A stretch of DNA of 64,000 nt, taken from assembly GCA_963662405.2 (NCBI GenBank), contig CAXXKT010000002.1, forward strand, positions 32,001-96,000, read 5' to 3'. The position numbers were made by a program, and so were the translations under genes. Below are positions 1 through 64,000 of the stretch, piece after piece. The stretch comes from Syntrophales bacterium. GTDB lineage: Bacteria > Desulfobacterota > Syntrophia > Syntrophales > UBA2210. The notes beneath the pieces were generated by a model. The model made no database searches. It saw only the letters and a list, made by a program, of their open reading frames with translations, and was not told where the DNA came from. Numbering within the stretch: the first letter of the stretch is position 1; the number at the start of each line of letters is the position of its first letter.

Positions 1-26
1 TTTTGTCTTTTTCATATCTTGCCCCC

Positions 27-52
27 ATTATGATGTGACTTTACATCATAAT
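27..52. promoter_or_regulatory. Palindromic operator-like site upstream of a minus-strand gene that starts at position 15 (MKKTK...) and runs off the window
   Basis: Perfect 10-bp inverted repeat ATTATGATGT-gacttt-ACATCATAAT; TTGACA on the minus strand at 74-79; ATG at 13-15 (minus). Confidence 0.55.
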
Positions 53-136
53 CATCTCATATATCATTTCCATTGTCAAAGGTTTTTTTTCTAATGAAAT
101 TCAAAAAATGCGGGGAGAGAGCTAATCACACAAAGA

Positions 137-266
137 CTCTCCCCTTACGCCTTGCCGTGATTAGCACGAGCGCCCGAACTGTCAAGGGTTCCCTTCGGCT
201 CACTTCGTTCGGCCTTGACAGTCCGGCCTTGGCTCGTGCTTAAAAATAATCAGGCGACGGGGAGAG
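137..266. promoter_or_regulatory. Long nested hairpin resembling Frpo/ssi-type single-stranded DNA promoters
   Basis: Nested inverted repeats ctctcccc/ggggagag, tgatt/aatca, agcacgagc/gctcgtgct, actgtcaagg/ccttgacagt; TTGACA lies within the stem (215-220). Confidence 0.5.
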
Positions 267-613
267 GGTAGGGCGACATTCAGGCTCAAGGAAAAGGGTA
301 GAAACTATGTAAATGTTCATTTTGATGGTTCATGTCCACTTATTTGTCGGAATAATTTGGTAGCATAAGTTGTAATCACAATATGAAAGCAAAACATTAA
401 ATTATCTTGACAATACACTGCCATAGAGTTAACAACTAGTTGTTTTAAATCTTGATGTAAATTTTCTTAAAGTACCCAGCTGTAACAATCAGTTGCCCTG
501 AATCAGTACGCTATGCGCGCAGCATCTCATGAATCAGTGAATTGATTTGACCCATTCAGGATAAATCATCCGCAGAGTGTTATGTCTATTAACGAAAGAT
601 ATATCTATAAGGT

Positions 614-967
614 GTGAATTTTATGAAAAGAACGATCTCAGTCTTTATCGCATCTCCAAGTGATCTCGCCAATGAGCGTCGTTATTTCAAGGAAGCAATT
701 AAACAGTTAAACGTAGGCTTTGGCGATGGTGCAAATGTCGAATTTGTACCTTTGGGATGGGAGGATACCCTGGCATCAACAGGAAGACGGAACCAGGATG
801 TGATCAATAAAGAAGTAGATGAGTGTGATGTGTTTATTTTGGTAATGTATAGACGGTGGGGCCAAAACGCGCTCGATGCAGAACCATATACGTCATACAC
901 AGAAGAGGAATTTTACAGAGCCCTTGAACGGTGGAAAAAAGAAGAGTCTCCTGAGATATTTGTTTTT
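614..967 (+). pseudogene. 5' part of a DUF4062 (TIR/nucleoside-deoxyribosyltransferase-like)-TPR gene interrupted by an IS1595 element
   Basis: VFIASPSDL...ER, GWE, DECDVFILVMYRRWG, YTEEEF..A motifs typical of DUF4062; the frame continues at 4033 once the element is removed. Confidence 0.85.
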
Positions 968-980
968 GGCGATTATATAC

Positions 981-1009
981 TTGACAAACCCATTTGGGGG
1001 TGCTATTCT
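981..1009 (+). promoter_or_regulatory. sigma70 promoter of the transposase, overlapping the left TIR
   Basis: TTGACA-17 bp-TATTCT with extended TG; GGAGG RBS before ATG 1031. Confidence 0.7.
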
Positions 1010-1030
1010 ACTTTCAAATGGAGGCAAACC

Positions 1031-1960
1031 ATGAAAACTATAGGATTTGATGCCCCGTATTTCACGGACGATAAAAAGGCTAGGCTATATCTTGAAAAAG
1101 TAAGATGGCCTAATGGTCCAATTTGTCCCCACTGTGGGAGTAATGAAAAGCATTATTCTCTCAAGAGCAAAGAAGATTCTAAGAAACCAGTCCGGGAAGG
1201 TGTATGGAAGTGCAAAAAATGTAGGAAGCAATTCAGTGTTACCGTGGGAACGGTCTTTGAGAAAAGCCACATACCACTTAACAAATGGCTATTTGCAACG
1301 TTTCTTATTTGCTCTTCCAAGAAAGGTGCGAGCGCACATCAACTGCATCGTATGATAGGGGTTACCTATAAAACAGCGTGGTTTATGTTTCACCGTATTA
1401 GATACGCAATGGATCAAAAGCCAAAAGGGAAAATGACTGGTACGGTTGAAGCTGATGAGACCTATGTTGGCGGGAAGGGGCATGGCAAGCGTGGGCGTGG
1501 TGCCGAAAAAAAGACTCCGGTCTTTTCCTTGGTAGAACGTAATGGTTCCGTAAGGTCCATGCCAGTAGAGCGCGTTACAAGTGTAAACCTAAAGGCCATT
1601 ATTAGGGAACATGTTGAAAAAACTGCAACTATAATGACCGATGACTTTCTTTCCTATCGTGGCTTGGGACGTGAATTCTCGTTGCATCACGTCATTAACC
1701 ATGGTAATAAAGAATACGTCCGTGGGAATGTACACACCAACACGATTGAGGGGTATTTTAGTATCCTTAAACGCGGGATAGTTGGGGTTTATCAGCATGT
1801 TGGTAAACAGCATCTTCACAGATACCTTTCTGAATTTGATTTCCGGTACAACGAACGTAAAGTTGATGATGCACAACGGAGTGTATTGGCTCTGTGTGGC
1901 ATTGAAGGGAAAAGACTTATGTACAGGGACTCATCGGCAGAAAGAAGGATTGCAATGTGA
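1031..1960 (+). CDS. IS1595-family (ISXO2-like) DDE transposase
   Basis: Zn ribbon WPNGPICPHCG...WKCKKCRKQFS, HTH, VEADETY, IMTDDF, HTNTIEGYF, YLSEFDFRYNER; the ORF track fuses it to the upstream DUF4062 fragment. Confidence 0.93.
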   Translation: MKTIGFDAPYFTDDKKARLYLEKVRWPNGPICPHCGSNEKHYSLKSKEDSKKPVREGVWKCKKCRKQFSVTVGTVFEKSHIPLNKWLFATFLICSSKKGASAHQLHRMIGVTYKTAWFMFHRIRYAMDQKPKGKMTGTVEADETYVGGKGHGKRGRGAEKKTPVFSLVERNGSVRSMPVERVTSVNLKAIIREHVEKTATIMTDDFLSYRGLGREFSLHHVINHGNKEYVRGNVHTNTIEGYFSILKRGIVGVYQHVGKQHLHRYLSEFDFRYNERKVDDAQRSVLALCGIEGKRLMYRDSSAERRIAM

Positions 1961-2769
1961 GGTCTTTTGATATGACTGAAATAAAAATACGGGTTTTGTT
2001 AAACAAGGGGAAAATCGGTGTTCCCCTAGATAAACTTGGAAACATTTCTAGTGAAACGATGAAATTCTTGCGTTTAATGACTCGTGATGTGGGAATTTCT
2101 TCCTTTGACAAAGGCAAATGGATAGCGAAAAATTTTGAAAATGGTTCTCTTGCTTATGATAGCGTTTATGAGGGTGTCTATGAGCAGGAACATGTAGAAA
2201 AGTTTAATGCTGGGATTGTATATACAACTTCTCGTTTGCAAGAGGATATACCACGCTGCGATTTTGTGAGTTCTGAAACCATGTTGCAATATACAAAAAT
2301 CGGGAATCATATTGATGCAGGAGAAGTAATTGAGTTTGGACTGTACAAAAACGGAACGAGAGTTCCCGGTGAATGGAAAGAGCTAACAAAAGAAAAGGCG
2401 GAACAAATATCCAAGGTTGTTAAAACTTATGTAGAATATATGGGCTCAATATATGGCTCCATTCACGCTTTTAACAAGGGTGCTAAACCACAATTTATAA
2501 GTGTAAGGGATGCCATAACCGGTGATTTGATTCATTGCGAATTTGGGTTAGAGCACTATCAAGATATAATACGAGCCCTTAAAGGACCAAATTCAACTGT
2601 ATATATTTCTGGTCGGATTAAAGAAAACCTTGTCACCAAAAAGATTGACTCCATTTCTTTAACAAGAATTAAGGTTGCTCCTGTATTATCTGATGAAGAA
2701 TATCACATGTTTTTTGGATGTGCTCCCGATATTGAATCAATAAAGGATGATGATATCTATGGAGACTGA
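1957..2769 (+). CDS. Hypothetical protein, IS passenger, likely partner of the PIN nuclease
   Basis: 270-aa ORF, GTGA overlap with the transposase stop (alternative ATG 1972), overlaps the PIN gene. Confidence 0.75.
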   Translation: MRSFDMTEIKIRVLLNKGKIGVPLDKLGNISSETMKFLRLMTRDVGISSFDKGKWIAKNFENGSLAYDSVYEGVYEQEHVEKFNAGIVYTTSRLQEDIPRCDFVSSETMLQYTKIGNHIDAGEVIEFGLYKNGTRVPGEWKELTKEKAEQISKVVKTYVEYMGSIYGSIHAFNKGAKPQFISVRDAITGDLIHCEFGLEHYQDIIRALKGPNSTVYISGRIKENLVTKKIDSISLTRIKVAPVLSDEEYHMFFGCAPDIESIKDDDIYGD

Positions 2770-3316
2770 AAACCGGGTATACATGGATTCGTGTTGTTTT
2801 ATTGATATGGCGAAGATGGCAAAAATTACTCATCTCAATAAAAACACACACGATCCAACCGGAAGAACTGAGGATGTATGGTACTTGAGGCGTCTGTGTG
2901 ATGCTGCTAGGGCTGGAGATATCGAGATTATAAGCTCAACGTTGGCAATAGCCGAATGTCTTCATGATGGCAATCGAGACAAAATAGATGATACAGCAAA
3001 GGATTTATTTGAAAAATACCTAACTTCAGGAAGTGTTGTTTTACCTATTGAAGCTGGGTATGATGTGTGTGTTCAAGCGAGAGATTTATTTTGGAGGCAC
3101 GGGATTCTTTTGTCGGGTGCAGATCAGGTGCATCTCGCATCAGCAATTGAAACGAATTGCAGGGAGCTCATCACCACTGACGAGAAAATACAGACTAGGC
3201 AGAAATTTCATGATGCTATTGCGCCAATAGAGAAAATACTTGGAATCACAGTTATTCGCGCTTCGGCTACCACGATATTGCCGGGGAAATATAGACAAGT
3301 ACAAGCAGGCATATGA
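2747..3316 (+). CDS. PIN-domain (VapC-like) ribonuclease
   Basis: RVYMDSCCFI, SSTLAIAECL, GADQVHLASA, LITTDEK: the acidic D/E/D/D PIN signature. Confidence 0.8.
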   Translation: MMISMETENRVYMDSCCFIDMAKMAKITHLNKNTHDPTGRTEDVWYLRRLCDAARAGDIEIISSTLAIAECLHDGNRDKIDDTAKDLFEKYLTSGSVVLPIEAGYDVCVQARDLFWRHGILLSGADQVHLASAIETNCRELITTDEKIQTRQKFHDAIAPIEKILGITVIRASATTILPGKYRQVQAGI

Positions 3317-3486
3317 ATAAAAGCAAAAAGAATAAAGAAAATAAACCGCTAGAAATTGGTTCGCCAGTAATTGAACGCGATGAATTTGATGCGTTAATCA
3401 AGAAGGTTCTTTCTGTTCCCCCACCCAAGAAATCAGAAAAGAAAAGTAAAAAACAACGTCAAAAGGAGAATAAACATGAAGAATGA
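3313..3486 (+). CDS. Small basic hypothetical protein (57 aa), not in the ORF track
   Basis: ATGA overlap with the PIN stop; MNKSKKNKENKPLEIGSPVIERDEFDALIKKVLSVPPPKKSEKKSKKQRQKENKHEE. Confidence 0.6.
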   Translation: MNKSKKNKENKPLEIGSPVIERDEFDALIKKVLSVPPPKKSEKKSKKQRQKENKHEE

Positions 3487-3721
3487 AAAACAGACTTCAG
3501 AAGAAGTTGCAAAACTTGCAGCGCAAACACTCCAAGACGATAATTCTTCCGCTACCGCTAAAAAGTTAGCTGCTTCTGTACTGTCACAATCGGGTACTGG
3601 AAAACAAACAGGCGCAGAGATAGAAGACCTTGCATCAAAGGTATTACAGAGCGATAAATATAGTGACGACACAAAGTCACTTGCTGGATCAGCACTTTCA
3701 CAATCCAACAAAGATAGGTAG
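3476..3721 (+). CDS. Small hypothetical protein made of two ~38-aa tandem repeats
   Basis: KQTSEEVAKLAAQTLQ..AKKLAASVLSQ / KQTGAEIEDLASKVLQ..TKSLAGSALSQ; AAGGAG RBS. Confidence 0.8.
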   Translation: MKNEKQTSEEVAKLAAQTLQDDNSSATAKKLAASVLSQSGTGKQTGAEIEDLASKVLQSDKYSDDTKSLAGSALSQSNKDR

Positions 3722-3724
3722 CGA

Positions 3725-3991
3725 CTATCCTTTCTCTATAAGATCTGTAATTTTCTTTACGCTACAAGTTGGTATATGAATAATACCTGATGCTTGGATA
3801 TTGGTTTCTGATGATATATCACCCATGTTCGGAGCAATGGCCTTTACATCTTTACCGTCATAAATCATGAATCCAACAGAAACACACGATATTGGATCGC
3901 TCTTATGATAGTCACTGAGGTGTTGCCACTCTGGGTATGGCCTCACACTATCAAACCATTCAATCATTACCATTCTAACTTTTTTCTTCAT
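3725..3991 (-). CDS. Small hypothetical protein (IEWFDS...W...CVSVGF motif), IS passenger
   Basis: 88-aa ORF starting just inside the right TIR, convergent with 3476-3721. Confidence 0.7.
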   Translation of the reverse strand: MKKKVRMVMIEWFDSVRPYPEWQHLSDYHKSDPISCVSVGFMIYDGKDVKAIAPNMGDISSETNIQASGIIHIPTCSVKKITDLIEKG

Positions 3992-4032
3992 ATTTATATT
4001 GGGTTTCTAAAGTATATAATCGCCTTGTTTTT

Positions 4033-6255
4033 TTCAAGCGAGTTGATTCGGCATCAGAAGCAGACCCCGGGCCTCAACTAAAAAAAGTGATTGATTTTAA
4101 AAAACGATTAGAAGATACGAGGCAGATTATTTATCGCTATTTCGACGATAAATCTGGTTTTGTCAAAGAGGTGGATAGCCATCTTCGTGCTTACGTAAAA
4201 GGAGATTTACCTAAAACGCCGTCAAGCAAAGATATAATTGTATTACCCACGGCTGCGATTGAAGAGATTGAAAAAGCTAAAACCTATGCTGAACAGAAAG
4301 CTTTAGAGGCAGAACAAGCTCATGATAATGCAGAAAAAACGCGTATTAAATTAGAGAAAATGCAATTACAAACTGCAAAGGATGCGGCGGAATTATCAAA
4401 AGAGGGGAAAATAGAATATGCACGGGAGAAATTTTCAGAGCTTTTAATAGAGTCAGTTGATTTGAGGATTTTATCTCTTGCATATGAGTTCTTCAATTGT
4501 ACAGGTGATTTGGATTCAGCATTTGAAGCTTCGAGAAAGTGGTTAAGCATAAGTGGTCCTGATCAGAAATCCGCTGCTACAGCAAGTGCCTATGGCAATC
4601 TCGGAGTTCTGTATAAGACGCGAGGCGATTTTGAGCGCGCAGAAGAAATGTACCAAAAGTCATTGGTTATCGATGAGGCACTTGATCGTAAAGAAGGCGT
4701 GGCAATCACCTATGGCAACCTCGGTGTCCTGTATCAGATACGAGGTGACCTTGAGCGCGCAGAAGAAATGTACCAAAAGTCATTGACTATCAATGAGGAG
4801 ATTGGTCGTAAAGAGGGTATGGCAAATGCCTATGGGAACCTTGGAGTTCTGTATAAGATGCGAGGCGATATTCAGAAGTCCGAAGAAATGTATCATAAGT
4901 CATTGGCTATCGATGAGAAGATTGGTCGCAAAGAGGGTATGGCAAATGCCTATGGGAATCTCGGGATTTTGTATCAGATACGAGGTGACCTAGAGCACGC
5001 CGAAGAAATGTTTCAAAAGGCATTGACCATCAATGAAACGCTTGGTCGCAAAGAGGGTATGGCAAATAACTATTCTAGCCTCGGAATCCTCTATATAACG
5101 CGAGGTGACATCGAGAGATCCGAAGAAATGCACCAAAAGGCATTGGCCATAGATGACGCGCTCGGTAGCAAAGCCGGTATGGCAAATGAATATGGCAACC
5201 TCGGAATCTTGTATATGAAACGAGGCGATCTTGCGCGAGCCGAAGAAATGCACCAAAGAGCATTGGCCATCAATGAGGCTCTTGGTCGCAAAGAAGGTAT
5301 GGCAAATGCCTATGGCAACCTCGGAATCCTGTATAAGACGCGAGGCGACCTTGCGCGAGCCGAAGAAATGTTTCAAAAGGCATTGACCATCAATGAAACG
5401 CTTGGTCGCAAAGAAGGTATGGCAAATGACTATTCAAACCTCGGGATCCTGTATAAGACGCGAGGGAACCTAGAGCACGCCGAAGAAATGTACCAAAAGG
5501 CATTGACCATATCTGAGGCACTTGGCAGCAAAGAGGGTATGGCAATTGACTATAGCAACCTCGGGATCCTGTATAAGACGCGAGGCGACCTAGACCGCGC
5601 AGAAGAAATGTACCAAAAAGCATTGGCCATCGATGAAGCGCTTGGTCGTAAAGAGGGCATGGCAAATGAATATGGCAATCTCGGGATACTGTATATGGAT
5701 CGGGGCGACTTAGAACGCGCCGAAGAAATGTACCAAAAGTCATTGGCTATCAATGAGGAGATTGGTCGCAAGGAGGGTATAGCAAATGCCTATGGAAACC
5801 TCGGAATTCTGTATCAGAGGCGAGGTGATCTAGAGCACGCCGAAGAAGTGTTCCAAAAGTCATTGGCTATCAATGAGGAGATTGGTCGCAAGGAGGGTAT
5901 AGCAAATGCCTATGGGAACCTCGGGATACTGTATCAGATGCGAGGGAACCTAGAGCACGCCGAAGAAATGCACCAAAAGTCATTGGCTATCAATGAGGAG
6001 ATTGGTCGCAAAGAGGGTATGGCAATTGGCTATAGCAACCTCGGGATCCTGTATAAGATGCGAGGGAACCTAGAGCACGCCGAAGAAATGTTCCAAAAGT
6101 CATTGACTATCAATGAGGAGATTGGTCACAAAGAGGGCATGGCAATTGGCTATAGTAACCTCGGGATCCTGTATAAGACACTAGGCGATCTTGAGCGCGC
6201 TGAAGAAATGCACCAAAGGTCATCACATCTTTTTACTGAATTGAAAAAATCATAG
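4033..6255 (+). pseudogene. 3' part of the DUF4062-TPR gene (14 x 40-aa TPR-like repeats); could be translated separately from GTG 4087
   Basis: In frame with 614-967 after removing the IS and one TSD (…PEIFVF|FKRVDSASEADPGPQLKKVIDF…); repeats AYGNLGILY..RGDLE.AEEM.QKAL.I.E.LGRKEGM. Confidence 0.88.
4561..6240 (+). repeat. 14 tandem 120-bp coding repeats with high internal nucleotide identity
   Basis: Every second 60-nt line repeats (cttggtcgcaaagagggtatggcaaat...tatggcaacctcggaatcctgtat / cgaggcgacct...gaagaaatg...caaaag). Confidence 0.95.
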
Positions 6256-6326
6256 CACTAAAAGAACATACATTTAGACATTGTTCTATTTCAGACAAAA
6301 GATGTCAGCACCCTGCCAAGTATAAA

Positions 6327-6408
6327 GTGGTGCAAAAGTGGTGCAACCACCTTGTAAGTAGTTGATATTATTGGCTGTCGTCAGGTTCAAATCCTGCCGC
6401 CCCGACCA
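6327..6408 (+). mobile_element. Island attachment site: 3' fragment of tRNA-Pro plus arm-like repeats and an IHF-like site
   Basis: CAGGTTCAAATCCTGCCGCCCCGACCA (6382-6408; T-arm, acceptor 3' strand, CCA) without a 5' half; GTGGTGCAA twice (6327-6346); minus-strand TATCAActacTTA matches WATCAANNNNTTR; base composition shifts after this point. Confidence 0.8.
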
Positions 6409-6575
6409 TTTTTATATTGTACAATCTTTATTTGTCATTATCTTCTCCAATTTATCCCTTCCCTTTTTTTCAACAATCCACGAAACAGTCTCTCTCTATT
6501 GGTCTGTCTCGATTGGTATGGCCATGCGATACTTACTTTGTTATAATGTCAGGAAAACCCGGTACGGGAGCTTCC

Positions 6576-8249
6576 ATGACCAATTACTTCAAGCAGGCTG
6601 CAGAGAAGATCTATTGTGACGCGAAGAACTCCGGGCGGTTGATCGAAGGGCGATCGCTCGAACAGCTCAAGGAAATCGCCGTGCGGCAGGACGGCGTGAT
6701 CCAGACGAATCTGGGTTCCGTCGCCGCGGATTCCGAGCCCATGTCCCGCTCGGCGCCTCATACGAAAAACAGTGTCGATGAGCCCTTTGGTGACGAAGAG
6801 ACGGCCCTCGCCGCGGAGGCTGTCGAGTATCTCGGGAGGGAAACGATCCTTTCTCTCGATACGATCGTCGGCGACGGGAAGGACGGTGTCACGGCGCGGT
6901 TCATCATGCCGGTTGAACACGCACAGATCGCCTACGGGGTGAAACTCCTCTTCGAAGACACACCGGCCTCCCGGGTGGTGGAAAAACCGACCTATACGAT
7001 CATCTTCTTTACCGATGAGTTCTTCGAACCCAATAAATTCAAGAAACTGATCGACAAGAATGTCTCGGTTCGTCTCTGGATGGGGGACAGGCGCGGGGAG
7101 CAGGTCAAGATCTGCCGTAACAGCACCTACGTGGGTGAGGCGAAGAAAGGTGTCTTTCAATTCGAAGGCTGGCGTGTAAAGAAGATCGATCAGAAGGGGA
7201 TATTTCTTCATTGCGGGGCACGGCGCGATTATCTCTGGGTGTACGATCTCGAGACGGAGCGGCCGGAGCTGCAGGAACTCGTCACGGGCATCTCCGGTCT
7301 CACGGCGACGGGGAAGACAACGACCCTCTGCCGGAAACTGGCGAAGCTGCCCCGCGAGTCGTCCGAAATGATCGGTGACGACGGGGGAATCATAGGGATG
7401 GATGGAAGTTACGCGGCATTCGAACAGGGCGGGATCTATATCAAAACGGAAGGCCTTGACGAGAGCCAGCCGGAGATCCTCCGCGCCGTTCTCGGGGAAG
7501 ATGTATTTCTCGAGAATGTGGCCATCTCCCGCTATCCCTATACCCCCGATTTCAAAGACACCGGCAAAACGGGGAACGGCCGCGCCGTCGTCAGGCGGGA
7601 CCGTCTGGGGATCGCCAGTCAAAGCCTCCGGGCCGACCGTCTCGATTATATCATCATGCTGACACGAAACCCCCTTGCCAATGTCATTTCGCGTCTGTCA
7701 CCCGAACAGGCCACGATGCAGTTTATCTACGGAGAATCGATCGAGAGCTCGGGGGGAAATCCCGAAGAGGCCGGGAAATTCAAGCGTGTCGTCTTCCTTG
7801 ATCCCTTTCTGGTGGGCGATCGCCTGGAACACGCGTTGCTCTTTTATGAGATCATCAAGAAAAACCGCATCAAATGCTACCTGGCCAATACCGGAACCAT
7901 CGGCGAGAACGATCTGAAGGTGTCACTGCGCCAGTCACTCGCCTCGTACAGCGACATACTGCGCGTTCAAATCCGGTTCGGGTCCGAGCCGGATCACCTG
8001 GGATACCACAATCCGATCAAGAGTGACCGGGCGAACATGGACCTGATGAACGCCTATCCCCGGTTTCAGGACAAGGGACTCCTCAAGCAAAAAGTGGCGG
8101 ATTTCTTCAGGGGACGCCGGGCCTTTCTGGAGGATTTCGAATCGAAATGGGGCCCGATCCCGGAGCCGATCCGGGAATCACTCCCGTACCTTGACGATCA
8201 TGTCGATTTTACTTACCTGGAAAAGGAATATCTCGGCTATATCGAGTGA
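6576..8249 (+). CDS. Phosphoenolpyruvate carboxykinase (ATP)-like protein, divergent
   Basis: YVGEAKKG, FLHCGA, P-loop GLTATGKTT, IGDDGG, AFEQGGIYIKT, NGRAV; ATG 6576 after GGGAG. Confidence 0.75.
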   Translation: MTNYFKQAAEKIYCDAKNSGRLIEGRSLEQLKEIAVRQDGVIQTNLGSVAADSEPMSRSAPHTKNSVDEPFGDEETALAAEAVEYLGRETILSLDTIVGDGKDGVTARFIMPVEHAQIAYGVKLLFEDTPASRVVEKPTYTIIFFTDEFFEPNKFKKLIDKNVSVRLWMGDRRGEQVKICRNSTYVGEAKKGVFQFEGWRVKKIDQKGIFLHCGARRDYLWVYDLETERPELQELVTGISGLTATGKTTTLCRKLAKLPRESSEMIGDDGGIIGMDGSYAAFEQGGIYIKTEGLDESQPEILRAVLGEDVFLENVAISRYPYTPDFKDTGKTGNGRAVVRRDRLGIASQSLRADRLDYIIMLTRNPLANVISRLSPEQATMQFIYGESIESSGGNPEEAGKFKRVVFLDPFLVGDRLEHALLFYEIIKKNRIKCYLANTGTIGENDLKVSLRQSLASYSDILRVQIRFGSEPDHLGYHNPIKSDRANMDLMNAYPRFQDKGLLKQKVADFFRGRRAFLEDFESKWGPIPEPIRESLPYLDDHVDFTYLEKEYLGYIE

Positions 8250-8302
8250 TGCTCAAACGAAAGATGATCTCCTTCCAAACCGGATGACCGGCGCGGGAAG
8301 CC

Positions 8303-9373
8303 CTACAGCCATTTTTTCCTTTTAAAGAAGCCGAGCAAACCCACTGCAACGGCGATCATCGCGACCCAGAGCACCGGATAGGCCCAACGTACCTTCAGTT
8401 CCGGCATAAACTCGAAGTTCATACCGTAGATCCCGGCCATGAATGTCAGGGGGATAAAGATGGACGCGAAGATGGTCAGCACCTTCATCACCTCGTTCAT
8501 CTTGTTGCTCACGCTCGAGAGATAGAGATCGATCATCCCGGAAAGGATATCCTGGTAGGTCTCCACGGAATCGATTACCTGGATTGTATGGTCGTAGAGA
8601 TCGCGAAGATATGGGGAGATATCGGCGCTGATCAGTGCCGATTCGGCCCTCTCCAGACCGCTGATGACTTCCCTGAGCGGCCAGACAGATTTACGCAGAA
8701 AGATGATTTCCTGCTTGAGGTTATGGATATCCTGGAGGGTCTGAGGTTGTGGGTTTTGTGATAATTCCTCTTCCAGCGCTTCAATCCGTTCACCGCATTT
8801 CTCCAGGAGGATGAAATAGTGGTCGACGATGGAGTCGATGAGGGCATAGGCGAGGTAATCCGCCCCCATGCGTCTCACTCTGCCCTTACCGTTCCGTATC
8901 CTTTCACGCAGGGGATTGAAGACGTCCCCGGGGGCCTCCTGGAAGGAGATAACGAAGTGTTGCCCCAGTATGATGCTGATCTGCTCGGTTCGGACCGTAT
9001 CCGCATCATCATCGTAACGAAGCATCTTTAAGATAACGAGGACGTAAGAATCGGCATCTTCCATCTTCGGGCGCTGTCCCGTGTGGAGGATATCCTCCTG
9101 GATCAGGGGATGGACCCCGAACTGTTCCCCGATCTTTTCGATGATCGACACGTCGTGTAGACCGTTGACATTGATCCATGTCACCCTAGAGGTCTCTTTA
9201 AAGGAAAAAGTCTGCTCGACCTCTGCAACCTGCTGTTCATGAAAGATGGTCTGATCATAGTCCATCACGGTGATGGTTACCGTCTCGGTCTTCCTTTCTC
9301 CGATGTGAACGAGAGAACCCGGAGAGAGCCCCACCTTGGAAGATGCTCGTTTGAATAATTTCGGCATGGTCAT
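8303..9373 (-). CDS. corA: Magnesium/cobalt transporter CorA
   Basis: VTWINVNGLHD, QRPKME, MNEVMKVLT, YGMNF motif and two C-terminal TM helices. Confidence 0.95.
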   Translation of the reverse strand: MTMPKLFKRASSKVGLSPGSLVHIGERKTETVTITVMDYDQTIFHEQQVAEVEQTFSFKETSRVTWINVNGLHDVSIIEKIGEQFGVHPLIQEDILHTGQRPKMEDADSYVLVILKMLRYDDDADTVRTEQISIILGQHFVISFQEAPGDVFNPLRERIRNGKGRVRRMGADYLAYALIDSIVDHYFILLEKCGERIEALEEELSQNPQPQTLQDIHNLKQEIIFLRKSVWPLREVISGLERAESALISADISPYLRDLYDHTIQVIDSVETYQDILSGMIDLYLSSVSNKMNEVMKVLTIFASIFIPLTFMAGIYGMNFEFMPELKVRWAYPVLWVAMIAVAVGLLGFFKRKKWL

Positions 9374-9376
9374 CCG

Positions 9377-11005
9377 TTACCCTTTGTCCTCTTGCCCTGT
9401 CCGTTTCAGATCGTCGAGACCGGAAAGGGTTATGTTCAGTGGTCTCCGATCGTCCTGTGCCAGATAGGTAGTGGTGGTCGGGAAGGCGAACTCGATTCCT
9501 TCCGCTTCGAATGCGCGCATGATCCGAAAGTTGACCTTTTCGTTGAAACGTATGGCCTCCCAGAAATCAGGCGGATGGAACCAGTACCACACGGCTATAT
9601 TCAAAGAGGCGTCATTGAATTCGTTAAAAAACACCTGTGGTGGATAATCAGGGTGCATCCCTTCATGATCTTTCAAGATATCCTTGATGATAGAAACGGC
9701 ACGTTCAACCTTTTCCACCGGTGTGTCGTAGGTAATGGTGATATTCGTCTGACGTCGGACACTGGGGCGCATGCCGATATTTTCGATGTTGGAACTTGCC
9801 ATCTTTTCGTTGGGTATGGAGACCACGTGACCGGGGAAGGTCCGCAGTCGGGTGCTTCGAAACCCGATTTCCTCGACATACCCATCGAAACTATCCACGA
9901 CGACCCGGTCCCCGATCCTGAAGGGCTTGTCCACCATGATCATGAAGCTGCCAAAGAGATTCTTCAGGGTATCCTGGGCGGCCAGGGCAACTGCCAGACC
10001 GCCGATACCCAGACCGGCGAGGAGGGTCGTCATCGGTTTTCCCGTCGCAGCCTTGAGGAGGTAGATCGAGCCGAACAGAATAACCAGGACCTTCGCGACG
10101 ATGCGGACCATCTGGACGAAGTTCATGTCGAACTCGTTGTCGTCTCTCTTGACGAACCGGGTCAGTTCGTATTCGATCACCGCCAGGATTTGGTAGAAAA
10201 AGGTGACAACCACCAGGGTCCCGACGACGTTGGTCATTATCTCTATTACCCGGTCGGTCGAGGCAGGGAGCTTGAGGATTTCCTGCGTTGCGTAAATGGC
10301 GATGGCGAGAAGGAGCAGGCGAATGGGCCAGAGGGCCGCCTTGAGGAGGAGATGCAGACGGATCTTCTCCTCATCGTCCCTCAGGGCAACGGTTAGGGTG
10401 CTCAGGAAGGTGGTCAGGAACCTTCCTCCCACATAAAGGATCGCATATACAAGAAAGAGCGTTACATACAGCCACCAGGAAGATCTCCAGAGCCACGGCG
10501 GAAAGAGATCCCGCTGGGTATACGAAAAAACGATGACTACGGAGACAATCGTAGCGATCCTCAGGACTCCCCTGAAGCGTGTGAGGAAAGGTTCCGCAGT
10601 CTCCCTTGCCTGAGTTTCCGTGGGGAGAAGGTCTAAAAATCGTACGAGTTGAAAGATGAAAAGGATGCAGGCAATAGCAAAGAGAAAGGCCTCAAGTCCG
10701 TGGAGGAGAATAAGCAATTTGGGGGGGATTACCAGGGGGATCTCGGTAGCTCTCAGGAGCAGAGCGGCGACGGCGAGACGAAATGAGGGGACCAGGCCGG
10801 AAAGATAAGGGAGCCATGCCTTCACCCGTTTTACTTCCAGGATCACCTGAATCCGCCTGTTGAAATGGCGCCAGAGGAGCTCCAGCAAAAAAAATCCGAA
10901 GACCAGAATAGCGAGCGATATAAAGAACTGCCACGGAGCATTGCCGCTGCGTACCTTATCGAGAAGAGGAATAATCCCCTGAAAAAAATCGTTGAAACGG
11001 TCCAT
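9377..11005 (-). CDS. MscS-family mechanosensitive channel with extended N-terminal TM region
   Basis: LLAGLGIGGLAVALAAQDTLKN, DKPFRIGD, GYVEEIGFRSTRLRT, IPNE, GIEFAFPT. Confidence 0.93.
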   Translation of the reverse strand: MDRFNDFFQGIIPLLDKVRSGNAPWQFFISLAILVFGFFLLELLWRHFNRRIQVILEVKRVKAWLPYLSGLVPSFRLAVAALLLRATEIPLVIPPKLLILLHGLEAFLFAIACILFIFQLVRFLDLLPTETQARETAEPFLTRFRGVLRIATIVSVVIVFSYTQRDLFPPWLWRSSWWLYVTLFLVYAILYVGGRFLTTFLSTLTVALRDDEEKIRLHLLLKAALWPIRLLLLAIAIYATQEILKLPASTDRVIEIMTNVVGTLVVVTFFYQILAVIEYELTRFVKRDDNEFDMNFVQMVRIVAKVLVILFGSIYLLKAATGKPMTTLLAGLGIGGLAVALAAQDTLKNLFGSFMIMVDKPFRIGDRVVVDSFDGYVEEIGFRSTRLRTFPGHVVSIPNEKMASSNIENIGMRPSVRRQTNITITYDTPVEKVERAVSIIKDILKDHEGMHPDYPPQVFFNEFNDASLNIAVWYWFHPPDFWEAIRFNEKVNFRIMRAFEAEGIEFAFPTTTTYLAQDDRRPLNITLSGLDDLKRTGQEDKG

Positions 11006-11221
11006 AGTCTCCCTCCTCTAAGAAACCCCGTTACTATAGCAGATATTATGAGTTTGAAACACAAGGAAACTCTAAAATTTTATCTGGTGGTGTGGTAATG
11101 AGAAAGGGAGGATACGAAGGATGAGGAGATGACGGTGCTTCAACAAAAGAGTGTCGCAAGACAGGGCTCGATAGGACGGAATCCCGTAGCTGCCCACCTG
11201 TCGAATGATTCTCCGATATCA

Positions 11222-12118
11222 TTATGCCGAAGAGGACTTTGTCGATACTGCAGTTTTCTTTTTGAAAGAAACCCCTGAGATCTCATAGGAAATCGCACCA
11301 AATTTACACGATGACTGCATACATTTCAGACAGCGAATACAATCGTGTTGATTGGCGCCTTCGTAAAACCGCACCCCCATGGGGCAGTGATTGTAGCACT
11401 CTTTACACAGGACGCATTTGTCGGGATAATGCACCATCCTGAAGACGCTGACTTTGTTGAAGAGGGAGTAGATCGCCCCCAGGGGGCAAACGATTCGGCA
11501 GAAGGGTCGCTTGATGAACACCATTAGGGCCAGGGAAATGATCAGAATAACGATCTTGTTGAAATAGAGCCAACCGAAGAGTTCACGCAACTGGGGCTGG
11601 AGAAGGGTAAGGGGAATCCCCGCCTCAAGTGTTCCCGCCGGGCAGACATATTTACAGAACCACGTGACCCCGTAACCGAGCCCGTCAACAGCCAGAAGGG
11701 GGAGAAGGATTACAAAAAGGGCCAGAAAGCCGTATTTGAGATAGGTTAACCAGCGAGGGATCTCCATCTTACGCGAGGGAATCTTGTAAATCAGCTCCTG
11801 AAGAAAGCCGAAGGGGCAGACCCAGGCACAGGGCATGCGTCCGACCAGGCTCCCGGTCATCCCCAGTACCCCCAAGACATACAGACCGATGTGCGTATTG
11901 CCCGCCTTGAGACTCGGCCTGACATTCGCGAAAAGCGTCTGGAGCGAACCGAGGGGGCAGGCCCCCGTCGCCGCCGGGCAGGAATAACAGTTGAGCCCGG
12001 GGACGCAGATTGATTTGAGCTTCCCCTGGTATATGTTCCGGGTAAAGGGGAAGAGGAGGTAGGCGTTGCTGATCAGTGTTGCCGCACCCTGTATCCATCG
12101 TCGCAGGCGCGCCATCAT
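11222..12118 (-). CDS. Membrane 4Fe-4S binding protein (NapH/MauN-like)
   Basis: CVPGLNCYSCP..ACPLG, CAWVCPFG, FCKYVCPAG, FCRIVCPLGA, CxxCxxC..CP clusters; start placed at ATG overlapping the upstream small-ORF stop. Confidence 0.88.
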   Translation of the reverse strand: MMARLRRWIQGAATLISNAYLLFPFTRNIYQGKLKSICVPGLNCYSCPAATGACPLGSLQTLFANVRPSLKAGNTHIGLYVLGVLGMTGSLVGRMPCAWVCPFGFLQELIYKIPSRKMEIPRWLTYLKYGFLALFVILLPLLAVDGLGYGVTWFCKYVCPAGTLEAGIPLTLLQPQLRELFGWLYFNKIVILIISLALMVFIKRPFCRIVCPLGAIYSLFNKVSVFRMVHYPDKCVLCKECYNHCPMGVRFYEGANQHDCIRCLKCMQSSCKFGAISYEISGVSFKKKTAVSTKSSSA

Positions 12119-12261
12119 CCGATACCTATGCAACTCAGACAGATACGGACAGCTTTCTCCCAGACAGCCGCTGCTTCTCCATTGATAATACCGATAATGA
12201 CACAAGCCAGGGAGAGAAAAAAGAGAATGAAGCCACCCTTGCTGACGTTTTTCCGTATCAT
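12115..12261 (-). CDS. Small membrane CxxC protein (CD1871A-like), 48 aa, not in the ORF track
   Basis: MIRKNVSKGGFILFFLSLACVIIGIINGEAAAVWEKAVRICLSCIGIG; C-terminal KA..ICxxCIGIG motif; ATGA coupling to the 4Fe-4S gene. Confidence 0.8.
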   Translation of the reverse strand: MIRKNVSKGGFILFFLSLACVIIGIINGEAAAVWEKAVRICLSCIGIG

Positions 12262-12294
12262 AGAATCCCTTTTCTATCGGGTGATTAAACGATA

Positions 12295-12813
12295 TTAGTT
12301 GTTTGCACGCTCCTTCTCACACTCATCAAGAAGTGCGACTATCTTTCCTTCGATGAATGCCTTGTCTCGGCGGCCGAGGATTGATTCCACGACCGCTCCG
12401 TTTTTTATCAGATAGGAGAGAGGGATAGCAGAGATACGATAGTGTTTGGCGACCTTTTCGCCTCCCCAGTAAACGGGGAACTTGAGCCCCATCTGATCCA
12501 CAAGCGGTTGCATTGCCGATGGTCCCCCCATATCAAGGCTGATCCCAATTATCTTAAGGCCTCTGTCTTTGTACTTCTCATACATCTCCTGGAGAACCGG
12601 TAGTTCTGCCCGGCACGGAGCGCACCACGCAGCCATGGCGACCAGCATAACAGGGCACCCCCGTTCCTGTATCAATGTTTCGATTCCGGCAACATCAATA
12701 GGAACGATGGTGTTTTTTGTGTCCTGCGGAGGGGATGGTTCATCCTGAGAACAGCTGGAGGATATGGCCACGCACAATAGAATGACCAGAACAATCATCA
12801 ATTTTTTTTTCAT
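12295..12813 (-). CDS. TlpA-like thioredoxin-fold lipoprotein
   Basis: Signal peptide with SSSC lipobox, WCAPC, cis-Pro AIP. Confidence 0.85.
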   Translation of the reverse strand: MKKKLMIVLVILLCVAISSSCSQDEPSPPQDTKNTIVPIDVAGIETLIQERGCPVMLVAMAAWCAPCRAELPVLQEMYEKYKDRGLKIIGISLDMGGPSAMQPLVDQMGLKFPVYWGGEKVAKHYRISAIPLSYLIKNGAVVESILGRRDKAFIEGKIVALLDECEKERANN

Positions 12814-12937
12814 AGTTTCCCCTTGATCTTGCTTGGTATCCTTCGCTCGAAGTTGAAACACCGATGAACTTTATCATAATGGGACTGCAAATCAAGGGTT
12901 TTCGGCTTTATGATAGGCAACAGCGAACGAGAATCGA

Positions 12938-13141
12938 TCAGAAGGAGAGCGCTTCGCCCTTTCTCCGGCGATTTTTTGAGGTATGATCGCCGTTGTCCCC
13001 CAACTTCGCTTTTTTCCTGCGGCATTCCATGCACCGTCTGGGGATGCTGAAATTACGGGTTCTGTACCTGCGCTGTTCGGAGGCGGTGAAGACAAATTCA
13101 TCCCCGCACTGAATGCACCTGATTGTGATATCGTCCACCAT
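12938..13141 (-). CDS. Small zinc-ribbon protein (CxxC-x17-CxxC/zf-trcl-like)
   Basis: DITIRCIQCGDEFVFTASEQRRY....IPRRCMECRRKK. Confidence 0.8.
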   Translation of the reverse strand: MVDDITIRCIQCGDEFVFTASEQRRYRTRNFSIPRRCMECRRKKAKLGDNGDHTSKNRRRKGEALSF

Positions 13142-13157
13142 TCGGTTCCTATCGGTA

Positions 13158-13640
13158 TTATTGCGATTTATCAATGTTCTTCATGAAGATGACCTTGGTG
13201 TCTCCCTGCCGGTAGAAATCCTCCAGGATACAGACACTGCCATACCCCTGCTTTTTATAGAACCGTCGGGCAGGGGCATATGGAGGGGAGCTTGAGGTAT
13301 CGACATACACCTTTCCGCCTCCTTGCATGGCAATAATCTTCTCCATGAACTCGACAAGTTCGGACGCAACACCCCTCCCTCGAACCGGTGGATCTATCGC
13401 GATCCAATAAAGGTCATAGCGACGATCAGTCATCGGTATCGGGCCGAAGCAGATATACCCTCGGAATTGCCCCGCTTCGTCATAGGAGGAAAAGGCCTGA
13501 TAGTCGCCACCATCCTTTCGCGCCAGTACCTGATCGACAATCTCCATCGCGACGGCGATCTCTGCTTCGTTAAAAACGCCCGTCTGTTTCAGAATACGGA
13601 GGATCTCTTTTCTATCCTGATGTGTTATCGGTTTGATCAT
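13158..13640 (-). CDS. GNAT-family N-acetyltransferase
   Basis: GYICFGPIPMT..YDLYWIAIDP..RGRGVA, ARRFYKKQGY; real start ATG 13640. Confidence 0.9.
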   Translation of the reverse strand: MIKPITHQDRKEILRILKQTGVFNEAEIAVAMEIVDQVLARKDGGDYQAFSSYDEAGQFRGYICFGPIPMTDRRYDLYWIAIDPPVRGRGVASELVEFMEKIIAMQGGGKVYVDTSSSPPYAPARRFYKKQGYGSVCILEDFYRQGDTKVIFMKNIDKSQ

Positions 13641-13641
13641 A

Positions 13642-14640
13642 TCAGCACAACCGGAGTGACATAAATTGCAAGAAATAACGCACCATCTCAGCATACGGAA
13701 TCCCCGCATGTGAGAGAGAAGCGACAAATCCCGCATCCGGGCTGATGCACGGATTCGCATTAATCTCAAGGACAAAGGGGGTGTTCCGGGAGTCCGTCCT
13801 GATGTCGACCCGTGCATAGTCCCTGAGCATGAAGATACGAAAGCATTCACGGGCGATCTCCTCGAGTGATCCCTTGAGCGGAGAGGGGAGGTTATGAGGG
13901 AATTTTCTGACGGCGTTGTGATATTCCGGTGCCGATGCATCCCATTTTGCCCGATATCCAACGATACGATGGGTATCGGCCGGAAATGCCGAAAAATCTA
14001 TCTCTGCTATCGACATCACATCGGCCGTGGGATAACCGAAAAGGGAGACGTTGAATTCCCTTCCGTCGATGTATTCCTCGACGAGCAGGGACCCGAACCG
14101 TTTGTGAAGAGAGGGAAGTGCCTCCCGCAGGACATTTTCATCAAGAAAGACCGATTCCTGATCGATCCCGATACTGGCGTCCTCGAATCTCGGTTTTACG
14201 ATGATCGGGAAAGCGAGACAGGCGGCATTAAAATGGGGAGTACCTTCATATATGAGATATCCCGGTGTCCGTATTCCACACGCCTTCAATATCCGTTTTG
14301 TCGTGACCTTATCCGTCGTATAGGTGATGGCCCACGAGGGTGATCCGGTAAAGGGGATTCCCAGGAGCTCGAGGAGAGCGGCGGCGTGACCGGAAAAGAG
14401 AGGATTCTCATCGACGGTCTCACAGAGGTTGAAGACCTGATCGACGGGCTTGTCCCGAATCGTTGCAAGAAACGCATCTACATTCCGGGAAAAAGGAATT
14501 CGTATGGAGGGGTAACCCAGATCGCAGAAGACTTTCTCGATCGCGGCCACCTGTCTCATGACATCAGAAGAGGACTCGGAAAAAGAGTAGGGACCTGATG
14601 GTGGGACATTGTGCACCAATCCTATCAATGAGTTCTTCAT
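13642..14640 (-). CDS. D-Ala-D-Ala ligase-like ATP-grasp enzyme (copy 2)
   Basis: VFNLCE, GIPFTGS, DKVTTK, IIVKPRFEDASIGI, LVEEYIDGREF, YARVDIR, VLEINANP. Confidence 0.9.
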   Translation of the reverse strand: MKNSLIGLVHNVPPSGPYSFSESSSDVMRQVAAIEKVFCDLGYPSIRIPFSRNVDAFLATIRDKPVDQVFNLCETVDENPLFSGHAAALLELLGIPFTGSPSWAITYTTDKVTTKRILKACGIRTPGYLIYEGTPHFNAACLAFPIIVKPRFEDASIGIDQESVFLDENVLREALPSLHKRFGSLLVEEYIDGREFNVSLFGYPTADVMSIAEIDFSAFPADTHRIVGYRAKWDASAPEYHNAVRKFPHNLPSPLKGSLEEIARECFRIFMLRDYARVDIRTDSRNTPFVLEINANPCISPDAGFVASLSHAGIPYAEMVRYFLQFMSLRLC

Positions 14641-14643
14641 GGC

Positions 14644-15639
14644 CTACATACATACCTTACCCGCGCCGTTCAAGCGGCCCAGGGCAGAGCGCATAATCGC
14701 ATCAATCAGCGCGGTGTAGGTCATCCCCCTCCGTGCGGCGATGATACAGAGGTCCGAATTTTCCGGATGAAGTCCGGCAATGGGATTCACCTCCATGAAG
14801 TTCGGCACCCCCGCGGTATCCACGCGCAGGTCCACACGCCCCGAATCTCTTCCCCCGAGGCCGTGCCATGCCCTGAGTGCCGTCTCTTCCGCCTGCCGTG
14901 CTATTCCATCGTCCACCAGGCGGTATTCGACCCGTTCCTTGAAACGCTCTTTATTCTCGTAGGAATAGACTTCCGGGTCGGCGTTGTCCTTGAGCAGGAC
15001 CTCAATGGTGCCCATTGATACGGCATTCTTCCCCGTGCCGAGGATCCCCACGGTGAATTCGCGGCCGGGGAGAAAGGTTTCCACTAATGCGGCCTGTCGG
15101 TGTTCTCGGATAATCTTTTTGCATACCTGTTCAAGTGCATGCCGATCGGTAATCTTTGATGCGGCGTCAATCCCTTTTCCGGTCCCCTCTGCGACGGGTT
15201 TCGCAAAGAGAGGGTAGGGGAGATCAACGGTGGCAATCTCCGCCTCCGATTCCACGATACAGAACGAGGGGGTAGGGATTCCCAGATCCCGGAGTACCCG
15301 CTTCACCATCCCCTTGTGCAGGGTCAGGGAGAGGATCAGGGGATCGGAGAATGTATAGGGAATTCCGTACGCATCGAGAAGCGCGGGGACTTGTGCCTCA
15401 CGCCCGTATCCCCGGAGACCCTCGGCGATGTTGAAGACGATATCCCAGCGATCTCCCGAGCTGAGCCGCTGCACCAGGGCCTTGACGTTGCCGATCCTTA
15501 CGGGTTCATGTCCGAGATCCCTCAGACTTGTTTCTATCGCGAGGATCGTCTCCTCACGGTCGAACTCCGCCGTCGCCTCGGCGCCGTATCCGGCACGGAG
15601 ATACTCATCGCGGAGATCGTAGGTCATACCAACTTTCAT
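14644..15639 (-). CDS. D-Ala-D-Ala ligase-like ATP-grasp enzyme (copy 1)
   Basis: VFNIAEGL, REAQVPA, LFAKPVAEGTGKGI, LVETFLPGREFTVG, GRVDLR, MEVNPIAGL. Confidence 0.9.
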   Translation of the reverse strand: MKVGMTYDLRDEYLRAGYGAEATAEFDREETILAIETSLRDLGHEPVRIGNVKALVQRLSSGDRWDIVFNIAEGLRGYGREAQVPALLDAYGIPYTFSDPLILSLTLHKGMVKRVLRDLGIPTPSFCIVESEAEIATVDLPYPLFAKPVAEGTGKGIDAASKITDRHALEQVCKKIIREHRQAALVETFLPGREFTVGILGTGKNAVSMGTIEVLLKDNADPEVYSYENKERFKERVEYRLVDDGIARQAEETALRAWHGLGGRDSGRVDLRVDTAGVPNFMEVNPIAGLHPENSDLCIIAARRGMTYTALIDAIMRSALGRLNGAGKVCM

Positions 15640-15663
15640 CGCTTGCAAAATTCTCCTCAACGC

Positions 15664-16962
15664 CTAATGAATCTGAGCCGCATCCCCGTCGAAATACCGA
15701 TAGAGATCGCCGGCATAGTTCTTCAGAACGACGTCGTCGCCCTCCCGCCCCATCACGTAATCGGGCATCAGGGGGACTTTTCCCCCTCCGCCGGGACAGT
15801 CGATGACGTACGTCGGAACGGCGAAGCCGCTCGTGTAGCCACGCAGTCCCCTGATAATCTCCAGCCCTTTCTCGACCGGTGTCCTGAAATGTCCCGATCC
15901 GATAATCGGGTCACACTGGTAGAGATAGTAGGGCCTGACACGCATCATGACCAAGCCGTGAAAGAGCCGGCGCATAGTTTCAACGTCGTCGTTGATCCCA
16001 GAGAGCAGAACCGTCTGGCTCTGCAGGGGGATCCCGGCGTTCGCGAGATTGCTGCAGGCCTTTCTCACGTCCTCCGTCAGCTCCGCGGGATGGGTAAAGT
16101 GGATACTCATCCAGAGGGGATGGAACCGCCCCAGCATCCGGCAGAGGGCGGGGGTAATACGCTGAGGCATGACCACCGGCGCCTTGGTGCCGATTCGCAA
16201 TATCTCGACGTGGGGGATCCGGCGCAATCGGGACAGGAGCCATTCCAGAGTGTCGTCCGGAAGGGTCAGAGGATCTCCCCCCGAAAGCAGGACGTCACGT
16301 ATCGCACTGTTCGATTCGATATATTCTATTACCTTGTTCCACCTGTCTATCGAAAGACTGTGGTCCTTGGGACCTCCCACAATCCGTGACCGGGTACAAT
16401 AGCGGCAGTAGGTCGAGCAGGTATCGGTTATAAGGAAGAGCACCCTGTCGGGATAACGATGAACCAGGCCAGGCATGGGGGCATCCTTCTCCTCTCCCAG
16501 GGGGTCCTCACTCTCTCCCCGGGTCCTGACCCTTTCCGCCGCGGTCGGAATAACCGTTCGTCGCAGTGGTTGGGAGGGATCGCATGGATCGAGAAGGCTT
16601 GCGTAATATGGTGTGATCGCAACGGGTAATGCGGTACCATACGCGCTGAGAGCGCTGCGCTCTTCCGCGCTGAGTCGGAACATCCCTTCGAGTTCGTCCA
16701 ATGTAGTGATTCGATGGCGGAGCTGCCAGCGCCAGTCATTCCACTCGAGCGCACTCGCCCCCTTAAAAAATTTCCTTCGGAACTGGAGGGCCCCGCATTT
16801 CGCAGAAAATCCCGAAACAGCTTCCAATCTCGAGACTTTTTCCAGACCTGCACCGTCCGTTTTGATTCTATGAGCGTCTGTGTTTACCGTTCCAAGGGTC
16901 ACAGACGCGGTACTACCGTCGGGAGGCTCGCCATCCTCAAGGCTGATTTCCTGTTTCTCCAT
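15664..16962 (-). CDS. kamA: KamA-family radical SAM/PLP lysine 2,3-aminomutase
   Basis: WNDWRWQL, LVHRYPDRVL, CSTYCRYC (CxxxCxxC), LLSGGDPL, RPYYLYQCD, VIDCPGGGGK (PLP Lys). Confidence 0.9.
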   Translation of the reverse strand: MEKQEISLEDGEPPDGSTASVTLGTVNTDAHRIKTDGAGLEKVSRLEAVSGFSAKCGALQFRRKFFKGASALEWNDWRWQLRHRITTLDELEGMFRLSAEERSALSAYGTALPVAITPYYASLLDPCDPSQPLRRTVIPTAAERVRTRGESEDPLGEEKDAPMPGLVHRYPDRVLFLITDTCSTYCRYCTRSRIVGGPKDHSLSIDRWNKVIEYIESNSAIRDVLLSGGDPLTLPDDTLEWLLSRLRRIPHVEILRIGTKAPVVMPQRITPALCRMLGRFHPLWMSIHFTHPAELTEDVRKACSNLANAGIPLQSQTVLLSGINDDVETMRRLFHGLVMMRVRPYYLYQCDPIIGSGHFRTPVEKGLEIIRGLRGYTSGFAVPTYVIDCPGGGGKVPLMPDYVMGREGDDVVLKNYAGDLYRYFDGDAAQIH

Positions 16963-17001
16963 CGTTATTTTCCCCCTCGTTTGGGAATGCGAATCGAATC
17001 G

Positions 17002-17289
17002 TTATTCCAATACTTCATAAGACAATACCTTGATCACTCGATCTCCCTCATCTTCAACGATCTCTCCGGCGACCTTCACCTTCTCTCCGGCGTGACCAGC
17101 CAGTTCCTCCCCGTTATCATCCGTCATTATTTCGTAAACCTGATCGCCGTCTGCGATAATCTGAAAGTCATCGTTGACCTCACCCACGATCGTCACCGTA
17201 CTCGCCCCCCATGCAACACCCGAGATCAACACGGTAGTCATTATCAACACAAACCCCAGACATACAAAACACCGTACCTTCTGAAACAT
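17002..17289 (-). CDS. Small exported acidic beta-rich protein, first gene of the kamA operon
   Basis: Signal peptide ending AWG-A; GGAGG RBS; ends 39 bp before kamA. Confidence 0.7.
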   Translation of the reverse strand: MFQKVRCFVCLGFVLIMTTVLISGVAWGASTVTIVGEVNDDFQIIADGDQVYEIMTDDNGEELAGHAGEKVKVAGEIVEDEGDRVIKVLSYEVLE

Positions 17290-17330
17290 ACTAATCAAGC
17301 CTCCTTGTTGAGAATACTTTTCAACCGCTG

Positions 17331-17347
17331 AGCAAACAATGTGCCCA
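17331..17347 (-). promoter_or_regulatory. sigma54 -24/-12 promoter of the kamA operon
   Basis: Minus strand TGGGCACATTGTTTGCT = GG-N10-GC. Confidence 0.8.
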
Positions 17348-17400
17348 GCACATAACTATGCGATATCATGCATTGAAGAGATTATTGGGACCGCAGGGAT

Positions 17401-17540
17401 CGGAACCCTGAGTTCCGATTAAAGAAAACGGTGAAACGAAAAGACTTCAGATATAAAGTAATACCCTTTGTTATTATAGGCTAATACGACGAGAGGAACT
17501 AATTGTTCCCATTACAGGTATACCGGAATTGAGAATTCCG
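17401..17540. promoter_or_regulatory. Three palindromic enhancer (UAS)-like boxes GGAAY-N5-RTTCC
   Basis: CGGAAC-cctga-GTTCCG (17401-17417), GGAAC-taatt-GTTCC (17495-17509), CGGAAT-tgaga-ATTCCG (17524-17540). Confidence 0.75.
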
Positions 17541-17596
17541 ATTCTGTATCACAGGGGGGGGCAAAGAGGGCGTCGGGAAGATAGCAAATCGGCAGA

Positions 17597-19048
17597 TTAC
17601 CTGGGCGAATTCATTCTCGGCACCTTAAAATCGTTCTTGTTGAGGTCGTAGCGGTTCAACAGCTTGGAGAGCTGGCGGGTGGTAATCCCTGCCCTCCGCG
17701 CGGTGGCACTGATGCTTCCGCGTTCCTCAGCAAGGATCTCCTTCAGGTAGAGACGTTCCACCTGTTCGACCCCCGCCTGTCTGAGCTCCTTGAGGGTCAG
17801 CGAGGAGTCGATCCGGATCCCCCCCGCACCGGCCTCGTTTTCAAAGAGTTCACCCGGGAAACTCTCGGGGTTCAGGACCGATGATTGCTCGATAATATGA
17901 GCCCGTTCGATTAGGTTCTGAAGCTCACGTATATTCCCCGGCCATGAGTAGCGCATGAACGCCTGCAGTACATCGGGATGGATGTCACGGATTTCCTTCT
18001 TTGAAAACTGATTCAGTTTTTTCAGGAATATCTCGACGAAGAGGCGTATATCCTCCCTGCGCTCCCGTAAGGAAGGGATCTCAATGGGAAAGACGTTCAG
18101 GCGATAGAAGAGATCTCTCCTGAATGTGCCGGCATCGGTCATCCTTTTCAGGTCCGTGTTTGTTGCGGCGATCGTCCGGACATCGGCATTGATTATCTCC
18201 TCACCACCTACCCGCTGAAAGAGCCCCTCCTGAAGGATCTGGAGGAGTTTGATCTGCGCGGCGGGGGTGATCGTTCCGATCTCGTCGAGGAAGATGGTCC
18301 CCCCCTTTGCGATTTCAAATTTTCCCAGTTGTCTCCTCACGGCGCCCGTAAATGAACCCTTTTCGTGCCCGAAGAGTTCACTCTCCAGGAGCGTTTCGGG
18401 AATTGCACCGCAGTGGAGACTGATGAAGGGACCGTCCTTTCGATTACTGTGCCGGTGGATCAGTTTTGCGAGAACGCTCTTGCCGGTCCCCGTGTCGCCG
18501 CTGATCAGAACGGTGCTGTTGGTGGACGCGACCAGCCGGGCCTTCTCGAAAACCTGTTTCATCGCCGGGCTTCTCGTCTGGACCAGTTCGAGCGAGTCCC
18601 CTTCCCAGAACTTGTCCCGAAGATATTCAAACTCAGACTGCATGACAATCGACTCATAGATGCTGTCCGCGACGTATTTCACTTCATCGGGATCGAGTGG
18701 GTAGGTCAGATAGTTGCTTGCCCCGGCCTTGACCGCCATGACGGCTTCCCTGATCGTCTCCGGGGGCGACATGACGATTATCTCCACATCGGGGGCGGCG
18801 AGCCAGAAGGGTTGGAGCGCTGTTTTGTATCCGTTTCCTCCTGTTCGGCTTCGGAGAATAGCGAGATCGATAAAGAGAAAATCGTAATGCCGATCGCGGA
18901 GCAGTTCTATGGCTATATCGAGATTGGCAGCCTCGTCAATCACCTTTCTCTCGCGAAAACCGGTACACACTGTCTGAAAAGCAGATCGATCCGGCGCGAT
19001 TACAAGGGCAGTACGCGATGTTTTAGGTCGATTTCGGAATGATCCCAC
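17597..19048 (-). CDS. sigma54-dependent enhancer-binding regulator (receiver-like, AAA+, Fis-type HTH)
   Basis: GDTGTGKS, ESELFGHEKGSFTGA, FLDEIG, FRRDLFYRLNV, WPGNIREL. Confidence 0.95.
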   Translation of the reverse strand: MGSFRNRPKTSRTALVIAPDRSAFQTVCTGFRERKVIDEAANLDIAIELLRDRHYDFLFIDLAILRSRTGGNGYKTALQPFWLAAPDVEIIVMSPPETIREAVMAVKAGASNYLTYPLDPDEVKYVADSIYESIVMQSEFEYLRDKFWEGDSLELVQTRSPAMKQVFEKARLVASTNSTVLISGDTGTGKSVLAKLIHRHSNRKDGPFISLHCGAIPETLLESELFGHEKGSFTGAVRRQLGKFEIAKGGTIFLDEIGTITPAAQIKLLQILQEGLFQRVGGEEIINADVRTIAATNTDLKRMTDAGTFRRDLFYRLNVFPIEIPSLRERREDIRLFVEIFLKKLNQFSKKEIRDIHPDVLQAFMRYSWPGNIRELQNLIERAHIIEQSSVLNPESFPGELFENEAGAGGIRIDSSLTLKELRQAGVEQVERLYLKEILAEERGSISATARRAGITTRQLSKLLNRYDLNKNDFKVPRMNSPR

Positions 19049-19272
19049 CCCTCAGAGTATCCTCCCTTCGATTAAGCAATTTCCGCATATGTATCATGAC
19101 TCCCAATCCGGAAACCGTATTTTTTCTCTTTATTCCTGTTTTCATAATGATTCAAGTCTTTTCACACCCCCTTCAAGAAGAACAGGAAACGTACTTCTTG
19201 ACATATAACCTCAATGGAGTTAATCCCTTTGGCAAGCTAAACAATTAATTCTTCTGAAAAGGAGCTTGAATC

Positions 19273-19584
19273 ATGTCAAAATCACGTATCGTAATGTACA
19301 TTCTTACAGGTCTGTTGGTGGCCTTTTTCCTCGGCTGTGCCTCAACACCCCAAACGGAAAGCACCGGAGAGTACATCGATGATACGGTAATCACCACCAA
19401 GGTTAAAGCCCTGCTTGCCAAGGATGACGTGTTGAAATCATTTCAGATCGGTGTCGAAACCTTCAAAGGAGTTGTCCAACTGAGCGGTTTTGTCAACGCT
19501 GAAAAGACCCGTGAAAAGGCGAGGGCCATTGCCGGGACCGTCAAAGGAGTCAAATCCGTCAAAAACGACCTGATCATAAAATAG
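19273..19584 (+). CDS. BON-domain (OsmY-like) lipoprotein
   Basis: FLGC lipobox, DDTVITTKVKA, VETFKGVVQLSGFV, GVKSVKNDL. Confidence 0.92.
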   Translation: MSKSRIVMYILTGLLVAFFLGCASTPQTESTGEYIDDTVITTKVKALLAKDDVLKSFQIGVETFKGVVQLSGFVNAEKTREKARAIAGTVKGVKSVKNDLIIK

Positions 19585-19755
19585 GATTTCCCCTTTTGCA
19601 GACAGGGGACAAGGCATTTAAAATGCGAGACGGTAGCAGTCCCTTTGCTCCTATTACATGAGGGAGGTGACGACCCTTTGTTCAGGCGGTATGTCGTTGC
19701 GTTGGTACTTTCATAGCCAGATTCCATGTTCGAATTCAGACCATACGGGGGCACA

Positions 19756-20775
19756 ATGGAGAGCCAATACGAGAGAATAAATAACGCCTGTCTCCTCATC
19801 TTGGCGGCGACGGCCGTCACAGTGGCATTGATCTATACGAAATCAATACTGATTCCCTTCGTTATTGCCTTCTTCATCTACGCGATCCTCTCCCCCATCA
19901 TAGAAGGATTGAACACAAAACTGAAATGGCCGCGTGCCCTGGTCATTATATTCGTCACCACGATATTCCTTATCTTCACCGCCCTGATCGGGATATTTAT
20001 CGTCAATTCCCTGAACGATTTTTTCAAGGACGCGGCGCAGTATAAAGAACGGATTGTTGAATCCGTGGCATGGGTTCGGGCCACCGCGGAGGGATTCGGC
20101 TATCGAATACAGGATATCTCGATTGAGAATGCCGTCAAAAAACTCCCTTTCTTTTCTGTGGCGGGAAACATCACTCTGGCAGCCGGTTCCTTCCTCGGGA
20201 ACCTATTCCTGGTCATCGTCTTTGTCTTTTTCTTTCTCCTCGGAGAAACAGTCTCGATGACGGATGACAACCAATTGATCTCTCAGATGAAACACAACAT
20301 ATCACGGTACGTCGCCACCAAGTTTCTGACCTCTCTCGTCACCGGTATATTTGTCTTTATCCTTCTCGTCTCATTCCGTGTCGAGATGGCTTTTCTTTTC
20401 GGTGTGCTGACCGTCCTCTTCAATTTCATTCCCACGATCGGCTCCATTATCGCCACGGGACTCCCCGTCCCGGTCATTCTTCTCCAGTTCGGCTTCGGCT
20501 GGCAGTTGTGGGCCGTCCTGGCCGTCTCGATGGTGATCCAGATCGCGATCGGAAACGTGATCGAGCCCAAACTGATGGGGGAACGCATGGACCTGCACCC
20601 CATCACCGTCCTCCTCTTTCTGATGTTCTGGGGTCTCGTCTGGGGTCTGCCGGGAATGTTCCTGGCCGTTCCCATCACCGCCGTCCTCAAGATCGTCCTG
20701 AGCCGGATAGAGACGACACAGACCCTTGCGGAACTGATGGCGGGTAGGATTGGGGAGAATAAAGCGGCGCAGTGA
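19756..20775 (+). CDS. AI-2E family transporter
   Basis: Multiple TM segments, FNFIPTIGS, GNVIEPKLMG..LHP, GMFLAVPITA. Confidence 0.92.
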   Translation: MESQYERINNACLLILAATAVTVALIYTKSILIPFVIAFFIYAILSPIIEGLNTKLKWPRALVIIFVTTIFLIFTALIGIFIVNSLNDFFKDAAQYKERIVESVAWVRATAEGFGYRIQDISIENAVKKLPFFSVAGNITLAAGSFLGNLFLVIVFVFFFLLGETVSMTDDNQLISQMKHNISRYVATKFLTSLVTGIFVFILLVSFRVEMAFLFGVLTVLFNFIPTIGSIIATGLPVPVILLQFGFGWQLWAVLAVSMVIQIAIGNVIEPKLMGERMDLHPITVLLFLMFWGLVWGLPGMFLAVPITAVLKIVLSRIETTQTLAELMAGRIGENKAAQ

Positions 20776-20981
20776 AGGGAACAGGGGTCACGGATATAGG
20801 CTAAAACCGGTTAATTATCGGATATTATACGGATCATCATAAAATTCTGCAGATAGACTGTTGTATTTCTAATATTCGATTTAATACCAAAATCTTATGT
20901 CATATTGACCTTTCCCCCATAAACTATGCCATGTTCAAATTGAGTCTATCCTGATAAAAGGCATAATAGGAGGACTCAGGA

Positions 20982-21248
20982 GTGAAGCGCAAACGATTTG
21001 CAACGGAACAGATTATCAAAATTCTCAAAGAGGCTGAGCTGGGTATCAAGATTACGGAACTGTGTAGAAAGCATGGCATATCCGAACAAACCTTTTACAA
21101 CTGGCGGAACAAGTACGGCAGCATGGATATAAGCGAGGCAAAACGCCTGAAGCTCATCGAAGTTGAGAATCGCCGCCTCAAACGCCTGGTAGCCGATCTG
21201 CGCCTCGACAAGCAGGTATTAAAGGACCTCCTTGAAAAAAACTTCTAA
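20982..21248 (+). CDS. IS3 OrfA
   Basis: RFATEQIIKILKE, ELCRKHGISEQTFYNWRNKY, ENRRLKRLVA; A7 slippery run GAAAAAAAC at its end. Confidence 0.92.
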   Translation: MKRKRFATEQIIKILKEAELGIKITELCRKHGISEQTFYNWRNKYGSMDISEAKRLKLIEVENRRLKRLVADLRLDKQVLKDLLEKNF

Positions 21249-22113
21249 CGCCCACGGCGAAGAGAGGAGCGAGAGATTATATTATCTCCCACTTTGGGTT
21301 GAGCATGAGGAAGGCCTGTAGACTGATAGGGCTCAATCGATCCACGAGCCAGTACCAACCGGTAGCGAGCAAAGAGGAGAAACTCACGACGCGAATGAAA
21401 ACTCTGGCATATAAACATAAACGCTACGGAAGCCCCCGGCTGCATGTATTGTTGAAGAAAGAAGGACTCGTTGTCAACCACAAGAGGACCGAACGAATCT
21501 ACCGGCAAGAAGGATTATCACTACGGGTGCGCACAAAGAAGAAACGGGTGATGCCTGTGCGCGGTACCATGCACTGGGCATCGGGGCCACAGGATGTATG
21601 GTCCGTAGACTTCGTGTCTGATTCTCTTTCGGATGGAAGGAGATTTCGGATATTGACAATCATCGATGATTTTACCCGAGAGTCTCCCGGAATCCTGGTT
21701 GCACGATCCATCTCTTCGAGAAGAGTCACTAGCTTCATTGATCAGATTGCTTTATATCGTGGCTATCCCAACCGCATCAGGGTGGACAACGGTCCCAGTT
21801 CGCCAGCGCCTGGTTTCATGCTTGGTCGGAGAAACAAAACATCACCGTTGAGCATACCCGTCCTGGGAAACCCTCTGACAAGGCCTTCATTGAGAGTTTT
21901 AACGGGAAGATCAGAGATGAAAGCCTTAACGAACATTGGTTTCTTTCTATCCCTGATGCTCAGTCCAGGATTGAACAGTGGAGGAATGAGTACAACAAAG
22001 AACGACCCCATAGCTCATTGAATAACCTGACTCCCTATGAGTTTATAAAAGAACATGATATGAAAACCATTAGCAAGAAACTCAATTTACCCTTGGCCTA
22101 TATAATGGGGTAA
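21245..22113 (+). pseudogene. IS3 OrfB (DDE) with a 1-nt deletion near 21796
   Basis: WSVDFVSD, IIDDFTRE, then DNGP-[E missing a G]-F; PGKP..AFIESFNGKIRDE..RPHSSL continues in another frame. Confidence 0.85.
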
Positions 22114-22179
22114 GGTCAATATCTATGAAGTCTTATCGAGGTGTTTTATACGGCAAATCCGCCGGGTTAAGGTTTTTAT

Positions 22180-22207
22180 CAGGATCCAGATAAACATTGT
22201 TATGTGC
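22180..22207 (+). other. attI-like recombination site at the 5' edge of the cassette
   Basis: gataaacattG|TTATGTG; GTTATGTG is the exact reverse complement of CACATAAC at the cassette 3' end. Confidence 0.55.
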
Positions 22208-22266
22208 TTTTGATATCGGTTGATGGTTTAAAAAATTTGTAACTTATTGTTGCCAAGGATTCTATT

Positions 22267-22995
22267 GTGAACAGGTCTGATCTAAAAGTAGTTAATATTC
22301 CAACCATTTTATGGGGAGATAAATCAGAAAAGATATTTGTTGCCATACACGGGAATATGTCCAATAAGGCTGATGACGTAATAATTGTCTTTGCAGAAGA
22401 AGCGGTTAAAGCAGGATATCAAGTTTTGAGCTTTGATTTACCGAAACATGGAGATCGTAAAAGTGAAACGACACTCTGCAAGGTTCAAAATTGCGTGGAA
22501 GATCTTAATACAATAATGAAATACTCAAAATCTCTATCAAATAATGTGAGTGTATTTGGATGCAGCATAGGAGCATACTTCAGCCTTTTGGCATATATGC
22601 ATGAGAAATTGCGGCAAGCAATGTTCCTGTCTCCAGTGGTTAATATGGAGTCTGTTATAATCAACATGATGAAATGGTTTGATATTACAGAAGAAAAACT
22701 TATGAAAGAAAAAGAGATAGTAACACCCATAGGTGAAGTACTTTATTGGGATTATTATTCATATGTGAAAAAACATCCCATTGCTGAATGGAAAATTCCT
22801 ACATCGATCTTGTATGGTTCTGAAGATAATTTGACAGATTTTATTACTATTTCTTCATTTTCAAATCAGTTTAAATCCGATCTGGAAGTTTTAGAAAATG
22901 GAGAACATTACTTTCACACAGAGGAACAGTTATCGTCTTTTAGGCGATGGGTAAATGATAAATTAATGGTTAGAGAATCTACATATCACACATAA
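22267..22995 (+). CDS. Alpha/beta hydrolase (integron gene cassette)
   Basis: IHGN, GCSIG nucleophile elbow, ILYGSED, GEHYF; AT-rich; stop TAA lies inside the attC R'' box. Confidence 0.88.
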   Translation: MNRSDLKVVNIPTILWGDKSEKIFVAIHGNMSNKADDVIIVFAEEAVKAGYQVLSFDLPKHGDRKSETTLCKVQNCVEDLNTIMKYSKSLSNNVSVFGCSIGAYFSLLAYMHEKLRQAMFLSPVVNMESVIINMMKWFDITEEKLMKEKEIVTPIGEVLYWDYYSYVKKHPIAEWKIPTSILYGSEDNLTDFITISSFSNQFKSDLEVLENGEHYFHTEEQLSSFRRWVNDKLMVRESTYHT

Positions 22996-23085
22996 CAAAT
23001 GCATAAACTCGGACCTTTCTCGCGCCGTTTCGTTCGCTTCGCTCTCTACTCTCTGCGAAAAAGGCCGGTTATGCTGGTGTTCAGC
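22990..23085 (+). other. Integron attC site
   Basis: R'' ACATAAC, L'' GCATAAAC, inner stem cggaccttt..cgc/gcg..aaaggccg, L' GGTTATGC, R' GTT at 23079. Confidence 0.8.
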
Positions 23086-23324
23086 GGACGCTGCCCTAAG
23101 CTGCTTCGGTCGGCGCGTAGCGCCTCCCGAACCAGCGGATGGACTTGTCCCCCTTGAGGCAGGTCATCCGACGCATGTTCTTCTCTAAAACAGACAGATC
23201 GCATAAACACGCAATTGATTTTTCTCTAATCAATCAAATCTTTGCCCCGAATATCATTGACAAATTAAGCCGGAAGTGGTTTTAATCCCTGAGATAAATC
23301 TTTTCCTGTCTCCATAAAGCAAAG

Positions 23325-25775
23325 GTGCGCGTGATGGAAGCTGTCCTGAAGGTCCTGAACAAGATTGAAAACCCGCTGATCTTTCTGTCGAGGGATTCGT
23401 ACAAGAACCTCCCGATCGTCAGGGATCTTGAACGGACGATGTCGGGTTTCATCAGCGAGTTGATGATGGCTTTTTCGGAGAACGCGATTTCGAATTCTGA
23501 AAAAACGATTATCGAACTCCAAAAGGTCTTCAAGGGCTTCGATGTGCTTCCTGTGCCGGACCGCAAGCGGCGGATCGACGCGGCCCTCGTCTATATACGG
23601 GAGCTGAAAAACCTCTGCGCCGAACCGGCCCAGCCATCTCCCTCCGTAATGGCTCTTCACGACCCGGAGGACCGGGCCGCCTGTTTTAAGAAGCTGGCGC
23701 TCGATGTCCAGTACCTCAAGGGGGTCGGCCCGAAGGTCTCTGCGCTCCTCGGCCGTAAGGGGCTGAAGAACGTTGAAGATATGCTTTACTTTCTCCCCAG
23801 AAGATATGAAGATAGAAGGCATATTCAGACGATATCAGCCGTCGCCGTCGGCGTGCGCGAGACGGTGGTGGGGAGGGTAACGGATGTGGGCGTCAAACGT
23901 TACCGAACCCGGCGCGTTCTCGAGGTGACGATGGGAGACACAACCGGTCTCCTCACCGCAAAGTGGTTCCAGGGGAACTTTTCCTACCTCGCCAAACGGT
24001 TCAAGGCGGGGCAACAGGTCATCCTGACGGGGGAGGTGAAGGTCTTTCTCCACGGAAAGGAGATGCTCCACCCCGACTACGAGATACTGGACGATACCGA
24101 TGACGAGATGATCCACTTCAAACGGATTGTCCCCGTCTACTCCGAGACGGAAGGACTGCACCAGAAATCTATCAGGCGGATCATGATGCGGGTCGTCCAG
24201 GACTATGCGCTCTGTATTTCCAGCCCGATCCCGGAAGAGATCTGCCGAAGGAATCGCCTCGTCGACATCGGGCACGCGATCCGGAATGTCCATTTCCCCG
24301 ACCACGATCAGGATATTGATGCCCTCAATGATCTTTCTTCGCCGGCCCGTCGTCGTCTTGTCTTCGACGAGTTCTTCTTCTTTGAGTTGGGAATGGCCCT
24401 CAAACGGACGGGGCAGGTCTTCGAACAGGGGATCTCCTTTCCAACGGGGGGATCGCTGGTACAGAAATTTCACGATATCCTTTCCTTCGAGATGACCGGG
24501 GCGCAAAAGCGGGTTGTCGGGGAGATCGAGGCGGATATGGCACGCCCGCACCCGATGCACCGGCTCCTTCAGGGAGATGTGGGAAGCGGGAAGACGGTTG
24601 TTTCCATGGCCGCGATGGTGACCGCCTGCGAGGCGGGGTATCAGACGGCCATCATGGCCCCGACGGAAATCCTGACTGCCCAGCATTTCAAGAATATCAG
24701 CCGGTGGTCACAGGAACTGGGTATTGGAGTGGTCCTTCTCACCGGTAATATGAAAGCGGCCGAACGCAAGGAAGCCCTGACGAGGATCGAATCGGGAGAG
24801 ATCAGCATTGTCGTGGGGACCCATGCGATAATCCAAGAAGGGGTTGCCTTTAATCGGCTTGGCCTCGTCGTAATCGACGAACAGCACCGTTTCGGTGTTA
24901 TCCAGCGGGCCGCCCTCCGGGGGAAGGGAATCAATCCCGACGTGCTCGTCATGACGGCAACACCGATACCGCGGACCCTCGCCATGACGGTGTACGGTGA
25001 TCTCGATCTTTCCGTAATCGACGAGATGCCCCCCGGCAAGAAGCCCATCAAGACAAAAGTCTTTTATGAAAAGAGCCGAGAACAAGTCTACGAGATCATC
25101 CGTAAGGAGGTGAAGAAGGGGAATCAGGCCTTCATCGTCTACCCCCTCGTGGAGGAATCGGAGGCCCTTGACCTGAAGGACGCGACGAGCATGGCCGCAC
25201 ATCTTCAGAAGGATATCTTCCCCGAACTGCGCGTGGGACTGGTACACGGGAGGATGAAAGGAACAGAGAAAGACGCGATCATGGCCGATTTCAAGGAACG
25301 CGCCCTGGATATCCTGGTCTCCACGACCGTGATCGAGGTGGGGATCGATATCCCGACGGCTTCGCTGATGGTCGTAGAGCACGCGGAACGGTTCGGCCTA
25401 TCGCAGCTGCACCAGCTCAGGGGAAGGGTGGGGCGGAGTGATCTGCGTTCCTATTGCATCCTGGTCGCCCAGCACCGCGGAAGCGCGGACGCACGAAAAC
25501 GGCTCCGCGTGATGGAAGAGACGAACGACGGCTTTCGAATCGCGGAGGAGGATCTCCTGATCCGCGGCCCCGGCGAATTCATGGGGACCAGGCAGTCCGG
25601 GCTCCCGGATTTCAGGGTCGCGAGCATCTTGAGGGATGCCACAACGCTCAACGAGGCGCGCCAGGAGGCCTTTCTTCTGGTGGAGAGGGATCGGGGCCTC
25701 GAAAGGCATCAAGACCTCAAAGAGACGCTTCTGAGGCGCTGGGAGCACCGTCTCGAAATCGCCAAGACGGGATAA
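23325..25775 (+). CDS. recG: ATP-dependent DNA helicase RecG
   Basis: LKGVGPK, RLLQGDVGSGKT, DEQHRFG, MTATPIPRTL, QLHQLRGRVGR, RGPGEFMGTRQSG. Confidence 0.98.
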   Translation: MRVMEAVLKVLNKIENPLIFLSRDSYKNLPIVRDLERTMSGFISELMMAFSENAISNSEKTIIELQKVFKGFDVLPVPDRKRRIDAALVYIRELKNLCAEPAQPSPSVMALHDPEDRAACFKKLALDVQYLKGVGPKVSALLGRKGLKNVEDMLYFLPRRYEDRRHIQTISAVAVGVRETVVGRVTDVGVKRYRTRRVLEVTMGDTTGLLTAKWFQGNFSYLAKRFKAGQQVILTGEVKVFLHGKEMLHPDYEILDDTDDEMIHFKRIVPVYSETEGLHQKSIRRIMMRVVQDYALCISSPIPEEICRRNRLVDIGHAIRNVHFPDHDQDIDALNDLSSPARRRLVFDEFFFFELGMALKRTGQVFEQGISFPTGGSLVQKFHDILSFEMTGAQKRVVGEIEADMARPHPMHRLLQGDVGSGKTVVSMAAMVTACEAGYQTAIMAPTEILTAQHFKNISRWSQELGIGVVLLTGNMKAAERKEALTRIESGEISIVVGTHAIIQEGVAFNRLGLVVIDEQHRFGVIQRAALRGKGINPDVLVMTATPIPRTLAMTVYGDLDLSVIDEMPPGKKPIKTKVFYEKSREQVYEIIRKEVKKGNQAFIVYPLVEESEALDLKDATSMAAHLQKDIFPELRVGLVHGRMKGTEKDAIMADFKERALDILVSTTVIEVGIDIPTASLMVVEHAERFGLSQLHQLRGRVGRSDLRSYCILVAQHRGSADARKRLRVMEETNDGFRIAEEDLLIRGPGEFMGTRQSGLPDFRVASILRDATTLNEARQEAFLLVERDRGLERHQDLKETLLRRWEHRLEIAKTG

Positions 25776-25865
25776 ATCCTGAACTTTAACCTTGAAACTT
25801 TTCCCCAACTGTTATAGCAGTCTGCTATCAGAAGCTAATGTCAGCAGACGGAAGGGATTATCGGC

Positions 25866-27197
25866 GTGGGCAAGGATATATCGATTGGTTTGATCGGGTT
25901 CGGTACCATCGGTACCGGCGTTGTGAAGTTACTGCAGGAAAACAGCGAACTCATACGAAAACGTCTGGGTGCTCGGCTGGTTATCAAGAAGATTGCCGAT
26001 ATCGATATCACAACGCCGCGGCCGGTCACGGTTGATCGTAAGATTCTCACGACGGACGTGCGTGAGGTCTTGGAAGATCCGGAGATTTCCATTGTCGTCG
26101 AGTTGGTGGGAGGTTACACCTATGCAAAGAAAATTGTCCTGGATGCGATTCGGGGGGGGAAACACCTCGTTACCGCCAACAAGGCGCTCATTGCCACCTT
26201 TGGGAATGAGGTGTTCGAGGCGGCCGACAGCGAAAAGGTAAATATCGGGTTCGAGGCGAGCGTCGGGGGGACGATTCCGATCATCAAGACACTGAAGGAG
26301 AGCTTGGCGGGAAACAACGTTGATTCTATCTTCGGGATTATGAACGGGACCTGCAACTATATCCTGACGAGGATGACCCGTGAGGGAGGAGATTTCGCTT
26401 CGGTTCTCAAAGAGGCGCAGGCCCTCGGATTTGCCGAGGCCGACCCGACCTACGATATCGAAGGTATCGACACCGCTCACAAGCTCGCGATCTGTTTGTC
26501 TCTCTCCTATGGCAAGCGCGTGGTGCTGGATGATATCTACCGTGAGGGGATCGCGCAGACAAGTCCCCTGGACATCGAATTTGCCGGTGATCTGGGGTAT
26601 ACCATTAAACTGCTCGCCATCGCGATTCGACGCGGGGAGGTCATAGAGGCACGGATACACCCGACTATGATCCCCTTCGACCACATCCTGGCCAGTGTGA
26701 ATGGAAACTTCAACGCCTTCCATTTGATGGGAGATGCCTCCGATTCGGTTTTCCTGTATGGCCAGGGGGCGGGGATGATGCCGACGGCGAGTGCCGTGGT
26801 GGGTGATCTGATCGATATAGCGCGGGACATCACGGCCGGGATCTGGAGGAGGGTCCCCCTGCGTTCCTACAAAAAAGAGCAGATCAATGATATCCAGCTT
26901 CTTCCGATGGATGATGTTCTTACGAACTACTACTTCAGATTCTCGGCGGTTGACCGTCCCGGCGTTCTCTCCAAGATAGCCGGTATCCTGGGAAAACACG
27001 ATATCAGTTTATCCTCGGTGATTCAGAAGGAAAACAAGCTCGAGGCGGAGGATAGAGGAGTACCCATTGTCGTCACGACCTATAAGGCACGGGAGAGAAA
27101 CGTCCGTACGGCGTTGGAAGAAATCGACAACACGCTTGAGGATGTCGTCTTCGGTAAGACGACGTGGATCAGGATAGAGGACCAAGCGCTGAGATGA
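25866..27197 (+). CDS. hom: Homoserine dehydrogenase with C-terminal ACT domain
   Basis: GFGTIG, VTANKAL, FEASVGG, NGTCNYIL, GFAEADPTYDIEGID, DRPGVL. Confidence 0.97.
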   Translation: MGKDISIGLIGFGTIGTGVVKLLQENSELIRKRLGARLVIKKIADIDITTPRPVTVDRKILTTDVREVLEDPEISIVVELVGGYTYAKKIVLDAIRGGKHLVTANKALIATFGNEVFEAADSEKVNIGFEASVGGTIPIIKTLKESLAGNNVDSIFGIMNGTCNYILTRMTREGGDFASVLKEAQALGFAEADPTYDIEGIDTAHKLAICLSLSYGKRVVLDDIYREGIAQTSPLDIEFAGDLGYTIKLLAIAIRRGEVIEARIHPTMIPFDHILASVNGNFNAFHLMGDASDSVFLYGQGAGMMPTASAVVGDLIDIARDITAGIWRRVPLRSYKKEQINDIQLLPMDDVLTNYYFRFSAVDRPGVLSKIAGILGKHDISLSSVIQKENKLEAEDRGVPIVVTTYKARERNVRTALEEIDNTLEDVVFGKTTWIRIEDQALR

Positions 27198-28420
27198 AAT
27201 ATTTGATTCTACTGGGCGATGGGATGGCTGACTGGCCGCTTCCCGAATTGCAGGGGAAAACTCCCCTGCAGGCGGCCCACACTCCCAATATGGACCGGAT
27301 AGCAGCCGAAGGGACGCTGGGGCTGATCGACACGATTCCCCCCGGATTCACCCCCGGGAGTGACGTGGCGAATCTTTCCGTTTTGGGATACGATCCGAAA
27401 GTATATCATACCGGGCGCGGCCCCCTCGAGGCGGTGAGCACGGGGATTACCTTGGCCTCTGACGATGTCGCATTCCGCTGCAATCTTGTAACATTCGGCA
27501 CTAAAGAGGAACTCGTCATGGAGGACTTTACTGCCGGCCATATATCGTCCGAGGAGGCCGGGTGGATCGTAGAGAATCTCGATGCCGAACTTAGGTCTCA
27601 TGATATCCGGTTTTATCCCGGTGTCGGGTATCGTCACCTGATGATATACCGAGGCGGTCCCACGACACTGGAGACGACCCCCCCTCATGACATCACCGAC
27701 CAACCGATCGCCGGCCACCTGCCGAAGGGAGAGGGTTCTTATGAGATCAGGCGGCTCATGGAACGCTCGCGCACTATATTGCAGGATCATCCCGTGAACC
27801 TTCAGCGCGCAGCGCAAGGCAAAAGAACAGCCGATTCCATTTGGTTATGGGGTGAGGGGAGGGCGCCCGCAATGAACCCCCTCACCACCCGCTACGGGAT
27901 TAAAGGGGGGATCATTTCGGCCGTCGATCTTCTGAGGGGGATCGGGATCTGCGCCGGGCTTGAGGTTCTCCATGTCGAGGGCGCGACCGGCTACATCGAC
28001 ACTAATTATCGGGGAAAAGCGGAGAAAGCGCTTGAATTCCTGAGGGGTGCTGATTTCGTTTTTCTCCATGTCGAGGCCCCCGACGAGATGGGGCATGAGG
28101 GGAACATAGAGGGGAAAATCAAGGCCATCGAGGATTTTGACCGTGAGGTTGTCGGAAGGATTTTGACCGGGCTCCCCTCGCTCGGGGATTTCAGGGTGCT
28201 TGTCCTGAGTGACCACCCCACCCCGATAGAGCTGAAAACCCATTCGTCGGACCCCAGCCCTTTCGCTGTTCTCTCCTCCGTCGATGAGGAAAATATCGGG
28301 GAGGGAAAAGCGTACGGCGAGATATCCGCCGATGATGCCGGGATATTCATTTCTCCCGGCTATTTGCTGATGGATCGCTTTATGAAGGATTGGAGAGGAT
28401 TCATTGGAAAAAAAGGGTGA
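27194..28420 (+). CDS. apgM: Cofactor-independent phosphoglycerate mutase, ApgM type
   Basis: LGDGMAD, PGSDVAN, GRGPLEA, HVEAPDEMGH, SDHPTP; ATGA overlap with hom. Confidence 0.9.
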   Translation: MKYLILLGDGMADWPLPELQGKTPLQAAHTPNMDRIAAEGTLGLIDTIPPGFTPGSDVANLSVLGYDPKVYHTGRGPLEAVSTGITLASDDVAFRCNLVTFGTKEELVMEDFTAGHISSEEAGWIVENLDAELRSHDIRFYPGVGYRHLMIYRGGPTTLETTPPHDITDQPIAGHLPKGEGSYEIRRLMERSRTILQDHPVNLQRAAQGKRTADSIWLWGEGRAPAMNPLTTRYGIKGGIISAVDLLRGIGICAGLEVLHVEGATGYIDTNYRGKAEKALEFLRGADFVFLHVEAPDEMGHEGNIEGKIKAIEDFDREVVGRILTGLPSLGDFRVLVLSDHPTPIELKTHSSDPSPFAVLSSVDEENIGEGKAYGEISADDAGIFISPGYLLMDRFMKDWRGFIGKKG

Positions 28421-28811
28421 GTGCCGGATCAGGGTCATTTACGGCGACACGGATGCGATGGGTATTGTTTACTATGCAAATTATCTGAAATGGTTTGAGA
28501 TAGGCCGCAATGAGTTGATGCGTGACATGGGCATTGCCTACGCCGATCTTGAGCAATCCGGTTATAGCATGCCGGTAATCGAGCTGGGGTGCGAGTATCT
28601 TTCCCCCGCGCGGTATGATGATGTCTTGATGATTGAAACGATGATGACCAATCTCAGACGGGCAAGCGTTCGATTCGATTATGTGATATATAGTGAAGGG
28701 AAAGAGCGAATCCTTGCCGAGGGTTTTACCCGCCATCCCTTTATAAACAGTAAGGGAAAGATCGTGAGGGTCCCGAAGCATATAGCGGACATAATAAACG
28801 GAGAAGAATAG
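28404..28811 (+). CDS. YbgC/FadM-family acyl-CoA thioesterase
   Basis: RVIYGDTDAMGIVYYANYLKWFEIGR. Confidence 0.92.
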   Translation: MEKKGECRIRVIYGDTDAMGIVYYANYLKWFEIGRNELMRDMGIAYADLEQSGYSMPVIELGCEYLSPARYDDVLMIETMMTNLRRASVRFDYVIYSEGKERILAEGFTRHPFINSKGKIVRVPKHIADIINGEE

Positions 28812-28823
28812 AGGAGGCCTTGA

Positions 28824-29528
28824 ATGGCGGATAAGCTGACGAAAAAGGAACTAGAACAACCGGATGAGTTTCACACCATGGGGTGGCGTGCCCTCCAGTA
28901 TCTATCCGAACACCGGGATAGGTTTTACCTGGGTGGGGCGATTATTCTGTTACTCATCATTGCCGTTGGGGGATGGTACTTTTACCGTGTGAATTATGAG
29001 GAGAAGGCACAGAACCTGTATTCGGCTGCGTACGCAACCTACGCGGTGAGCGATCAGTCCCCGGAGACAATGAGGGGTCTCTACCTCAAGGCCATCGGGA
29101 TGTACAACAAACTTCTGGAAACGCATCCGAGCAGCCATGCAGCGAAATTGTGTTACTATACTCTGGGCAATCTTTATTTTAAGGTCGACAACATAGAAAA
29201 ATCCATTGAATCCTACGACATCTTTCTCAAACGGTTCAAAAACGATGATATGCTGATTGCCCTGACCTATCAGGGATTGGGGTACTGCTATGAAGACGAG
29301 AAAGACTACGACAATGCGTTGCGAAACTTTCAAGCGTCAACTGACCGACTCAAGGGAACCCAAATCGAGTATATGAATTATGTCAGTATCGCGCGAGTAT
29401 ACGAGAAGATGGGGAATAATGGGAAATCACTTGAATACTACCGGAGCGCCGCAGGTAAAACGAACAATCCGGTCATGGAGATGCTGATCACAAATAGGAT
29501 CGCATCATTAACTTCTAAAAGCAGTTAA
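28824..29528 (+). CDS. Membrane-anchored TPR protein (YfgM-like)
   Basis: KKELEQPDEF N-terminus, single TM helix, TPR helices. Confidence 0.8.
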   Translation: MADKLTKKELEQPDEFHTMGWRALQYLSEHRDRFYLGGAIILLLIIAVGGWYFYRVNYEEKAQNLYSAAYATYAVSDQSPETMRGLYLKAIGMYNKLLETHPSSHAAKLCYYTLGNLYFKVDNIEKSIESYDIFLKRFKNDDMLIALTYQGLGYCYEDEKDYDNALRNFQASTDRLKGTQIEYMNYVSIARVYEKMGNNGKSLEYYRSAAGKTNNPVMEMLITNRIASLTSKSS

Positions 29529-29552
29529 ATAACATAATGTTAGAAGGGTTAC

Positions 29553-31358
29553 ATGCAACAAATGAAAGCATTAATGTCAGGAAATGAGGCAATAGCACGG
29601 GGGGCGTGCGAGGATGGTGTTACGTTTGCTTCCGCTTACCCCGGAACACCGAGTACCGAGATCATGGAAGCCTTTGCAAAATATGACGGTGTCTATGCGG
29701 AATGGTCGCCCAACGAAAAGGTGGCCCTCGAGGTGGGGATCGGGGCTGCCCTGGGCGGTGCACGCGCCATGGTGGTGATGAAACATGTTGGAGTCAATGT
29801 CGCCGCCGACCCTCTGTTCACAGTGAGCTACACCGGTACGGAGGGCGGGCTTGTTATCATCAGCGCGGATGATCCCTCGATGCACAGCTCACAGAACGAA
29901 CAGGACAACCGAAATTATGCCCGGGCCGCCAAGATTCCGATGCTCGAACCCGCAGACAGCGCCGAGGCAAAGGAGTTCATCAAGATCGCCTTCAAGATAA
30001 GCGGGGAATTTGATACCCCGGTCTTTCTCAGGACGACTACACGGGTCTCCCATTCTAAATCCATCGTAAACCTGGAAGACTCCATCCCTGCAGAAGAGAC
30101 GAGGGGGATACGGCCGAACCCGTCAAAGTATGTGATGGTCCCCGCCAAGGCGCGGGAGCGAAGGGTCGAAGTGGAAAAAAAGATGGAGCGACTCCGGGCA
30201 TTTGCCGAGACCTTCCCTGAAAACCGGATGGAGATCAATGATACGAGCGTGGGTGTCATCACTGCCGGGATGCCGTACAACTATACAAAAGATGTCTTCC
30301 CCGGCTATTCATACCTCAAGTTGGGAATGGTATACCCTCTTCCTGAGGATCTGATACGGGAATTCGCCTCGAAGGTGGAAAAGATTTACGTCGTCGAGGA
30401 ACTTGATCCCTTCATCGAGGAGCAGGTGCGGGCGATGGGAATCGAGGTGACCGGGAAAGAAGCCTTTCCCTATACGGGCGAGTTTGACCCCGGTGTTGTG
30501 GAGGCGGGGATTACCGGAAAAGAGGCAGTGACGGTAAATCTTCCCGACCGTTTTCTCCCGCAGCGGCCGCCCAATCTGTGCCCAGGTTGCCCCCATCGCG
30601 GACTGTTCTATGTTCTTGGAAAAATGAAGGTGTTCGTTACCGGCGACATCGGCTGTTATACCCTCTCGTTCATGAAGCCCCTTGAGGGGCTTGACTCCTG
30701 TATCTGTATGGGTGCCAGCGTGGGGATGGCCCACGGGATGGACAAGGCCCTGCCCGAGCCGGGGAAGGTCGTCGGAGTGATCGGTGATTCCACCTTCATC
30801 CATTCGGGGATTACGCCGCTCCTCAACATGGCGTACAATAAAAGTAATGCCGTCATTGTGATATGCGACAACCGAACGACCGCCATGACCGGGATGCAGG
30901 AACACCCCGGGACCGGCATCACTCTTCAGAGAGAAGCGACGAAGACGCTTGATTTGTTTGAGCTCGGGAAGGTACTTGGAATCGACAATGTGCGGATACT
31001 CAATCCTTTTGATATGAAAGAAACAAGACAAGCGATTAAAGAAGAACTTTCCACAAACGGTCCCTCGCTGGTGATAGCGCGGGCGCCCTGCGCCCTTCTC
31101 GCCATTAAGCAGAAGGTGATGAGGAAGCCATCCCTGCGGGTAGATCCGGACAAGTGTACCGGCTGTAAGGCCTGTCTCGGTCTGGGTTGTCCACCGATTT
31201 CATGGCGTAATTTCGAGGATTTGGAAATGAAGATAGAAAAGAAGACAAAGAAACAGGAAGGAATCGCCCTGATCGATTCGGCCACCTGCGACGGATGTAC
31301 CCTGTGCATGCAACTGTGCAGCGCGGGAGCTATCGAGGAGGTTGCGAACAATGAGTAA
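29553..31358 (+). CDS. iorA: Indolepyruvate:ferredoxin oxidoreductase alpha subunit
   Basis: SGNEAIARG, YPGTPSTEI, NEKVALE, MKHVGVNVAAD, CPGCPHR, GDIGCY, C-terminal ferredoxin. Confidence 0.96.
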   Translation: MQQMKALMSGNEAIARGACEDGVTFASAYPGTPSTEIMEAFAKYDGVYAEWSPNEKVALEVGIGAALGGARAMVVMKHVGVNVAADPLFTVSYTGTEGGLVIISADDPSMHSSQNEQDNRNYARAAKIPMLEPADSAEAKEFIKIAFKISGEFDTPVFLRTTTRVSHSKSIVNLEDSIPAEETRGIRPNPSKYVMVPAKARERRVEVEKKMERLRAFAETFPENRMEINDTSVGVITAGMPYNYTKDVFPGYSYLKLGMVYPLPEDLIREFASKVEKIYVVEELDPFIEEQVRAMGIEVTGKEAFPYTGEFDPGVVEAGITGKEAVTVNLPDRFLPQRPPNLCPGCPHRGLFYVLGKMKVFVTGDIGCYTLSFMKPLEGLDSCICMGASVGMAHGMDKALPEPGKVVGVIGDSTFIHSGITPLLNMAYNKSNAVIVICDNRTTAMTGMQEHPGTGITLQREATKTLDLFELGKVLGIDNVRILNPFDMKETRQAIKEELSTNGPSLVIARAPCALLAIKQKVMRKPSLRVDPDKCTGCKACLGLGCPPISWRNFEDLEMKIEKKTKKQEGIALIDSATCDGCTLCMQLCSAGAIEEVANNE

Positions 31359-31932
31359 TACCTCTGTGCAAAGTGTCTTGATGGTGGGCGTGGGTGGTCA
31401 AGGAATCATACGAGCCAGTGATATCCTTTCAGCGGTCCTGATGAAAGCGGGGTTTGACGTCAAAAAGAGCGAAGTCCACGGGATGGCCCAGAGGGGAGGG
31501 TGTGTGAGCAGCCATATTCGGTTCGGATCGAAGGTATATTCCCCTCTCGCTAAAAAAGGAGACGCCGATCTCCTGGTTTCTTTTGAAAAACTGGAGACCC
31601 TCCGGTATCTCGACTATTTGAAGGCCGACGGGAAGGTCGTCATCAACGACGAAGAAATCTACCCCCCGTCCGTCAATCTCGGGGAAGAGCCATATCCCGA
31701 TGATGTCATCACCTTCATAAAACAGTATTTTAGTGACGTTAAGGTGGTTGATGCCACCGATATGGCGTTTCGTTCAGGTGATCGCCGGATGGCAAACACG
31801 GTTATCCTGGGCGTCCTCTCCTCGCACCTGGATGTAAACGATGGTGTGTGGGAAGGTGTGTTGGAAGAGAGCTTCCCCGCAAAGATCCTTGAGGGGAACA
31901 AGGCAGCCTTCACATTGGGGAGAGGTGTATAA
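31351..31932 (+). CDS. iorB: Indolepyruvate:ferredoxin oxidoreductase beta subunit
   Basis: GVGGQG, SEVHGMAQRGG. Confidence 0.95.
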   Translation: MSNTSVQSVLMVGVGGQGIIRASDILSAVLMKAGFDVKKSEVHGMAQRGGCVSSHIRFGSKVYSPLAKKGDADLLVSFEKLETLRYLDYLKADGKVVINDEEIYPPSVNLGEEPYPDDVITFIKQYFSDVKVVDATDMAFRSGDRRMANTVILGVLSSHLDVNDGVWEGVLEESFPAKILEGNKAAFTLGRGV

Positions 31933-31938
31933 GAAAAG

Positions 31939-32874
31939 ATGCGATTGACCGTTGTCAGGCTTGCAGTTCTCCTTCTGGTGATTTTTGTAATATATCCCGG
32001 CGAGGTGCGAGGAGGAGGAGGAGAAGACCAGGGTGACTGCGAACGGCAGTTTACCTTCGCGGAGAGCCTCTTCAACGAAGCCGATTATTTTCGGGCGATT
32101 GGAGAATACAAGCGATTCATATTTCTCTGCCCAGGCTCAACGCAGCTCTGTGAAAAGGCATATTTCAAGATTGGTCTGAGTTATTTCAGGGCAAATCAAT
32201 GGCAGGGGGCACGGGAGGCGTTCGGTACCTTTCTGATCACGTTCCCTGACAGCATACAGAAGCCGGATGCACTCTATTTGAAAGGAATGAGCGAGAAGCA
32301 TCTTTCGCTCCATCACGAGGCCATTGCCACCTTTGCTCGGCTCATAGAGACAGACAGGAACGAATATCAAGCGAAAGCGATATATCAAAGTGCGCTGATC
32401 TTCGTCGATCGTGAAGAATGGAAAAGGGCAGGGGAGATGTTTGCCCGTATCCCCGAGGGGAACAGCCTGTACGATTCCGCCCGGGTCTTTTCAGCAGGCA
32501 TTGACCGAATTGACAATCTCCCCTCCAAATCACTCCCTCTCGCCGGAACGCTTGCCGCCGTCCTTCCCGGTGCCGGGCACCTGTATACAGAGAGACCGAA
32601 AGATGCCCTTGTTGCCTTTCTCCTGAACGGTTTTTTCATATGGAGCGCCATCGAGCTATTCAAAGATGACAAATATGTCACCGGCGGGATCGTGTCGTTC
32701 TTCGAATTCGGGTGGTATACCGGCAACATTTACAGTGCCATCGGCAGCGCACACAAATTCAACAAAAGGACAAGAGAGGATTTTATCAACGGACTGAAAA
32801 CCCGGGTCACCGTCTCGTATCTCCATGGTTCAGACCGTGCGTATAACGGTCTTATGTTGAGCATGAGTTTTTAA
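31939..32874 (+). CDS. Exported TPR protein with C-terminal hydrophobic segment
   Basis: Signal peptide, TPR helices, LAAVLPGAGHLY motif, C-terminal Phe. Confidence 0.75.
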   Translation: MRLTVVRLAVLLLVIFVIYPGEVRGGGGEDQGDCERQFTFAESLFNEADYFRAIGEYKRFIFLCPGSTQLCEKAYFKIGLSYFRANQWQGAREAFGTFLITFPDSIQKPDALYLKGMSEKHLSLHHEAIATFARLIETDRNEYQAKAIYQSALIFVDREEWKRAGEMFARIPEGNSLYDSARVFSAGIDRIDNLPSKSLPLAGTLAAVLPGAGHLYTERPKDALVAFLLNGFFIWSAIELFKDDKYVTGGIVSFFEFGWYTGNIYSAIGSAHKFNKRTREDFINGLKTRVTVSYLHGSDRAYNGLMLSMSF

Positions 32875-32881
32875 CCTTAAA

Positions 32882-33331
32882 ATGTCGAACCATAAAATTT
32901 ATATTTTACTTGTTCTGGTGTGGATCATCCTACCGGCCACCGCCGGATGGTCGCGTTCAAGTGCTTTTACCCCCTGGAGATTCAGTGATCGGGCTGCCGA
33001 TCAGGTCCATGCATCATCCCCGGGAGACAAGAGAGCCCCTTCTTTACCTGCGCGATTGGCACTCTCAGGACTGCGAGTCTTCTCCGAATGCATATCCAGG
33101 GTGGATGGGGATCGCTGTCCCATGTATCCGACCTGTGCCTCCTATAGCCGCCAGGCTTTTAAGAAGCACGGTTTTTTTATTGGGTTTGCGATGACCGCCG
33201 ATAGGTTGATACATGAATCAAGCGAGGTAGACTATGCCCCCCGCGTACGAGTGTATGGGCGAATGCGATACTACGATCCGGTCAGTTGGAATGATTCTTG
33301 GTGGTATCATCCCGAGGGTCTTGACAAATAG
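32882..33331 (+). CDS. yidD: YidD-family (membrane protein insertion efficiency factor) protein
   Basis: ISRVDGDRCPMYPTCASYSRQAFKKHG..DRL. Confidence 0.75.
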   Translation: MSNHKIYILLVLVWIILPATAGWSRSSAFTPWRFSDRAADQVHASSPGDKRAPSLPARLALSGLRVFSECISRVDGDRCPMYPTCASYSRQAFKKHGFFIGFAMTADRLIHESSEVDYAPRVRVYGRMRYYDPVSWNDSWWYHPEGLDK

Positions 33332-33357
33332 CAGGGAAGTAATAGATTAGAGGCATT

Positions 33358-34290
33358 ATGGCGGAAGACTATTATCAGATACTCGGTATCGACAAGAAGG
33401 CATCGCAAGACGATATAAAGAAGGCATACCGTAAACTTGCGCTCGAATACCACCCCGATAGAAATCAGGGGAATGCATCAGCCGAAGAGCGATTCAAAAA
33501 GATCAGCGAGGCATACGCCGTCCTGGGTGATGTGGAGAAACGGAAACAGTACGACAGCTTCGGGTCCCAGGAGGCATTCAATCGAAGTTTTTCCCAGGAG
33601 GATATATTCAGAGGGTTCGATCTCAACGACATACTGAGAGACCTCGGTGGGTTTGGTAGTGCGGGCAGGATGCGGGGACAAAACCGTGGCTATGGAACGG
33701 ACGATCTTTTTTCACAACTTTTCCGGGGACAACAACAGCAGTATCGACAGCAACCGGTCCCCCGAAAGGGCCAGGACCTTGAGTACAACCTCTCCATCAG
33801 TATCGAAGATGCCTATTCCGGATCGGAGAAACGAATCACATTCAAGAAGGATGATGGCGGCTTGACCGAAATGACCGTGAAGGTTCCGAAGGGTATCGAT
33901 ACCGGTAAAAAAATGAGACTTGCCGGAAAAGGACTTCCCGGCTCAGGCGGTGGTCCTCCCGGCGATATGTTCATTAACGTCAAGATCGCCCCTCATCAGT
34001 TCTTCACACGGGAGGGGGATGACATTTTTATCCACAAGTCTATCACCTTTCCTCAGGCCGCCCTGGGTACCTCCGTCGACATCCGGATGCCGGATGGTGA
34101 AACAAAGCGGATCAAGGTGCCGCCGGGGACGCAGGCAAACACCAAGATCAGAATGAAGGGCTTCGGCTTTCCCAAGTTCAGGGGGACCGGCAGAGGAGAC
34201 GGTTATGTGCGTTTTTCTATCGAGGTGCCCAAAAAACTAACCAAAAAGCAATCTCAATTGATTAAAGCCCTTGTTGAAGAAGGACTCTAA
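33358..34290 (+). CDS. DnaJ-class co-chaperone without zinc finger (CbpA-like)
   Basis: DYYQILG, HPD motif, G/F-rich linker, C-terminal DnaJ domain. Confidence 0.93.
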   Translation: MAEDYYQILGIDKKASQDDIKKAYRKLALEYHPDRNQGNASAEERFKKISEAYAVLGDVEKRKQYDSFGSQEAFNRSFSQEDIFRGFDLNDILRDLGGFGSAGRMRGQNRGYGTDDLFSQLFRGQQQQYRQQPVPRKGQDLEYNLSISIEDAYSGSEKRITFKKDDGGLTEMTVKVPKGIDTGKKMRLAGKGLPGSGGGPPGDMFINVKIAPHQFFTREGDDIFIHKSITFPQAALGTSVDIRMPDGETKRIKVPPGTQANTKIRMKGFGFPKFRGTGRGDGYVRFSIEVPKKLTKKQSQLIKALVEEGL

Positions 34291-34389
34291 TCACTTTTAC
34301 GTTCCGTATTAACACGACCTCGATGCGGATACAGTATCCCTCCGGGTCTTCTGTTAAGATCGATTATTTTGCAAGGAAAGAGGACGTGC

Positions 34390-35841
34390 GTGAAAAAGGA
34401 TGGGATAAACGAACTCGATTGCATATTCAAACCACGCTCCATCGCCGTTATCGGGGCATCCGACACCTTTCGGAAGTGGGGAACCCTTATGGTGGAGCGA
34501 CCACTCACAACCGGTTATCACGGTGCTATATATCCCATTAATCCCCACAAGAAACGAATACTGGGGCTTCCCGCCTATCCCCGGGTGGGCGATGTTCCCG
34601 GTAATATCGATCTCGCCGTTATCACCACACCTTCAGCTACTATTCCGAATATCCTGCGCGAGTGCGCTGAGAAGGGTATCAGGGGAGCAGTCATCATTAC
34701 GGCCGGTTTCGCCGAAGTAGGGGAAGAGGGGAGACACCTCGAAGAGGAGATGGTCGCCGCTGCCCGTGAGGGTGGAATCAGGTTTGTGGGTCCGAACGGG
34801 ATGGGGATATGGAGCGCCGCGGCCCACCTCAGCCTGTGCTTTCACCAGGCTCCCAAATCGGGACCCATGGCGTTCGTTTCCCAGAGCGGGACCTTCGGTG
34901 TCGCCATGGCCCGGGTAGCGAATCAGAAAGGACACGGTCTCAGCAAATTCATCAGTATCGGTAACCAGGCGGACCTCGAAGCCGCCGATTACCTCGAATA
35001 TCTGGCCGGTGACGAAGAAACGAAGGTCATCCTACTCTACCTCGAGGGCCTGAAGGATGGGAGGCGTTTCTTTGAGGTCGCAAAGAGGGTGATACGCGAA
35101 AAACCGCTGGTCGTCTATAAGGCAGGACGCTCAAAGGCGGGTGCTCGGGCGACCATGTCACATACCGCGTCGATCGCCGGATCGGAAAAGGTCTTTGACG
35201 GGATGTGCCGACAGGTCGGAATCATCCAGGTTCGGGAGGCCTTTCACCTCTTCGAGGTGGCCGAAGCCCTGGCGCAGCTTCCCCTGCCTTCGGGAAACCG
35301 GGTTGCCATCCTGGGGAGCGGCGGACAGGGGGTCGTGGGGAGCGATGCCTGCTCGGCCTTCGGACTCGAACTCCCCGAACTGGACCCCGATATGGCCCGA
35401 ACGATCACGGCACTTCTCCCCGCCCACGCGCCGCCGGCGACAAACCCCATCGATTTCGCCGGAAGCAGACGGACCGCCATTCAGGAGGCGGAAATTATCG
35501 AAAAACTCCTCAAACTGCATTATATCGACGGCGTTATCAGCAACGTACCCGTCAGCCCGCAGATATGGGATCCTTCACTGGAGATCATTGATATCAAGGG
35601 CGATTCCCTTTCAGAACCCGTCAAGACCGCCGTCGACGGCGCCAGATTGTATGCCTCGCTACCCGAAAAATACGGCAAACCGATCATCTGTCTCCGGTTC
35701 GGCCGCATCGAGAAGGATATCATGGAGGGCATCCTAGGGGAGGGGGGAATACCGGTATACGATACCCCGGAACAGTGCGCCCGCGCGATGTCGGCCCTCT
35801 TTCGATACGGCTCCACCCGTAGAAGAATAAACGGCAGCTAA
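34390..35841 (+). CDS. Acyl-CoA synthetase (ADP-forming) alpha-like CoA-binding protein
   Basis: FKPRSIAVIGAS, GPNGMG, SQSG, GNQADL, SHTASIAG (phospho-His), NPIDF. Confidence 0.9.
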   Translation: MKKDGINELDCIFKPRSIAVIGASDTFRKWGTLMVERPLTTGYHGAIYPINPHKKRILGLPAYPRVGDVPGNIDLAVITTPSATIPNILRECAEKGIRGAVIITAGFAEVGEEGRHLEEEMVAAAREGGIRFVGPNGMGIWSAAAHLSLCFHQAPKSGPMAFVSQSGTFGVAMARVANQKGHGLSKFISIGNQADLEAADYLEYLAGDEETKVILLYLEGLKDGRRFFEVAKRVIREKPLVVYKAGRSKAGARATMSHTASIAGSEKVFDGMCRQVGIIQVREAFHLFEVAEALAQLPLPSGNRVAILGSGGQGVVGSDACSAFGLELPELDPDMARTITALLPAHAPPATNPIDFAGSRRTAIQEAEIIEKLLKLHYIDGVISNVPVSPQIWDPSLEIIDIKGDSLSEPVKTAVDGARLYASLPEKYGKPIICLRFGRIEKDIMEGILGEGGIPVYDTPEQCARAMSALFRYGSTRRRINGS

Positions 35842-36049
35842 TCGTACCGATAGAATCTCTTCGATTTCGAAGACGAATTATCATAGCTACCCGTTGAAAG
35901 GTCAAATCAGTTTGACCCGATTGCACCTGGAAGATAAAAATGATATTGGGCAACCCTTTCGGAAGCAATGTCAATTTCTCCGAGTTCAAGTTTTCACGTT
36001 CGCGAGGACGTGGCGTTTATACAAACATACAGAGAGGAGTCGTCAAGGT

Positions 36050-36907
36050 ATGTCATTGAAAAAAGTAGGGGTTATTGGTGCGGGGATGATGGGTGCAGAG
36101 ATCTCTCTTTGCTTTGCCAATGGGGGATACGATGTGGTGATGAGTGATGCTACCAGGGATTTGGCATTGAATGGTAAAACCCGGCAAGAAACGATTCTTG
36201 ATAAGAGCATTAAAAAGGGAAAGATAGATGCTTCTGACAAGGAAGCGATCCTAAGTCGTATTGTTGCAACGGATCAGATTGAAGCGATGGATGATGCCGA
36301 TCTCGTTATCGAGGCGGTGGTAGAGAATTTCGAACTCAAAAAGGGAATTTTTGAAAGGCTTGACGCCGTATGCAAAAAAGAGTGTGTGATAGCGAGTAAC
36401 ACATCGAGTATTCCCATCACTAAACTGGCGACGACTGTAACAAGAGAAAGGGCCGAAAGGTTTCTCGGCATCCACTTTTTTTCTCCGGCCTTTATCATGA
36501 AGCTGGTCGAGATTATCCCCGGCTATCTCTGTCAGAGAGAGGCGGTCGAATGTGCCAAAGCGGCTGCCCAGTCGATCGGCAAAACCCCGGTCGAGGTCAA
36601 GGATGTCGCCGGGTTTGCCGTTAACAGGTTGCTGAATATCTTCTTCATCGAGGCGATAAAGCTTCTGGAGGAAGGGGTGGCAACGGTGGAGGATATTGAC
36701 ACGGCATGCAAGCTGGGTCTGGGTCACCCGGTGGGCCCGTTTGAACTGTTGGATCTGACGGGACTTGATCTGAACTTGAGTGTCCATGAGGTGCTTTTTA
36801 ACGAGTACGGCGAAAGGTTTCGGCCGCGCCCGCTGCTCAGAAAAATGGTTACCTCTGGCTTGTACGGAAGGAAGTCGGGAGAGGGCTTCCACAACTATAA
36901 CAAGTAG
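36050..36907 (+). CDS. hbd: 3-hydroxyacyl(butyryl)-CoA dehydrogenase, copy 1
   Basis: [50 protein letters not shown]. Confidence 0.9.
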   Translation: MSLKKVGVIGAGMMGAEISLCFANGGYDVVMSDATRDLALNGKTRQETILDKSIKKGKIDASDKEAILSRIVATDQIEAMDDADLVIEAVVENFELKKGIFERLDAVCKKECVIASNTSSIPITKLATTVTRERAERFLGIHFFSPAFIMKLVEIIPGYLCQREAVECAKAAAQSIGKTPVEVKDVAGFAVNRLLNIFFIEAIKLLEEGVATVEDIDTACKLGLGHPVGPFELLDLTGLDLNLSVHEVLFNEYGERFRPRPLLRKMVTSGLYGRKSGEGFHNYNK

Positions 36908-37225
36908 GAAAAACGCTTTCGATCGTGCTTGGTCTTCTGGAATATAACCGGATGAAATTAATCAGATTTACCTGCAGGGGAGGGCACCACTCTCTCCTGC
37001 AGGGGGTAACCCTTTGAAAAGGCGAGCGTACCACCCCCTCATTCTCTGCAAGTTTTGTTTTCCCACGGAAAGACTCGATTCATTATACAAATTCAATCGA
37101 AATATCGGGGAACTCTTTTCAAATTCACGCTTCAGATCTCTCATGAGTGATGACGTGAGAGGTGGTCCGGTTTCTTTGGACAGGTAACAGGGATTTATAA
37201 GTGGGAAGTTGCCCTGGGTTTGTGT

Positions 37226-38056
37226 TCATGCCGCAGCCTGTCCCTGTGGTAGTGATTCAAAATAAACCATAGCCGGTGTCTTTCTGTCAAAAGTATTGTG
37301 CCACCGTTTCTCGTTGTAGAACTGAAAATAGTCGGTAAGCCCCTTCTTCAACTCTTTCATTGAACCGTATGCCTTCAGATAGATATCTTCGTACTTGACG
37401 CTCTTCCAGAGCCGTTCGATGAAGACATTGTCCATCCATCGCCCCTGACCGTCCATGCTGATAGAGATATCATGAGAGCGAAGGACATCGATGAATGCCT
37501 GTGAGGTAAACTGACTGCCCTGATCGGTATTGAAGATAGCCGGGCGCCCATACGTGGTGAGTGCTTCTTCAAGCGCATCCACACAAAACGCACTGTCCAA
37601 CGTATTCGACAACCGCCAGGAGAGGACCATCCGACTCGCCCAGTCCATAACGGCTACCAGATAACAGAACCCTCGTTCCATGGGAATATACGTGATATCG
37701 GCAGACCATACGTGGTTGGGACGGATGATATCAAGTCCCCGTAACAGATACGGATATATCGGGTGCTGGGGATGCTTTATCGATAATCTCGGCTTGATGT
37801 ACAACGCCTCGATCCCCATGCGACGCATCAACCGACGTACCTTATCACGTCCGATATCATACCCTCTCTGCCACAGCTCATTGCGAATCTTCCGACTCCC
37901 ATAGAAGGGATACTGAAGATGAATCTCATCAATCTGACGCATCAGCTCCAGATCCTTCGCGCTGACCGGAACCGGAGAGTAATAAACACTCGATCGGGAC
38001 AGCTCCAAGAGTTCGCATTGACGGGTTATGGGCACACTCTTTTCTCTCTTGATCAT
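37226..38056 (-). CDS. IS3 OrfB DDE transposase
   Basis: WSADITYIP, AVMDWASR, FNTDQGSQFTS, DNVFIERLWKSVKYE. Confidence 0.95.
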   Translation of the reverse strand: MIKREKSVPITRQCELLELSRSSVYYSPVPVSAKDLELMRQIDEIHLQYPFYGSRKIRNELWQRGYDIGRDKVRRLMRRMGIEALYIKPRLSIKHPQHPIYPYLLRGLDIIRPNHVWSADITYIPMERGFCYLVAVMDWASRMVLSWRLSNTLDSAFCVDALEEALTTYGRPAIFNTDQGSQFTSQAFIDVLRSHDISISMDGQGRWMDNVFIERLWKSVKYEDIYLKAYGSMKELKKGLTDYFQFYNEKRWHNTFDRKTPAMVYFESLPQGQAAA

Positions 38057-38355
38057 CGCTTTGCGCTCGTTCCGTTGATGCGACCGAGCGCATGTGATAA
38101 AAAATCATTCTCCATCGATAACTGTCCGATCTTGGCGTGAAGTTCTTTTACATCCGGACCCTGGTTGTCCTTATGACCCTTGCCAAATACGTCCGATGCG
38201 TGATCCATCAACTGCTTCTTCCATGTGGTGATCTGGTTCGGGTGTACCTGATACCGCTCGGCAAGCTCAACGATCGTCTGGTCCCCTTTCAGTGCCTCCA
38301 ATGCCACCTTCGCCTTGAAGGACGGTGCATGGTTCCTCCGCGGTCTCTTGCTCAT
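38053..38355 (-). CDS. IS3 OrfA
   Basis: RRNHAPSFKAKVALEA, ELAERYQVHPNQITTWKKQL, LHAKIGQLSMENDFL. Confidence 0.93.
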   Translation of the reverse strand: MSKRPRRNHAPSFKAKVALEALKGDQTIVELAERYQVHPNQITTWKKQLMDHASDVFGKGHKDNQGPDVKELHAKIGQLSMENDFLSHALGRINGTSAKR

Positions 38356-39000
38356 ATCTCTTTCCTCCTTACGTCCACTATAGAGCAACTTTCCCACTTA
38401 TGCACCTGTCCAAATTTGCCCGACCAGCTCTGTGATCGCCAGGGCGATCGCACGGCAGGTGAAGCAACCCGGGAAGTGATCCGTAAAATCGGTAAAAAGA
38501 TACATTTCCCGTTCCATCTCATTGTACCGGACCCGGGTTATGACTCCCAACCTGTCCAGTGAAAGCCCGCGTTCCGGGTCTTTGATCCGTGCGAGGATCG
38601 CATCGATCTTCCGTATCATTTCCGGATTCATTATATCGTTCTATACCCGGCAGTAGAAATACAGGTCTGCAATTTGAGCTATTGCCAGAGGCCACCGATA
38701 TCTCCGAAAAATATGTGAGCGAAAACACTTGGTAAAGGAGACGACGCGATGGCCCGGAAGTATAATGCCGCTCTTGACGTGACCTGAGCACCTCCAAGTC
38801 CTTCTCCCGTCATCTCTCATTTTTTGGTATGTCCATCATCACCTTGGGGGAACTTCAACTCACTATTTATCCAATCGCATCAGAAAGCAAAGGTGATTCT
38901 TGACGGGTCATTGGAAAGCGATGTTTGTGCCATATTTCCCGCGTAAGTTAAAAAGATATCCCAGAAAATAAAAGCTTACCAAAACGCATATATTTTTTTC

Positions 39001-39029
39001 TTGACAGCCTATGAGCAAGTGTATATAGC
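39001..39029 (+). promoter_or_regulatory. Putative sigma70 promoter of the TetR operon
   Basis: TTGACA-17 bp-TATAGC preceded by an AT-rich tract. Confidence 0.55.
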
Positions 39030-39039
39030 CTTTGCACAG

Positions 39040-39115
39040 GTTAATGACGTTAATTAAAGTTAATGACGTTAATTAAAGTTAATGACGTTAATTAAGGTTA
39101 ATGACGTTAATTAAG
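39040..39115 (+). repeat. 4 x 19-bp tandem repeat GTTAATGACGTTAATTAAR, putative TetR operator array
   Basis: Units at 39040, 39059, 39078, 39097; each carries dyad TTAAT..CG..(A)ATTAA; lies between the promoter and the tetR start. Confidence 0.9.
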
Positions 39116-39190
39116 GTAAACGGCATTGATTGACAAGGACGCGTGTGTCGACTTCTGGTTTAAGAACGAATCATAAAAGAGGGGGGAGTC

Positions 39191-39805
39191 ATGATGATGG
39201 GAAAAAGTGCTGGCAATCCGATACGGAAGAAGATCCTCACCAGGGCAAGGAGCTTGTTTGGTCGAAAAGGATATTCCGAGACAACCATCAAAGATATTGC
39301 TGTCGCATATGGCTGTGAACCTGCCAATATTTACAACTATTTTGAGAGTAAAGAAGAAATCTTGTACGAGGTCTTATATGAGGAGACTCAAAGTCTGGTT
39401 TCGAAAATTAGGTTCCTGACTAAGGGTGACAAAGCCCAACCCGCCGAACAAATCAAAACGATATTTAGAGTTCATGGGGAAGTTGCATTGGGTGCAATGA
39501 AACCCGGAAAGCTCATGTATGATACCGAACTGAGAAGATTATCAAAAGAACATCAAAAGAAGATCATTGAATTGCGAGATGAATACGATGAAATTCTCCG
39601 ATCAATTATCCGCCGAGGTATCGATCTGGGTATATTTAAACCTGTCAACGTGCAGCTGGCCGCATATGCGATAGCTTCCACCCTTATGAGATTGAGAGTC
39701 TGGTATCACCCCAAGGGTTCGCTAGGCAAAAATGAAATAATCACGATTTTATGGGAATATGCGCTAAATGCATTAGGATATGAAGAAACATCCGAAGTGG
39801 TTTAG
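39191..39805 (+). CDS. TetR/AcrR-family regulator (KstR2-like C-terminus)
   Basis: ILTRARSLFGRKGYSETTIKDIA..ANIYNYFESKEEIL; WYHPKG. Confidence 0.93.
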   Translation: MMMGKSAGNPIRKKILTRARSLFGRKGYSETTIKDIAVAYGCEPANIYNYFESKEEILYEVLYEETQSLVSKIRFLTKGDKAQPAEQIKTIFRVHGEVALGAMKPGKLMYDTELRRLSKEHQKKIIELRDEYDEILRSIIRRGIDLGIFKPVNVQLAAYAIASTLMRLRVWYHPKGSLGKNEIITILWEYALNALGYEETSEVV

Positions 39806-39944
39806 CTTCCCTAACAAATACTATGTACGTTCCCCATGAGTAGTATGACCAATACCCCTCCAGGAATTATTCTCTGGCTTAAATGAGCCATATGGCGGGA
39901 TTGGCAATTCAAAGAAAAATAAAATAAGGAGGAGTGATTGTTCA

Positions 39945-40820
39945 ATGTTTATCGATATTCTAGTAAACGGCTTAGCAACCAGTGGTATGTATGGCCTATT
40001 GGCCGTTGGGTTCGCGCTTATTTTCAGTGTAGCGCGAATACTCAATATGGCACACACAGCCTTCTACATGATCGCAGCCTTTTTATTTTACGTGGCGGTA
40101 TCGGAATACCAAATGGGGGTTTTGCCCGCGATGACTGTCTCTGTCCTCGCAACAGTCATTCTGGGAGTCATTTGTTACAAACTTTTCTTTGAGAGGGTGA
40201 AGGAGCATGAGCAAACCGTCATGATCGTTTCCGTTGCCCTTGCGATGCTCGCTCAGGAAATATTTGTTTTGATTTTCGGTGGAACCTACCGTGGTATTGA
40301 TCCTGTTATCAAGGGATTTTACGAACTGAGTGGCGGGACCCGTATTTCGGGTCAGCATATATTCGCGGTTTTATCCACCAGTTTTATCCTTCTAGGCATC
40401 TGGCTCTGGTTATCGAAAACCAGGCTTGGTAACGCTATCCGTGCGGTCGCCCAAGATGCGGAGGTCGCAAATCTCATGGGCATTGATGACAGGAAGATGT
40501 GTGTTATCGTCATGAGTGTGTCCGTCTTGCTGGCGGGGATATCAGGTGTTGTGATGGCTCCAATCGGCATGGTCCATCCGTTGATGTGGGCTCAGCCGAT
40601 TGTCATAGTGCTGGCTGCCGTAATACTGGGTGGGATGGGAAGTATTGGCGGTGCGCTTATTGGCGCGGTGATTTTGGGTTATGTGGAAACTGCGGTTACT
40701 TTTTTGGTTCCTGGAGGTTCATTCCTGGGTGCTTCTGTTGCCTTGTTAATCATGGTGCTGGTGCTGATGATCAGGCCGGAAGGTTTGTTCGGAGTCTTTT
40801 TTGAGGAGGAAAGGTTATGA
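39945..40820 (+). CDS. HAAT-family ABC permease (LivH-like)
   Basis: YGLLAVGFALIF, NMAH, TRLGNAIRAVAQD, VILGGMGS, RPEGLFG. Confidence 0.92.
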   Translation: MFIDILVNGLATSGMYGLLAVGFALIFSVARILNMAHTAFYMIAAFLFYVAVSEYQMGVLPAMTVSVLATVILGVICYKLFFERVKEHEQTVMIVSVALAMLAQEIFVLIFGGTYRGIDPVIKGFYELSGGTRISGQHIFAVLSTSFILLGIWLWLSKTRLGNAIRAVAQDAEVANLMGIDDRKMCVIVMSVSVLLAGISGVVMAPIGMVHPLMWAQPIVIVLAAVILGGMGSIGGALIGAVILGYVETAVTFLVPGGSFLGASVALLIMVLVLMIRPEGLFGVFFEEERL

Positions 40821-41884
40821 TGGGTTATTTACAGTTGGCATACGGGTGGGTTCGACAGGAAATATTTGCTCAACCGGGAAGAATTATAGCGCTCGTTTTT
40901 TTTACCCTGTTGTTGTCCGCGCCTCTTATTACTCAGGAAGCGCAGTACTTAACCATCATAACTATGGCCACCATTTTTGCCATATTTGCAATGAGTTGGG
41001 ACCTTATTTCCGGAGTGACCGGTCAGCTATCCCTCGGTCATGGTCTTTTTTTCGGGACAGCTGCCTATGCTGCTGCCCTCTTAAATTTACATTTGGGCTG
41101 GCAGCCATGGTTAACCATTCCGGCTGGTGCCATTATGGCATCCTGCTTTGGCGCACTGGTTGCAATTCCGGCATTGCGATTGAGGGGGATATATTTGGGT
41201 CTGGTTACCATGACCTTGCCTTTGATCATGACGGGAATCATCTTTTTGTTCCCCGATTTCACGGGGGGTGAGTTAGGCCTCTACGGTATCCAGAATCTCA
41301 GCGCGTCTCAGAATACCAGTTACTACATTGTAGTGATTGTCTTTTGTGTCGCGGCATTCGTTCTCTACAAATTGAGTGATCCCGAAAGTAAATTCATCAG
41401 AATCGGGATTATTCTGAATGCCATACGAGAGGATGAGATTGCTGCTCGAACCTCTGGAATCGACACGGTCAAATATAAAATTCTCGCTTTTGTTATCAGT
41501 GGTTTCTTTGCCGGCATTGCCGGAGGTCTATACTGCCACTATATCAGACTCGCTGGCCCATCAAATCTGGAATTATTCTTTTCATTTCAAGTCGTTCTCT
41601 GGTCGATATTCGGAAGCGCAGGGACTATCTACGGGGCAGTCGTGGGTGTTTTTGTCCTCTACCCTCTGACCGAGGTGTTGTCGCTCTTTGAACTGGGGGA
41701 CAAAATGCGCTTTATCGTTTTCGACGTTATTCTTATTGTCGCGCTTCTTTTCATGCCTGAAGGGATCAGTATATGGATTCTTGATAAACTCGAAGAGAAG
41801 TGTCCCCGCTGCAAAATCGTCAACGCGTTCTTCCGAAAGAAATGCAGGGCTTGTCGTGCCGTATTGAGGCCGGACCAACAATAA
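40817..41884 (+). CDS. HAAT-family ABC permease (LivM-like) with C-terminal CxxC..CxxC
   Basis: GQLSLGHGLFFG, LRLRGIY, TGGELG, AIREDEIAA, MPEGI. Confidence 0.92.
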   Translation: MMGYLQLAYGWVRQEIFAQPGRIIALVFFTLLLSAPLITQEAQYLTIITMATIFAIFAMSWDLISGVTGQLSLGHGLFFGTAAYAAALLNLHLGWQPWLTIPAGAIMASCFGALVAIPALRLRGIYLGLVTMTLPLIMTGIIFLFPDFTGGELGLYGIQNLSASQNTSYYIVVIVFCVAAFVLYKLSDPESKFIRIGIILNAIREDEIAARTSGIDTVKYKILAFVISGFFAGIAGGLYCHYIRLAGPSNLELFFSFQVVLWSIFGSAGTIYGAVVGVFVLYPLTEVLSLFELGDKMRFIVFDVILIVALLFMPEGISIWILDKLEEKCPRCKIVNAFFRKKCRACRAVLRPDQQ

Positions 41885-41902
41885 TGCAAAGGAGGAGAAA
41901 AA

Positions 41903-43600
41903 ATGGCAGGAATATATGAAGAAAGAGTATGGCTAGGGTCTTACAATTCTGGTGTTCCCTCAGATGTTGAAGTTCCCGAGAATGAGTCATTGATTGACCT
42001 GTTCGATAAAGCAACCACTACGTGGGCAAAGAAAACAGCCGTCATCTTTTACGGCAATAAAATAACATTCTCAGAGTTGAGAGACAAGGTTGACCGATTA
42101 GCAAATGCGCTCACCGATATGGGGGTCAAGAAGGGGGATCGCATTGCGATGCTCCTTCTCAATTCTCCAGAATTTATCATCTGTAACTTCGCGGCTTTCA
42201 AAATCGGAGCCGTGCAGACACACATCAGTCCGGTCTACGTATCGGAAGAGATCAGGCATCAGCTTGCTGATAGCGGGGCGGAAACAATTATATGTCAGGA
42301 TATCCTGTACGAAGCCGTCGAGAAAACGGGGATAAAGTTTAAAAATGTTATATTGACTAATATATCGGAATCTTTACCAAAGCTGAAAAAGATGGTGGGA
42401 ACCACCATTCTCAGGGGGGTATATCAGAAAATGGCCGCCCCTTCTCCTGAGATTTACAAAAAAGAAGGGGTGCAGCAGCTCCAGGATCTTTTGGCCAAGT
42501 ATCAGCCGAATCCTCCCAAGGTAACGATCCATACAAAAGAAGATGTGGCCTTGCTCCCCTATACCGGCGGTACAACCGGTGCCCCCAAAGGGGTTATGCT
42601 GACTCATTACAACATAATATCGAATTATTATCAAAACAAGGCAGCCCTCAAGGAGCTTGAGAGTGGAAAAGAAACGGTCGTAGGGTTCATGCCTTTCTAT
42701 CACGCAGCCGGTTCGGCCGTTGTCAACCTTTCCGTATTTAGCGGCTTTAACCTGGTCACCATAACGACCCCCGATATTGACGATATCATTCAGTATCTTG
42801 TCAAATATGGCGCATCGTATTTTATGGCCGCGCCAACCATGTATGAGATGCTGAAGGACCATGAGAAGACGGATCGAGTGAACTGGAAGAAAATGAAAAT
42901 AATCGAATCGGGTGCCGATTCGCTCCACGAGAATACAGCGAGAGACTGGGAAGAGCGAACTGGAACGCAGATCATAGAGGCTTACGGTATGACCGAAACG
43001 GTAGCGCTCGCGCACATTAATCCGAAAGGGAAACAAAAGTACGGTTCCATAGGAGTCCCTGCCCCCAGCACCTATGCTGCAATTCTGGATCCGGATGAAG
43101 ACAAGTTTCTTCCTATCGGAGAAACCGGAGAGTTGGCGATCAGTGGTCCGCAAGTTACCATCGGATATTGGAACAATCCTGAAGTCACAAAGAGTTGTGA
43201 AGCGATCATGGACGGGAGGAGATATTGGCGGACCGGTGATCTTGGAAACATGGATGAAGAGGGTTTTTTCTATATATACGACCGCAAGAGAGATCTGATC
43301 AAATACAAAGGGCTGCGTATCTTTGCCCGTGAAGTCGAGGAAGTTTTAAAGAATCATCCCAGCATCAAGGAGGCGGGCGTCGTGGGAGTAAGCGACCCTG
43401 TGGTAGGCCAAAATGTCAGGGCCGTCATCGTTTTAGAGAGCGATGCAAGGGGGCGGATCACGGAGCAGGAGATCACGGAATATTGTAAAGACAAACTTGC
43501 TCACTACAAGATTCCACGGATCATAGACTTCGTGGGCGAGATTCCGAAAACAGATGTCGGTAAAGTCTCTCGAAGGGAAATCAGAACGGAGGATGAATAG
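41903..43600 (+). CDS. Long-chain acyl-CoA synthetase (FadD-like AMP-binding)
   Basis: YTGGTTGAPKG, EAYGMTE, RTGDLG, DRKRDLIK, PKTDVGK. Confidence 0.93.
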   Translation: MAGIYEERVWLGSYNSGVPSDVEVPENESLIDLFDKATTTWAKKTAVIFYGNKITFSELRDKVDRLANALTDMGVKKGDRIAMLLLNSPEFIICNFAAFKIGAVQTHISPVYVSEEIRHQLADSGAETIICQDILYEAVEKTGIKFKNVILTNISESLPKLKKMVGTTILRGVYQKMAAPSPEIYKKEGVQQLQDLLAKYQPNPPKVTIHTKEDVALLPYTGGTTGAPKGVMLTHYNIISNYYQNKAALKELESGKETVVGFMPFYHAAGSAVVNLSVFSGFNLVTITTPDIDDIIQYLVKYGASYFMAAPTMYEMLKDHEKTDRVNWKKMKIIESGADSLHENTARDWEERTGTQIIEAYGMTETVALAHINPKGKQKYGSIGVPAPSTYAAILDPDEDKFLPIGETGELAISGPQVTIGYWNNPEVTKSCEAIMDGRRYWRTGDLGNMDEEGFFYIYDRKRDLIKYKGLRIFAREVEEVLKNHPSIKEAGVVGVSDPVVGQNVRAVIVLESDARGRITEQEITEYCKDKLAHYKIPRIIDFVGEIPKTDVGKVSRREIRTEDE

Positions 43601-44381
43601 GATGGGAACACCCTTCTTGGAAGTAAAGAATGTAACGAAACATTTCGGTGGTATACGGGCACTGGAACAGGTCAGCTTTACAGTCGGCCGCGATGAGATA
43701 GTCGGTCTCATAGGCCCCAACGGTGCGGGTAAATCGACCTGCATCAGAAATATCATGGGTATCTATAAACCCACCTCCGGGACCGTCTCTTTCAAAGGGA
43801 AAAATATAACCGGTCAGATGATCACAAAGACGGTCAATATGGGTATGGCGTGCACCTTTCAGATAGTAAAGCCCTTTCGACATCTTCCCGTGATTTCCAA
43901 TGTCATGGTGTCTTGTCTTTGCGGTCGATCAAAACGAAAAGGGGAATGGGTTAAAACGGTCGAAAGCCGGGCCCATGACGCATTGGAGTTTTGTGGAATC
44001 GCGGATCAGGCTCTTGAATTGGCATCAGTGCTCTCACATGGTGACCTCAAAAGGCTGGAGCTTGCCAGGGCTATTGCCACGGAACCGGAGATTCTCCTTC
44101 TGGATGAACCGTTCGGTGGCCTGAACCCCGCTGAGACAAGATTGGTGGCGGATTCATTGAAACGACTGCACAAGGGAGGGCGCTTTGGTCGTTTGCACAG
44201 TGAAGGTCCAGCCATGCTCATTGTCGAGCATAAACTTTCAGAATTGATGAGAATTGTGGATAGAATTGTTGTCATCAATTTTGGAAAGGTTATTGCAGAG
44301 GGGACTCCTCAAGAGATCGTTAAGAACAAAGAGGTTATAGAAGCTTATATCGGAAAGGAGGTGGCAAAACTTGTATCTTGA
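43593..44381 (+). CDS. HAAT-family ABC ATPase (LivG-like)
   Basis: GPNGAGKS, LSHGDLKRLELARA, LLLDEP, EAYIG. Confidence 0.92.
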   Translation: MNRMGTPFLEVKNVTKHFGGIRALEQVSFTVGRDEIVGLIGPNGAGKSTCIRNIMGIYKPTSGTVSFKGKNITGQMITKTVNMGMACTFQIVKPFRHLPVISNVMVSCLCGRSKRKGEWVKTVESRAHDALEFCGIADQALELASVLSHGDLKRLELARAIATEPEILLLDEPFGGLNPAETRLVADSLKRLHKGGRFGRLHSEGPAMLIVEHKLSELMRIVDRIVVINFGKVIAEGTPQEIVKNKEVIEAYIGKEVAKLVS

Positions 44382-45120
44382 AGTCAAGGATCTCACTGTC
44401 TTGTACGATCGAGCTATGGTTTTGAACAAGGCAAACCTTCGCATTAATGAAGGAGAATTGGTCAGTTTGGTTGGTCCGAATGGAGCGGGAAAGACAACAC
44501 TCCTGCGCGCCATCTCGGGCTTGGTGAAGTGGGAGAAAGAGTCGTTAAAGGGAACCGTATTGGGGAAGATAACCATCGGGGGGAGCGTCATGTTCAACGG
44601 TGAAGAACTGATTCATCTTCCCGCTTCAAAAATAATTCAAAAGGGACTTGTTCTTACCCCGGAGAGAGGCAGACCCTTTAAAGAAATGACCGTCAAGGAG
44701 AATCTGCTTGCCGGTGCTTATTTGATCAAAGACAAAAAACTCATCAAGGAGACGTTGGAACAGGTCTATGAGTTATTCCCGATCTTGCATCAACGGGGGA
44801 ATCAGGTTTCGGGCACGATTTCGGGCGGTGAGCGAACCATGTTGGCCATAGGCAGATCCCTCATGTCTCAAGCGAAGTGTCTCCTTATCGATGAACCATC
44901 GGTTGGGCTCGCGCCTAAGGTAAAAGAAGACATGTTTCAAAGGATAGGAGCCGTTCATGGTCTGGGTATCACGATACTGATGACGGAACAAGACATCAGT
45001 TTCGCTTTTGAACTGTCTGAAAGGAACTACGTCATTTCACAGGGGCAAATCCTGGCGGAGGGGAACCCAGACGAATTACTTGCCGATGAATTGATCAGAA
45101 AGAATTATCTGGGACTATAA
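44371..45120 (+). CDS. HAAT-family ABC ATPase (LivF-like)
   Basis: GPNGAGKTT, SGGERTMLAIGR, LLIDEPSVGLAP, YLGL. Confidence 0.92.
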   Translation: MYLEVKDLTVLYDRAMVLNKANLRINEGELVSLVGPNGAGKTTLLRAISGLVKWEKESLKGTVLGKITIGGSVMFNGEELIHLPASKIIQKGLVLTPERGRPFKEMTVKENLLAGAYLIKDKKLIKETLEQVYELFPILHQRGNQVSGTISGGERTMLAIGRSLMSQAKCLLIDEPSVGLAPKVKEDMFQRIGAVHGLGITILMTEQDISFAFELSERNYVISQGQILAEGNPDELLADELIRKNYLGL

Positions 45121-45234
45121 GGGAAGTGGAACGTTTCTTTCATTAATATAGTTGAAGGATAATGAAAAGCGATTCTGTTGAGCATGTCAAATAATTATGC
45201 ATGCGGTGTTAACCCTAAATTATTAAGGAGGAGC

Positions 45235-46593
45235 ATGATGGAAAAGGGAAAATCGTTTTTAAAGCAATGGATGTTTGGGGCGGTAATGTTGGCAGTTTTG
45301 GTGTTTGTGGGGGCCTACAATTCTCAGGCGGAAGAAATTAAGGTCGGTATCATTGGCCCCATGAAGTTTTCTCTCGGAGATCACTCATGGAAGGGGGCAA
45401 CTCTTGCCGCAGACGAAGTAAACGCTGCCGGGGGGATCAAACTGAATGGTAAATCGTATCAGGTAAAACTGGTCCAGGCAGATGATGATTGCATCACCAG
45501 TATTCCCAACGCGGTCAGTGCGATGAAACGACTTGTGAACGTATCGAAGGTCGATTTCATCGTCGGTGGATTCAGATCGGAAGCGGTCCTCGCTCAGCAG
45601 GAGGTGATGGCGGATAACAAGATCATGTACCTCGGTACCGGCGCATCTTCTCCGGCTCTGAATGAGCGACTCAGCAAAGATTTTGATAGATACAAATACT
45701 GGTTCCGAATCGGTAATGGTAATGCGAAAGTAGGCATACCTGGGTGGTTTGGAATGATAGAACCGGTTTTGAGGGCTGTAAGAACGGAACTGGGTATCGA
45801 AAAACCTCGGGTTGCTTTGCTGGTTGATAAATCAAAGTGGGCAGAACCTATTGCCAAGATTGGCGTCGAATTATTTAAAGAAATGGGTTGCGAGGTAGTT
45901 GGTGTCTGGCGACCGAGTGCGACGGCCACAAACGTAAGCGCCGAATTGTCAGCCATCAAATCTGCAAACACACATGTAATTTTTACGCAACTTGCAGGAC
46001 CCTCAGGAAACGCCTTTTCAAGACAGTGGGGTGACCTGAAGATTCCCGCAGCAATGGCCGGAGTGAATCTGGAGGCCGTTAAAGAAGTGGCATGGAAGGC
46101 CACGGGCGGACGGTGCAATTATTTGCTCGTATCCGATGTGGTTGCCACGTCTTCGGAAAAGACAGCCCTTACGAAGCCCTTTTTGGATAAGTTCAAAGAG
46201 AAATTCGGCGAAAGGCCTTTGTATACGGGAAGCGGTGGGTATGATTCTATTTATCTTCTGAAGAAGCTCGTCGAGCAGGCACAATCATTGGATAGTGCGG
46301 TTCTCGTCCCGGCGCTTGAGAAAATGGTCTTTGTCGGTTCGATGGGGACCCTTCAGTTCACGCCTCGTGATATGGTTAACCCTCATGATTTAGTATGGGG
46401 GCCTGGTTACTATTGGGGTGGCATTCAGTGGATCGACGGCACACGGTACGATGTGTGGCCCGATGGACACGAGATACATACTGCCCTCCAGAAACTTGGT
46501 GCTCCCAAGGGATGGGACAAAATAAGGCCTCAGGGAACGAGAGATTACGTTCTGCCTCCTTGGGTGGTGGAATATTGGAAAGACAAAAAATGA
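45235..46593 (+). CDS. HAAT-family periplasmic substrate-binding protein
   Basis: Signal peptide, IKVGIIGP, EVNAAGGI, VGGFRSE, YWFR. Confidence 0.9.
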   Translation: MMEKGKSFLKQWMFGAVMLAVLVFVGAYNSQAEEIKVGIIGPMKFSLGDHSWKGATLAADEVNAAGGIKLNGKSYQVKLVQADDDCITSIPNAVSAMKRLVNVSKVDFIVGGFRSEAVLAQQEVMADNKIMYLGTGASSPALNERLSKDFDRYKYWFRIGNGNAKVGIPGWFGMIEPVLRAVRTELGIEKPRVALLVDKSKWAEPIAKIGVELFKEMGCEVVGVWRPSATATNVSAELSAIKSANTHVIFTQLAGPSGNAFSRQWGDLKIPAAMAGVNLEAVKEVAWKATGGRCNYLLVSDVVATSSEKTALTKPFLDKFKEKFGERPLYTGSGGYDSIYLLKKLVEQAQSLDSAVLVPALEKMVFVGSMGTLQFTPRDMVNPHDLVWGPGYYWGGIQWIDGTRYDVWPDGHEIHTALQKLGAPKGWDKIRPQGTRDYVLPPWVVEYWKDKK

Positions 46594-46617
46594 TTGGGTG
46601 ATATAAATGGTCAGCCG

Positions 46618-46653
46618 AGCGCGCGGTCCTCATGCACGAGGATCTCGCGCTCC
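46618..46653 (+). terminator. GC-rich stem-loop after the binding-protein gene
   Basis: GAGCGCG.GGTCCTC-atgcac-GAGGATC.CGCGCTC; no strong U-tract. Confidence 0.4.
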
Positions 46654-46712
46654 GGCAAAGCAGCCGGGTAAAAGATCATATACTCATATTATTATATTGC
46701 GAGAAGGATTAG

Positions 46713-47150
46713 GTGATGGATCAGTTAGACTATAATGCCCAAGCCAAAGACTGGCAGACGCTGAAGCAGGGAGATATTGTATCTTCTTTAACATACCGCG
46801 TGCCTCATGTTGATGTACTGACTTACGAAACCGAAGCAATGGAGGCTTCAGATCCCTGGTATCTGCACGATTCTCCGTACGGCGGGCCTATCGTTCCCCC
46901 GGGGTATTTCTATGGCGAATATCTACGGTTACTGACCGCGGTCAATTTTCCCATGGGGGCCCTGAATGCCAAGCTGTCTTTCCAATCCAAAGGGCACATA
47001 TTGCATGGTGAGCAGGTAACGGTTGTTGGAATCGTTGACAAATTTTACGAGAAGCGTGAGCGGCCATATATGGACTTGGAGGTGATCGTAAAGAATGAGA
47101 AGAACGAAGAAGTCGTAAAGGGATTAGTTACATTGCTTTTGAAAATATGA
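46713..47150 (+). CDS. MaoC-like hotdog-fold protein (partner subunit)
   Basis: DPWY..SPYGGPIVPP, HGEQVTVVG, YEKRERPY. Confidence 0.75.
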   Translation: MMDQLDYNAQAKDWQTLKQGDIVSSLTYRVPHVDVLTYETEAMEASDPWYLHDSPYGGPIVPPGYFYGEYLRLLTAVNFPMGALNAKLSFQSKGHILHGEQVTVVGIVDKFYEKRERPYMDLEVIVKNEKNEEVVKGLVTLLLKI

Positions 47151-47169
47151 GGAGGATAGTGGACGTACT

Positions 47170-47586
47170 ATGGATTCCAAGATAACGGGGATAGGATATG
47201 AACTGCCGCCTGTCGTAAAGGAAGTGACCGATGAAACGATATACAATTATTCCATGCGGTACAGTGGCACCTATGTAAAGATGATCCATGTGGACAAGGC
47301 ATCCGCTCAAAGATCCGGATTCGATGGTTTGGTACTGCAAGCTTCGCAAACGCTCGACTTCGCCAACGAGATGCTGTTCAAGGTATATCGCAAGGGAGTA
47401 ATCGATAATTCCAGCATCAAAGCGGTTTTTATAAAACCGGTCTTGTCCGGAGATACGTTAACCATCCAAGGGAAGGTGAAGGACAATAAGACTGAAGGAC
47501 CATACCCTTGTGTCACAGTGGACATATGGGCTGATAATAAATCCAATGAAAAAGTTATGATCGGTGAGGCCGTCATAGCGATCTGA
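47170..47586 (+). CDS. MaoC-family dehydratase-like protein
   Basis: IHVDKASAQRSGFDGLVLQA, FIKPVLSGDTL. Confidence 0.8.
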   Translation: MDSKITGIGYELPPVVKEVTDETIYNYSMRYSGTYVKMIHVDKASAQRSGFDGLVLQASQTLDFANEMLFKVYRKGVIDNSSIKAVFIKPVLSGDTLTIQGKVKDNKTEGPYPCVTVDIWADNKSNEKVMIGEAVIAI

Positions 47587-47805
47587 GACCAGTTGCAAAT
47601 CATGTAGGGGCTACGCAGTGCTCCTGATGGAGCAGGTTTTTCCTCGTTCCCATTTGTGCACGGGGAAAGTATATAAAAGGCATTTCGGTTGTACCTGGAC
47701 GGCGATTATTGATAATAGTTAATATATTGATGTGGTTACGGGGCAACAGAATGCGCGAAACCACGGTTAGATGCCCCGAGAAGGGTGCCCAAAAGGAGAG
47801 TTTTA

Positions 47806-49662
47806 ATGAGTAACTTATTGGTGAACACAAAGGATCAAGAATTCCTTTTGTACGAACAGTTCGGGATCGAAAAACTTTTTGGTTTTGAAAAATATGCTGA
47901 CTATTCAAAAGATGTCACCAGTATGGTCATGTCGGAGGCGGAAAAGATGGCCGTCGAGGTAATCGCCCCCACGCTGGAAGAAGGTGACAAGGTCGGCGCT
48001 CAGTTCAAGGACGGAAAGGCGTATGCACCAGAGTGCTTTCGGATACCCTATAAGCTTTTTGCCGAAGCGGGATGGAATTGCGCTACGAAGGGCCCGGAAG
48101 TAGGGGGACAGAATATGCCTTCATGTCTCTATACCGCTTGCTGGGAACTATTTGCTGCTGCCAATATGGCCTTTACCATGTATTCCACGCTCACAACCGG
48201 TGCGGCGGGACTGATAGAAAATTTCGGTACCCAGGAACAAAAGAAAAAGTATCTGGCGAAGATGTATTCCGGCCAGTGGAGCGGGACGATGTGTCTTACA
48301 GAACCGGGAGCCGGCAGCGATGTGGGCGCTCTGAGGACAACCGCAAAGAGACTGCCTGATGGCACCTTCGGTATTACGGGGACCAAGTGCTTCATCTCCT
48401 CAGGCGATCACGATTTGTCGGAAAACATCGTTCATCCGGTTCTGGCGAGGATAGAAGGTGACCCGGAGGGTACCAGAGGGATTTCCATCTTTATTGTTCC
48501 TAAATTTCGCATTAACGCCGACGGATCCATGGGTGATTTGAATGATGTTAATACGGGCAACCTGGAGCACAAAATGGGGATTAGGGCGTCGGCCACGGCG
48601 ACACTCAATTTTGGTGAAGACGACCAGTGTATTGGTGAGCTTCTCGGTAATGAGCGTGAAGGTATGATGATCATGTTCCAGATGATGAACGAAGCCCGCT
48701 TGGATGTCGGAGTTCTCGCGCAAAGCGCTTCTTCGGCCGCTTATGAACATGCCGTACAGTATGCCAAGGAAAGGGTCCAAGGCAAGTCGGCCTTGGCCGG
48801 GAAGGATGGACCGATTATTCCCATCATCAAGCATGCACCGGTGAGGCGGAATCTGATGTGGATGAAGGCATATCTCGAGGGGATCAGAGCGCTGAATTAC
48901 TTTACGGCTTTCTGTATTGATGTCTCCGAAGCTTCGGACTCGGAAGAAGAACGGGAACGGTATCATGACTATGCAGATCTCCTGACTCCTATCTGTAAGG
49001 CCTTTTCATCAGACAGGGGTGTCGAGATCTGCTCGAAGGCGATCGACGTGTATGGTGGATATGGGTACTGCCAGGAGTATCCTGTAGAGCAGTATTTGAG
49101 AGATTGTAAAATTACCCAGATTTACGAGGGTACAAACCAAATCCAGGCATTGGATCTTCTGAGCAGAAAACTTGAACAGAACAAAGGTAGAAATTTTGAG
49201 AATCTATTAAAAGATATTAGTTCCACAATCCAAAAGCTTCAAAATATTGAAGAATTGAAGACTGCCAGCGCAAAACTCAAAGAGGCCATGGAAGCTTTGG
49301 GACGCATGCCCTCGATTTTTCGAGAATACTTTGGGACTGGGAACCGAGCGGTGCCGATCCAGAATGCCGAACCCTTCTTGGGGATTATGGGAGATGTCAT
49401 GTGTGGATGGCTCTTGCTTCAGGGTGCAGAAATCGCACTGAAAAAGTTGGATACCCTGTACAAGGTATCCGGATCCGATACGGCTGAAAAACAGGAAAGC
49501 CTGACAGCCACCAATGCCGAAGTTGCCTTCTATCAAGGCAAGGTTGCATCAGCGAAGTTCTTTGCTTTTGAAATCCTTTCCACGATCAAGGTCAGATGCG
49601 ACATCATTCAAGAAGGTGAATTGATACCGGTACAAATTGCGGATCAATCCTTTGCCGTTTGA
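47806..49662 (+). CDS. Acyl-CoA dehydrogenase (long form)
   Basis: GTMCLTEPGAGSDVG, GTKCFIS, EHKMGI, MMNEAR, YGGYGY, QIYEGTNQIQ. Confidence 0.95.
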   Translation: MSNLLVNTKDQEFLLYEQFGIEKLFGFEKYADYSKDVTSMVMSEAEKMAVEVIAPTLEEGDKVGAQFKDGKAYAPECFRIPYKLFAEAGWNCATKGPEVGGQNMPSCLYTACWELFAAANMAFTMYSTLTTGAAGLIENFGTQEQKKKYLAKMYSGQWSGTMCLTEPGAGSDVGALRTTAKRLPDGTFGITGTKCFISSGDHDLSENIVHPVLARIEGDPEGTRGISIFIVPKFRINADGSMGDLNDVNTGNLEHKMGIRASATATLNFGEDDQCIGELLGNEREGMMIMFQMMNEARLDVGVLAQSASSAAYEHAVQYAKERVQGKSALAGKDGPIIPIIKHAPVRRNLMWMKAYLEGIRALNYFTAFCIDVSEASDSEEERERYHDYADLLTPICKAFSSDRGVEICSKAIDVYGGYGYCQEYPVEQYLRDCKITQIYEGTNQIQALDLLSRKLEQNKGRNFENLLKDISSTIQKLQNIEELKTASAKLKEAMEALGRMPSIFREYFGTGNRAVPIQNAEPFLGIMGDVMCGWLLLQGAEIALKKLDTLYKVSGSDTAEKQESLTATNAEVAFYQGKVASAKFFAFEILSTIKVRCDIIQEGELIPVQIADQSFAV

Positions 49663-49861
49663 TTGCATCGTATCCGGTGGGCTACGCGGTTTCTTGGTCT
49701 TCAGGTGAGAGTTCCTGCGGATAAGGGGGCTCGACAGGACGTGAAACCGTGAGCAACGGTAGCCCTGGTCTTCCGGAAGAAGATGACGGCCCTCGCGTAT
49801 TGGAGAAATAGTAATTTTATAGAATTGTTAATAGAATAGCACTCAGTTAAGGAGATTAGCC

Positions 49862-51118
49862 ATGAAAGAAGTAGTTATTGCCTCGGCATGTCGAACAGCA
49901 GTAGGGTCATTCGGCGGATCCTTGAGAGATGTCATTGCTCCCCAGATCGCCAGTGCTTCGATGAGAGAAGCCATCAAGCGAGCAGGGATTTCTGGTGATA
50001 TGATAGATGATGTCCGCTTTGGCTGCTGTTATGATCCCATAGATTCACTAAATGTGGCGCGTGTAAGCGCATTGCTGGCCGGGGTCCCGGATACGGTTCC
50101 GGCCGTGACAATCAACAGGGTCTGCATCTCAGGGATGGAAGCGGTCATCAGCGGGGCGGCCATGATAAAGGCTGGCGATGCCGACATTATCCTTGCAGGC
50201 GGTGTGGAACATATGTCAGGTGTTCCTTTCTTATTGCAGGGCGCCCGATGGGGAGGGCTTCGGTTCCAAGACAAATCTCTCGATGATGCTTTGGTACATG
50301 GCCTCTACAATGGTTCACGGATTCTTCCACACCCGGAGGAGGGTCCGGTAAAAAGCGGGATGCCTCTCGATCTTTACAGGGGTAAACCCTACTTGATGGG
50401 GCATACGGCGGAATTTATTGCTCAGCTTCACAATATCAGTCGTGAGGAGATGGATGTCCTTGCCCTCCGGAGCCATAACAATACTGAACGTGCGACGAAA
50501 GAAGGCGATTTCAAGGAAGAGATCGTGCCGGTTGAGGTTCCTCAAAAGAAAGGGAAACCTCCGGTTATTTTTGATAAGGATGAACACTTTAGACCTGGGA
50601 TTACCTTGGATGACCTTCGGAAGCTGCCGCCTGCATTTGTTCCCGAGATCGGTAAAGTGACTGCCGCAAATTCATCAGGCATCAACGACGGATCGTCCGC
50701 CATGGTCATCATGTCGGCGGACAAAGCAAAGGAATTGGGCATTACACCTCTTGCAAAGATCAAGGCAACCGGGTACGGCGCATGCCATCCTTCGGTAATG
50801 GGTCTGAGCCCTGTACCATCTGTGCGAAATCTGTTTAAGAAGTTTCCACAATATAATATCGACTCCTTCGATTTGATCGAGCTTAATGAAGCCTTCGCGG
50901 CCCAGTATCTGGGGTGCGAAAAGGAACTTGGCATAAATCGTGACATTACGAATGTCAACGGCTCAGGCATCGGTATGGGGCATCCGGTTGGATCTTCGGG
51001 GTGTCGGGTTATGGTAACACTTATCTATGCCATGAAGAAACGCGGGAAATCCCTTGGATTGGCAACGCTTTGCGGTGGTGGCGGAATTTCAATGGCTACC
51101 GTCCTAGAAATGGTCTAG
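49862..51118 (+). CDS. Acetyl-CoA C-acyltransferase (thiolase)
   Basis: INRVCISG, NSSGINDG, ELNEAFA, GHPVG, LCGGGG. Confidence 0.95.
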   Translation: MKEVVIASACRTAVGSFGGSLRDVIAPQIASASMREAIKRAGISGDMIDDVRFGCCYDPIDSLNVARVSALLAGVPDTVPAVTINRVCISGMEAVISGAAMIKAGDADIILAGGVEHMSGVPFLLQGARWGGLRFQDKSLDDALVHGLYNGSRILPHPEEGPVKSGMPLDLYRGKPYLMGHTAEFIAQLHNISREEMDVLALRSHNNTERATKEGDFKEEIVPVEVPQKKGKPPVIFDKDEHFRPGITLDDLRKLPPAFVPEIGKVTAANSSGINDGSSAMVIMSADKAKELGITPLAKIKATGYGACHPSVMGLSPVPSVRNLFKKFPQYNIDSFDLIELNEAFAAQYLGCEKELGINRDITNVNGSGIGMGHPVGSSGCRVMVTLIYAMKKRGKSLGLATLCGGGGISMATVLEMV

Positions 51119-51173
51119 ATCAGAAGGGCCACGCCGGCTAGCGCGTGGCACCTCATAATAAACAGAAAGGAAT

Positions 51174-52040
51174 GTGAACGGTATGGTCCTGAAAAAAATA
51201 GGAGTTGTTGGTGCAGGTATGATGGGTGCAGAGATCTCTCTTTGCTTTGCCAATGGGGGATACGATGTGGTGATGGCTGATGCCACCACGGATTTGGCAT
51301 TGAGCGGTAAAACCCGTCAGGAAAAGATTCTCGATAAAAGCATTCAAAAGGGGAAGATAACCGCTTCTCAGAAAGAAGAGATATTAGACCGAATCGTTGC
51401 AACGGATCAGCTTAAAACCATGGCTGACGCCGATCTCGTCATCGAGGCGGTGGTGGAGAATTTTGAAACCAAGAAGAAGATTTTTGAGACGCTTGATGCC
51501 GTGTGTAAGAAAGGTTGTCTCATAGCAAGCAATACATCGAGCATCCCCATCACTAAACTGGCGACGACGGTCAGTAGAGAGCGGGCCAAGAATTTTCTTG
51601 GGATCCACTTTTTTTCTCCGGCCTTTATCATGAGGCTGGTCGAGATTATTCCCGGCTACCTTTGTCAAGAGGAAGCCGTCAAATGTGCGAAAGAGGCGGT
51701 CCAATCCATCAATAAGACGCCGATTGAAGTCAAAGATGTTGCCGGTTTTGCCGTCAATAGATTATTGAACCTTTTCTTCATTGAAGCGATAAAGCTTTTG
51801 GAGGAAGGGGTGGCAACGGTGGAAGACATTGATACGGCATGCAAGTTGGGTTTGGGCCACCCGGTTGGGCCCTTCGCGTTGATGGATCTGACAGGACTTG
51901 ATCTGAATATCATGGTACATGAAGTTCTCTTCAATGAATACGGTGAGAGATATAGACCTCGTCCACTACTTAAAAAAATGGTTACCTCCGGCTTGTACGG
52001 CAGAAAGTCGGGAGAGGGTTTTTATAAATACGACAAGTAA
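51174..52040 (+). CDS. hbd: 3-hydroxyacyl(butyryl)-CoA dehydrogenase, copy 2
   Basis: Same motifs as copy 1, with long stretches of identical residues. Confidence 0.9.
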
Positions 52041-52087
52041 GAAAAATGCGGTCGTAAACAGACGGTAAGCGCAACCCATAAACAGAT

Positions 52088-52193
52088 AAACCCGACGGTG
52101 GTATAACGCAGGGATAGTGTGTATCTACCCCCCCCACTCAGTGGCTACTGCTCCTGCTGCAGTGGAATCGGTCCACGTACCACCGTCGGGTTT
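52088..52193. repeat. 106-bp element bounded by a perfect 16-bp inverted repeat
   Basis: AAACCCGACGGTGGTA (52088-52103) / TACCACCGTCGGGTTT (52178-52193). Confidence 0.8.
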
Positions 52194-52250
52194 CAATTTG
52201 TGATCATCATTCCACAGGGGGGAGTACGAGATACTTAACTCCTTGAGGAA

Positions 52251-52758
52251 ACGGAAGGAAGTCGGGAGAGGGCTTCCACAACTATAACAAGTTGGAAAAA
52301 CGCTTTCGATCGTACTTGGTCTTCTGGAATATAACCGGATGAAATTAATCAGATTTACCTGCAGGGGAGGGCACGACTCTCTCCTGCAGGGGGTAACCCT
52401 TTGAAAAGGCGAGCGTACCACCCCCTCATTCTCTGCAAGTTTTGTTTTCCCACGGAAAGACTCGATTCATTATACAAATTCAATCGAAATATCGGGGAAC
52501 TCTTTTTCAAATTCACGCTTCAGATCTCTCATGAGTGATGACGTGATCGCCAGTGCGATCGCACGGCAGGTGAAGCAACCCGGGAAGTGATCCGTAAAAT
52601 CGGTAAAAAGATACATTTCCCGTTTCATCTCATTGTACCGGACCCGTGTTACGACTCCCAACCTGTCCAGCGAAAGCCCGCTTTCCGGGTCTTTGATCCG
52701 TGCGAGGATCGCATCGATCTTCCGTATCATTTCCGGATTCATCATATGACCCTATACC
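52251..52758 (+). repeat. Direct repeat copy 2 (hbd 3' remnant, hairpin, DUF59-like gene)
   Basis: Matches 36864-38647 minus the IS; the hbd stop TAG has become TTG. Confidence 0.95.
52470..52745 (-). CDS. DUF59/iron-sulfur cluster assembly-like small protein, intact copy
   Basis: LARIKDPESGLSLDRLGVV (DPE motif), PGCFTC. Confidence 0.7.
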   Translation of the reverse strand: MMNPEMIRKIDAILARIKDPESGLSLDRLGVVTRVRYNEMKREMYLFTDFTDHFPGCFTCRAIALAITSSLMRDLKREFEKEFPDISIEFV

Positions 52759-52843
52759 TCCCTGCATATAATTAAGTAATCCATTGACAAAATGGCAATG
52801 TGACAAGTAAAGAATATGAGCAGATACAGGGTGGAGGATTGTT

Positions 52844-53509
52844 ATGGAACTCAAGGAAGCCATCAGAAATCGTCGTAGTATCAGATCGTTTTTGGACAAA
52901 CCTGTCGATAGGGAAATCATTGAGGCGTTGATTTCAGATGCTCGGTGGTCTCCCTCATGGGGAAACACACAGCCTTGGGAGGTTACCGTGGTGACGGGTG
53001 ATATTCTCGAGACATTCAAAGAAGAGAACCGTAAGGCAGTTATGGGCGGCGATCAGGCCAATGCCGATATCCCCATGCCCATTGAATGGCCGGCAATCAA
53101 TAAAAATAGATATCGCGACGTAGGGAGGCACATCCTGACGGCGCTCTCAATACGACGTGAGGATACCGCGGCACGAATGAATTACTACCATACTATGTTT
53201 GGAATCTTCGACGCTCCCGCACTCATCCTCATAACCGTTGATAAGGCGCTTTCACTGGAATACGTTATGCTCGACGTAGGTCTCTTCGCTCAAACCTTCT
53301 GCCTTCTTTCCCATGAGAGGGGCCTCGGGACCTGCATTTTGGCTTCATGCGTGAGCTATCCCGATAAAATTCACGCGCACTGCGCCATACCCGATACCAA
53401 ACGTATCGTTATTGGGATGGCTCTTGGTTGGCCGAATATGAAGAACCCGGTCAATACCTTTGCGAGGACGAGGGGGGAGTTGGATGAATTTCTCCGCTGG
53501 GTGGGATGA
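52844..53509 (+). CDS. Nitroreductase-family flavoprotein
   Basis: AIRNRRSIRSF, SPSWGNTQPW, GLGTC, ALGWP. Confidence 0.93.
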   Translation: MELKEAIRNRRSIRSFLDKPVDREIIEALISDARWSPSWGNTQPWEVTVVTGDILETFKEENRKAVMGGDQANADIPMPIEWPAINKNRYRDVGRHILTALSIRREDTAARMNYYHTMFGIFDAPALILITVDKALSLEYVMLDVGLFAQTFCLLSHERGLGTCILASCVSYPDKIHAHCAIPDTKRIVIGMALGWPNMKNPVNTFARTRGELDEFLRWVG

Positions 53510-53606
53510 GCGGATGATGGCATCATGATGTTCATTGCCACCCGTTAACGTCCGATAAGATATGTTATGTAAACTTAGCCGGTGAAATTCTCAGGTCCGC
53601 CTTGAG

Positions 53607-54560
53607 TCATTCCAGAATATCCCTTAAAAGAGAAAGGCTCATATCAAAGGCATGTCTCCCCTCGCGAATCGTCTCATCGGCCCGGTTATATTCCAGAAGA
53701 CCAATGTGAGCAAGACGAGGAGAGATTAACAAATCAGGAGGATCACCGGCAAGCCTCTGTCGTGTAATCCGGTCCTGCATGATGTTTGTCGCCGTCGTCA
53801 TTACCTCAAAGAGTGACGGATCGCGATCCGCACTCCCCAGTCCCAACCATGCCGGAATCAGTGCTTTCCCACGCCTGACCGTATTGTCCAGATAGAGAGA
53901 AAGCTGCTCATGCAATCTCCCCGATGTGTGTTTTTCTTTTGGGGGTGGCCCATCTTTCGGTTGCGGCTTTTGTATCCGTCGTTTCCCTATGAGGTCGGCG
54001 TTGAGATTGACTGCTATCACGATATCCGCACCCATCGCTCGGCACACTGATACAGGGACAGGATTCACAATACCGCCGTCAACCAGCCATTGATCACCTT
54101 TTTTAAAAGGTACGAAGATGCCCGGCAATGATATGCTTGCGCGGACGGCGTCCATCACCGACCCCTCTCGGATCCATATTTCTTGGCCCGACATGAGGTC
54201 GGTAGCTACTGCCGCAAAAGGGATGTGGAGATCTTCTATGTTGGGGTCAGAAAAATTCTTTCTGAAGAATCGTATTATCTTATCTCCCTCGATGAGACCC
54301 GACCGAGGAAACATGACATCCATAAATCCGATAATATCGGACCACGAGAGTTCCCGGACCCACTCATCCAGTTGATCAAGTGCCCCGGCGGCCAAGGCGC
54401 CGCCTACAATGGCCCCGATCGATGTCCCGCACACCATATCGATTCGAATCCCTGCCTCCTGGAGACCCTGTATGACCCCGATATGAGACCATCCCCGTGC
54501 GGAACCACTGCCTAATGCCAAGCCGATTTTTCGTGGCTTTGTCGTTATTGTCCCTCCCAT
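53607..54560 (-). CDS. Patatin-like phospholipase (RssA-like)
   Basis: LALGSGSARG, GTSIG, LVDGG. Confidence 0.93.
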   Translation of the reverse strand: MGGTITTKPRKIGLALGSGSARGWSHIGVIQGLQEAGIRIDMVCGTSIGAIVGGALAAGALDQLDEWVRELSWSDIIGFMDVMFPRSGLIEGDKIIRFFRKNFSDPNIEDLHIPFAAVATDLMSGQEIWIREGSVMDAVRASISLPGIFVPFKKGDQWLVDGGIVNPVPVSVCRAMGADIVIAVNLNADLIGKRRIQKPQPKDGPPPKEKHTSGRLHEQLSLYLDNTVRRGKALIPAWLGLGSADRDPSLFEVMTTATNIMQDRITRQRLAGDPPDLLISPRLAHIGLLEYNRADETIREGRHAFDMSLSLLRDILE

Positions 54561-54569
54561 AACTCTCTC

Positions 54570-55295
54570 CTATACCAGTTCCATATCGCCCTGCATACCG
54601 AGTTTATCCCCCATAATAATCAGGACGCTTTGCACTCCTTCTATACCCATTCCATAATCAAGTGCTCTTGTTATATCCCCTTCCCCCTTTAATCGGTTTC
54701 CGATCGACGTTGCCGCGGCATCGGCCAGGGTTGAAGACTCGGAGCTTACGCACACCGCATCCGCCCTCCCGAAACTTGTCGAGTGCCCGATTGTTCCCGA
54801 GGAAGTGCAGATGCCCAAGGTATTTCCACCTGTCTTCATCTTCAGGGAAACCTTATAACTGAGGGGGGAATCGCCTGCAAAGATCCCAACGGTAATGTCC
54901 CTCCCATCCTTGAATCTCATGAATATGTCCCCGCCGTTTTCGATGATAATATTTCCTGAATATTCCAAAAGATCGAGGCCAACGTACCGCGCGATCGCCC
55001 CGGCAACGGAGGCCATCGGACCGACCCCGCAGCGGGCTCCCGCCTCGATCATCTCCCGCACGATTGCAGGCGCAAAGGGGTCTTGTACCACCGGAGTCAT
55101 AGAATCTGAAAAGTTCGGATGCTGAATGATATATTCCTCAATGAACCCCCTGTATTTGTGCACCGATTTGAGAGCCGCACTGGTACAATCGGTCTCTGCG
55201 CATATATAGAGATCCGTCTCTTTTACCGTCGTCTGAAATGAGACAAGCGAACCCGTGGAGATTCGGTCTCTATACGTTCGCTTACGATATTTCAT
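54570..55295 (-). CDS. UPF0280 (ApbE-like) protein
   Basis: VGPMASVAGAIA, ENGGDI, CTSSGTIGHSTSFGRADA. Confidence 0.88.
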   Translation of the reverse strand: MKYRKRTYRDRISTGSLVSFQTTVKETDLYICAETDCTSAALKSVHKYRGFIEEYIIQHPNFSDSMTPVVQDPFAPAIVREMIEAGARCGVGPMASVAGAIARYVGLDLLEYSGNIIIENGGDIFMRFKDGRDITVGIFAGDSPLSYKVSLKMKTGGNTLGICTSSGTIGHSTSFGRADAVCVSSESSTLADAAATSIGNRLKGEGDITRALDYGMGIEGVQSVLIIMGDKLGMQGDMELV

Positions 55296-55359
55296 TGAAG
55301 TATACGGTTATGGTTGGAAAGTGGTAGTTCATGAACGTCGGGACCCGGATCTGTTCTTG

Positions 55360-58300
55360 TCACATAAAACAGGTCGCACCCGGCCCTAAGAGTTTATCCC
55401 CCTCTCTTCTGATGTCTTCCGAAATCTCAGCCCTTGTTGCGTCGCCGAGCGAGAGGATAGTCTCAGCATTACTCTTTGAAACTAAGTGTATATATACCGG
55501 ATAATTACCTCTCCTTCTTTCAATGACATCATTAAGGTCTTCAATGGTTCCACCCGTCGATTTGTCCGCGTCAAGCATAAAGTGAACGGAAGAAAAGGGT
55601 GTCTTCAATGCATCTTCAACGGTGTTGATTTCAGACGCTACAATCTTGGCTCCTTCTTCTCCGATATCAAGTCGCCCCTTGATGTGGAGGGGAGCCTCGC
55701 TGTGAATGAGAGACATGTGGTCCCGGTAGAGTTCAGCGAACACAAGAATTGTCATGAATCCTTTGAGATCCTCGATAGTTACATATGCCATCTTGTCTTT
55801 TTTCTTTGTGGTCACTTCGCGCACGTTACTCACGACACCGGCCACCGAAACGGTGGTCCCATCCCTTTTTGACATCAATGTCTGGGAATTACCGTCCACG
55901 ATCGTCTCGATCCTATCGGCAAATTGCAAGAGCGGGTGACCGGTAATATAAAAACCGAGCATGTCCTTCTCATAGGAAAGCAGAATATCATGATCCCATT
56001 CAGGGACATCTGGAAGATCCGGCAGGGACGCATCAAGCATCTTCGGCTGATCGAAGAGATTGCCTTGGCCGTTCATGCGGTCCCGATGCATTCTTTGAGC
56101 GACGGTAGCAATATCATCATAGCCTTCCATAAGCCGGCAGCGGTTCTTCTCCAGCGAGTCGAAGGCTCCGCACTTGATCAAACTTTCTATGACCTTTTTG
56201 TTGATCTTATGGAGATCAACCCGATTGCAAAAATCTTGAAAAGATGAGAATCTTCCGCCCGATTCCCGTGAAGCTATGATGGAGTCCACGGCCCCCGCAC
56301 CGACGTTCTTCACCGCGGACAGCCCAAAGCGAATGTTTCCTCCCACGACGCTGAAGTCGGTAAATGATTCATTGATATCCGGAGGCAGGACGGGAATATC
56401 CATGTCACGACAACTGGCAATATACTTGATGATATTGTCCCGGTTGTTTTTCTCGCTGGTGAGCAGGGCCGTCATGAACTCCACCGGGTAGTGAGCCTTC
56501 AGATAGGCTGTCTGGAAAGAGATCATCGTGTAGGCGGTGCTGTGGGACTTGTTGAAACCGTAACCGGCGAAGGTCTCCATCTGTTCCCATATCTTCTTTG
56601 CGGCGGTTTCCGCTATCTTGTTCTTCTTGGCACCGGCGACAAACTTGGGGCTCTCCTTTTCCATGGCCGAAACTTTTTTCTTGCTCATCGCCCGCCGCAG
56701 GTTGTCCGCATCCGCCATGCTGTAACCACCGACCACACCGGCAATCTGCATTACCTGCTCCTGGTAAAGGATAATGCCATAGGTCTCCTTCAGGATATCC
56801 TCGAGGCGTGGATCTTCGTAGACGATCTTCTGCCGGCCCTGTTTTCGTGCAATAAAGTCGGGAACCATGCTCATCGGACCCGGACGATACAGGGAGATCA
56901 GGGCAATAATATCCTCGATACAATCAGGTTTCATGTTGACGAGAATATCCTTCATCCCGGCACTTTCAAGTTGAAAGACGCCGTCCGTCTGTCCCTTCAT
57001 GAGGAGGTCATAGGTTGTCTTGTCGTCGAGGGGGATCGTATCGATCGAAAAATCCTTCTCTCCCTTCCCCTCTCTGATGAATCGCAGGGCATCCCTGATG
57101 ACGGTCAGTGTCCGAAGGCCCAGGAAATCGAATTTCGTCAGCCCCACTTCCTGCAGGTCGTTCATCGAGTACTGGGTGACGATATCATCGCTTGTCGGGC
57201 TCTTATAGAGGGGAACCCGTTCCACCAGGGGGACATCGGATATCACCACCCCGGCGGCGTGGGTTGATGCGTGGCGATTCAGACCTTCGAGCGACTGGGA
57301 GAGGGAAAGGAGTCTCTTGACTTTCTCGTTCTTCCTCTGTTCCTCCGCCAAGCGGGGTTCATCCTTGAGTGCCTGTTTCAGGGTAATGCCAAGGGTATTG
57401 GGGATCATCTTCGCGATCGTATCTACTTCGCCGTACGGCATATTGAGGGCCCTGCCGACATCTCTGACGACCCCCTTCGCCTGCATCTTGCCGAAGGTGA
57501 TAATTTGAGACACCTGATCGCTTCCATACTTTTCAGTGACATAACGGATGATCTCGTCGCGTCCCTCCATACAAAAATCGGTATCGATGTCGGGCATACT
57601 TCTCCTGCTCGGATTCAGAAACCGTTCAAAGAAAAGTCCATAACGGATGGGGTCTATATTGGTGATGCTCAGGGCATAGGCCACAAGACTCCCGGCAGCG
57701 GATCCCCTCCCCGGCCCCACCGGGATATTCTTTTTCTTCGCATAGTTGATGAAATCGGACACAATAAGAAAATAACCTGGGAATTCCATGGAGTTGATAA
57801 TCTCAAGCTCCATCTCCAATCGCTTCTGATATTGTTTTATGATCTCCTCAACTTCTGCTTCTTTTACCCCTGCGGTTATGGTCGGTATCAATCGTTCCAA
57901 GCCTTCCCGCGCCAGCTTGGCGAGGTGGTCTTCCTGTGATAGACCCGCATCGGTTTCGTAATGGGGAAGGAAAAACTGGAGTCCCAGATCAAGACGTAAG
58001 TTGCATTTATTAGCTATTTCAATTGTATTTGTAATTGCTTCAGGGCAGTAGCTAAAGCTCTCCTTCATCTCTTCGGGGGACTTCAGATAAAACTCCTCGG
58101 AGCTGAACCGCATCCTCCTGTCGTCTTCCATGGTCGTCCCTGTCTGTATGCACAGGAGAACCTCGTGCGCCTCGGCGTCTTCGCGGTTCAGGTAGTGACA
58201 GTCATTGGTCGCGACCAGGGGGATGGAAAGCATTTTCCCCAGCTCGATAAGTCCCTCATTGGCCCTTTTCTGCTCTTCGAGGCCGTTTTCCATGATTTCG

Positions 58301-58812
58301 AGGTAGAAGTTACCCTCTCCGAAGATCTCACGGTACTCTTCGGCCACACTCTTTGCACCCTCCCGGTCTCCTTTCAGGAGAAGGTGGGCTATCTCGCCGT
58401 TGAGACACGCGCTCGTGCAGATCAGACCCTCGCTATGGCGGGCCAGCAATTCCTTATCAACGCGAGGCTTGTAATAAAAACCCTCCAGATACCCAGCGGA
58501 GGTCAGCTTCATGAGATTCCGGTACCCATGGGTATCCTTCGCAAGGATGACCAGGTGGCGGTGCCCTTCGTTACGCTCAAAACGGCTTCCGGGAGCCACG
58601 TACAATTCGCATCCGATAATGGGTTTTATACCTGCCGCGTAGGCCTTCTGATAAAAATCGACGGCACCGAACATGTTGCCGTGATCGGTCATGGCGATGG
58701 CGGGCATCTGATACTGTTTCGCCTTCGCGAGGAGATCATCAAGGCGGATCGCACCATCCAGGAGGCTGTATTGTGTGTGCACGTGCAAATGCACGAAATC
58801 GGAGTAGTTCAT
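55360..58812 (-). CDS. dnaE: DNA polymerase III alpha subunit
   Basis: HLHVHTQYSLLDG (PHP), GPGRGSAAGS, SMPDIDTDF, KFDFLGL, YGFNKSH; no intein-size insert. Confidence 0.98.
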   Translation of the reverse strand: MNYSDFVHLHVHTQYSLLDGAIRLDDLLAKAKQYQMPAIAMTDHGNMFGAVDFYQKAYAAGIKPIIGCELYVAPGSRFERNEGHRHLVILAKDTHGYRNLMKLTSAGYLEGFYYKPRVDKELLARHSEGLICTSACLNGEIAHLLLKGDREGAKSVAEEYREIFGEGNFYLEIMENGLEEQKRANEGLIELGKMLSIPLVATNDCHYLNREDAEAHEVLLCIQTGTTMEDDRRMRFSSEEFYLKSPEEMKESFSYCPEAITNTIEIANKCNLRLDLGLQFFLPHYETDAGLSQEDHLAKLAREGLERLIPTITAGVKEAEVEEIIKQYQKRLEMELEIINSMEFPGYFLIVSDFINYAKKKNIPVGPGRGSAAGSLVAYALSITNIDPIRYGLFFERFLNPSRRSMPDIDTDFCMEGRDEIIRYVTEKYGSDQVSQIITFGKMQAKGVVRDVGRALNMPYGEVDTIAKMIPNTLGITLKQALKDEPRLAEEQRKNEKVKRLLSLSQSLEGLNRHASTHAAGVVISDVPLVERVPLYKSPTSDDIVTQYSMNDLQEVGLTKFDFLGLRTLTVIRDALRFIREGKGEKDFSIDTIPLDDKTTYDLLMKGQTDGVFQLESAGMKDILVNMKPDCIEDIIALISLYRPGPMSMVPDFIARKQGRQKIVYEDPRLEDILKETYGIILYQEQVMQIAGVVGGYSMADADNLRRAMSKKKVSAMEKESPKFVAGAKKNKIAETAAKKIWEQMETFAGYGFNKSHSTAYTMISFQTAYLKAHYPVEFMTALLTSEKNNRDNIIKYIASCRDMDIPVLPPDINESFTDFSVVGGNIRFGLSAVKNVGAGAVDSIIASRESGGRFSSFQDFCNRVDLHKINKKVIESLIKCGAFDSLEKNRCRLMEGYDDIATVAQRMHRDRMNGQGNLFDQPKMLDASLPDLPDVPEWDHDILLSYEKDMLGFYITGHPLLQFADRIETIVDGNSQTLMSKRDGTTVSVAGVVSNVREVTTKKKDKMAYVTIEDLKGFMTILVFAELYRDHMSLIHSEAPLHIKGRLDIGEEGAKIVASEINTVEDALKTPFSSVHFMLDADKSTGGTIEDLNDVIERRRGNYPVYIHLVSKSNAETILSLGDATRAEISEDIRREGDKLLGPGATCFM

Positions 58813-58862
58813 ATATCTCTTGTCTCCACAGTTGCTTCAATCCCGCGCAGGAGGTTGCCCTT

Positions 58863-60813
<1,951 letters not shown>

Positions 60814-60828
60814 TACCTGCTCATTTTA

Positions 60829-61272
60829 TTATACACTCTCGAGAATCATGGTCACCGGGCCGTTGTTGACGAGGGACACCTTCATCATGGTGCGAAAGCG
60901 CCCGGTTGCCACCTTTTTGATTGAACGTTGCGTCTTTTGTACAAAATACTCGTAGAGTTCGTCCGCCTCTTCAGGCCCGGCGGCCCCGGTAAAAGAAGGG
61001 CGCCGCCCCTTCCGGCAGTCGGCAAGGAGGGTAAACTGCGATACCACCAGCATTTCCCCCTCAATGTCCAAGAGGGAAAGATTCATCTTGCCGTCCGGAT
61101 CTTCAAATATCCGGAGGTTGACAATCTTATCAGAAAGATAATCGGCATCCCGCTCAGTGTCTCCCCTTGCGACCCCGATGAGCACCATGACCCCCTCCCC
61201 TATCCGGCCGACCGTGTGCCCGTCAACATTTACTTCCGCGGAACTGACCCTCTGAACTACAGCCTTCACCAT
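60829..61272 (-). CDS. dtd: D-aminoacyl-tRNA deacylase
   Basis: AVVQRV, LRIFED, SQFTL, GRRPSF, NNGPVT. Confidence 0.97.
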
Positions 61273-61301
61273 ACCTCCATTATCGGCAATTTGAGATAGT
61301 G

Positions 61302-62621
61302 TTAAGCCATCACTATCTTGTCCCCCGCACCAGTGATTCCTTTTGTCGCATTTCGCGTATCGATTACGAGGCGGGAGTGCCTGACAATCTGTTCAAAATC
61401 GTAGGCCGAGTGGTCCGTGATGATGATAACCGCATCCGCCTCACCGAGGGTCTCCGGGTTGATGGGGATCGATTTCATACGAAAGTCATACTTGCGTGTC
61501 GGTCGGAGCTGTGAGATCCATGGGTCGTTATAGGATACCACGGCACCCCGCTCCAAAAGCATCTTCATCACCATATAACTCGGTGATTCCCTTTCATCAT
61601 CAACATCCTTCTTATACGCCACCCCCAAGACCATGATGTGGCTCCCATTCATGCTTTTCCTCTCCCGGTTCAGGGCCTCAACGGTCTTCTCGATGACATA
61701 CGAGGGCATGGAGACGTTGATCTCTCCTGCAAGATGGATAAAACGAGTCGTAAAATCGTATTCCTTGGCCTTCCAGGAAAGATAAAAGGGATCGATCGGT
61801 ATGCAGTGGCCGCCGAGACCGGGACCCGGGTAGAAGGCGGAATAGCCGAAAGGCTTGGTGGCGGCGGCATCAATAACCTCAAATATGTCAATCCCCATCT
61901 TGTGGGCGAGGACTTTGAGTTCGTTTACAAGTGCGATATTGACCGAACGGTACGTATTTTCAAGTATCTTGACTAATTCGGCGGCTCGGGCCGATGATAC
62001 CGGCACAGAGTGCGTGATGCTGTCATACAACTTCTGCGCGACTTCCCTGCAGGAAGGGGTGACTCCTCCCACGACCTTGGGTGTATTCGAGGCACTGAAG
62101 CTCTTGTTCCCGGGATCTTCCCTCTCCGGCGAGTAGGCAAGAAAGAAATCAGTGCCGACCGCCAATCCGCCTTCTTGCAGGCGGGGAAGGATCATCTCCT
62201 CGGTGGTGCCGGGATAAGTCGTGCTTTCCAGGACAACCAGTTGTCCCGCGTGGAGACGTGTCGCTATGGTTTCCGTTGTTTCGACCAGATACGTGAGATC
62301 AGGTTCCATCTTGTCGGTCAAGGGTGTCGGTACGCAAATGAGGATGCAGTCCGCTTCGCTGAGACGATCGAAATCAACCGTGGCATCAAAACATTTTTTC
62401 TCGATCATCTCCGTTACCGGCTCTATTGGGACATGTTTTATGTATGATTCCCCCTTAAGAAGTCTTTCTATCTTGTTAATATCTAGATCGAAACCGATAA
62501 CACGAAAACCTTTTTTCCCGAAGTGGATGGCAAGGGGGAGACCCACATATCCCAATCCGATAATCCCTACCGTTGCCGTCCGGTTTTCTATCATCTTGAC
62601 GAGTGCCGCTTTCCTGTCCAT
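61302..62621 (-). CDS. Nucleotide-sugar (UDP-GlcNAc/ManNAc-type) dehydrogenase
   Basis: [51 protein letters not shown]. Confidence 0.93.
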
Positions 62622-62630
62622 CCATTCCCC

Positions 62631-63506
62631 CTATCCTATGCCGTTCAATTCTCTGAGTGCGCGTATCAGTGCCTGTGTTCCCAGTCTGCCGTGTCCCTGG
62701 CCCTTCACGGCGATATACAGCTGCCGAACCAACGAGAGACCGGGAAGTGCGAGATCGGATGCCGCCGCCTCTTCCAGGGCAATCCCCATATCCTTAATAA
62801 AATGTTCTACATAAAACCCGGGGGCGTAGTCCCCGCGTACAATCTTCGGTCCAAGATTGTTGATGAGCCAGGAGCTTGCAGCCCCCGTGCCGATGATCTC
62901 GATAACCGCCTCTTCGTCAAGTCCCTGCCTTGCCGCATAAAGAAGGCTTTCGCACACACCGATCATCGTTCCGGCGACAAGGATCTGATTGCACATTTTT
63001 GTATGCTGACCAGCACCGGGGCCTCCCATGAGAGACACTTTTTCCCCTATCAGTCCGAAGAGGGGAAGCACCTGCTCAAAGGCCGTCTTATCTCCCCCGA
63101 CCATGATGGCGAGGGAGGCCTCCTGGGCACCGAGATCACCGCCCGATACGGGGGCATCAAGACTGGCGATCCCCACCTCTGCGGCTTCCTCAGCGATCCT
63201 TACGGCCAAGCGAGGGCTGCTCGTGGTCATATCAACCACCGTGCGACAGGCGCCTCCGGCGGAAATGATCCCTCCCTCGCCGAGGTACACTTCCTCAACA
63301 TCCCGGGGATGGCCCACAATGGTGAAGACAAAATCCGTTTTACGGGCAACTTCGGCGGGCGTAGCACACCACTGCCCTCCCCTCTCAATAAGCCCTTGAG
63401 ACTTTTCTTTTGTCCGGTTGTAGAGAAAAAGATCGTGCCCGGCATCACGGATATGACCCGCCATTAAACTGCCCATGACGCCTGTACCTATCCATCCGAT
63501 TTTCAT
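62631..63506 (-). CDS. 3-hydroxyisobutyrate dehydrogenase-family NAD(P) oxidoreductase
   Basis: IGWIGTGVMG, DAPVSGG, GAGQHTKMCNQ, FIKDM. Confidence 0.92.
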   Translation of the reverse strand: MKIGWIGTGVMGSLMAGHIRDAGHDLFLYNRTKEKSQGLIERGGQWCATPAEVARKTDFVFTIVGHPRDVEEVYLGEGGIISAGGACRTVVDMTTSSPRLAVRIAEEAAEVGIASLDAPVSGGDLGAQEASLAIMVGGDKTAFEQVLPLFGLIGEKVSLMGGPGAGQHTKMCNQILVAGTMIGVCESLLYAARQGLDEEAVIEIIGTGAASSWLINNLGPKIVRGDYAPGFYVEHFIKDMGIALEEAAASDLALPGLSLVRQLYIAVKGQGHGRLGTQALIRALRELNGIG

Positions 63507-63641
63507 GGTATTACGTTCCTCTGATATGGGAAGTACCCGCTCTGAAATTGATCCCACCATGTATCAGATGCAGTAAAAAACATCAATCTATTTTAAGATC
63601 GTCTTGCTTTTGCTCGGGGTTTCGGCTACGCAACAACGGTT

Positions 63642-64000
63642 ATGAACAAAAGGATTCTCCTCATCAATCCCTGGATACATGATTTCGCGGCCTACGACCT
63701 CTGGGCGACGCCGCTGGGTCTCCTCTCGCTTGCCTCAACATTAAAGAGAAACGGGTATGAGACGACATTGATCGACTGTCTGCGTCCCCTGCACCCCTCC
63801 CTTTACCATCGAATGGGAATCCGCCTACCGAAGCGGTTTTCCAGCGGAAGGGGAAATTTTCTCAAAGAAGAGATCCCGAAACCGGAGACGTTGAAGGATA
63901 TTCCGAGGAGATACAGCCGTTACGGGATACCTCCCGCCCTTTTCGAGGGAAATCTTCGCGCCATACCGCGACCGGATGCCGTCTTTGTCACATCGATGAT
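63642..64000 (+). CDS. Cobalamin-binding radical SAM protein, N-terminal part (truncated by the window)
   Basis: MNKRILLINPWIHDFAAYDLWATPLGLLSLASTL..LIDC; open to the window end. Confidence 0.75.
   Translation, partial: MNKRILLINPWIHDFAAYDLWATPLGLLSLASTLKRNGYETTLIDCLRPLHPSLYHRMGIRLPKRFSSGRGNFLKEEIPKPETLKDIPRRYSRYGIPPALFEGNLRAIPRPDAVFVTSM

Follow-up and report, generated by a model that had tools for sequence, protein, structure and literature searches.

The window analysed here is a stretch of 64,000 nucleotides from a Syntrophales bacterium (contig CAXXKT010000002.1, positions 32,001 to 96,000), and its features lie on the forward strand unless stated otherwise. An integrative element at tRNA-Pro is closed within it by a distal attachment repeat (6349-6397), the tRNA-Pro 3' end, which matches G000:C2:28564-28611 and the 3' end of tRNA-Pro(TGG) at C2:19070-19107. 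The gene under study lies inside this island as cargo, as the preliminary description of the region had proposed. The island integrase is frameshifted. Between the core genes of the element and the cargo slot there is a long DNA hairpin (137-267, no strand assigned; z = -4.2 against 200 shuffles), belonging to the element and not to the gene; two of 19 related elements have a similar sequence in the corresponding position (83% and 70%). In 5 of these 19 elements, all of the integrase-Rep-RHH type, the slot is occupied by a restriction or Abi system: a type II restriction-modification system (L094), AbiL (L100 and L103), AbiE (L101), and an AbiL/HEC-01-like pair (L097). Several other cargos have no family match, and the slot of such small tRNA-targeting integrase-Rep elements may hold more defence genes that are not yet recognised.

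One gene in this slot is split by a 3,057-bp element of the IS1595 family (968-4024), which carries passenger genes and is present once in the genome. Its inverted ends (968-992 and 4000-4024, 25 nt) are 92% complementary, and the 8-bp target site on the left (960-967) is repeated identically on the right (4025-4032). A target duplication of 8 bp is the norm of the IS1595 family. The transposase (1031-1960, 309 aa) is an ISXO2-like DDE enzyme with an N-terminal zinc ribbon (PF12762, 138.2 bits; PF12760, 61.3 bits; NF033547, 223.6 bits with a cut-off of 75). Its reading frame continues that of the 5' half-gene, giving an apparent fusion ORF at 614-1960, and a DUF4062-transposase fusion of 445 aa has indeed been called and recorded (P0003), just as had been foreseen for automated annotation. 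Downstream lie a 270-aa passenger (1957-2769) and, overlapping it, a gene for a PIN-domain protein of 189 aa (2747-3316; PF01850, 34.9 bits, cut-off 23.6). The former has no match in Pfam, PADLOC or NCBIfam and was not found in the 400 other genomes of the phylum that were searched, and unnamed look-alike clusters are found in the Atlas (score 0.95-0.96); the two genes are a possible toxin-antitoxin pair. Three short ORFs of no known family follow (3313-3486, 57 aa; 3476-3721, 81 aa; 3725-3991, 88 aa, reverse strand). An outward-facing promoter-like site in the right end (3993-4020) was considered as a driver of the downstream half-gene and discarded, with 2 sites found and 2.1 expected by chance.

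The part of the gene to the left of the insertion (614-967) consists of 118 codons without a stop and ends in PEIFVF; the part to the right (4033-6255) begins with FKRVDSA and runs for 740 codons before its stop. Both lengths are multiples of three, and removal of 968-4032 restores a single frame of 858 codons counted from GTG 614, as first reported. The bounds given at that time need two corrections: the insertion sequence itself ends at 4024, 4025-4032 being duplicated target, and the start is likely ATG 623, three codons downstream of the in-frame GTG, which gives a protein of 855 aa. This start is preferred because it agrees with the 445-aa fusion record and because homologues begin with MKRxI. 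In all 119 homologues the sequences matching the two halves follow one another with a gap of 0, and full-length proteins of the same architecture exist. The 5' half (623-967) encodes residues 1-115 of a DUF4062 (NIR) head, scoring 50.4 bits against PF13271 (curated cut-off 24.7), which confirms the domain assigned at the outset. By gap-free alignment with models of homologues, the remainder of the head (4033-4200, residues 116 to about 171) comprises the end of strand 4, two helices, strand 5 and the last helix. The insertion thus falls in strand 4, after residue 115, and neither piece is predicted to fold the whole enzyme. Next (4249-4575), the AlphaFold2 model of homologue P0021, the closest full-length relative, places a helical stalk at residues about 188-238 and then irregular helical pairs (mean pLDDT 90.6), so that about 125 residues of helices separate the head from about 560 residues of TPRs. 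The array (4576-6255) contains the 14 repeats of 40 residues counted earlier, 13 of them full and the last one of 39, with a predicted LGN/Pins-like fold. It lacks the short capping helix that a loose pattern picks out in 63 of the 119 homologues, many of the remaining homologues being partial. Among the 25 of 28 Pfam matches listed for the protein there are TPR families and no HEAT family. Neither half contains a Walker A motif, in line with the original view that no NTPase P-loop lies between head and repeats; the pattern was matched in 2 of the 119 homologues, both times within a repeat.

The copy in the window is likely non-functional. It had been called very recently inactivated, and the perfect target duplication and the lack of decay agree with this: the halves depart from 119 conserved columns at 3 positions, and at least 3 departures are found in 57% of intact homologues. 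The frameshift in the island integrase tells against so precise a statement, and the insertion is undatable. The same duplication, the intact transposase frame and the undecayed halves could also be read as a reversible switch, in which precise excision in part of the population restores the gene. This is very improbable: the element is single-copy, no contig of sequencing runs X1-X3 joins 967 to 4033 (with partial cover in X3, and with the reservation that contigs drop rare variants), which leaves the proposed check for an empty site negative, and the IS1595 family is not known for precise excision. Still more remote is the idea that an assembly error produced the split or the length of the array. 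Arrays of repeats are difficult for assemblers, and the count of 14 exceeds that in every relative examined, but the short-read contigs of X1 and X2, two runs of a single sample that is possibly the source, span 300-4660 without a break and without differences, bridging both junctions; the listed pieces over the repeats also show no differences, and stretches identical between repeats reach at most 63 nt. A literature search on inactivation of defence genes by insertion sequences found no paper.

The head has a conserved acidic motif, SYTEEE, present in the window protein and in 117 of 119 homologues. Its third glutamate, Glu96 (codon 908-910), is invariant in 109 of 109 aligned homologues and is the putative catalytic residue. 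All three glutamates are invariant, and the choice among them follows the numbering of Vulcan, whose essential glutamate is number 98 in the accessible text of its preprint (10.64898/2026.09.04.749371); Glu96 aligns with Glu98 of NIR-HEAT proteins. An 'acidic-SYT' motif with a putative catalytic glutamate is also named in the Evangelion paper (10.64898/2026.06.25.731849). Searching solved structures with the head sequence gave 0 matches at E up to 1. In the structure search, performed with the modelled head of homologue L007 (pLDDT 86.6), the top ranks were filled by TIR and NDT chains (Z 10-11.7), among them MAL TIR (Z 11.7, rmsd 3.4, 137 aligned residues), MilB (Z 11.7, rmsd 3.2, 140 aligned) and SARM1 TIR (Z 11.5, rmsd 3.4, 127 aligned). 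This indicates the five-stranded alpha/beta TIR/NDT-like fold that had been anticipated. Judged from this model, the fold does not fix the substrate, because the CMP glycosidase MilB fits as well as TIR. Homodimer prediction with residues 1-300 of the family alignment gave a score of 0.05 (mark 0.42), which counts neither for nor against a dimer. Membership in PADLOC PDC-S60 was rejected, the match being confined to the head (first 170 of 906 positions). Hydrolysis of NAD+ by DUF4062, dependent on a conserved glutamate, was described for Swarozyc (10.64898/2026.05.01.722283) and, in the accessible text of the Vulcan preprint, for PsAvs2, Vulcan and Vesta (10.64898/2026.09.04.749371), where some NIR proteins had no NADase activity under the conditions used. 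In so far as their accessible text goes, three preprints of 2026 present DUF4062 (NIR) as a TIR-like NADase effector of anti-phage systems (10.64898/2026.05.01.722283; 10.64898/2026.09.04.749371; 10.64898/2026.06.25.731849). By analogy with these other DUF4062 proteins, the head of the present family is likely an anti-phage NADase.

The window array is the longest seen, with at most 8 full repeats in the 119 protein homologues and at most 10 in 40 locus genes. Its repeats are 69-91% identical in nucleotides, no two of them being the same, and the longest stretch shared between repeats is 63 nt. The best matches in the fold search were LGN/Pins-peptide complexes, and the array is predicted to form an LGN-like peptide-binding superhelix. 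It varies at the predicted groove positions (taken from PMC1261162). Five alleles of Pectobacterium brasiliense have 6, 7, 7, 7 and 8 repeats and different groove residues, two of them differing by exactly one repeat, and are 90-100% identical over the first 290 residues. Outside the groove, pN/pS is 0.30-0.47, which means purifying selection on the repeat scaffold; an excess of pN/pS is confined to repeat pairs selected for high identity, and without this filter the ratio is about 1.0. We tentatively suggest, as a possibility that still falls well short of an even chance, that in this family bacteria have a diversifying immune receptor without an ATPase switch. A few groove residues per 40-residue repeat would read an extended peptide, and repeat gain, loss and exchange within the gene would rewrite the trigger of the NADase, as in the repeat shuffling of fungal NLRs. 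If this is true, then the 14-repeat allele is the largest example seen, the array encodes peptide recognition in a readable form and is coupled to cell arrest as its output, and the receptor possibly senses invaders other than phages, given its solitary placement.

Intact versions of the NIR-TPR gene are spread patchily over 13 phyla, with examples from environmental hosts in Chlorobaculum limnaeum (WP_069810044.1) and Aeoliella mucimassa (WP_145245202.1). In the locus scan, the relatives were returned by an alignment query and none by a single-protein query. As to spread, 3 of 41 relatives have any match. The tree requires 26 changes of phylum, with 12 being the least possible, but it is a quick tree with 7 of 54 branches well supported, and therefore no donor is named. 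Heads are 70-87% identical across phyla. Planctomycetota account for 28 of 80 loci, and some genomes have 2-3 copies. No match was obtained in 50,697 phage records or in 5,426 E. coli genomes, and 72,556 plasmids contained no close member, the best 8 matches being less than 41% identical. The neighbours of the 80 relatives (250 genes, up to two on each side, 78 of them scanned with PADLOC, with no control set) are, where named, mostly housekeeping genes. Known defence genes lie within two genes at just 3 of 80 loci (L003, L030 and L044), an observation that speaks against a role in defence; toxin-antitoxin genes were seen at 2 further loci, transposases likewise at 2, and one locus has a Mu-like prophage. 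For NIR genes overall, the Vulcan preprint (10.64898/2026.09.04.749371) puts the proximity of defence genes at 20.0% against 3.9%. None of the neighbouring genes recurs as a conserved partner across the 80 loci. At least six related loci are seemingly split into two ORFs, where assembly error is possible. In the family profile search, none of the best 150 matches has a P-loop behind the head, and the nearest other architecture among them is that of NIR-HEAT proteins of about 800 aa, of which five aligned heads are 37-43% identical to the window head and share Glu94-96. On plasmid NZ_AP018829.1, an IS5 transposase lies under the two-piece match of a NIR-HEAT gene. The same head is also found with TIR or CBS domains. 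Swapping of effectors on the same stalk was considered and dropped, 6 of 6 stalk-region matches carrying DUF4062; L087, the related element closest to this one, carries a TM-TPR cargo that was likewise dismissed as a swap, its linker being unrelated (hhalign probability 0.6).

Taken together, we consider the gene in the window, with a probability of about 0.65, to be an IS1595-disrupted, likely dead copy of a widespread one-gene family composed of a NIR/DUF4062 head, a helical stalk and a variable array of 40-residue TPRs, with no NTPase, whose intact members are likely abortive-infection sensors that destroy NAD+. The defence reading is based on SYTEEE, the TIR/NDT fold, the patchy spread and the defence cargo of related elements. 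The groove of the TPR superhelix would, by analogy, bind an extended segment of a phage protein, with the invariant Asn at TPR position 6 gripping the peptide backbone and positions 2, 3, 9, 12 and 13 setting specificity; the part of a STAND ATPase would be taken by a multimeric target, on which stalks and heads would be brought close to one another. The minimal sensor-effector of the preliminary description is in this form likely, from what is known of other DUF4062 proteins, but its relatives mostly sit outside defence islands. This solitary placement, the share of Planctomycetota with multiple copies, the tie of MilB and other NDT enzymes with TIR, and the joining of the same head to TIR or CBS domains would suit a sensor-enzyme triggered by a host stress signal or a non-self bacterial or plasmid protein, or one that yields a nucleotide signal or cleaves another N-glycoside instead of causing bulk NAD+ loss. 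We regard such a trigger or product as rather unlikely: a signal needs a receiver, and no recurring partner gene accompanies the family, the slot of the element carries defence systems in relatives, and every bacterial NIR system put to the test in the three preprints, as far as their accessible text extends, depletes NAD+ on infection. An improbable reading makes the gene a selfish or addiction-type toxin that imposes a cost, or else a passenger of no benefit to the host, whose disruption was tolerated or favoured. The knocked-out copy in an island with a frameshifted integrase, the seemingly split related loci and the interrupted NIR-HEAT gene point that way, but the loci lack an antitoxin partner, the repeat scaffold is under purifying selection, the head is conserved across phyla, and abortive defence genes are also expected to be lost often.

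The broken copy itself is ordinary, an insertion sequence in a cargo gene of an island, and is not needed for study, since intact genes are common. It points to a large family whose members carry the label 'TPR protein' in automated annotation. The NIR effector has been defined as a NADase recently, its activity having been published in 2026, and the family bears on the question of how it is switched without a STAND ATPase. NIR-TPR is the simplest case, with one head, one stalk and one modular sensor, and its alleles differ mainly in the sensor. It thus permits a direct test of whether the trigger is determined by the groove residues and altered by shuffling of repeats.

Several known systems resemble parts of this arrangement. 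The TPR domain of LGN/Pins is the top fold match of the array, and near-identical repeats with variable positions recall, from the accessible parts of the reports, those of fungal NLRs (PMC12222747) and Ectocarpus NB-ARC-TPRs (PMC3341825); this is an analogy only, as all these proteins are eukaryotic and the NLRs have an NTPase. BcTir/Tpr (10.1101/2023.05.26.542521), which is anti-phage, also pairs an NAD-cleaving N-terminal domain with TPRs, but, by its available description, on which the comparison is based, it consists of two genes in an operon, with TIR on a protein of its own, and makes a cADPR isomer, whereas the present family has no partner gene. In PsAvs2 and other NIR-STAND-TPR proteins of Avs/NLR-like type, as the accessible text has it (10.64898/2026.09.04.749371), the NIR effector is N-terminal and the TPR sensor C-terminal, as here. 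The window family differs in having no Walker A motif and, in the model, an all-helical linker, and ATP-driven oligomerisation is excluded because only about 125 helical residues lie between head and array. Evangelion (10.64898/2026.06.25.731849) shares the single gene, an N-terminal aromatic motif (Phe8 in the window protein) and the acidic-SYT motif, but it has a short C-terminal AUX that is absent here, its main text does not contain TPR or tetratricopeptide, and it is plasmid-enriched, unlike the present family. A Q/W/E motif is also described for its DUF4062. Vulcan, in the accessible text of its preprint (10.64898/2026.09.04.749371), is likewise one gene in which an N-terminal NIR is fused directly to a helical repeat domain, with no STAND described. 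Its NIR-HEAT layout shares the glutamate triplet, the third being Glu98 in NIR-HEAT as in Vulcan, but its sensor consists of HEAT repeats and not of regular 40-residue TPRs of variable number. The tested Enterobacter Vulcan protein (WP_050009967.1) was not among the 120 of 648 matches listed, nor on the plasmids, and is tied to the family by layout and numbering only. Swarozyc, a portal-activated NADase of DUF4062, helical stalk and AUX (10.64898/2026.05.01.722283), also places a TIR-like head on a helical stalk with no NTPase. Its sensor is a small HTH/winged AUX domain binding the phage portal, in contrast to the TPR array at the C-terminus here, and it offers a model for activation by assembly on a multimeric phage protein.

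The gene is a single reading frame cut by a transposon, as the preliminary description had proposed. The inserted element, 3,057 bp long, is bounded by 25-nt inverted arms (968-992 and 4000-4024, 92% complementary) and flanked on either side by an identical 8-base target duplication (960-967 and 4025-4032), while the 118 stop-free codons from GTG 614 to its left and the 740 to its right share one frame. Its 309-aa ORF encodes an IS1595 transposase, accompanied by a 270-aa gene without family, a PIN gene overlapping it and three short ORFs; no second copy was found in the 3.8-Mb genome. The passenger pair formed by the 270-aa protein and the PIN nuclease gene (1957-3316), a possible toxin-antitoxin or defence module, rides on the same transposon that destroyed the NIR-TPR gene (NIR being the newer name of DUF4062). 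Both halves were used as separate search queries, and the best 120 of 570 protein matches were kept. One of them is the window's own product, P0003 (445 aa, DUF4062 and transposase domains), which is the mis-annotated fusion that had been predicted; in the 119 others listed, both halves match with a gap of 0 between them, supplying the full-length homologues suggested as a check. The N-terminus of the homologues, which reads MKRxI, points to ATG 623 as the likely start codon and to 855 aa for the intact protein. Contigs assembled from the short reads of runs X1 and X2, made from one sample that is possibly the source, span 300-4660 unbroken with zero differences, and the proposed look for reads with an empty insertion site found none in them. 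In runs X2 and X3, a contig departs from the window at 6254, the gene's last codon, and continues differently; it is perhaps a copy from another strain.

DUF4062 was described as a TIR-like NADase (10.64898/2026.05.01.722283) and was later renamed NIR (10.64898/2026.09.04.749371), according to the preprint texts. AlphaFold2, run on the intact homologue P0021 with an alignment of 109 rows, gives at a mean pLDDT of 90.6 an alpha/beta head (residues 1-171) followed by a pair of long helices (188-238), then by irregular pairs of helices and finally by a regular superhelix of TPRs. The head of the homologue at L007, modelled by itself, is equally close to the TIR fold and to that of nucleoside deoxyribosyltransferases (MAL TIR, Z 11.7, rmsd 3.4, 137 aligned; MilB, Z 11.7, rmsd 3.2, 140 aligned; SARM1 TIR, Z 11.5, rmsd 3.4, 127 aligned), with which Foldseek agrees weakly, and the fold assigned earlier is thereby upheld. 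The top fold matches of the TPR array are LGN/Pins-peptide complexes. The insertion falls after residue 115, in what the model shows as the fourth strand of the head, and for this reason a complete enzyme is predicted from neither half. A Walker A motif is absent from both halves, in agreement with the P-loop-free architecture first reported, and from behind the head in all of the best 150 profile hits (67 with the 40-residue repeat, 35 short, 48 other); some of the last class are ~800-aa proteins that match both DUF4062 and HEAT and belong to a family with at least 648 members. The 14 repeats counted previously resolve into 13 full ones and a last of 39 residues, compared with at most 8 full repeats in the 119 protein homologues, many of them partial, and at most 10 in 40 locus genes. 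No capping helix closes the array of the window protein; with a loose pattern, one is detected in 63 of the 119 homologues (many partial).

The SYTEEE motif occurs in 117 of the 119 listed homologues, and Glu94-96 is invariant in 109/109 aligned ones. Five aligned NIR-HEAT heads, 37-43% identical to the window's head, all share the Glu triplet, its third residue being number 98 in three of them, the essential position of Vulcan (NIR-HEAT). For this reason, and by position number relative to Vulcan Glu98 alone, Glu96 (codon 908-910) is taken as the putative catalytic residue. Swarozyc needs Glu97 (10.64898/2026.05.01.722283), and Evangelion has an "acidic-SYT" motif (10.64898/2026.06.25.731849), as their main texts state. 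The same head also occurs with other tails (P0121, P0171, P0134, P0141): NIR-TIR in two cases, C-terminal CBS domains in a third and a predicted membrane helix in a fourth. On an Asticcacaulis plasmid (NZ_AP018829.1:136977-140281, hit H9), a NIR-HEAT gene is matched in two pieces and has an IS5 transposase annotated under the match, a parallel knockout.

In 561 repeats from 111 of the 119 homologues, entropy reaches 2.7-3.2 bits at helix-A positions 2, 3, 9, 12 and 13, several helix-B and loop positions being equally variable, whereas position 6 keeps its Asn with 89% conservation. The concave ligand-binding face of TPRs is given as positions 2, 5, 6, 9, 12 and 13, a list without 3, in the part of PMC1261162 that treats it. 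When repeats of one gene are compared in pairs with an identity of 80% or more (129 pairs from 23 genes, without the window and with equal gene weight), pN/pS is 1.87 at position 2 (bootstrap 1.56-2.29), 1.58 at position 3 (1.14-2.14) and 1.2 at position 9 (0.83-1.67); it stays below 1 at 12 and 13 and is 0.30 for positions that are not in the groove set; unfiltered (507 pairs, 40 genes), it is 1.02-1.04 at positions 2, 3 and 9. Because filtering depresses pS, no correction was applied to the distances and the positions were first chosen from the window, these ratios point to relaxed or diversifying change at groove positions, positive selection not being proven. Over their first 290 residues, five alleles from P. 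brasiliense share 90-100% identity, but their repeats number 6-8 and their groove residues differ; a single whole repeat separates two of them.

The 80 loci surveyed (of 96 confirmed) cover many phyla, Planctomycetota contributing 28 as judged from record titles. The distribution is patchy, with a match in 3 of 41 relatives, one of which, besides the window, is close. A quick tree was built from 56 loci; on it, 13 phyla require 26 changes (minimum 12), and the window head is nearest to a Chlorobiaceae copy (81% identity), without strong support. Relatives of the gene are rarely in defence islands. Their named neighbours (250 neighbours of the 80 loci, PADLOC on 78 of the 250) are mostly housekeeping genes, without a recurring partner among the 80 loci; known defence genes lie at 3 loci (L003, L030, L044; a raw count without control), toxin-antitoxin genes at L062 and L079, and transposases at L046 and L049. 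For NIR genes, nearby defence genes were reported at 20.0% vs 3.9% by chance in the text of 10.64898/2026.09.04.749371. One relative (L032:8001-13141) immediately precedes portal and protease genes of Mu-like type and so lies in or beside a prophage. In Massilia sp. 9I (L024:6406-10561), another is flanked on one side by a complete aldose epimerase gene and on the other by a partial second copy, as if inserted by recombination via that gene. Four from different lineages (L042, L050, L063, L077) are found downstream of a ychF-like GTPase gene, no more than a few kb away, which may be an insertion site that they share.

Two elements are stacked at tRNA-Pro(TGG), and the split gene is the sole cargo of the outer one, whose order is integrase, 396-aa protein, 140-aa protein, RHH protein, hairpin, cargo and att repeat (6349-6397). 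The 396-aa protein, which has no family match, is taken as Rep by position; among 339 genomes in the class, 32 contain a match to it. At its 19 best other places (L087-L105), 16 with a tRNA or tmRNA gene within the stretch, there are small integrase-Rep-RHH elements with a low-GC swappable cargo slot, up to four in a single genome (G134). The slot holds restriction or Abi systems in 5 of the 19, several from the same genomes and not independent: type II RM (L094), AbiL (L100, L103), AbiE (L101) and an AbiL/HEC-01-like pair (L097). Others hold toxin-antitoxin pairs (L091, L096), membrane-TPR proteins (L087, L098) or a Fur gene (L099), and the remainder mostly genes without assigned function; cargos without significant Pfam or PADLOC match (L088, L089, L092, L093, L102, L104, L105) are candidate novel defence genes. 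The slot of the closest element (L087:5075-7375) likewise holds a TPR-array protein without NTPase (767 aa, with a membrane helix at the N-terminus and repeats of 42 residues), whose linker is unrelated to the NIR-TPR family. Separating the RHH gene from the slot is a long imperfect DNA hairpin (137-267, z -4.2), which two related elements have retained in the same position (L088:4666-4803, L105:4439-4544); it is possibly a replication or transfer origin. The inner element (L002:1100-10600; G000:C2:19107-28611, outside the window), at the same tRNA-Pro, is satellite-like, with integrase, primase-helicase and ORFs resembling, by inspection, HNH and small and large terminase.

The claim of very recent inactivation stands in part. 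Of 119 columns conserved in the family, the two halves deviate at 3; since 57% of 109 intact homologues deviate at three or more, the halves show no visible decay. The event is undated, and the carrying element's integrase (L002:10687-11888; G000:C2:28687-29888, outside the window) is also frameshifted, near L002:11040, which may be real decay or an assembly error. Recent inactivation is plausible.

It is proposed, with a probability of about 0.65, that the intact protein would be an abortive-infection sensor: the TPR groove would bind a phage protein, binding would cluster the stalked heads, and the clustered heads would hydrolyse NAD+. The trigger, the oligomer and the activity are each extrapolated from what is known of Vulcan and Swarozyc. 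In the latter, the stalked dimer is the held-off state and assembly on the phage portal activates it (10.64898/2026.05.01.722283, main text); NAD+ is depleted by Vulcan (NIR-HEAT, Glu98), PsAvs2 (NIR-STAND-TPR) and Vesta, and no activity was shown by some eukaryotic NIR proteins (10.64898/2026.09.04.749371, main text). The main rival, a trigger other than phage or a different product, is considered rather improbable.

The texts consulted of the three 2026 preprints contain no test of NIR fused directly to TPRs, a clade that their figures or supplements may show, and the word TPR is absent from the main text of 10.64898/2026.05.01.722283 and 10.64898/2026.06.25.731849. BcTir/Tpr is a further system found in the literature on the subject. 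STAND sensors also occur in STAND-less systems such as Dsr1, according to PMC13581612, the consulted part of which does not mention DUF4062. As an abortive-infection sensor, the NIR-TPR family would work like Vulcan, but it differs from each of Vulcan, Avs, Swarozyc and Evangelion in sensor or NTPase, and it is for this reason placed beside these systems as a separate variant of their kind.
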